DNA of 48,024 nucleotides. Source: Chiloscyllium plagiosum. Taxonomy: Eukaryota. The notes under the pieces are model-generated. The model was not told the DNA's origin, did not search any database, and worked only from the letters and a program-made list of their open reading frames with translations. Position 1 is the stretch's first letter, and every line of letters starts with the position of its first letter. Position numbers and translations under genes: made by a program. The stretch is taken from positions 6,025,961-6,073,984 of the forward strand of contig NC_057753.1 in NCBI RefSeq assembly GCF_004010195.1. The letters are read 5' to 3'. Shown here in pieces: positions 1 to 48,024 of this stretch.

Positions 1-190
1 AAAATCTCAGCATGTCTGGCAGCATCAGTACGGAGAGAAAAGAGCTGACGTTTCGAGTCTAACTGGACAGTTAGGCTCGAAACGTCAGCTCTTTTCTCTC
101 CTTACAGATGCTGCCAAACCTGCTAAGATTTTCCAGGATATTCTCTTTTGGTTTCAGATTCCTGCATACGCAGTAATTTGCTTTTATCCA
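1..190. mobile_element. Penelope-like pseudo-LTR fold-back palindrome (cut by the window edge)
   Basis: 1-65 pairs with 68-132 around a 2-nt loop, with a few mismatches. The arms contain ctcGAAACGTCagctc...cagatgctgcc...cctgct and are followed by an unpaired tail (gtttcagattcctgcat...). Same architecture as the element at 26140-26392. Confidence 0.75.
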
Positions 191-194
191 GTAT

Positions 195-1258
195 TTTACT
201 GGCGTCCCTGCAGACAACATCAACAAATTTTTCCCCAACAACCATCTTTGTCACCTTCTCAAATAAATTGATCAAGTTCGTGAGACCAGACCTTCTCCTC
301 ATAAAACCATGCTATCTATTGCTCATTAGTCAATATGCTTCTAAATGTGTATAGGTCGCTTCCCTACCACGGATGTGAGGTTCATTGGCCTGTAATTTTC
401 TGGTTTAACCCAGCTAATCTTCTGAAACAGTGGGACTGCAATGCCAATTCTCCAGTCCTCTGGGACCTCATATTGGACCAAAGAGGATACAAACAGATAT
501 CAATGCTCCAGCAATTTGTTCTCTTAACCCCTCAACATGTTGGGACACATCCCATCAGGACCTGGGGACTTACCTACCTGAATAATATTTTAGGTACTCA
601 ACACCCCTTTCTTTTTGACAGCAACGTGACTTAGAAATTCGACCCTCCCCTCCCTGACACCCATCACCACCATTCCTTCCCTTTGGTGCATACTGAAAAA
701 AGTATTCGTTCAGAACCACAATCACCTGTTATGGCTCCAGACATAGACTCCCTCCTTTTACCTGGAGTGAGCCAACATTTTCCCTGGCGATGCTCTTGCT
801 GTTTAGACATTCATAAAACCCTTGGGATTCTCCTTACTTCTTTTCGCTAAGAGCTTTTTACGACCCGTTTTGGCAGTTCTAATTCTTTTTGCTGAAGTTC
901 TTTCCTACTTTCTTAACATAGCTCGAAGCATTCATCAGTTTCAATTCTCCCAGACCTTATTTATGCTTGTTTCTTTTCTGTTTGACCAAGATTCATTACA
1001 TTCCTGGTCATCGAAGGTTCACATAAATTGCCACACTTATCCATCATTTTCACAGGAACATGCCGTTCTCTCCCATCAACTGCTGTTTGAAATATTCCCA
1101 CATGCTGGATGAGGATTTCCCTTCAAACAGCACACTCCAATCAATATTCTCCCGATCTTGCCTAATATTGTTGTAGGTCCCTAAATTTAACACTTTTAAG
1201 CAAGATCTGCTATTATCCATATCCATGAATATCTTCTGCACTCTTTCCAGGTTAATAA
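195..1258 (-). mobile_element. Decayed CR1 LINE ORF2 fragment (tether to early RT)
   Basis: Minus strand gives IDWSVLFEGKSSSSMWEYFK, a KSPGPDGMCP-like stretch and QHGF/GRS-L-NL-like remnants, with many stops. Confidence 0.8.
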
Positions 1259-1259
1259 C

Positions 1260-1582
1260 ATCATAGAATCCTTACCGTGTGGAAACATGCCATTAGGCCA
1301 AACAAATCTACACCGATCCTCTGAAGAGTAACCGACCCAGACCCATTCCTCTACCCTATTTCTGTGCATGTACCCCTGACTAATCACCTTACCTACACAC
1401 CCTGAACACCATGGGCAAATTAGAACGGCCAATTGACTTAACCTGCACATTTTTGGACTGTGGGAAGAAACCTACATGCGAATGTGCAAACTCAACACAG
1501 ACAGTCGGCCGAGTCTGAAATTGACCCCCGGTCCCAGGCGCTGTAAGACAGCAGTGGTAACTACTAAACCACTGTGCCATCC
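1260..1582 (-). mobile_element. HE1-like tRNA-derived SINE
   Basis: The reverse complement has a tRNA-like head (ggcacagtggtttagtagttaccactgctgtcttacagcgcc...), the central cccacagtccaaaaatgtgcaggtta core and a CR1-like tail ending in gattctatgat. Confidence 0.85.
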
Positions 1583-1589
1583 TCCCCAC

Positions 1590-2090
1590 AGAAAGGTGAG
1601 CAAAACAGAATACAATACTTCAAGTGTAGCCTCAAGAATGTTCTGTACAACTTTAACATAACTTGCAACTTCTGAACTCAACGCCCTGACTGAAGAAGGC
1701 CAGTGTCCCAAAAGCCTTCTTCGCTGCCCTGCCTACCTGTGACTCAACTTTCAGGGAACCGTGCACCTGAACTCAAAAGTCCCTTTGCTGTGTTACACTC
1801 TTTAAGGTCCTATCATTCAACATGAAAACGCTGCCTTGTTTTTACTTTCCAAAGTGCAAGACCTCACAATAATCTATACTAAGCTCCATTTGTCTTTTCT
1901 TGGCCCACTTCCCCAGCTGACCAAGGTCCTGTGGTAATTTCTTACAACATTCCTCACTGTACACGAAACCACCTATTTTAGTATCATCTGTAAATTTAAA
2001 AATCGTACCTCGTACATTCTCATCCAAATCAGGGAGCAAACAGCAACGGGCCAAGCAGAAATCCCTGACGCACTTTTCACAGTTCATCAC
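1590..2090 (-). mobile_element. CR1 LINE RT fragment
   Basis: ORF 1842..2090 contains FKFTDDTKIGG (FADDTK motif) and KWAKKRQMELSIDYCEVLHFGK. Confidence 0.85.
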
Positions 2091-2094
2091 AATA

Positions 2095-2899
2095 CAAACG
2101 TGAGGTGATAGATTTAGGCAAGACTAAATCGAGACCGAATTATACAATGAATGGAAGAGCCTTTGGAAAAGGTGATGGGCAGAGAGATCTGGGAATGCAG
2201 GTCCATTATACCTGAAGGTTGCTGCACAGGTGGATAGAGTGGTCAAGAAGGCATTTGGTATGTTTGCCTTAATTGAACGGGGTATTGAATGTAAGAGCTG
2301 ACAAGTCATGTTAAAATTGTACAAAACATTGGTTCGGCCGCATATAGAATACTGTGTACAGTTCTGGTCGCCACATTGCCAAAAGGATGTGGACGCTTTA
2401 GAGAGGATGCAGAGAAGGTTTTTGAGGATGTTGTCTGGTATGGAAGGTGCTAACAATGAAGAGAGGTTGAGTAGGTTATGTTCATTTTCATTCGAAAAAA
2501 GGAGATTGAGAGGGGACATGATTGAGGTTTACAAAATCATGAAGGGTGCAAAAAAGGTGGATAGAGTCAAGCTTTTTCCAAGGGTGAAGGATTGAATAAC
2601 GAGAGGGCATGCTTTCAAGGTGAGAGGTGAAAGGTTTAAGGGGGATACACACGGCAAATACTTTACCTAGAGGGTGGTGGGCGTCTGGAACGCGTTGCCA
2701 GCCGAGGTGGTAGAGGCAGGCACGGAAGATTCATTTAAGGTGTGTCTGGACAGATGCATGAGTAGGTGGGGAGCAGAGTGATACAGATGCTTAGGAATTG
2801 ACCGACTGTTTAGACAGTATATTTGGATCGGCTCAGGTGTGGAGGACCAAAGGGCCTGTTCCTGGGCTGTAAACTTTCTTTGTTCTCTTTGTTCTTTCT
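2095..2899 (+). mobile_element. 5'-truncated CR1 LINE with 3' UTR and tail
   Basis: LYKTLVRPHIEYCVQFWSPH...LERMQRRF...RRLRGDMIEVYKIMKG; ends with ggcctgttcctgggctgta and short ttgttctct repeats. Confidence 0.92.
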
Positions 2900-3526
2900 A
2901 ATGTCCGACAAGTGTCCTTCCACTATTTTCCTCTGCTTCCTATCATCAAGCCAGTTGTGTATCCAATTAGCCAGTTCCTCCTAGATTCCATGCGATCTAA
3001 CCTTCCAAAGCAGCCTACCATGTGGAACTTCCTCAAAGGTCTTCCTGAAATTCGTATGTACCACGTCTACCACCCTGTCGACGTGGACTATCCTGGTCAC
3101 CTCATGAAGGAATTTAACAAATTTGTGAGACACGATCTCCCGCGGACTATACCTAATTAAACACTGACTTTCCAACTCCATGCATATCGTACCTGTCAGA
3201 ATCTTCTCAAGTCAGTCATTCATTAACTGCCACCCTTCTCGAACCTTACCCGTTGCTGACGATTATGGAAACATATCAGGAAGGGCCTCCACAACTTCTT
3301 CAGTCGCCTCTTGCAGTGTTCTTGTAAATATCTGGTCAGGGCTAGGAGTTTTATTTAGCTTCCTACATTCCAATACGTCCAACACCTCCTCGACTCTGAT
3401 GTGGACTGTCCTCAGATATTACCACTAACTTTCCAAAGTTCACAAGTCTTCATGAGCCTCTCCCACATAAAAACTGAAAAAAAAAAACATTCAGGATATC
3501 GCCCATCTCCTGCAGTTCTATACATA
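2900..3526 (-). mobile_element. Older CR1 LINE, RT part; continuation of the element at 5231-7510
   Basis: VDVVHTNFRKTFEEVPHGRLLWKVRSHGI. The 3526 end reads CIELQEMGDILN and continues the KDRSGHL sequence that stops at 5231. Confidence 0.85.
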
Positions 3527-5230
3527 TATAGAGCATAGAGCACAGAAAAGTACAGCACAGAACAGGCCCTTTGGCTCACGATGTTGTGCTGAGATTTAAT
3601 CCTAATGTAAAATATAGTAACAACGTACCCACCCCTCAACTTACTGCTATCCATGTGCATGTCCAGCAGTCGCTTAAACATCCCCAATGACTCTGCTTCC
3701 GCCAACACCGCTGGTAATGCATTGCATGCATGCACAACTCTGTGTAAAAAAAACTACCTCTGACGTCTCCTTTATACCTTCCTCCTAATATCTTCAAACT
3801 ATGACTCCTCATACCAGTCAATCCTGCCCTGGGGAAAGCTATTTACACTATCTATTCCTCTCATTACCTTGTATAACTCTATCAGGTCTCCTCTCTTCCT
3901 TCTTCTCCCCAGAGAGAAAAGTCCGAGCCTATTCAACCTTTCTTCATAGGGCAAGCCCTCCAGTCCAGGCATCCTGGTAAACCTTCTTTGCACCCTCTCC
4001 AAAGCCTCTGTATCTTTCTTAAAATAGGGCGACCAGAACTGGCCACAATATTCCAAGTGTGGCCTCACTAGGGACTTGTAGAGCTGCAACAAAACCTCAC
4101 GGCTCTTAAACGATATCCCCGTTAACGAAAGCCAAAACACCATATGCTTTCTTAACAACCCTATCCACTTGGGTGGCAACGTTGAGGGATCTATGTACTT
4201 GCACACCCAGATCCCTCGGTTCCTCCACACTGCCAAGAATCCTGTCTTTAATCCTATATTCAGCATTCGAGTTCGACCTTCCAAAATGCATCACTTCGCA
4301 TTTATCCAGGTTGAACTCCATCTGCCATTTCTCAACCCAGCTCTGCATCCTGTCTATGTCGTGCTGCAGCCTGCAGTAGCCCTCTATAATATCGACTCAC
4401 CTCCAACCTTTGTTTCATCTGCAAATTTACTATCCCAGCCCTCAACTTCCTCATCCAAGTTATTAATAAAAAACTACAAAGAGCAAAGGCTCAGGTACAG
4501 AACCCTGCGTGACCCCATCCAACACTGTCCTCCAGGCAGAATGCTTTCCATCTACAACCACTCCCTGCCTACTGTCAGCCAGCCAATTCTGAATCCAGAT
4601 AGCCAAATCTCCCTGTATCCCATACATCATGACTTTATGAATGAGCCGACCATGGGGAACTCTATCAAATGCCTTGCTGAAATCCATATACACCACATCC
4701 ACTGCTCGACCATCATCGACCTGTCTTGACACCTCCTCAAAGAACTCAATAAGGTTTGTGAGGCATGACCTGCCTTTCACAAAGCCATGCTGACTGCCTT
4801 TAATCACACTATGCTTTGCCAAATAGTCATAAATCCTATCCCTCAGGATTCTTTCCAAAACATTGCTGACCACAGACGTAAGACTGACTGGTCTGTAATT
4901 GCCAGGGATTTCCCTATTACCCTTCTTGAAAAGAGGAACAACATTCGCCTCCTTCCAATCCTCCGGTACGACTCCTCTGGAGAGTGAGGAGGCAAATATC
5001 CTCGCCAGCGGCTTAGCAACCTCCTTTCTCGCTTCCCAGAGCAGCTGAGGATAAATCTGGTCTGGCCCTGGGGACTTATCAATCTTAATGTTTTCCAAAA
5101 TTTCTCGGACAACAATGTCATCAATCTTGATCTGGTCATGACTGCATCCCAGCTCCTGTAAGTGTTCATCTACAGCAAGTTCCCTTTCCTTGGTGAAAAC
5201 CGAAGCAAAATACACATTTAGGGCTTCCCC
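3527..5230 (-). mobile_element. Young 5'-truncated CR1 LINE (RT domain and 3' tail) nested in an older CR1
   Basis: Long, nearly intact RT frames: KSPGPD, WKEANVVPLFKKG, NYRPVSLTS, QHGFVKGRSCLTNL, DFSKAFDRVPH, FADETK, LVRPHLEY. A (ctatgct)-type tail lies at about 3527-3560, and there are only a few frameshifts. Confidence 0.95.
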
Positions 5231-7510
5231 TAAATGTCCACTTCGGTCCTTGAGGGCTCCTGTTCTTTCTCTAGTATCCCCTTTTCCTTTAATATACATA
5301 AAGAACCTCTTTGCATTTACGTAATGTTGTCAGCCAAGGCTAGCTCTTGGTCCCTTTTCGTCCTCCTGATTTCCTTCTTCATTATACTGCTGTATGCCTT
5401 ATATACCTCCAGGGATTCCTTTGTTCCCAGTTGCCTGTACCTGAGCCATGCCTCTTTCTTTTTTCTTGTCAGTGCTGAAATACTTCTTGTCATCTAGGGT
5501 TCCCTATTGCAAACATTGCCATTTACCCTCATAGGGATGTATAACAATTGGACTCTAGCTATCTTACTTCTCAAGGCCTTCCATTTGCTGGAAGGTCCCT
5601 TTGCCTGCAAGCAAACCACTCTGATGAACTCCCGCAAGGTTCTGTCTAATTCCATCTAATTTACCTTGCCCCCAATTTAGAACTTGAACCTCTGGACCAG
5701 TTTTGTCCCTCCCCATAACTGCCTTAAAATTTATAGAACCGCGGTCACTCGTCTCAAAGTACTCCCCTAGTTCACCGTAGTCACCTGTCCAGCCCTATTT
5801 CCCAAGGGTAGGTTCAGTTTTGCCCCATTCCAAGTCGGTTCCTTTATGTACTGCTGAGGAAACGTTCCTGAACTTAGTGAACAAAGTCCACCCCATCTAA
5901 TCATGTAACACGATGACAGATCCACTCTATGCTAGGAAAAATCATTTACTATGGCAATCCTATTGTTCCTGAAATTCCCCGCAATTTCCCTACCTCTCTG
6001 TTCCTCCAGTTCCCATGCCGATGTTGGGGCCTATAAAACAGCCTTCTTATTTCCAGACTCAACCCACAAAGCCTCATTGGATGATTCTTTCATTATTTCA
6101 TCTGTGATTAGTGCTGTGAAATTCGCCTTAATCAAAAGTACAATGCACCCTTCCCTCTTTCCAATACGTCTGTACAAACAGAGCACCTCTGCATTGGCAC
6201 GTTAAGCTGCTAGACCTGTCCACCACTTTACCATGTTTCGCTAATGGTTATTATATCCGAGTCCCACGTACCTATCCACGTCCTGAGTTTATCGGCCTTA
6301 TCTATGAGCCTTCTTGTTTTAATGTAGATGCAACTTAAGCCAATAGGCATTCCATGCTCCCTGTCATGTTCCAGCCTAACCTAGTAAACCCTTCACTTTA
6401 CTATTTCTGATTACTCTACCTCTTTTCAGCCTCACACTTGCCTCCCTGCTGTTGAATATCCCACCCCCGTGCCAATCTGGCTTAAACCTTCCCCTGTTGC
6501 ACTAGCGAATCTTGCCACTAAGATATTGCCCCGCCACACCCCTCCCCCCTTTCAGATGCAACCCGCCCTTCTTCAACAGGTCACATCTGCCCCAGAAAAG
6601 ATCCCAATGATATACAAATCTGAATTATAATGTCGAACATAGAACATAACAGCGCAGTACAGGCCCTTCAGCCTTTGAGGTTTCACCGACTTGTGGAACC
6701 ATCCAGAAGCCCATCTAACCTACACTATTCCATTCCCGCCCATACGCCTATCCAATGATGATTTAATTGCCCTTAAAATTTGGCGAATCTATTATTAATG
6801 CAGGCAATTCCTGCCTCTTGCAACAAATCTTTAGCTAGTTTTCATCTCCCATATTTTCCTGTTGTTACTCTCACTGCCATGTGGCATTGGAAGTAATCTA
6901 GAGAATACCACCAGTGACATTCTGGTTTCTAACTTTTTTTACCTAGCTCTTTATAATAGCTCCGCAGGGCCTTATCCCTATTTCGATCTATGTCATTTGT
7001 GCCAACATTCACAATGACTTCTGGCCGCTTACCACTTCCCCTTCTTGAGAATGTTCTGCTGCCACTCTGAAACAGCCGTAGACCATGGCATCCAGGAGAT
7101 AACACACCACCCTTGATTTCTTTTTGCATCCACAGAATCTCCTGTTTGTTACCCCAAACTATCGAGTCCCCTATCAATAAAGTCCTGCTTAACTTTGCAC
7201 TTTCCTGCTTTGTCCCAGAGCCAGTCGTAGCGCTACGGACCTGGCGACAGCTCCTTTCACCTGAGCGATTATCCCTTACAACAGTGTCCAAAACCATATA
7301 TTTCTCTTGGAAGGGAATGAACACAGGGGATTCCTGCATTCTCTGCCTATTTCTTGTGCCTTTACTGGTGGTCAACCACCTCGTCTTTGACTGCAACTTA
7401 GCTGTGACCACCTCACTAAAACCCTTAACTATGAAACGTTCAGCATCTCGGATGATCCTGAGTGCATCAGCTCCAGCTCCAACGAGCTGCATTTGGATGC
7501 ATTTCCCGCA
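5231..7510 (-). mobile_element. Older CR1 LINE: ORF1 (SGNH esterase-like) plus ORF2 endonuclease/tether, with a short CR1 3' tail inserted at about 6635-6808
   Basis: ORF 6929..7492 has LLIGDSIV and VNVGTNDI (GDSL/SGNH blocks typical of CR1 ORF1). SDR/SDH-type endonuclease remnant near 5750. The inserted tail reads aacatagaacataacagcgcagtacaggccc. Confidence 0.85.
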
Positions 7511-7514
7511 GGGA

Positions 7515-8505
7515 ACTAATGCTTTTAAACTAATGATGTTTTAAGCTAATGTTGCAGGGGGTTGGGAACCAGAAGAGAAGACACATAGACAGTGATATGG
7601 AAACTGGAGACTGTAAGAATCATAAAGATAGCTTTAATAAGGGGAAGAGTAGGCAGAGAGCAGATGACCGCAAACTAATGCATATACTTTAATGCAAGGA
7701 CTACAGTAGGTAAGGCAGATGAATTTAGGAGTTGGATCAGTGCCTGGGAGTATGACATTATTGCAATCACAGAGACTTGGTTGAAGAAAGGGCATGGCTG
7801 GCAACTAAATGCTCCAGAATATAGATGCTTCAGACAGGACAGGGCGGGGAGTAAAAGGGGGAGAGGATTTGCTGGTGAGGAATGATAGTACGGCTGTGCT
7901 AAAGAAGGACACTATGAAGGGGTTGATTAGTGAGGCATTATGGGTGGAGCTGAGAAATAAGAAGGGTGCAGTTACTTTGTTGGGGCTGTATTACAGGCCT
8001 CCCAACAGTGAGCGTGAGGTAGAAGAACAAATAGGTAAACAGATTATGGCAAGATGTACAGGCAACAGAGTGTTGATGATGGGAGACTTTAATTTTTCCA
8101 ACATTGATTGAGATACACTTAGTGTTAGAGGTCTGGATGGGGCAGAATTTATAAACAGCATCCAGGAGAGTTTTTTAGAGCGTTATGTCAATACTCCGAC
8201 GAGGAAAGCGGCCATATTGGACCTGGTGTTGGCGAATGAGCCACTCCAGGTGGTAGAACTTGCCGCAGGGGATTTCATTGGAAACAGTGACCACAATTCT
8301 GTAAGTTGTAGAATACTCATAGACAAAGATGAGTGTGTTCCAAAGAGAATAGTACTAAACTGGTCCAAGGCCAATTTTATCAAAATTAGGCAGGAGCTGG
8401 GAAATGTGGATTGGACACAGCTATTTGAAGGGAAGTCCATATTTGATATGTGAGAGGCTTTCAAAATAGGTTAAACGAAGTGCAAGATGGTCATGCCCCG
8501 CTAAA
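7515..8505 (+). mobile_element. CR1 LINE APE endonuclease region
   Basis: YFNAR...YDIIAITETWL, LYYRPPNS, MGDFNF, LDLVLANE, GNSDHNSV. Confidence 0.92.
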
Positions 8506-11140
8506 TCACTAGCCCAAGCACTTCATTTTAAACAAAACAGAATTTCATTTGATTTGAAAGTGTATGGGGCTTTAAGAGAGCCTTTAAGAGAGTTGAAAGC
8601 TCACAGACACTTGGAGGCACTTTGGTAAAACTTAATTGGGGGTTTTATCAGACCAGTATTACAGAAAGGAAATTAAAAGATAGGTTAGAGACAGGAGTTG
8701 TAAATAGTTGTTAGTTAATTATTCTCTTTTAGACGTTTTTAAAATATTAAGTTTTATTTTTTTTTACTTTAAGTAGTCACCTTTGGGATATTTTAACAGA
8801 TTAGAGAACGGATAAAATCAATTCTATGTTTCAGGTTTAAGTTAGCAGCGGGGGGTTACCTCGAGTCGTATCAGTTTGAGGGCTCGTCGTCTTGATTTGA
8901 ACTGGTTTATACAGATGTGAGTAGTCTTGGGGGTACCAAATATCCTAGCACATGTAAGCACTCGAAGTTCAGTTTCGTAGATCTTTAACTAAAACGTTGG
9001 TGAGACAATTTTTAAAAATTTCTGTACTTGTGATTGATTAAATTGAAAGTGAGAGAAATGGCTCTTAAAATTGCTGCAGCCTTTGAAGATGATTCTCAAA
9101 TTTGCCAAACGAGTTTAGAAGGAAAGAAAACGTCATACTTTTAGCATTAGCAAATAATAAGATTCGGGTTTAACCAAGGACAAAAGTAAAGCTGAAATTG
9201 AAAGGGTGTTACTCAAACTCGTAGGTGTATCAGAGAAACAGACAAGTGCAGTAGAAGTAGAAAAACCTAACTTACAATTGAGGAAAATTGAGTTAAAAGC
9301 TAAACAGAGAGAGAGAGAGAGAGAGAGGAAAGAGGGAGAGAGAGAAGTTTCTTCGCTGAGCAAAGAGAGAGTGAAGAAAGAGAACGAGGAAGAGAGAGAG
9401 AGGAAAAAGAAAGAGAGAGATAATGTTCTTGAATGAGAAAAAAGAGCGATAATTTACACTGGAGAAGTTGCGACTTTGTCAGCAAAGTCATGTTAACAAC
9501 ATGGAGATCGGAAGATAACGTAGTGATAGATAAAAATATGTCAAAACTCTTCCATATTTTGATGAGAAAGATGTTGAAGCCTCCTTTCTTCATTTGAAAA
9601 TTGGCGATGCAGATTGAGTGGTCCGGGGATTTATGGGAAATGCTAGTTCAAACTAAACTGGTAGGCAGAAATAGTGAAGTATTTGCCGCGCTGTCAGATG
9701 ATGGGCCAAGAGATTATGAAGAGTTTAAACAGGCTACTTTCAGTGCTTATGAATTGGTACCATTGGAAGCATATCGACAGCGGTTCAGAAACACAAAGAA
9801 GGAACCAGGTCAGACTTATGTTGAGTTAGAAAGAATTAAACATAATCATTTTGATAGGTGAGTGAGTGCTTTAAAAATAGATTAGGCCTTTGAGGCTCTG
9901 CGACAGATTATTATGTTGGAACAGTATAAAAACTCACTTCCAGAGATGGTAAGAATTCGCGTGCAGGAACAGAAGGTTCAGCAAGTGAGAAGGGCAGCAG
10001 AATATGTTGGTGAAGACATTTTGGTGTATAAGACAAGCTTCCGGCCAGAATTTCGTCCTGTGAGGTATAGACGTTGGGGGAAGGGGAGATCGTACTGTAC
10101 GAATCAAATAGTAGAGAACACTGGTAGGAATTCACCAACAGTTAAAATAAAAGGCCAAAGGCTGGATAGGAGGTGAAATGTCTCAGGTATTTTTTGAGTG
10201 GGACACAAAATTAGTGCCGGTGGTCTCACAAGGGCACGGAGAAAAGATGTTTTCACGCCAGAAGGTAGAGCAGGTAAAGTCACAGTGCGGGTACTTAAAG
10301 AAAGGCACTGTGGGGAAAGATGTTGTAAAAGAAGGAAAGCCAGTGGCATGAGTGAAGTTAGTAAAGGAAAGCCCATGAAGTGTGGAGGAGCTACAGGGTA
10401 GTGCACGCCTAGGCCAGGGCTGGGTATGGAATTAGCACCTGATCTCGACAAAGAATTCGCCTCTGTGGGTAAACAGTACTCAGAAACAACAGGACGGGAA
10501 GGTCAAGAAGCTGTACTTTTGAGAGATATAGTATCTAACCAGTCGCTGATAGTAAGGGATGAGTGAATATGCACTGTTTCTGATTTGTTACACGAGGGTG
10601 TGGTAATCTGTGGGATAGATGGTCAGAAATTTAGCGCACCCTTATGTAAGATCAGGTTCGAGTGCCAACTCAAGAGTGGGGAAGTTACAATGGAAGGGAT
10701 TGACAGAGAGTCAGTTCCAGGAATGCAGTTTGTCTTGGGAATTATTTGGCAGGATCCAAGGTGGAGTGACACCCCTTGTACTGGAGAAGCCCAAGGAAGA
10801 CCAAGAAACTGTGGGATTAAAACAGAATATCCTGGGTATTTTCCCTGACTGTGTAGCAACCAATTCCCACTATAAAAAGTCACAGCACAAAGCGAAAAGT
10901 AAAGAGAAAGATGAAGGAGTTGAGGTTCAGTCAGCGGACACCCTGTTTGACGTCATAGTGCAGGGAAGACCTGCCCAGGTAGAAAGTCATACAGAAGTGT
11001 TCAGTCTTGAAAGGCTAAGAGACTTGTTACAGCAGGGCAAGACGATAAAAGATATATATGTGGATGTGTACTCCGAAATGGAGGCAGAGAACATTCCAAA
11101 GTGTTAAAATCTGAAAAATAGTATCCTAAGACAGAAATAT
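8506..11140 (+). mobile_element. Decayed Gypsy (Gmr1-like) LTR retrotransposon: partial 5' LTR, gag (coiled coil, SCAN-like capsid, degenerate Zn knuckle) and protease
   Basis: LTR-like end (cgtatca) followed by a degenerate tRNA-Pro PBS-like tgagggctcgtc at about 8877. FDEKDVEA...LVQTKLVG...AYELVPLEAYRQRFR...LEQYKNSLP. Protease-like LLRDIVSNQSL at about 10515. Confidence 0.85.
9305..9420. repeat. (GA)n/purine-rich microsatellite inside the gag coiled-coil region
   Basis: gagagagagagagagagag runs interspersed with gaaa; translates to E/R/K-rich sequence. Confidence 0.8.
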
Positions 11141-13115
11141 CTTGGTGACAGTCCATATAACAGTAGAGGAGGTGATGGACATATTAGAATGCATGAAATT
11201 AGATAAGTGTTTTGGTCCGAATCAGATATATTAAAGAACACTGCAAGAGGCTAGAGAAGAATTGTGGGCTCAATGCCTGGCAATTTTGTGTCATCGTTAG
11301 ACATCGGTTACGTCTCAGAAGACTGGAGGGTAGTAAATCTTCTGCCACTATTCAAGAAGGGCTGCAAAGAAAAATCTGGGACCTTTAGATCATTGAGCCA
11401 GCAACTTGAGAAGATTCTGAGAAATAATGTATACTTCCATAAGGGAAGACAGAGTGGTATTAAGATAAGTGAGCGTGGCTTTGTGCATGGAAAAATATGC
11501 CTCATAAATTTGTTAGTGTTCTTTGATGAAGTGACTAGGAAGGTTGATGAGTGCAGGACGCTAGATGTGGTCTATATGAATTTCAAAAAGGCCTTTGATA
11601 AGGTTCCACATGGTAGAAACTCTTGAAGGTTAAATCGCATGGCATCGTGGAGAAGCGGCAAATTGGATACACAATTAGCTTGATCGTAGGAAGCAGAGGG
11701 CAATAATGGAAAGATACATGCCGAACTGGAGGCCTCTAACTTGTGGAGTGCCTCAAGGGCGGTGCTGGGCCCATTGCTGTTTGTTATCCACAACAATAAT
11801 GTTGATGAAAATGTAAAATGCATGATTAGAAAGTTTGCAGATGACACTAAAATATGGTGGACTGTGAGGAAGATTATCAGAAATTGTTCAGAATCTTGTT
11901 CAGAAGCTGGGGACATGGATCGATAAATGTAAAATTCAGTTTAATATAAATACGTGCAAGGTCTTGTATTTTGGAAAGTCAAATCAAAGTAGGAGTTTCG
12001 TGAATGGTGGAACCTTAAAAAGTGTAGCGGCACAGAGAGATCTTGACAATCAGATGTACAGTTCGCTGAAACTGGAGTTATATGTCAACAGGACAGTGGA
12101 GAAATCTTTTGGCACATTAACTTGCATCAGTAAGAGCATTGAATATAGAAGTTGGGAAGTTATGTTGCAGTTGTGCAGGACTTTGGTGAGACCGCATTTG
12201 GAGTACTGTGTTCATTTTTGTTTAACTTGCTGTAAGGAGGATGGTACTAAACTGGAAAGAGTGCAGAAGAAATCTACCAAAACGTTGCCAGGACTCAACC
12301 GTCTGAGTAACAGGGAGAGTGTGGACAAGCTAGGGCCTTTTTCTTTAGTGAGTAGGAGTCAGAGGGGGAATCTTATGGGCGGCATAATAGCGCAGTTATA
12401 GGGTGACACGGTGGCTCAGTGCTTAGCAATGCTGCTTCACAGCGCCAGGACATCGGTTCACTCGGGCGACTGTCTGGGTGCAGTTTCAGCATTGTCCCCA
12501 TGTCTGCATGGGTTTCCTCTGGGCCTCTATTTATCTCCCACAATCCAAAGCTGTGCAAGTTAGGTTAATTGGCTGTGCTAATTTGCCCATAGTGTTCAGG
12601 GATGCGTGTGTTAAGTGCATTAGTCAGGGGTAAATATAAAGTAATAGTGTAAGGAATAGGACTCGGTGTTTTACTGTTTGGAGGGTTGGTGGAGGCTTAT
12701 TGTGCCAAATGGCTGTTTCCACAAAATAGGAATTCTATGAAATGAATTCCAAGAAATGAGTTGTATAAGATCTTAACTGGCATAGATATGGTGTATCCAC
12801 TCAACATATTTCTCAGGTTTGGAGAATGGAGGACTATAGCCCGGTGAGTGGACAAAGAATCAAAGGGAATCTTCGGGGCAACTTTTTACACAGAGGTTGG
12901 AACGCACATGGAATGAGCTGCCAGTGAAAGGGTTTGAGGCGGTGCATTAAAAACATTTAAAAGCCATTTGGACAAATACGTGGATAGGAATGGTTTGTTA
13001 GAATATAGGCCAATTGCAGGGAAATGGTGTAAGAGTGAATGGATGCTTAGATTGGCATGGATATGTTTGAGCCAAAGAACCTTTCTCCATGTTGGGGAAA
13101 TCTATGACTCTATGA
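11140..13115 (+). mobile_element. Decayed CR1 LINE RT to 3' end, interrupted by a SINE
   Basis: EDWRVVNLLPLFKKG, YMNFKKAFDKVPH, KFADDTK, LVRPHLEYCVHF; tail ctatgactctatga at about 13102-13115. Confidence 0.88.
12401..12740 (+). mobile_element. HE1-like tRNA-derived SINE
   Basis: Head gggtgacacggtggctcagtgcttagcaatgctgcttcacagcgccagg (A-box-like), core cccacaatccaaag...gttaggttaattggctgtgctaa, tail ggctgtttccac...attctatga. Confidence 0.88.
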
Positions 13116-16100
13116 GTTAGCTACTTTTGCTATAGGTGATTTCAATACACGAGCTTTAACGTTGCTCACAAGTTTGGTGTGAGGCTCTATATCAGATGCT
13201 ATGAGTAATTCTATGTAAACCGCATCAACAGCATTGCCCTGATTAAGCACTTCCGTTTGTGAAAATCGCCATCTCTGCAAAAGCAACCAGCCTTCAGTGT
13301 CCTTTCCTAGGAAGTAGTGCAGTCTCTGTCACTGAGTTTATTCAATTTGGCATTAGATCCCTTTTCAGTTGTTAGCGCCATCAATGACTATGGTAGCAGG
13401 CAGGAAAATTAGACCGAGATCATTGAATGGTAGAGGAGGTTCAAAGGCCAAATTTCCAATAAAGACTTCAGATTTTTAATTGATTCTAAGCAGTGGCTCA
13501 GATCTGAACAACTGATTATGCGTAACCATTCTCACTCCTAATTCTCTATACTGACGGTTTTCCATTCCCCTGGCATGCATTTTGTTGTGTAAGTTAAGCT
13601 AGCATTGGGAAACTCCAATTACGAAAATGAGCAAACTGATACTTTTAAAAATAGTCTCGTAGCTGATTGTAAACTTCAAAACTTTACCATCTTAAAATAA
13701 AATGCCTTTTTTACTCTTCAAACAATAGTTCGAATCTTGATTTAAAATACTACTATATCATTTGTTCTCCTAATTGCTGGCTATTACCAGAAGTTATAAT
13801 TTGTTATTTGAACAAATGCGGTTCAAAGTGGCCATGATTACCATTATTTCTTACTTTTTCACCTGAAGTATCAGAATATGACTTCCTTTCTTTTGCAGCA
13901 ACATCTGAAGTGGTCCAAATTCTATTTAATCTAACAGTTTTAAATAATTAAACATTGGGCCCATTTCTCTTGCCAATATATCTTTGTTACTTCAAGAGGC
14001 AACTATCCCCAGATCGAGATACATTTAAAGAGCACTGAAACATCATTTTACAGGCATGACATATGTCAGACCATATCTGAATGCACCTACACACAAGTAC
14101 AGAATATATGAGTAGAGTGTAAGTCAATCAAAATATCCGCAAATGCAATCTGTTGTATTGGGTTACATGTACAACATCATAGGAAATGAGGAAGTTGGAT
14201 AAAAGTCATTGTGGAAGATGGATAACCCTCCTCTAAAAAGTAGTATTCCCTGTGCGAGAAGCATTGTCCCTCGTTGGTCATTTCTCACGTTGTAATTCTC
14301 CAGTGCAGTCAATAGTATCGGCAATAGAGACGAATTTGTGAGTTAAATCAGTGTACGGTAGTTTGGCAGCCAACACACTGTGGGAGATACATAGTTAACT
14401 TTCAGTCAGCTCTGTCATTTTAACTGCACATGCGTAAATTGCAGCTATTTGACTACTCAATTTTCTGCGTTTTACTTCCAGCAATGATCAATTCTTGAAA
14501 ATGCATGTACTACCACGTGGACATGTTTGATGCAATCGGATTTAACAGAAGCAGAAACATTTATAAAATGATATTGATTGAAAGACTAATATGGACTAGA
14601 ATAGAAGATGGCGCTATTTTTGAAAGAGAATGATAAAGCAGAACACCTTTAAAATGCGCAAGCATTAATTCACCTGCTGTCCAAATATGTCCACCAATTA
14701 GATCTCTATCTTGAATTCATGCAATTGTGACAGTGACAGAATCAATTAATGCGTTTTTTAATTTTAAAAAATGCAGACAGCAGCTGAACATGAATTGTAA
14801 GTTTGCCCACCAGTTCCTCGATGTACTGTGATGTAGCATAATTGCACTGGAATCCAATCACGCTATTCCTAACAATTTAATCGACAATTGGATTGAAAAA
14901 ATTGGCATTTTGCTTCTCAGTGGCAAAAACGCCAGTATTGCAGAGGGCAGATAATCATGCGAGTAGGTTATTGTATCTGTCTATTCTGTTTGAGCCCAAT
15001 TTGGAATTTGGCGGAATCATATCTGTTGTCCTGTCTGCAGTCTAAAATCTGTTTTTGTTTTGGATAGTGCAGAGTCTGTGCAATATTTTCCTTGCCACTT
15101 CCTTCAGAGTCTATTTCAGGTACTGCATGGTGAACTTATGCTTCTTGCCTGACATTTTATCTCGACGATCGTTTTCCTTTGCCAGAAATGTCGGATGCCT
15201 TGGTGGGGTATTTTCCCATTCTCTATCCCTGTGATTACGGTGACTACCTCTGGTGTTGTGGTGGATCATGGCTTGCTTGTGAGCTGCTGGACTTTGATGG
15301 TGTTGCCTGTTTTGGCCCAGCTGGTGTTTGGTACATGGGTAGAATTGTGCCGCTGCCTTAGACTGCGTTCTGCTCCAGGGTTCCTACAGTTATGACTGCA
15401 GGAGGCAGCAGTTTGCCCAGCCAATGCCTTAAGGATGTGTCTAGCAAAATGTGAAAAGAGGGGAGAAACGAGAACCTGTTGAACAATATTGTGTTGAGAG
15501 GGGTGACTACATCATGTCCAGAGAGGAGCTGTAGCATTAAGCAGCCTTTCATACAATATTGTCCGTCAGCTGCTGTGCCTCACGCAATGACGTGCAGTGG
15601 AGGCAGGGAACCTGGCCTGGGGTCTGCTGGTTTGGGGCACCGTGAGAAATGCCTGAGTATTGTGTGGATAGGATGTAGGTTGAAAGCTGGAAAGCTGGGG
15701 AAGACCTTAAATATATATTTCGAAGAAAATAGGAGAATGGAGGGAGAGGGAATAACTGAGAATCGTGTTAAAATAGCAGCAGTCTGGTCAAGAAATGTCT
15801 TCATGTAATCATTACAAAAAGAAAGAAGTCTGTAGTGCACGGCAAGATTTCAGGACTTAATGCCTTAATGTTAAAGATAAAAGAGTGACCTTGAACGTGA
15901 GAATCATATTAGCTAACATCTGAAAGCTCACGTATATGTGGGAATTTGAGATTAGTTTGAAAGTTACAAATGACATGATGAATAAAGCAACGAAGCCATA
16001 TTGGAGAATTACATGTCTGTGGGGTACAGCTGTCATTAGGACCAGGTAAATTCGTTTTTGCCCTTGATGAGCCTCAGTCAAAGAAACTTTCACATGTAAA

Positions 16101-17149
16101 GCCAAAGGAACATTTACATTGTTGCATTGTTAAAAATGACTGATCTGAGACAGTGACAGCATTCACGTGTCTGGATGTCAGAAATTCACATCTTGTCCCA
16201 GATGCGGGACAATTAGAAGAGTTGACAATAGTGGAGAGGCTGAAAGAGACACCATAGTAACGTTTGGAGAGCTGGCTTCAGTTCACATCGTCGTGGATAC
16301 CTTGAGAGAGAATGGACTGTTTCTGTGTATCCTCAATAATAAAGAAAATGCACGTTACCAGGAAACAAAATCGAGGTGGACCCCCATTAACGATTGTCAC
16401 CATAACTTGGTGAACAACTTGTAGTAGTCTGTTAACATATCTAGCAGATTCCAATGCTGTTTCATAATACAAGCTTTGACTGTGAGAAACCATTTCCCTT
16501 TCTGATGTCCGGAGAATTATTTTCAAGCATGCGACGTTGCATATATTACTGCGGCAAACTGAAAACCAACTTCCACATCAGAAACTTGAGCCTATAGTTC
16601 AGTGAAATTACTGGACAATTCGAGCTGGCTGCCTCAAGAGCAGAAACTCGAATGGAAATCATAACTGAAATAGAATAGTAGTGTCATACAACACAGAAAC
16701 GGACACTTAGATTAAATATATATGTGGTATTTGAGCAATAACTACATCCATCAGCTTATTATGTATCTCCAATATAAAATGTCCTTCAATTATCATATTC
16801 CAGTGGACATTGACATTTCTTCAAATGTTAGCAATTCTGTTCTTCTTTAATTGGCCCAGAGAAGCATGTGCCAGATTGCCTTTTTAAACGATTACACTCC
16901 AAATGATAACAGAGCACAGACAGTGGTGCTGTTAGGGAAGGAGGTATATTACGTTGACGGTCGGGCATTTAAGAGCAGGAATACATATCAAAGTTATACA
17001 TGTGACTGATCTCAAGCAAGTTGGAATCAAGAGTGGGTGTAATCTTAAATTTTCTGTCTTTTATGTCGTGTCTAGAAGATTGTGACTTAACAAAGCTTAA
17101 TACAGAATGCTTCAGACACTTTTGAAGTTTATTGGTGCAGAAACGAGGA

Positions 17150-18350
17150 CTCGATTAGAAGTATCAAAATTGTAATTACGCAGGTAATTTCAATGGCAAA
17201 CTCCAAAAAGATCAGGTCACCGTTCTGAAATATGAAATTAACGTGATAATAGATATTTATTAAAGAATGACAAAAGGGAGCACATTGAAAATCGATTTAT
17301 CACGTTGAACAACAATTTTGGTACGTTTGAGAATGTTATCTTAAGTATAGACAAACGAAAACCAGTGCATGCGATGTATTTAGATTTTCATAGGCCTTTA
17401 ACTGTGATCACACGCCATATTTTCTAACTATAATTAGTATGCATGTGATTGGGATATGCATACGACTGTGAATTGATTTGAACGGAAATGGATGATAGAA
17501 GCAAAAAAGATGTCATTCTCGCGATACAGGATTGCTACCGGTGATGTACCACATAGTTTCGTCCGTGGTCCATAAGTGTTCATACTATATATAAATTATT
17601 TCCGTGTGCTGACAAATTGTAATAATAGAAAACTTGCTGATGACATCTCAATAATTATTAAGAGGATGTAAGAAACATTCAAGCTACTCAGTGAGTAGAA
17701 CATGATCTGTAGAACTTAGCATGAAAATACCACAAAATGGTGGAAACCTTACACTGACCAAGAATTCAAAATGCAGATTGATGCATATATCAGGGATAAT
17801 TCTGTCCTTGGGGAGAGGGAAGTTGGAGGGTAAATTTTCATTTGAGGATTTTCATCATTCGATTGGCAAGTATACTGTTGGAGAAATATGTTATTGGTGT
17901 GATTGATGAGCAGACAAAAGTGGCTTGGGGAATCTTTTACTTCGAATGTTAAAAGGTAAGAATCAGGCCATTTGTTCAGTGATATCACTGGGAAATACAA
18001 AGGATATTTTGTTCATTGTGGAAAATAGTATGTGGGTAGCAGAAAGCTACACTACTCTATGCGAAACTAATTTAGAGTATGCCCTTGAAAAAAAGGGCAG
18101 GCAGAATAATATGCTTCGTGATCAAGAGAACAGTTGCATATGCAGATGGATAAACCTGGAGAAATGGTTTGAAAATTGCTGCAAGCAACAAGATATGAGT
18201 AAATGTAGCCCATGTAGTCTTTGGTGTTAATGAAATTACCTGAGTGATAGTTGGAAACCCTTTCGTCAAGGAGTTATGAAACAGATTAAGCAGATTTGAA
18301 TGTCGAGGCCTGGGAAGGACATGAGAAAAGAACGTCCCAGATATTCTACA
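17150..18350 (+). mobile_element. Very old CR1-like RT remnant
   Basis: gcgatgtatttagattttcataggccttt (YLDFxKAF-like), ggtgatgtaccacat (GVPQG-like) and cttgctgatgacatct (FADDT-like), in the expected order. Confidence 0.6.
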
Positions 18351-19183
18351 AATTAGGGATATATGTTTCCAGCCCATGCAATATTCATGTAAATCGAATA
18401 AATTCCATTAATGAAAGGAAGTTAAATGGTAAGTTTTTTTTGTAAATGTAAGAACACTGAAGGAAGAAGAGAATTGTGCTGGGTGGATAATAGTTTCGTT
18501 ATCTTTCACGAATGAAATTGAGAACAATCAGACCATTCTATTGGTTATGGAGATTGGTTGCTAATTGCAAATAGGCGCAGGTTACTGCTAATGGGCTAGG
18601 AACTCTCAGAGTGACAGAGAATATCAGAAGTAACAACTGTGGAGCTTGGAAAGAAATAAATAGGTAGTGTTCACAAAACATGTCAACATGTTGACGAGAA
18701 CCAAACTAAAATATTCCATAACCAGAAACTCTTCCTCTGTGAACTAAATACAATGTTCCTTATTCAGCCATATGCACACGTAATTAAGGCATTTTCAAAC
18801 GTATCTTTGCACACTAAATAAAATAAAAGTACATTGCATTCAATGTCTCAAATGTGATAAAAATAAACAACACAAATACCTGGAAAACATAGTAGCGAAA
18901 ATGGTTTTAGATAGGTGCAGACATGTGAAGTACTCCCATCATTTTCATTTTTATTTCAGTGCAAATGTAATCTCACTGAGCTCAAACTGTTCACTCTCAG
19001 TGGATATTTCAGCCAATGTACAGTCATTTTGTAAGTAAACATGCTGAATAGAATCATGTCAACAAGGAATATTTCAGCGTAACACAGGTGACAGAACATA
19101 ACTATGCTGAACATAAACTGTGAAAGCAGGATGTAACCATGTGGATCTGGGCTTATCAAAACCATATCCAACCACGTTGAATG

Positions 19184-19399
19184 AGATCAGATTCCCTACA
19201 GTGTGGAAACAGGCCCTTCGGCCCAACAAGTCCACACCGACCCTCTGAAGAGTAACCCATCCAGACCAATTCCCCTCTAACTAATGTACCTAAACACTAC
19301 AGGCAATTTAGCATGGCCAATTCACCTGACCTGCACATCTTTGGACTGTGGGAGGAAACGAGAGCACCCGGAGGAAACCCATTGAGCCACCGTGCTGCC
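19184..19399 (-). mobile_element. HE1-like SINE with internal deletion
   Basis: gattccctacagtgtggaaacaggcccttcggcccaac...gcacatctttggactgtgggaggaaac, joined directly to the extreme head (tgagccaccgtgctgcc). Most of the tRNA-like region is missing. Confidence 0.88.
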
Positions 19400-20720
19400 T
19401 CCGAATCACATGCACTAAGTTGCTGAATTGAACTAGTCCTGTCAACACTCGATGCAAATGTGTGAAACTTGTGCAACAAATTGTGTCAATCAAAAGCGTA
19501 AATGAACTGCACTCAACAATTTTATACTGCCTGTTATAGCTGTTGAAACAGATTAGTGCGTATTGGATTTTAAACCATAAATTGAAATCTATATATAATC
19601 TGTCACTTTAAATTCCACGTTGTGTATTATTAATTATTTCAAATGGGATCTTCGCATTGCAGGCTTCAATTTTGTCGCTAATTATATGATTCACCACGAT
19701 TAGATCTATTTTTCCCATATTTAAAACCATTGAATGCTCACATCACAAGTAAAATGTCATCCTTAGACGTACTTCATTCAATTTTCTATATGCACCCCAC
19801 ACCAAACAAAGCATTCCATTTCGGTATTAACGTTTTAACGATGGGACAATTATTTAGTTCTCACCCCCATCTTAATGTCTTCCTTTCGTATATTTAATAT
19901 TGCCATGCTGGATGTATTATCACATCCATACGGCAACACAGTTTTATAATTGTTGCGTCATTAGCATTGTGGTTGCATTATCAATTAAACCACCAGTTCA
20001 GTTGTATTTCATCAAGGTAGGAAATCTCTTGGTGTATTACCATGTATTTTTAACAAGGAAACTAACATGCATTGTGATATTGGCATTTGCGCTTGCATAA
20101 CATTCCAACAAATGAATAATTGATACGGAATTTTGAAATATTGACTAATTTCCTCTGGAATCCAATGCTTGAAGTTATTGAATTCAGTATATTCCTTTCA
20201 AAAATATGAGCAATACAGTGGTGACAGTTTTATGAAAGATTCATATTTTTTCTCAACGCTCAGAATATTGCATTCATATGTTCAATCTCCAGCGCTTCCT
20301 GCATCACTCCAGTTCCTATCCGCCAACTCGTTTACTGCAAAGGTTCGTCTATGGCCATTCATCGTCCAGTCGTCCATCTGTTCCGTGTGACAATCAATAT
20401 CCTAAGACCCTTATGCTGAAATATTTTGTGCACGTTGCATGAGGCTACACAATTTATGGCTTCTCTCACAAAACAGACACAACAATTTTACCAAATACCC
20501 ATTGTATGGCAGATACAATTATCGATGTTTACAGTCCAGTGCATTGTTGAATTGGTGACAGGCGCTTCTGTGAATTGAACATTCGCATCTTGTTTGCCAG
20601 ATTGACACTAAAGATGAAGGTAATTCTCAGAAGCTGTGCTCACAATCATTAATGCGATTTCACCAACATTGCCTCCAAAAAGACAGAATGAGCTGTCATT
20701 TATTTGCTTCTGTTTATTTC

Positions 20721-21920
20721 ATAGAACAAAGGACATAGAACATCACCGCACAATACAGACCCTTCGGCCCTCGATGTTGCTCCGACTTGCTCCAAACTGA
20801 AGCCCATCTTACCTAAACTATACCATTATCATACATATGTTTAGACCATGACCATTTAAATACCCTTAAAGTTGGCGAGTCTCTTCTAGTTGCAGGCAGG
20901 GCGTTTGACGCCCTTTTTACTCTCAGAGTAAAGAAACTACCTCTGACATCTGTCCTACATCTATCACCCATCAATTCAACGCTGTCCCCACATGCTATCC
21001 ATCACCATCTGATGAAGGAGGTTCTCATTGCTCACGCTATCTCATCGTCTGGTCATCTCATATGTCTCTAGTAAGTCACCACTTGACATTCTTCACCGTA
21101 GCGACAACAGTTTCTAGTCCCTCAGACTTTGCTAAAGGAAATTTCCTCCATACCAAGAAACATTCTGGAAAATCTCCTCTGCACCCTTTCAAGTGCTTCT
21201 ACAACCTTCTGATAATGTTGTAACCAGAACTTTAAGCAATACTCGAAGTGCTGCCACACTAGAGTTTTGTACAGCGGCAACACGACCTTTTGGCTCCAAG
21301 TATTACTACCGACACCAATCAAATGTAACACAATGTACGCCTTCCAAATAGCCCTACCAATCTGGGTGGTAACTTTCAGGGATCTATGTAAATCTCACCA
21401 TTAGCCCAGTACGCTGTACTCGAAGTGCTGCCACACTAGAGTTTTGTACAGCGGCAACACGACCTTTTGGCTCCAAGTATTACTACCGACACCAATCAAA
21501 TGTAACACAATGTACGCCTTCCAAACAGCCCTACCAATCTGGGTGGTAACTTTCAGGGATCTATGTAAATCTTACCATTAGCCCAGTACGCTGTATTCCT
21601 GTTATCATTTCCAATGTGAATCACCCCACACCTTTCACCTTTCCGAATTAAACTTCATTTGCCATGTCTCAGACTGGCTCTGCAGCTTATCTATGCCCCT
21701 CTGCAACCTGCAACATCCTTCGCCACTGTCCACAATTCCAGCGAACTTAGTGCCATTTGCAAATGTACTTACCCATCCTTCTACGACCTCATCCAGGTCA
21801 TTTATGAAAATGACAAACAGCAGTGACCTCAGAATAGATCCTTGCGCTATATCACTATTGACTGAACTCAAGGGACAACATTTCCCAATAACTGCGATCC
21901 TGTGTTTGCTTTCAACTAGC
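20721..21920 (-). mobile_element. CR1 LINE 3' portion containing an internal tandem duplication
   Basis: AQGSILRSLLFVIFINDLD...FANGTKF; LYKTLVWQHFEYCLKFW; tail atagaacaaaggacatagaac. Confidence 0.9.
21240..21593. repeat. Tandem duplication, 2 x 177 bp
   Basis: 21240-21416 and 21417-21593 are identical except at two positions (aaatagcc/aaacagcc and atctcacc/atcttacc). Confidence 0.95.
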
Positions 21921-21922
21921 TA

Positions 21923-22570
21923 ATTTGGAAGGAGCAACACGGATAAAGTGTACTCGGCTAATGGTAAAATTCCTGGAAGTGTAATTGAGCAGGGAAAATT
22001 CGGTGTCCATGTACATTGATTCATGAAAGTTGCCAGCCCGTTTGATAGGGTTATTAAGAAGGTATACAGTTTGTTAGGTTTCATTGGTAGAGTGATTGAG
22101 TTGCGGAGCCACGAGGTCATAGTGCAGCTGTACAAACCTCTGCTGCGGCCACAGAAAGGCTGAGGGACTTGAGGCTGTTTTCATTAGAGAGAAGAAGGTT
22201 GAGAGGTGACTTAATTGAGATATATAAGATAATCAGAGGGATAGATAGGGTGGGCAGTGAAAACCTTTTTCCTCAGATGGTGATGGCCAGAACGAGGGGA
22301 CATAGCTTTAAATTGTGGGGTGACAGATGTAGAGCAGATATCAGAGGTCGTTTCTTTACTCAGTGAGTAATATGGGCCTGGAATGAATTGCCTGCAACAG
22401 TAGTAGACTTACCAATTTTAAATATATTTGAAAGGCAATTAGATAAACATATGGATGAAACTGAAATAGTGTAGGATAGATAGTCTACGGTATGGCTCCA
22501 CAGGTCAGGCCAACATCGAGGGACAAAAGGCCTGTACTGCACTGTAATGTTCTATGTTTTATGCTCTATC
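21923..22570 (+). mobile_element. CR1 LINE 3' portion, head-to-head with the preceding copy
   Basis: LFSLERRRLRGDLIEIYKIIRGIDRV...TRGHSFKL; tail ggcctgtactgcactgtaatgttctatgttttatgctctat. Confidence 0.9.
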
Positions 22571-25036
22571 TCATAATATAATGATTATACCAGGAGCAAT
22601 CCAAACGCCTGTTGTAATGTTCGAGAGAGAAGAGGTCAAATTCTACGAGGGTAGCTGCAGAAAAACACACCAAATAAGTGAAGGATCTAATGTTAAAAAC
22701 AATGTTAGCATAAGGAATAACAATCATCGGCTGGAATATAAAACAGAAACATCTCTTGAGTTTAGTATTTTCCTCCAAAGCAGGTTGTTTGCAATTGCTC
22801 CCTAGTCTCGCCTACCTATATCCAGGATGATGGTTACCTCTACACTCTCATGAAGAATGGCTACCGAATCAACCAGTTGCTTTAAGATTTCTTCAAGCTC
22901 GAATTTGCCGGGCAAGGATAGTAGTTGATCACAGCATCATTGGGGTATGCAACAAAAAACTGATTTTGTCAGAGATGAGTGAACAATGGAAAACGTGAAA
23001 GCTTCTGTGAATTATGGAAATCTGAAACAAAACAGTATAGGCATTCTGGAAATATTCCGTAGACCACAGAGAGAGAATTACATACAGTTTTAGACCGTTG
23101 ACTGAATTAAAGATCTAACATGAAATTACTCTCAGAAACAGGAGATATCTTCACGTTATTCTAGTTCAATAATTATTAAAGAACAAGTCTTCTATTTCAT
23201 TACCTTCTGCAGCTGATCCAGTTTTTATGATGCTACTAGTTGAAAACGGACACGGCTAATTAGCGCTATCTTAATGTTAGCATTTGTGCAAAATGGGCTA
23301 GTCCTAGTCATGTGTGATTGTTCCTGATTTTTAGGAGTATATCGTCCAGGGTTCGTTGTGGCCACCATGAGATATTTAATATGTGAATTTATCGGCCTCT
23401 TGTATCACCTTAAATATAATCTTCATACATTTTTTCTCAAAATTGAATGTTCCAGAGGCGAAAGTCGTAGTCTCATTTTGCTCATGTTTAATACGGGATG
23501 CCATCTGGTAAGAGTGTGTATGCGTGATAGTTATGTGGCAACATTCTGCAAGGCAAATTCACAGACATCAGCATACTTTAATTATAGGAAAACAATCAAA
23601 TCTATTTTCGATACAGTGTCTTTAGATGATGCAGGTCTTCACCATGTTGATGTCAGTGATTCTTAAATTTTTACTACCAATGTCGTAAGGGAAGCGAGGA
23701 GCTGTTGTTATATGTTCATTATTTAGTCTTCGATGTCTATTTTGATGTTGAATTAACACAATGGTTGATGGCTGTTCAAAAGTGTCCTCACAATTGTGAT
23801 AAGAGTGTTGCAGAGCATGAGCGTGAACACAGTCCTCTATTTCAAATCCATCCATTCATACATCTATCCAGCTATGTATATGTTCACCGAACTGTCTATG
23901 GACTGATCTCCCCATCTATCTGGGCAACATATCTGCTCAACTAAGAAATACAGCGTATTGAATGTCCTCTGCTCTTAAAAGACTTTCGACTTGAAGTGGC
24001 ATTTTCCTTTCTTTCATGGTTGTTGCTGGACGTGTTGAATGTTTCCAGCATGCACATTTCTACTACAGCGCCAGGCATGCATATCGCTGACATATAGTCT
24101 CAGTGATAGTGCCAGTGAATCAAGCAAAGACATTAAAAATGCTAAATTCACTTTTGCCCTAGCAAAACGTAGGGCTGCTTTCGTATTCACAGGAATCTAC
24201 AAATAGTGGCTTAAACTGAAAGTCGCTACAGTTCAAGCTAAGTGAGAGCTAAGATGGAATGTCATTTGTGGTAACCACAGTTGGTGCAATAATTGAACCT
24301 ATGCTGTTGGGGTGACGTTCAGCAATTAGGGTGTCCAGCAAGCTGACCTACCCAAGCTCAGTTTCCTTTTATTTTATTGAGATTAACGACATTTCTTTTC
24401 CGTAACGTTTATCAATAAACTTCAGGATATTGCTTTTTAGATGTGCATAGTCAATTGGACGTTATTGTGTTCAATGCACCTATACCATATTTCAGGTGAT
24501 TCATTGAATAATAAATTCAATAGATGCAATTTGTAATGTTCAATATGGAGAAATCGTTGCAATATTTCGTTTACAGAAACATTTCTGGTTGGAAAAAAAC
24601 GAAGTTGACTGAACATTCAAGATGAAATTCATCAACCAATATGGCATATGCAGATTCGATTTTCGAAATGCAATTAGCATTAAAAAATAATTAGGCGAAG
24701 AACTTCCACTGTACAGACCCTCCTTACAGTTCTTACAACAGAGTGCATCAGGCTTGGTGAAGATTTGAATGGCCAAATCAATGGGCTACTTAGAAAATAA
24801 TTTTGATCAATAGCAACTTCATGTGAAAATAGACTGTTAAGTTGTTTGTCCAGTAACTTCACTTCACAGTAATGATAATATAATTGAATCGATTTGTTCA
24901 ATGTCTTTAACTAATTGTGAAGCCATCTAATTGTGACCCTAGTGGGTTAACATCAAAAACAATTATGGATTTTTGAATCAAATAAAACAGATTGCATGCA
25001 GAATGACTAAGAGACATCACCATCTGTGACACAACA

Positions 25037-25106
25037 ATGCATGCTCAGCCAAGAGGTCTCACATATGCTATTTTTTACACAGCACTTGCAGCTATTGCGA
25101 TCCCAG
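25037..25106 (+). CDS. Exon 1 of a class A GPCR (probable G-protein coupled receptor 139-like): MHAQPRGLTYAIFYTALAAIAIP+G
   Basis: ATG at 25037 has A at -3 (acaacaATGc) and an in-frame upstream stop (TGA at 25004). It encodes a hydrophobic first half of TM1 and ends at a canonical donor CCAG|gtaaag (gt at 25107). The phase-1 junction G|TT (Val) joins in frame to exon 2, giving ...IAIP-V-NVVAVVIL with the conserved TM1 Asn. Confidence 0.85.
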
Positions 25107-25347
25107 GTAAAGTACCATAGCTTATACAACAAAATTTTGATGTAATGTGAGGCTTGCATGATTTGTTGGTTTGTCCCCATCTGTGAGATTTCTGCAGGTT
25201 CTGAACGCCATAGTTTGAAAAGATAAATAATCAAGATGTTTCAAATAGTTGACAGAATTCGGTAGCATAACATGTTGATTTCTATTAACTTTGGGATGTC
25301 ATCCTGCATTATTTTTAAGTTGTATATTGAAAATAAATCATGAACGA

Positions 25348-25822
25348 AAGGGTTTACGAGGATGTTGCCTGCTATGGAAGGTGCTAGCTATGAGGAGAGA
25401 TTGTGTAGGTTAGGTTAATTTTCACTAGAAAAAAAGGAGATTGAGGGGGGACCTGATTGAGGTTTACAAAATCATGAAGGGTATAGACAGGGTGAATAGA
25501 AACGAGCTTTTTCCCAGGGTGAAGGATTCAATAACGAGAGGTCATGATTTCAAGCTGAGAGGTGCAAAGTTTAAGGGGGATACACGCGGTAAGTACTTCC
25601 CACAGAGGGTGGTGGGCGTTTGGAATACTTGCCAGCAGAGGTGGTAGAAGCAGGCACGGTAGATTCATTTAAGATGTGTGTGGACAGATGCATGAGTAGG
25701 TGGGGAGCAGAGGGATACAAATGCTTATGAATTGACCGACAAGTTTAGACAGTTCATTCGGATCGGCTCAGGCTTGGAGGGCCGAAGGGCCTGTTCCTGG
25801 CCTGTAGACTTTCTTTGTTGTT
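25348..25822 (+). mobile_element. Young CR1 3' fragment in the GPCR intron, same subfamily as 2095-2899
   Basis: RGDLIEVYKIMKGIDRV...TRGHDFKL; close nucleotide similarity to about 2415-2885, including the 3' UTR. Confidence 0.92.
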
Positions 25823-26139
25823 GGCTAGAGTACCATCTACTACTCTTTCTTAATTGCTTTGGAGGAAACCTTAGTGAGCGGCTACCTTGAAGCATTGGAT
25901 TCCACTTTGTTTTGATACATTCAAAGTAATGTTCAGGACAGCCTTCTCGAACCATAACCATACACCGGCATAGTTTGAAGTTAGGATTCTCTATGGTTAG
26001 AGAAGGGCCTTGCAGTTTATATTTCGTATTCAACTACTGCATTTCCTCTTTTTGTTGACTTTGTTTGAAGGTGTAGAACAGGCTAAAGTAACTTATTGAT
26101 TAGTTACCCTTGCAGAGGGTAGCCATTTCTAATATTGTG

Positions 26140-26392
26140 GAGAAAGTGAGGTCTGCAGATGCTGGAGATCAGAGATGGAAATGTGTTGCTGGAAAAGCGC
26201 AGCAGGTCAGGCAGCATCTAGGGAACAGGAGAATCGACGTTTCGGGCATTAGCCCTTCTTCAGGAAACTTTCAAAACGTATCACGCGGTATCTGGTTTCC
26301 TGCAGAAGGGCTAATGCCTGAAACGTCGATTCTCCTGTTCCCTAGATGCTGCCTGACCTGCTGCGCTTTTCCAGCAACACATTTCCATTTCT
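26140..26392. mobile_element. Penelope-like fold-back element (inverted pseudo-LTR pair) with 17-bp TSD and hammerhead motif
   Basis: Arms 26171-26268 and 26295-26392 are reverse complements with 3 differences. The direct repeat ccatttctaatattgtg lies at 26123-26139 and 26385-26401. The minus strand of the left arm reads CTGAAGA-a-gggc-taat-gccc-GAAACGTC. Confidence 0.9.
26234..26263 (-). ncRNA. Minimal hammerhead ribozyme motif (Penelope type)
   Basis: CUGAAGA core, perfect stem II GGGC-UAAU-GCCC, then GAAAC and GUC. Stems I and III are very short, so activity is unproven. Confidence 0.6.
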
Positions 26393-26934
26393 AATATTGT
26401 GCGTACATTATATTAATGCTGGATAGAGAATGTGTTAGCTTGTATGCTAATCAATCTGCTTATTATGAAGATTCTAAATTCATTTGCTAACAAATGTCTT
26501 TAGAAACTGTATCATTCAGATTTATGCCTACATCTGTCAGTGCTTTTTTTTCTGATATATTGAAATTCATGTTTTGGGACATATCTTACACTGTGTGGGG
26601 AATAATCAGTGATTTATTGAATCCATGATGAATTTATTAATGGTTTCTAAATCGTTTGAAGTTTTCATATTATCATGCATTTTCTTGTCTACATGAGTTT
26701 AAATATGATTTTCATTTCTCTGTTGTATTCAGTCCGTTAAGTTTCACCTTAGTTATTTCTATATTTCCTAATGCTGCAACTGAAAGCTATCAAACATCAG
26801 TGTAAGAATTTGTTTTTTTTTTAGCCCAGTGAATGAGGCTCTGTATGATTTGTAGAAACTTTATGTAATACAGATCGCATATAATACTTCATCGTGAAAT
26901 CTATTCTCAACTGTTTGTCTCTTTACTTTCACAG

Positions 26935-27836
26935 TTAATGTTGTAGCAGTTGTGATCCTCTACAGAGGAATGTGTGGTCTTTCAAAACGTATTACGCGGT
27001 ATCTGGTATCTATGGCAATTACAGATCTTCTGGTCATTATCACTGCTGTGATATTAAACCGCATTCCTGGTATTTATTTTCCAGGGAGTTTTCTGTCCAT
27101 TACTCCCGTGTGTAGTGTGAGCACTACATTGATTTATGTCTCCAGAGACAGTTCTGTGTGGCTAACAGTCACTTTCAGCTTTGACCGATTTGTAGCCATA
27201 TGTTATCATAAGGTAATGATAAAATATTTCACCGAAAAAACAGCAACTTTGGTAATAGTAATAGTCTGTGTCCTGAGTTGTTTAAAAAATGTCCCCTGGT
27301 ATTTTATTCATGAACCTATCTACACAATTGGTAGCACCCCATGGTATTGCCGATTAAAAGGTATACGCTATACTTCAGTTGAATGGAGAGTATTTGATTG
27401 GTCTGACCGTATTTTAACTCCATGTCTCCCATTTCTTCTGATACTTCTGTTCAATGCTTTCACTGTCAGGCATATTCTTGCAGCCAGTAGAGCCCGAAAA
27501 AGACTCATGATCCACAAAAAAGAATGCAACAAAAGTGATCCCGAGATGGAGAGCAGGAGAAAGTCCATCGTTTTACTTTTTGCCATCTCTGGCAGTTTCA
27601 TCCTGTTGTGGCTGACATACATTGTACACTTTATGTATGAACAATTTACAACTGACAAACAAGTCAATGGTTTCACCGACCCCAAATTCATTTTTCGTGA
27701 ATGTGCAAATATGCTTCAGCTTTTGAGCTGTTGTATAAACACTTTTATTTATGCCGTGACTCAGAGTAAATTCAGGGATCAATTAATTAACATGTTCCGA
27801 AGTCCACTGACTCAAATGGGTAACTTGCTCAAATAA
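26935..27836 (+). CDS. Exon 2 of a class A (rhodopsin-like) 7TM GPCR, probable G-protein coupled receptor 139-like; spliced product 323 aa
   Basis: A polypyrimidine tract and acceptor (tttgtctctttactttcacag|) end at 26934, followed by an open frame to TAA at 27836. Motifs: TM1 N, TM2 MAITDLL, TM3 Cys (PVCS) and FDRF (DRY variant), ECL2 WYC, basic ICL3 (ESRRKSIVLL), TM7 NTFIY (NPxxY variant), helix 8 (SKFRDQL). No stops or frameshifts. Confidence 0.93.
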
Positions 27837-28365
27837 GGAATGAAAAAAACATTCACCAATATCTCATTGAGTATCCCTAGTCGACATTAGATATTGAAAA
27901 CAAAAGATTTGTCTTTTCTCGCTAGTTTGTGTTCAATTGATATTTATGCATTGATTGACTATGCAAATAGGTACTGCGATCGTGCAACACGTTTTATGAA
28001 ATATTCCTGTACCATAAACAAAACAAAAAGAATGTTTAGTGTCATTTGCTCTGACTGCACCACAGAAAGAAACGTTGCAACTGCCTAGCAGGAGATGTTC
28101 CGTGAAAATGACGTGGCCGTTACATTGCCTAACAAATTACAATCCCAAAATCAATAGCATGAGATTTGGTGACAATTAACATCCGAATGTGAAGATATTT
28201 TCATGAGCTTTGCAAACCTTTGGGGGATTGTCTCTTCTACAGACGAGAATGCTTCGAAGATCATTATTCCAAAGACCATCAAGCTGTTTTATCCCGTGAC
28301 AATCGAAGAGGTGTCTCTATTCTACGTTTGTGTATGCATCAACAATTTTTATTTACATAATCTGA

Positions 28366-28427
28366 AATAAAGATAACAAGTCAGTCTTAACTAGACGCTA
28401 TGTAATGTGTGTTGCTTGAGAAATAAA
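28366..28427 (+). promoter_or_regulatory. Candidate polyadenylation signals of the GPCR gene
   Basis: AATAAA at 28366-28371 and 28422-28427, about 530-590 nt after the stop codon. The region is AT-rich, so a chance occurrence is possible. Confidence 0.35.
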
Positions 28428-28485
28428 CATTCGAAACGCACCATTCAGGATGGATGGAACTTAAAATATGCCTGAAACCAATGAA

Positions 28486-28590
28486 CGTAGAAAGTAGAAC
28501 ATTACAGTGCAGTCCAGGCCCTTCAGCCCTCAATGTTGTGCCGATCTATGAAACCAATCAGAAGCCCATCTAACCGATACTATTCCACAC
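28486..28590 (-). mobile_element. Short CR1 3'-tail fragment
   Basis: gtagaacattacagtgcagtccaggcccttcagccctcaatgttgtgccga, matching the tails at about 6635 and 20735. Confidence 0.8.
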
Positions 28591-28720
28591 GCAGTTAATC
28601 ACGGTTCGTATTTATTTTTTCATTTTATCATATAAATGACAGACTTAAATTCAAAGGGTTTCCTATTTTACAGAGAAGTTAACATGCCTAGCGTCTTTCA
28701 TGAAAGTACTCCAGGGACAG

Positions 28721-29045
28721 AGAATCATAGAATCCCTGCAGAGTTGAAACATGCCATTCGGTCCACAATCTTCAGAAGAGCTTCCCACTCACCCCTCTAC
28801 CCAGACCCTTTCTCTGTCGCCTTGCATTTCCCATGGAAAATCCATCTACCCTGCAACATTCATGGACAGTATGGGCAATTTAATATTATCAATTCACCTA
28901 ACATGCACATTGTCGACTGGGGGCGGAAACCTGAAGGAAACCCAGGTAGAATGTGCAAACCCCATACAGGTAGTCGCCCGCGGATGGAACTAAAACTGAG
29001 TACCTGATGCGGTGAGGCCATATGGCTAACCATCGTGCTGTGTCC
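28721..29045 (-). mobile_element. Decayed HE1-like SINE
   Basis: atcatagaatccctgc tail, aattcacctaacatgcacatt core, gaatgtgcaaaccccatacag...gtcgccc head region. Confidence 0.75.
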
Positions 29046-30526
29046 TGCTGGTCACACAGAGAATAATGCATTATTCAATCACTAACTGATATCTTTTCTG
29101 ATGTATAAGAACATTTTCATAATCGTGATTGAACAGCTTTAATATTTCTGTGTACTATTATTAATAATTGACGCAATTGACAATTTCATAATGACCTCTC
29201 AGACAGAAAAACAGTGGATAATAACATTAAGGATCTTAGGTACAATTATCACTCAGGAAATCAAAAACAAATGTGTGATCAAATTCCACACATTCTGAGT
29301 TAATAGAATCCTTAACCATTAGGTAATGATTTAGTGTTTTCTGGAGAACGTGGAAAATTTGCATTTCATATGTTAAGGATGGAAAACTGGAAATTATTAT
29401 CTACATCGTGGTAAAATATTAAATCCTAGCGACTTTTATAATGGAAGGTCAATTTTACACTATTCCGTTAACAAGAGGTCAGATTGCCTGTAATAGATTA
29501 AGTGCTTGAAGAACACCATTTACATTGATACAGTGTGTCGGACAATATCATGTACACTCACTGAAACAGAGCCGAGTGAACATTAAATAAGAAATACGGA
29601 GTTTATTGATGAAAGTGAGCCGTGTGACAAAGTGACCTCGGATATATTCTGTAAACACTTAGGAATAAACATGTCAGTGATAATGAGAAATCCAAGTTGT
29701 CTGTTTAATTTTATAATCCATATACATATTTTGGACATGGCCTGGATACATTAAAACCATGCTTTGTCAGTTCGAAGTAGAGATTGGCAGTTAAGCTGCA
29801 GTTTCACTTCATAAAAGTCCATTATTAGTAGCAGAAGAGTAACAACTACCAATGAGATGAGGAAATCAAGGCCTCGTACAGGTCGGGTGAATCTCCTTCT
29901 TTCTTCGCCAAATGGAAAAGAAACGAAAATGAGCAGGATTGAGGTGAAAGATCTACAAAGATCCAATGACAGGATGTGAAAGAAGACAGGCTGAGATAGA
30001 TCCTGAACCATCCCCATCCATTACTAACTTCCTCTGCCTGGCCAAACTCCACTACACTTTGAACACCTTTGCCATTAACTCCTCTCACATTTTTCGGATC
30101 AAAGCTATGACCATGGGAAACCGCACGGCCCCAAATTATGACTGTCTGTTTGTTGGGAACATACTCTGCTCCATTCCTATTCAGGTCCCTCCCACAACTC
30201 TTTCACAGGTACACCGATGACATCATTGGTGCTATTTCCCTCTACTGCAAAAATAATGATGAATTTTGTTTGCAGTTTTCATCTGCTCTCACCTTCACCT
30301 CGTTTATCCCTGATTTCTTCCACCACATCCTCAACATCTCCATTTTCATTACTGGGTATAGGCTGGTCACTGATATACACGACTCTCCTACAGATTGCAC
30401 AGTCACCTTAACTGTACACCTTACACCCTGCCCCCATTGCATTCTTCCAGTTTCTCTGTCGCCGTTTCACCAGTTAAACGATGCTATCTTCTACAAGGAG
30501 GCCTTCAATATTTCAAACTTCTTCCT

Positions 30527-31228
30527 TGTTATGTACCAGACCAGACACGCTGCACCCGCCAAAGTGAACAAAATACATTAAGAAGGTAGCCTAGACTCAA
30601 ACTTCTTTATTTATTGAAAAGGATAGTGGTTAAGGCAACATGTTCGAAATGTAAACGGATTGAATAAATCCAGAATGCTTTAAGCAAAACACACTTTATT
30701 CCAACATCACAGTTAAAATACAACTGGAAAGCAGAATGGGCATAACTTTAGCTTTATTAAAATAGTTAACAAGATATTATATGATTTAACCACTAATAAA
30801 CAAGTGTTGTAATATAAGCACCGTCCTCCAAAGGCACACTTGGCAAGGCAACTTAGCCAAACATTTTTTATTCCCAGCTGCTGACTTTCTCCAAAGCAAT
30901 TGAAAAAAAAAAACTACTAGGAAAAGAAAGTCCACCTCTTTATTTCTGAGAGGAAAGACGTTCTAAGTTTTCACTAGCAGCAGCAAGAGAGAGTTCTGCC
31001 TATTTACTCCAGGAGTTAGCTTACTCAAAAATCGAACTGAAAGCAAAACCTAACATCCTTCAGTTCTCTCCGAGCCTGACTCCACCATGCTTCTTTAGCC
31101 TCATTAAAAAATAACACTGGCGCGAATTATTCTGCTGTCCTGGAACAGACACCTCTCCACAGGGTGACAACACATTTCTGCGAGAGACACAGGACCAATC
31201 ATAGTCTGAAATGCATAGTCTCTTCATT
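30527..31228 (-). mobile_element. Solo-LTR-like insertion within the Penelope RT
   Basis: Begins with TG (tgttatg) exactly where RT similarity stops. Its reverse complement shares gtctaggctaccttcttaa with the LTR at 38843-39396. The right boundary is uncertain. Confidence 0.55.
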
Positions 31229-31699
31229 TCCCCAAGCAAGTATTTGCCACCAATTGGTAGACAGAGCCAGCCATGTTCACTCCACATCCGGCAATTCTTC
31301 CCTCATCCCTGCTCTTCTCTCTGACAAAGCTAATAGTGCCTCCATTGTCCTAACATGCAGGCCCAGCATCAGACACGCCCAAAGGATCATTTGTCACCAT
31401 TTATGCTCTTCTACTCACCCACTTCTACCCTCACCTCACTTGTGAGCTTCCTACAGGTACTGTTACCTCCAGGACAGCTTCGCTCTGTCTTCCTCCACTC
31501 CCAACGCTCCCTCACACTTCCGTGGTACTTTGCCATTCAATCTGAGACATTGTAATACCTGTATAATGATTTCCTCCCTACTCATTTCCAACGCCCAGAA
31601 GAATGCTCCAGGTGAAGCCTTGACGTAGCTGCACTTCACTCAAACGGCTCCATTGCATCCATCACTCAAACATGTCTTCATAGATTTGGAGATGCATAA

Positions 31700-32500
31700 A
31701 CTGCAGAAAGAGTTTTTCGGCCCATTGAGTCTGTATTGACATAAATACCAACAAAAGTGCGTTCATGCCAATTTCCTGCACCAGTCCCATGTCCTTCAAT
31801 GTTATGATATTTGAAGTGCTCATTCTTTTTTTTAAAGGTTATAGGGTTTCTAGCCTCCACTACCTTCCCAGGCAGACCATTCCAAATTCCCAGCACCAGC
31901 TGTGTTAAAAAAAAACTTATTTCCCAAATCTCCTCTGAATCGTCTGTTTCTTATCTTAAAGCTATGCCGTCTCGTGAATGATCTTTCAACAAAGAGGATT
32001 TTGAACATACCTTTAATCATCTTATACCTCTCAATCATGTCTCCTTGCAGTCTTCTCTGCTCTAAAGAAAACAATGTAAGCCTATCTAGTCCTGCGTTAC
32101 AGCTCAATTTCTCAATACAGGGCAACATCGCCGTGGATCTCATCTGTGCCCCCTTCAGTATTATCACATCCTTCCTGTAGTGAGGTGACCAGAACTGCAC
32201 ACAGTACTCCCGTTATCGCCTGATGAAAGCCAGGTTTGTCCAACATTACCTCCTTGTTTTTATATTCTATGCCATGACTGATGAAACCAAGTTCCCCATA
32301 TGCCTTCTTAATTGTCCTATTCGCCTGCTTTGCTGACTTCAGGGATCTGTGAATAATTACCTCAAGATACATCTGTTCCTGTAAGCTACCAGCATCCCGC
32401 CATTGAAAAATAATCCATCATCTTGTTTCTTCTTCCAAAATGCATCAACTCACACTTGTCATGGCTCATTGCCATCTGCGACTGCTCTGCCCATCTGAAA
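31700..32500 (-). mobile_element. CR1 LINE 3' portion
   Basis: QFWSPHYRKDVIIL...LFSLEQRRLQGDMIERYK; KCELMHFGRRN. Confidence 0.88.
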
Positions 32501-33149
32501 AATCCACTCCTTTCTATTTTAGAAATGAAACACAGACTGAGCAAACATTTTCCAAGACACTTATGTTGTGACCATGACCCATTCCTTTGTCTGCTGAAGG
32601 GCAGTTCTGTCTCTCTGGGCTCCATCTCCACATATTATTTATTCCCTTCCTCCTAGCACTCGATTTTCAGCAGATGTGAAACATTTTCCTTCTGAAAACA
32701 GTTCTGAAGAAGCGACCTAAAATGTTACAACTTCTTCTCTTCATCAATGCTGCCAGAGCTGATGAGTTCCTCCAGTCATTTTGTTTCGGTTTCAGATATC
32801 CAGCAACTGCAGATTTTTTTTTCACCTATTCAGTGAATTTTTTTTCTCCCCCGGATGTCCTTGTCAATGATTTTCCCCAGTCCAAATCACAAAACAGATT
32901 CTTTACTATCTCTGACATTGTTGGTCGTTTGAGCGGTTGCAAATCCCACAGTTACCAAAACTACAGACAGTGTGCTTCATGAGGTTTTACTGTTTGAAAA
33001 CTTTGTTGTCGGTGGAGTTTAACTTTCATGGGCAGACAAAGGAAAGGAGGAATACATTTTAGGGCCACTTGGTAAAGTTTGCGATAGTACGAAGGAGAAA
33101 GCTCGTGAAAAACAGCGGAGGATGGTGCAACGAAAATAAAAGCATCACA

Positions 33150-33285
33150 TTACTGAAGAAAGGACACTGGACTCGAAACGTTAACTCTTTCTTAGCTTCA
33201 CAGATGATGCTATATCCGTCATGTTTCTCCAGCAAATTCTATTTTTCTTTCGGATTTCCAGTGTCAACACTATTTTGTTTCATTC
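33150..33285 (+). mobile_element. Solitary Penelope-like pseudo-LTR fragment with degenerate hammerhead motif
   Basis: CTGAAGA-aaggacactggactc-GAAACGTTaactc, followed by cacagatgatgct...tttctccagcaaattct...gatttccag. Confidence 0.65.
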
Positions 33286-33720
33286 TCACCGAAATGAGAA
33301 GAATTCAGCGAGGCAGGAATGGCGGCCTGGAGATCAGCCTTTCGAAAGGGCTGGTGATGTCAACACCAGGCCAAAGTGATCTCAGCAGTGGGTGCTCGAG
33401 TTGTACAATGGCTGCTTCGATCAAACCGAGAGCATGTTCAATGAAAGGAAACCAGATTAGGCATTAAAGCTGATCTCAGAAACAGGGGAGTGCTGATCGT
33501 ATCTATAAATTTGATGTTATCCAAAATCTGTTGCCCATGTCTTCACTCACAAGTCCAGATCCACTGTCACCCCTGTGATCACTAAACAACACTGGCTTTA
33601 GTCAAGGAAAGTCTTAATTAAAAGTTGTCATTCTTATTCTCAAGTACACTCCCTGTCCTTGGCCCATTGTCAGTGTTAAAGAGAGAACTGAATTCAGATG
33701 AATTGGCAGGTTTTGGAACA

Positions 33721-34347
33721 CTCCAGTTTCAGATTCTGCCTCGACTCCCAGCTCCACCCACACCAGATCCCAGCTCCCAGCCCTGCCGAGTTTTCACCAT
33801 CCCTCCAGACCTCCCCCTCACTGAGGACGAACGATCAGTCCTCAGCAAAGGACTCCCCTTCATCCCCCTCCGTCCACGCATCAATGAAATTAATACACGC
33901 CGTGAAGTCGAACACTTCTTCCGCCGCCTCCGCCTCCGAGCTTACTTTCACAATCAGGACTCCCGCCCACCTTCCGAGGACCCCTTCGCCCACCTCCAAC
34001 ACACTGCATCCACCTGGACACCCCGCGCTGGCCTATTACCTGCCCTCGACCTCTTCATTTCCACCTGCCGCCGGGACATTAACCGCCTCAACCTGTCGAC
34101 CCCTCTCCCCCACTCCAACCTCTCACCCTCACAACGCACAGCCCTCCAATCCCTCTACTCCAATCCCAACCTCACCATCAAGCCAACGGATAAAGGGGGC
34201 AGTGGTAGTCTGGCGCACTGACCTCTACACCGCTGAAGCCAAACGCCAACTCGAGGACACCTCTTCCTACTGCCCCCTCGACCATGACCCCACCCCCCAT
34301 CACCAAACCATCATCTCCCAGACCATACAGAACCTCATCACCTCAGG
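33721..34347 (+). mobile_element. Young internal fragment of a Penelope-like ORF (N-terminal/pre-RT region) flanked by a 14-bp direct repeat
   Basis: ERSVLSKGLPFIP...FFRRLRLRAYF...SNLS...TIKPTDKGG/AVVVW (PLE DKG motif, one frameshift at about 34200). C-rich with CpGs retained. caggttttggaaca occurs at 33707-33720 and 34344-34357. Confidence 0.9.
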
Positions 34348-35184
34348 TTTTGGAACAAGCCAGATGGCACTGACGGGAGGAGAGGTTTCTTAATTTGATG
34401 AAGCATTTTGTGATTGCATTGTTTGACTGATTTATCGATGAGGTTCCTCAATACACCAGTGAAGTGTGATGTATACAATAACGAGATATTTCGACGTGGC
34501 CTCTTTCTATGGTTTAGTTGTAGTCACGTTTGAGTTCCAACCATGTTTTAATCGTTATAACAGTGTGCAGCTACATAGTGAAGTGAATATAAAGTGACCA
34601 TGTATTCAATCACTGACTTCTATTAAATATTAACTGAATAAAACATCTGACAGTTGCGTGGCACTTTGATTTCTGCTCAACAGTTTTGCCCACAATTAAA
34701 CCTGAATGAATCTGTTCGACTTGCATCTATTTCCAGCTCTGATGATTCAGAAAGTTCCACTCAAACATATACTTTATGCCGAAATGCTGCTGATTGGGGA
34801 AGATGATTAAAAGTTATTAAAAAAGTCCCCCTCCCTAAAAATAAACAAGTTGTGAGACACATTTCAGGAGGGGAAACAAACTTATCACTGAGTATGTCTT
34901 CACAGCTTCATTCAGTGAGATAAAGACAAGCAGCAAGATTGGATAAGCATATGGATGATAATGGAATAGCATAGTTTCGATGAGCTTTACCATTTCTTTC
35001 ACAGGTCAGCACAACGAAGGGGGGTTGAAGGGCCTATAATGTTCTATGCTCTACCCCATCCTGATACCCTCCCAAAAGGACGAGTATGCAGTTTTCCCGA
35101 CTCATGCAAACAGCCATTTACCAAATCATGCGATTAACGGTTTCAAATAGAGTCCCACTTTTGTCATATAGTCACTCCCTCGGA

Positions 35185-35830
35185 CATAGAGTCATGAAGT
35201 CATAGAGATGTATAGCATGGAGAAAGAAAAACGTCCATACCGACCAGATATCCGAACCTAAACTACTCCCATTTTCCAGCACTTGGCCCATATCCTTCTA
35301 AACCCTTCCTATTCATACACCCATCTAAATGTCTTTGAAAAGCTACAATTGTACCTGCCTCCACCACTCTCTCTGGTAGCTGATTCCACACAAGCACCAC
35401 ACTCTGCGTGAAAAGGTTGCCCCTTATGTCCATCTAAACCCATGTCCTCTAGTTTTGAACCCCCCCCCCCCCCCCAGCCCGGCAAAATACATTGTCTATT
35501 TGTCCTATCCATGCCCCTCATCATCTTATAAACCCTTATAAGGTCATCCCTTAGCCTCAGATGTTCCAGTGATGACAGCCCCAACCTATTTAGCCTCTCA
35601 CTATTGCTCAAACCTTCCAACACTGGCAACACCCTATACCCTTTCAAGTGTCTCAAAATCATTCGATAGGAAGATCAAAATTGCACACAATATTCCAAAA
35701 GTGTTCTAACCAACGTCCTTTACAGCCGCAACATGACCTTTCAACTCCTGTACTCAATACTTCACTATCTTCACTATCCTATCTACCTGCAACTCTACTG
35801 TCAAGGCACTATGAACCTATATTCTTGTTC
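35185..35830 (-). mobile_element. CR1 LINE 3' portion
   Basis: ERLNRLGLSSLEHLRLRDDLIRVYKMMRGMDR; tail catagagtcatgaagtcatagag. Confidence 0.85.
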
Positions 35831-35879
35831 TCTGTATAATTTTATAAGGACCACGGCATGTTCTAACACACCGCCTCCA

Positions 35880-36860
35880 ATCATACGCTCATTTGTCACA
35901 CTTGTGAATGTCCCGTGAATCCAATTGAAATTATTTTATTTTCAATTTTCTAATCCTTGTCGTTGAAATGGATTGCATTGATGGTGGTTCAGGATCCCCC
36001 AGTGTCCCAAAGGGAGGTAACAGGGTACCCTCCTACCCTACTATTCTCTCGGAGACTTGCCTCTTTATCCCACTGCACATCACATACCCAGAACATGGAG
36101 GCCTGCAACTGTCCTTACAGTTCAGGGTAATCCCCAAAGATAGTGATATTTCCGTCACATCACATTTGGGGAGTGGTGGGGGGGGGTCTGTTCGGGCCCT
36201 CCGTTGGTAGGCTGTGTCACCTAACCGCTCAACTTGCATTCTCATGTCTCGGATTTGGGCATTCTCTTGCAAAATGTACATTTTTGCCACAATTGTAGCA
36301 CTTGCACAAACCACTGAGTTTTGCCTGTTTCCTGGACATTTCCTCTGCTTCTGCCTCTACCTACTATCACGTAGGCTGGAGGATGAGCCCTCTGAGCAAG
36401 CCTCCCCCCTTTAATTTCTCCAGATCGCTGTCTGATCTTTGGGGGGTATAATCTTTCCTCCAGAAGCCCTGGGTAATTTTGCTGATGCCTTTTCCCATAA
36501 CTTATCGGTGGGATAAAACTGTTCTAATGCCTTCCTTGACTCCTCAGTGCCATGCAATAGCAGCATTCTCAGCCCCTTCTTCCAGATTGTTCCTCTCCAA
36601 GGCTTGACTATTTGCCTAAGGTGTTCTGCAAACGCTATGGGGTGTCGATGTTCCCTTTGGTAGCTGTTTGTTAGTGCCTCCACTGGGGCCCCTTTGTTAA
36701 TGCCCATGACAGTTAACACCTGTGCTTTTAAAGCCATATTTGTGCCTCCAACAACTTTCTGCTCTTGTGTAAAGCAGAATACATATGTCGGTGTAGGCAC
36801 ATTACTCTTAATTTCCTTTCTTCTGCGTCTTCTAAACCATGTATTTCTCTCTGTTGACTA
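35880..36860 (-). mobile_element. LTR-retroelement gag-protease remnant, distinct from the Gmr1-like copies
   Basis: The minus strand of 36259-36300 encodes CYNCGKNVHFAREC (CX2CX4HX4C knuckle). About 35990-36025 encodes PVTSLWDTGGS (aspartic protease DTG). A capsid-like ORF lies upstream at 36411..36800. Confidence 0.8.
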
Positions 36861-36869
36861 ACCATTTGG

Positions 36870-38545
36870 AGAAGATCCCTAGGATGATCCAAAGGTAATT
36901 AGAAACATTCAGCATGGCTTTGCGAAGGGAAGGTGATGCCTTACAATTATTTTTTTTAAATTTTCTGAGGGAGTGTCAAGAAGGATTGTGTAGTGTAGTG
37001 CAGCGGATGTTGTTTCCATGGAGTTCAGTAAGGCATTTATCAGTGTCCTGCATGGCAAACTGGTCAAACATCTAAAGATCCGTGGGATGCAGGAAAATAT
37101 GTCAAATAGTATCCAAAGTTCTCTTAGTAATGGAAAACAAAGAGTAATAGCTGATGGTAGCTCTTGCGAATGGAAAGCTTTTCATGTGGTGTTCTGAGGG
37201 TACAGTATTGGGACCCCTACTCTTCATTTTATGCTTTAACCACATGGATTTCAGTATGGGAAGTGCAATTGAAAATTTGAAGTCACAAAAAAAGCCATAT
37301 TATGAATAGTTTAGAGGATAGCTGTAAGATCCAAAATATATAAATAGGCTGGTGGAGTGGGTAGCAAAGTGGCAGATAGAATTAAAATCTGATAAGTGTG
37401 AAGTAGTGCATTGAAGACAGTAAAAGCGAATACACAATGATTGGGAACATGTTAAGGTGGAGAAGAAGTCAGACGTCCTGCTCTGGGTCCCCAAGGTAAT
37501 AGTACAGGTAGAAGATATTGTAAATAAGCCATTTGGAATATTCTTCTCTTTTGACAGAATTATAGAATGCAGAAGTAGAGATATAATGATAAAGGTTAAT
37601 GAGATACTGGTGAGGTCACAACTGAAGTATTGTGTGCAATTCTGATTTGCTATATTACAGGAAGGACACAATGGCTCTGAAGAGAGTGCACAGAACATTT
37701 TCTACAAGATTATTCGGGCTTCTGAATTGTTGCTATATGGAGAGATGGGGGTCACTTTCCTTAAGACAAAGAAGGCTGATGGATGACATGATTGATGTAT
37801 GTAGAATTGTGAGGGGTAGAGTTAAAGGAGAAAGGACGAAGCTGTTTCCCTTAGCAGAGACTTCAAAAACCAGGAGTGATAGATTCAAGCTAAGTGGGTG
37901 CAGGATTAAAGTGGATATGCAGTTTTTTTTTAATGCAGTAGTTGGTGAGTGTCTGGAATTCAATGCCTGACTCGTTAGTGGAGGCAGAGACTCTAAACTC
38001 TTTTTAAAAAGTATCTGAATCACCAACTTATGTGCTGGGCTCTAACTCATGTGGAGGGAGATGTTACTAGAATGGATATCTGGTAGTATTTGAGTCAGCA
38101 TGGAAAACGTGAGCCGAATGGCACCTTCTGTACTGTAGAATTTCTACAGGTATATTGTTTGTTTTACTCGACTGCATTTAGATGAATGGGGGGAAGCTCA
38201 TTAAAAACTGCCAGAATACTAAGAAGCCTGGATGGAATTGGCTTATCGGGGAAAAAAATGACACGAGCGTGCAGATTCAGAATGAAAGGACAATCACTTA
38301 GAAATGGCATGAGGAGAAATTTTCTCAGCCAAAGCATGGTGAATCTCTGGATCTCATTGCCCCGACGACTCTGGAGGCAAATTCATTGAATTCATTTAAT
38401 AAAGTGATAGGGTGTTTAATAGTAAGAGAATCAAAGGTTAGAGGGAGTAGGCAGGGAAGTGGACTGGCAAATATATCAGCCATGATCTCATGCCAGAGTC
38501 CATGCGATGGACCTAATATCCTAACTGTGCTCCTGATTACAGGCA
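36870..38545 (+). mobile_element. Old CR1 LINE fragments (RT to 3' end, probably two copies)
   Basis: cagcatggcttt (QHGF), LVRSQLKYCVQF, LRQRRLMDDMIDV, RRNFLSQSMVNLWISLP. Confidence 0.8.
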
Positions 38546-38842
38546 AAGACAATTCTGTCACCAGACAACAAGTGATAACAACATGGCAGAGGTAAAGGAA
38601 AGGTCACACCTTCTCTCACTGATATGGCAGTCTATTGGCTTCTTTTAGTTGCAAACGTCCAGAGGGCAATCATATGAAAACTGGATAACCAAAACAAGTA
38701 TGATGCATAATGACAGAAGAATGGTTCGAAACTGAGGCCTGGCATCAATATCATTATTTATCCAGGCAAGGATAACCTCTGTAGTGCATAATTTGTTTTC
38801 TTCCTTAGATGCATTTTATGAATTGGCTCCTCAATGTTTGTT

Positions 38843-39396
38843 TGTGACAACGCTGCCACTTTAAAAAGGCTATTTTGTCCTTGCTTTTTTTATTGAACTA
38901 ACATCATAAAGACAGTGGGGAGTAGCCAGTCCTCCCAGTTCAGTTATTTTTTTCTAGTTTGGTTTTAGCTGTAGCAGTCACAAGACATGACACTCCAGCA
39001 GAGATGCAAACTTCAGAAAAGACTGACTCAGATTTTCTTCTGAAATACAACTCTGGAAATTGTTCTCTCCTGCCTGTAAGAATCTGCGTTTGAATTTGCC
39101 CTTTTGCCAAGGGGTGTGCTTGTGCAATGTTACTGTATTGGAACAGTTAATTAGTAATAGTTACTGTATGGGGTTGGTTAGATTTTCCAATTGTTATCCT
39201 AAATTACAAGTTCTTTTATTTGTCTTTCAACTTTAACGTTTGAATAAATTCTGCTTTGCTTAAAGCCAAGTGATTTGAATAGTTGCATCACAGCTACAAC
39301 ACCCACTTCTCATCTGCCTGTAAAATAAGAAAAGGTTAGGGTCTAGCTTACTTTCTTAAGCTCTGGCTCCGGGAGGCTCTGGCCTGGACCGGAACA
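38843..39396 (+). mobile_element. Solo LTR (Gypsy-type), 554 bp
   Basis: TG...CA termini (tgtgac...ggaaca), internal AATAAA at about 39243, and flanks tgtt/catt compatible with a decayed 4-bp TSD. Confidence 0.65.
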
Positions 39397-41239
39397 CATT
39401 TCACTGGAAAATTGCATTAGACACAAGGTTGTTGTAATCCCTCTTAGGAAGGTACTGCTGAAGCATCCATCGCTGGTACTCAACTGCACGGATTGGCCCC
39501 ATTCAAATGTAACGCCACCATGATGGATATATTGCAATGTCCCCTGAAGGTATGCTTGTTTAAATGACGTTCAACAATTGAAGCTTGCAAAAAAGATAAT
39601 GAAATGAATGAAAAAAAAGCAGAATCTTGCCTAGCCTTGAGAGTTTCGAATGACACTGGTTCTAGGATGCATTGCAATATACTAATGGTGATAATGAGCT
39701 ATGCCTAGACATGGAATCACCAAACTGGTGGGCTCAAGGAACACAATGCATTTTATTGACTTCTGCACCCTAAGACAGGTAGAATACCAAATACGACCAC
39801 GCCGTAATGTATATTGCTCTCTTGAAGTTTTTCAATGCCATACAGGAAATTGCCAGAAGACAGCAAAGAGGAGAATTGTCTTCCTCCAGAGATGTTGTAA
39901 TCACAGCAAGCAGTCGAGGCCAAGTCATTCAGTAATTTCTGGAAGACGTTGAATAGAACTAAATATATCAATAAAACACAGGAAGGACAAATGGGAACAT
40001 GGTTAATGAACATTCTGATCATGGCTAATCGCCCAATGAATGGTGAAGCAGTCTCGAATGCTCTACTAATCCTCCTATTCTCTGTGCGTATGTGTATCAT
40101 TACCTGATCTTGCACTGAACTAGAAAAGACCACCAATTTTCTTTCCACTTCAACCCCTTCTACTCGTGTAAGTGGTAATCATTTTTTCCTTGAATTCTCG
40201 ATTTTCATTCTCCCTATTTGTGTAGAACCTATCGACCAAAGTGCATCAGATGTTATCCCCCCCAGTCTATTAAACTAAAAGTACTTGCATAATTTAAGTA
40301 TTCTCAAGAATGCTAGTTCCATCTACATCTATAACAGGAAAGATACAATGGTGCAAATTCTATTAAGGGGCTTAAAATTTCGTTAGCCATGAGTGCCTAC
40401 TTCAGAATGGTTGAAGAGTCACGACCATTTCCATTGCGTTTCAAGCAGTGCCATTAGTTTCCACTTGAACTCATCAACCATCCAATCAACATCCACAAAC
40501 AATGAATCATACACTCTGCTTTATAAGGCATCCAATTTGACAACCCTCAAAAAACCTTCATCCTTTCCCTCATCTTGCTGCACTCTGGGTGAAAGGATCT
40601 TTGAAGAGTTTTTGCAGTGTACCTTGTAGATAGTACACACTGCTACTACTGAACATCAAGGGTGGAGGGAGCAGATGCTTATGAATCAAGTGGGCTGCTT
40701 TGTCCTGGATAGTGTCAAGCTTCTTGAATGTTGTTGGATCTGATCCATCTAGGGAAATGGGGACAATACTATTACACTTCCGATTTGTGTGACTGGAATA
40801 GTAGACAGGTTCTCGGGAATCAGGTGTGTTAATTGGTGCGGTTTTGCAAGCCTCTCAACTCAAAAGGGAAAAAAAAAGTCCAGTTGTCCAAAATATTCAA
40901 TGAGATAACACACTGATTTCAGGTATCAATGTATGAAATGCCATTTCTTGCAATCTTTATGTTGTGCAAAAAGTGATTTCACCTCATCGTTGTTAAAATT
41001 GGAGCTGGAACTGCTAGGTTAATGAACAGGAACACTGTACTTTGCAGGACCTTCTGATTTAGGATTGTGTCCTTATCTATGTGATCAGGAGGCAGAATGC
41101 AATCCTGATAGGTGTTTGCAATGTTACCATCAAAAGCACCACTGATTGAGCTCCTCGAATCCTATGGATATAATTGTTAGACTGGGTCTGCGGCAGATGG
41201 TGAGGGAACCAACAATAGGGATAAACAAACATTGCCTCA

Positions 41240-42318
41240 TTCTCACCAAAATGCTGGATGAAGTTGATTTTGTATGACTATACCAGTATGACTGTCCACC
41301 ACATAGTCCTTGTGGTGAATTCTCACCTTCACAATGAAAATATCCATCATCGTGTTGTGTGTCAATATCACTGTGCTACGTGAGACAGATTTTGGATGGA
41401 TGTAGCATTCATGAGGCGCTTTGGGCCAAATACAGCAGCAGATTTGTACTCCAATATAATGTGCAACCTCATGACCCAAGAAAGCCCAGACTCTACCATT
41501 ACCAACAATGGAAGGGATCAAATGAATTCCAATAAAGTGTGCAGAAGCGCATGCCAACAGCATTACCAGTCATACCTAACAACATTGAGTCAAGCTGGTG
41601 AAGCTACAAACAGGACTATTTGCATGCCAAATAAATAATGCACCAGTGATACAAAGCTAAGCAATCCTACAATTAACAGATCACGTTAAGCTCTGCAGTC
41701 CTGACACATTCAGTCATGAATGGTAGTGGATTATAAAACAACTCACTGGAAGAATCGTTTCTTTGAATATCCCTATATTCTATGATGGAAGATTCCAGAA
41801 CATCACTGCAAAAGAAAAGGCAGAAGCATTCAAAACAAACTTCAGACAGACATATCGAGTGATGAATCATTTCAGCCTCTTCCAAGATCCCCAACTTCAG
41901 ACATGCCAGCCGTCAGCCAATTTAATTCACACCACTTGACAGCACTTGGAGTTACTGGATGCTGCAAACATAATTGGCCTTGACAACATTTGGCAATATT
42001 GAAGATCTGAACTCCAGAATTTGCTACGCCTCTCGGCAAGCTGTTTCAGTGTATTTACAACCCGGCATCTACACGACAATTTGCAAAATTGTCACAGGGC
42101 ATCTCATGTACATATAAAGCAAAAGAAATCCAACCGAGCTAATTACTGCCCCATCAATCTACTCTCGATCATCAGTTTACTCTCGATCATCAGTAAATTG
42201 TTGGGAAGTGTCATCAAGAGTATTATCAAATAGCATCTGCACAGCAATACCATGATCACTGGTACACAGTTCGGGTTCTGTCAGGACCACTCAGCTCCTG
42301 ACCTCATTACAGCTTTGT
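41240..42318 (+). mobile_element. Decayed non-LTR retrotransposon ORF2 of a second CR1/L2-group family
   Basis: KSNRANYCPINLLSIIS(LLSIIS)KLL, QFGFCQDHSAPDLIT and GLDNI (GPD-like). A related antisense piece probably lies at about 40595-40860. Confidence 0.75.
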
Positions 42319-44365
42319 CATAGAGTCAGAGTCCTGCAGCTCAGTGACAGGTCCTTTAGCCCAAAATATCGATCAAAGATCAACCCATTTCCTTGCACTT
42401 GGCCCATATCCTTCCAAACCTTTCTTATCCATTTATTTGTCCAAATTCCTTTTAAATGCTGTCAAAAGCTTCAGCTCATTCCAGATGTGTACCACCCTCT
42501 GTGTAAAAAAGTTACCCCACAGGTTCTCTTTTATTATTTTCCCTCTAACCTTAAACTGATGGCCTCCAGTCCTTCATTCTCCAGCCCTGGGAAAAAGATT
42601 GAGTGCAATGACCCAATCTATGCTTCTCAGGATCTCATACACCTCTAAGTTGGCTCTCCGCCACCCCCCTCCCCCTCACCCCCAACCTCAGTCTCCTATG
42701 CCCGAAAGAAAAAGGTCCTAGCTTGTCCAAGAATCGTGAGTCCTGGTAACATCCTTGTAAATTTCTTCTGCACTTTTTCCAGTTTAATCACGTCTTTCCT
42801 AAAGCAAGTTGATCCGAACTGAAAATAATAAATCAGTACTCCAAGTGCAGACTCGCCAATGTCCTGTACAACTGCAACATAACCTCCCAACTCAGTGCAC
42901 TGACTGATGAGGACCAGTGTGCCAAATGTCTTCACCAGTGCCCTGTGACTCCACTTTCCCAGAATTGTGAACTTGAACTCCAAGATCCCTCTGTACCACT
43001 ACACGCCTTAAGGCCCTACCATTCATCATTAAACTCTTTACATTATTATCGTCTACTTCTAATCAACAAGCCACTTGTGCATCCAAATTACCAACTCATC
43101 CTGGATTCCATGCAATCTCTCCTTCCAGAGCAGCCTACCATGTGGAACCTTATCAAAGGCCTTACTGAAATCCATATGGACACTATCTATCACACTGCCC
43201 TCGTCAACCTTCCTTGTCACTTCATCAAAGAACTCAAACAAATTTGTGAGACATGATCTCCCACTTACAAAGCCATGTTGACTACTCCTAATCAAACCCA
43301 GTCTTTCCTAATGCATGCATATCATATCCCTCAGAATCTTGTCAGCAACTTACCCAGGTATTAAGCTTACTGGTCATCGTTCACAGGATTTTCTTTGCAG
43401 CCCTTCTTGGATAATGGCACAATATTTGCTCTATTCTACTCTTCCAGGACTTCACCTGTGCATAACCATGATGCAAAAATAATACCCAGAGAGCCCGCAA
43501 TTTCTTCTTTAGCTTCTTACAATGTTTCTGGATATATCTGGTCAGGACCAGGAGATCTATTACCTTCATATATTCCAATACGTCTGCTGTGACATGAGCT
43601 ATCCCTAAGATATGACCACTAACTTCCCGGAGTTCCCAAACCTTCATGACTTTCTCCATGGTAAACACAGAGGAGAAATAATCATTGAGAACCTCGCCCA
43701 TCTCCTGTGGTTCGAAACATATATGTATGTCCACTTTGGCATTTGAGGGGGCCCTATTCTCTCATTAGTAATTCTTTTTCCTTTAATATATGGATTCACC
43801 CTAACATTCTCAAAGTGTTCTTGTGCCCCCTTTTTACCCCCCCCTTATTTCCTTTAGTATACACCTGTATTCCCTGTATAGCTGCAGGGATTCCCTTGAT
43901 CCTAGCTGCCTGTACCTGAGCCCTGACTCCTTTTTTTCTGCTTGAAGGCTCAATATCTCTTGTCATCCAAGGTTCCTTATTCCTGGCAACCTTGCCCTTC
44001 ACCCTCAAAGGAACATATAGTCCTTGAACTATCGTGATCACACTTGTAAAGGCCTCCCACATGCCAGAGATCCCTTTTCCTGCAAATAAACTACCCCAGT
44101 CAACCCCAAGCTCCTGACTAATTCAAATCAAAATTCGCCTTGCCTCAATTTCAAACTTAAACCTGTCGACCAGTTTTGTCCCTCTCCACAACTATTTTAA
44201 AATTAATAGAACTATGGTCACTGGTCTGAAAGTGCTCCCCCACTGTCACTTCCAAAGAGTAGGTGAGTTTTGCCCCTTCCAGATTAGAACCCTCTGCATA
44301 TTGCTGAAGGAAGCCTTCCTGAATGCACTTTACAATTCCCACCTCATCTAAGCCCGTAACATTCT
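42319..44365 (-). mobile_element. Decayed CR1 LINE (endonuclease end to 3' tail)
   Basis: TSDHSSINF, EPWMTRDI, EMGEVLNDYFSSVFT, QHGFVSGRSCLTNL, DFSKAFDKVPH, LEKVQKKFTRMLPGL. Confidence 0.9.
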
Positions 44366-44379
44366 GTGTGTTTTTTGTC

Positions 44380-46702
44380 TTTTGTTCCGGCTGTTGTGTT
44401 CTGTTGGTTTAACAGTGTTTTGTAAGGCAATGGCTCTTTCGGTCACAAAGAGTTTTCTGGTGATTGAAGAAGTGGATTTGGGGGTTTCATAAAAGGTGAG
44501 CCAGACAAAGGTGTTGGAATAGGCAGACCAACTAGAAGATGGGGTTACCTTCGGCTGTGAGAAAAGGAGGTAATTACAGCAATAGCTCGTCATTTAAGTT
44601 CGCTGGAAACAGCATCAGAATCTTTGGAAATGCCTAGAATTCAACTGTAGATGAAACAGCTTGAAAAGGAACTGAAACAACTTGAATTAGAGTTAAAAGC
44701 AGAGGAAAGGGAGAAAGGGACAGAATTTGATCTGCAGAAGTTGTCAATTAGACATGAACATTGGCTTAAAAGGATGGAGATGAAGGCATAAGGCAGGCTT
44801 AGTGAGGAGGATAGTGATGATGAACAAACCTATTGTAGCCAAAAATCTGTCAGGGATGTGTTTAAATATATTGCGTAAATTTGATGAGAAGGATGCAGAA
44901 GCTTTTTACGTTTCATTTGAGAAAGTGCCTAAAACAATGAAGTGGCTAGTGACCATGTGGGTTCTGCTGAGCGAAACACAGTTGGTAGGTCGAGCTCGTG
45001 AGGTATTTGCACCATTATCAGAGGAGGTATCTGAAGAGTCTGAGGAGTTTGCGAAAGCCATCATAAATGCATAAGAGCTTGTGGCAGAAGCTAACAGACA
45101 AGGTTGCAGGAGTCTAAGGATGGGCCCTGGCCAAACGTACGCTGAGTTTAAAACGACCAAACAAGGAGGATAGGTGCATTGAAAATAGATGAAACATACG
45201 ACGCTCTGAGAGAGACAATAACTCTCAAGGAGTTCAAAAATTCACTTCGTGAGCTGGTAGATCTCAAATGGAAGAGCAGAGCATTAAAACAGCAAGATTA
45301 GCAGCTGAAATGGCTAATAATTCTGAGCTGATTCATAAATCAAAGTCTGGCTTCCAACATCAATTTTAATCCACGAGGAATAGAAATTGGGGAAAAGAGA
45401 AATCCTCAGGTGGTGAGGAAGGAGTAGAGACCTCTTGGAAATTAATAAAGGTAGCTTATAATAGAATTAAAAAAAAGAAACTTATGAGGGGAAAGAGAAG
45501 TTAAGTAGATCAGGTGTATTCATTACAATTAATAGGCCATATGAAGTCACAGTGTTGATAGGTTAGGAAAAGCACTGGGAAGGCGGATGTAGGAAAACAG
45601 GATAAGCCAGTGAATTTTGTAAAAGTGTAAAGGAAAGCACAGTGGAGACTAAAAAGTTGCACCAGAATGCACAACCTGATCAGAGATTGGTTGAGAAGGA
45701 AATGCCAGATCATCTTAAACCATTTACTTGTGAAGGCAACAATTACTTGCATAGACAAAGAGCAACAGTTAAATAAGTTACATTATTAAAGAGATAAGGG
45801 ACCATGTCAATTGTTGATGTTGGAAGTAAAGGAGATATATAAGTTAGAAGGACTATTGCCAGAAAAAAAAAGTGCTAGTACATGGAATTCATTGTGAGAT
45901 GAGAAGTGTTCCATTGTGTACAGTAAGTTTGGAGTGTCCAGTGAAAAGTGGAGAAGTGGTGGTCGGAGTATTGGAGAATCTCATGGTTCCAGGGATACAA
46001 TTTGTCCTTGGAAACGTTATGGCGTGGATCACAAGTAGGAGTGTTGGCTACTGCATTTGAAAAGGCAGTGAAAATTCAGGCTACTGAGAAATCACAGGAA
46101 TTATATTCTGGGAATTTTCCTGTCTGTGTGATAACAAGGTCACAAAACCACCAGATGAAACAGCTGGAGAAATCAAAGAATAAGGAAGTTGAAGTAAAAT
46201 TACCAGAGACCATATTTGATCGAAAGGTTGAGCCAAAACCAGAACAGATGGAGGACCAAGTGGATATTTTTAGCTCAGAAAAATTAACTGAGTACACCAG
46301 AAGGATGAAAAACTGAGAAAATTTTATCAAAAAGAATATATAGAAGAATAATCTGAGTGTATTCCAGAATGGTTTTGTTTTAGAAAATGATGTCTTGATG
46401 AGGAAATGGAGACTTTCACATATTCAGTCAGGTGAGAAATGGCTAAACGCTTATCAAGTTGTATTGCCATTATGATACAGCAAGGGGGTTTTGTGGCTAA
46501 CACATCAATTATCAGTGGGAGGTCAAGCCAAAACGTTAAAACATTTTTACTGACCTGGACTGCATAAGGATGTAGTTGAATTTTGCCAGACATGCAGGCA
46601 ATTGGAAAATCACAGGCAGTAATAAAACCAGAACATTTAATGTTCATTCTGGCTTTTGAGGAACCTTTTGCAAGGATCTTAACTAACTGTGTAGGACACC
46701 TA
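44380..46702 (+). mobile_element. Second decayed Gmr1-like Gypsy internal region: gag, protease and start of integrase
   Basis: FDEKDAEAFYVSFEK...TQLVGRAREVF, collinear with 9058-11140. Then GLHKDVVEFCQTC (integrase Zn-binding remnant, about 46555-46595) and FEEPFARILTNCVGHL (start of the integrase core, about 46654-46701). Confidence 0.85.
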
Positions 46703-47735
46703 TTCAGACAGACAAATTACCATGTATCCCACGCCCCTTTGCGTTGTGAATGAGCCTACCACAGGGAACTTTATCAAATGCATTGCTAAAACCCATGTAC
46801 ACGACATCCACTTCATCAATGTGTTTTGTCCTAGCCTCAAAGAATTCAATAAGGATTGTGAGGCATAATTTAAATCTCACAAAGCCATGCTGACTATCTC
46901 TAACCAAGCTACGTTTTTCCAAATAATCATCCAATCATCTGGTATTATTCCGGTGGACAGTAAGAATGCAAAGATCATCACCAAAGGCACAGCAATCTCT
47001 TCCCTCACTTCCTGCGGTAACATTGGGTATACCCCATCTGGGCCAGGGGTGTTAACTATGCTCACGTTTTACAAAATTTCCAGCACATCATCCTTTTTAC
47101 CATCAACCTGCTTGAGCATATCAGTCTGTTTCATGCTCTCCTCACAAATGACAAGGTCCCTCTCATTAGTGTATCCTGAAGCAAAGGAATCATTAAGGAT
47201 CAGCCTTACCTCCTCTGACTCCAGGCATACGTTCCTTCCACTATCCTTGATCAGTCTTACCCTCACGTTGGCCATCCTCTTGCTCCTCACGTAAGTGTAA
47301 AATGCCTTAAGGTTTCCTTAATCCTGCCCATCAAGGTGTTTTCCTGCTTCCTTCTAGCTCTCCTAAATCCAATCTTCAGGTTCTTCCTGGCTATCTTGTA
47401 AACCCATGGAGCCCTGTCTGATCCTTCCTTTCTCAATTTAAAGTTTCCTTCTTCCTCATGACTAATTTTCCATTTCTTTTGTCATCCAAGGTTCTTTCAC
47501 ACTACCATCCTCTTCCTTGCCTCAGTGGGACAAACCTATCCAGCAATTACAGCAAGTGCTGCCATGCATTTCCCTGAAAATTTCTGTTCCCAAGCTTTGC
47601 TTCACAGTTTCTGTCTCATAGCATTGTAATTTCCCTCCTCCAATTAAAGAATTAGCCATACCATCTGATCTTATTTCACTGCATGTCTATAGTAAAAGTC
47701 CTTATCACTGAAATGCTCTCCCACAAAGAGATCTC
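46703..47735 (-). mobile_element. Decayed CR1 LINE ORF2 fragment
   Basis: TPGPDGVYP, DSQHGFVRFKLCLTILIEFF, FSNAFDKVP. Confidence 0.88.
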
Positions 47736-48024
47736 ATTGAGGATGTCACCTAGACAGGGGACAAAACGTTTGCAACAAAAATTCCCAGCTCGGCGAACAG
47801 AACCACAACAACGAGCACCCGAGCTACAAATCTTCTCCCAAACTTTGAACACCTACGGGCGAGAGACGCTAAGACAAGCCAGGAAAAGGGAATCCTGCGC
47901 TAACTGCCTAAGCGCCACATACGAACAACTCCGGTTCCTGCATGAATGCCGAAAGAATCGAATCCTTCCACCATGTATCAGATACAGACCACCAATCAAC
48001 AATCCACAAGCCAGAGACACAGCC
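47736..48024 (+). mobile_element. 5' end of a second Penelope-like family (pseudo-LTR with degenerate hammerhead, ORF start); runs off the window
   Basis: tTGAGGA-t-gtcacc-tagacag-gggac-AAAACGTTTG resembles a CUGANGA/stem II/GAAAC motif. The frame ...YGRETLRQARKRESCANCLSATYEQLRFLHECRKNRILPPCIRYRPP is open to the window end. CpG-rich. Confidence 0.7.

Follow-up and report, generated by a model that had tools for sequence, protein, structure and literature searches.

A fold-back element in an intron of a G protein-coupled receptor (GPCR) gene of Chiloscyllium plagiosum carries at its centre a 29-nt copy of the second exon of that same gene, and comparable copies of neighbouring DNA recur at the centres of other hairpins of the same Penelope subfamily across the genome. 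The element occupies positions 26123-26401 of the window, by which we mean the whole stretch of 48,024 nt that was analyzed. The copy probably arose when the two ends of an insertion were joined by a repair polymerase that briefly copied nearby DNA, and the captured centres are likely to be a recurring scar of how such insertions get sealed, rather than a regulatory device.

The hairpin in the receptor gene and the source of its centre

The element consists of two Penelope pseudo-LTR ends placed head to head and flanked by a 17-bp target-site duplication (TSD), whose two plus-strand copies (26123-26139 and 26385-26401) agree at 17/17 positions. The left TSD is followed by the long arm, a pseudo-LTR end in reverse orientation (26140-26266, minus strand) that includes an extra tail of ~30 nt (26140 to ~26170), and then by a single additional base at 26267, which the junction analysis assigns to neither the arm nor the exon template. 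The captured copy of exon 2 forms the hairpin centre (26268-26296, plus strand), and beyond it lies the short arm, a tail-less pseudo-LTR end in direct orientation (26297-26388, plus strand) whose final 4 nt overlap the right TSD. As an inverted repeat, the two arms are 96% complementary over 101 nt (26168-26268 and 26295-26395) with 26 nt between them, and their inner portion holds 2 differences in ~94 positions. Folding of the element gave -209.5 kcal/mol (z = -26 against 200 shuffles). The order TSD, inverted pseudo-LTR, exon piece, direct pseudo-LTR, TSD, which an earlier sequence-only reading had proposed, is thus borne out, with the refinement that a tail of ~30 nt is present on one side.

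The long arm is identical (127/127) to the 3′ ends of two longer copies, L132 and L145. In two others, L200 and L198, the pseudo-LTR follows coding sequence for a reverse transcriptase (RT) and a GIY-YIG domain; the matches to RVT_1 in L200 (E 1.5e-7) and to GIY-YIG in L198 (E 1e-4) both lie just above the curated cut-off, and C-x2-C is present between the two motifs in the L198 translation. An unmasked full-length copy of the element was not seen among the copies examined. Judging from these relationships, the arms are the pseudo-LTR of an endonuclease-positive Penelope element, in agreement with the origin first suggested for them. Elsewhere in the window, at 33622-34393, there are open frames without a Pfam match that we take to be similar to the N-terminal portion of a Penelope ORF.

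A search of Rfam with the hairpin returned 6 matches at E up to 1, which were only hairpin-shaped and all below curated scores; no hammerhead family was among these six. By eye, the long arm shows what we take to be a minimal hammerhead core, which the short arm has in changed form. The arm read in sense within the host pre-mRNA differs at 26299-26330 from the opposite arm by 1 base in the presumed hammerhead-like core and by 1 base in its stem; the opposite arm has an intact core, on the antisense strand.

The hairpin sits inside a predicted 1828-nt GT..AG intron of a rhodopsin-family GPCR gene with two predicted exons. Exon 1 (25037-25106, plus strand) has 70 nt (phase 1) and a GT donor and would splice in frame to exon 2 (26935-27836, plus strand), which begins after an AG acceptor and matches Pfam 7tm_1 (E 3e-23). 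The two exons together would encode an open protein of 324 aa, which presumably belongs among receptors resembling the GPR139-like family. At least 150 matches to exon 2 were found in the genome, and a large share of the 150 receptor matches listed falls in a dense receptor gene cluster on contig G000:C44. The same intron also contains, at ~25350-25820, a piece of a very abundant repeat (very high read depth), which looks to us like a LINE 3′ end of the CR1 type.

The centre matches exon 2 at 26979-27007 (plus strand) at 28/29 positions on the same strand, 711 nt downstream from start to start, whereas the second-best match in the window reaches 19/29. This confirms the match reported from the letters alone, for which a chance of about 1e-6 had been given; that figure was conservative, since we estimate the chance of a 28/29 match within the window at ~3e-11. 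The lone mismatch is, as had been stated, at a third codon position: Ile is encoded by ATT in the exon and by ATC in the centre. A search of the 3.56-Gb genome for the 29-mer with up to 2 mismatches, which scores the best candidates only, returned the centre and exon 2, and the 19 nearest paralogs agree with the centre at 18-24 of 29 positions. Because this search returned the 29-mer only in the loop and in the exon, with the paralogs at no more than 24/29, the centre was copied from the host gene, and the proposed origin in the gene's own exon is supported. ATC at the mismatch site is common to the centre and the two closest paralogs, suggesting that the centre likely preserves the older base. 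A paralog as the source of the centre was considered and rejected (18-24/29 in the 19 nearest; 29-mer returned at two places only), and on the same data the centre was rejected as part of the repeat consensus. A comparison with paralog introns as empty sites gave only an alignment of 71% identity, which is uninformative.

It is hardly credible that the match arose by chance, belongs to a repeat consensus or reflects faulty assembly. The centre is absent from the contig pieces listed from other sequencing runs, and the contigs of run X2 enter the element by 21 and 19 letters from the two flanks, where the bridging standard is 31 letters; the repeat arms swamped the tables, and neither a piece across the centre, nor an empty-site joint, nor an entry for position 26993 was among those listed. 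Against an artefact, however, stand the chance estimate, the return of the 29-mer at only two places in the genome and the 24 other loci with the same pattern described below. Furthermore, mis-assembly of reads from the exon, which has ATT, would not yield the ATC that the centre shares with the two closest paralogs.

Local capture across the genome

Hairpins were identified by exact 15-nt motifs of the inner arms, and the counts are accordingly lower bounds: at least 401 hairpins have centres of 0-14 nt, many of them just AAT, ATT or AATT among the 50 listed, and at least 110 have centres of 15-45 nt, giving 511 together. The strict set comprised all 71 same-subfamily hairpins with centres of 20-45 nt, each with up to 5 kb of flank on either side as far as the contig reached. 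The test for templates in this set covers the range of 20-45 nt, the rest of the 110 being 39 hairpins with 15-19 nt, and the search overall extended to centres of ~55 nt. In 46/71 the centre is made of element sequence alone, and in the remaining 25/71 it holds at least 6 other bases. Ten of these 25 testable centres match their own flank above all 70 control flanks, and 13/25 reach a p value of up to 0.05. Eight of the ten are solid, and the two others (L039 and L184) are marginal, being 1 point above the best control with a template more than 3 kb away. No significant template was found within 5 kb for 12/25. Detectable captures thus amount to 8-13 of the 511 hairpins, or ~2%, as counted from centres of 20-45 nt.

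This frequency derives from the 71 hairpins only, since the enriched set consisted of 80 centres hand-picked by eye as non-element, 20 of them from the strict set and 60 others. They were drawn from the hairpins listed, which included 100 of 131 in one list and 100 of 155 in another. Here, 25/80 centres scored above all controls, where ~1 would be expected, and 33/80 had a p value of up to 0.05, with no significant template within 5 kb for 47/80 of these hand-picked centres. L055 was dropped from the 25, its match being element sequence, which leaves 24 captures. The template of L109 is a common repeat, so that this centre ties with one control flank and is not counted as significant. Captures without any difference from the template include those in L049 (38/38, 2407 nt away), L041 (26/26, 1343 nt), L075 (28/28, 630 nt) and L096 (46/46, 179 nt). 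The guess that local captures recur is therefore supported, both in the strict set (10/25) and in the enriched set (24/80). The centre of L048 (4979-5017) is 35/36 identical, in inverted orientation, to a Penelope copy that belongs to another family and lies 176 nt from it; this template is masked.

Distances between arm and template range from 109 to 2407 nt at the 24 loci, with a median of ~507 nt, and 22/24 templates are within 1.5 kb (p 5e-10 against a uniform distribution). At 586 nt from the arm, the template of the window copy is typical of the captures. Templates are found on both sides of the hairpins, 18 in direct and 6 in inverted orientation at the 24 loci (19 direct with the window copy), and the captured lengths are 13-52 nt, window included. 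No very close significant template was seen in the strict set, for which the nearest flank is largely unmasked. The captured pieces differ from their templates at 13 positions in 625 nt, and the centres of L040 and L052 look like patches of two local pieces. Of the 50 junctions, including those of the window copy, 26 abut or overlap the arm, and among these 26, microhomology of at least 2 nt is present at 17 (p 1e-7) and of at least 3 nt at 13 (p 1e-9). The window copy itself has 0 nt of microhomology on the right and the one additional base on the left.

We also investigated the nature of the templates. None of the 25 other loci (the 24 captures and L109) has a Pfam-recognisable coding exon at its template: 17 reading frames cover 13 of the templates with 0 Pfam hits, and no frame of 70 aa is present at the remaining 12, although this check by Pfam frames without annotation could miss small exons. 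Likewise, templates are not enriched in repeats (5/26, compared to 53/208 random flank positions). The proposed check for exon enrichment thus found none, with the window copy the only coding case seen. The capture of an exon looks like chance proximity, with nothing needed beyond distance, and is probably inconsequential for the receptor gene.

Two pairs of hairpins have a centre in common. L096:4785-5120 and L116:4785-5100, at unrelated sites 3.3 Mb apart on G000:C4, share a 46-nt centre at 45/46 positions; the template is near L096 only (179 nt), and L116 has a truncated short arm and 320 masked bases. L179 (G000:C6) and L181 (G000:C10) have an identical, complex, element-derived centre of 44 nt within different flanks. 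These cases suggest that hairpins are likely to be re-copied at times together with their centres, and some of the centres that lack a local template may have come about in this way.

The sequence-only reading had gone further, and speculated that the hairpins might record local sequence in a spacer-like way and present gene-specific loops as regulatory RNA. The very stable fold (z -26) would suit a selected system of this kind, as would the two hairpin pairs with one centre at unrelated sites, from which occasional transcription and re-copying of hairpins appears likely. Nonetheless, a detectable capture is present in only ~2% of hairpins, and the templates show neither exon nor repeat bias, so that a spacer-like record is not supported. 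A regulatory loop fares no better, since the centre is sense in the host transcript, the paralogs differ from it at 5 or more of the 29 sites, and no Rfam family reaches its curated score. No RNA run was among the sequencing runs listed as containing the sequence; in the one RNA run consulted (X21, ~2% read) the exon was without reads and no signal was specific to the locus, and the reads on the arms were indistinguishable from other copies. We therefore regard a selected recording or regulatory system as very improbable.

Proposed priming and joining of the insertion ends

The 3′ ends of 28 longer copies fall into two main groups, with 15 at 86-95 nt, 10 at 123-125 nt and 3 shorter. Among the 71 hairpins, exactly one tail is found in 58, two in 0, and none was detected in 13. 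A TSD of 11-18 bp flanks 46/59 one-tailed copies (window included), and in 20/46 of the copies the short arm shares at least 3 nt with the target, where ~6% would be expected. The two clusters of 3′ ends and the one-sided tails fit two independent priming events. In vitro, a lizard Penelope element cleaves and extends both strands and starts reverse transcription at two sites that bound the tail (PMC11167929). In L135 it is the tail-less end that has the longer interior, so this end cannot have arisen by folding back and copying the arm with the tail. Such fold-back synthesis is accordingly disfavoured as the only way in which the short arm arises. Eleven further tail-less direct ends have no inverted arm within 1.5 kb, in sequence that is partly masked.

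We propose that the endonuclease of the element would nick the two strands ~13-18 nt apart, and that each nick would prime reverse transcription, one at the end of the tail and the other ~30 nt further in. The two cDNAs would mostly stop at the same point, and because they have the same sequence, their tips could not pair except through 1-4 nt. Most ends would then be joined directly at this tip microhomology and some would first be extended by copying of the arms, while in a few percent 13-52 nt would be copied from DNA 0.1-2.4 kb away before joining. The polymerase would most likely be of the polymerase-theta end-joining type, acting on resected or looped flanking DNA. The exon would have been copied because it was within reach, which implies no function. 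The model would place the copying at the moment of insertion.

Joining of this kind is consistent with the 401 hairpins that have centres of 0-14 nt and with the 46/71 longer centres that are a patchwork of element sequence only. The signature of polymerase theta comprises direct and inverted templated insertions, patches made in multiple rounds and microhomology, and its templates are typically within 30 bp, with distal ones making up <0.1% of repair (PMC7165422). Several observations count against end joining: the junctions of the window copy lack microhomology, the templates lie as far as 109-2407 nt away, and 12/25 strict-set and 47/80 hand-picked centres have no significant template.

The polymerase could instead be the Penelope RT itself, which would jump off its RNA to DNA close by or to the nascent pre-mRNA, copy 13-52 nt and join the other end. 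Template jumping with an added nucleotide is a property of non-LTR RTs, and the window copy, with no microhomology and one additional base, would suit it; its template is also exonic and on the sense strand. R2 proteins are described as jumping between templates and capturing extra RNA templates (PMC11371274). However, the templates are found on both sides and strands, 0/25 of the others are in a recognisable coding exon, they are repeats as often as random flank is, and several centres look two-piece (L040 and L052), and we consider such a jump unlikely. The earlier proposal had left the choice between an RT and a repair polymerase, and between nearby DNA and pre-mRNA, open; a repair polymerase copying nearby DNA is now favoured, and a pre-mRNA template is less likely than a DNA one. 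A broader idea, that the telomerase-like RT of Penelope samples DNA up to ~2.5 kb away and writes a locus tag into hairpins that are then re-copied (compare L096 to L116), is rather unlikely. If such RT tagging were true of all subfamilies, there would be a large set of small mobile hairpins spreading tags of their birth sites, some of them exonic.

A later origin of the centres would require that a perfect palindrome was inserted and that cleavage later opened its tip, either in a cruciform or where a fork had stalled, after which the tip was patched with copied local DNA. Long palindromes are known to break and rearrange at their centres, the 401 copies with centres of 0-14 nt are possible substrates, and an identical microhomology signature is predicted. 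On the other hand, the arms are mostly intact to the same pivot, and the divergence of the captures (13/625) is similar to that of the window copy's arms (2/~94), which weakly suggests that one age fits both. Repair after insertion thus appears quite unlikely, and joining of the ends by a repair polymerase at insertion remains our preferred reading.

Comparison with known systems

Endonuclease-positive Penelope-like elements have in common with these hairpins an inverted, 5′-truncated pseudo-LTR, a one-sided tail of 30-40 nt, a TSD, and an RT with a C-terminal GIY-YIG domain (PMC8557442 and PMC3846280). The accessible part of PMC3846280 also reports that solo pLTRs with TSDs in a few cases enclose captured sequence that is non-coding and unrelated, gives no source for it, and attributes junction palindromes to self-priming. 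The inverted arm, the one-sided tail, the TSD and sourceless captures between solo pLTRs are thus known already. Here, the sources of the centres are traced to local DNA with a reach on the kilobase scale, and the captures are a real, recurring and mechanistically informative feature. In the available text of PMC8557442, PMC3846280 and PMC11167929, no locally templated centre is described, whereas here the source is traced at 24 loci and in the window; a search of the mostly freely accessible literature found no paper on locally templated Penelope hairpin centres or their kilobase reach.

The completion of inverted Penelope insertions is described as unresolved (PMC8557442 and PMC11167929). 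The hairpin centres are a natural record of this last step, and they speak for two separate priming events and a subsequent join by patchwork. Captured centres also tag single copies, making source and daughter hairpins traceable.

The centres share with the templated insertions of polymerase theta (TINS) short direct and inverted patches, several rounds of copying and microhomology, but TINS templates typically lie within 30 bp (PMC7165422), and the centres here form a distinct class with a median of ~500 nt. The range of up to 30 bp fits the 46/71 element-only centres, and not the window copy (586 nt) or the 24 others. Similarly, junction microhomology as seen with polymerase theta is found in the population (13/26 with at least 3 nt, p 1e-9) and not in the window copy.

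R2 elements form 'snap-back' 5′ junctions, in which the 3′ end of the cDNA primes DNA-templated synthesis on the cDNA or, more rarely, on the nearby target. In contrast to the Penelope hairpins, these involve a single cDNA at a fixed rDNA site, and no palindromic insertion with a captured centre is described in the accessible text (PMC11371274).

In somatic L1 integrations, local genomic DNA from outside the element is copied in during integration, which duplicates a segment (22 instances among 3,598 insertions considered; bioRxiv 10.1101/2024.08.27.596794), and L1, like the Penelope model, involves twin priming at both nicks (the same preprint and PMC11702581). The L1 templates are under 250 bp and typically lie within 15 bp of the site, compared to pieces of 13-52 nt from 109-2407 nt away in the hairpins. 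The captures described here differ, moreover, in being at the centre of a palindrome and in an assembled genome, where the L1 cases are somatic. Their reach is measurable, with a median of ~500 nt and a maximum of 2.4 kb, far beyond the 15-30 bp usually reported for L1 and polymerase-theta patches, so that existing in vitro and cell systems can be used to test the model.
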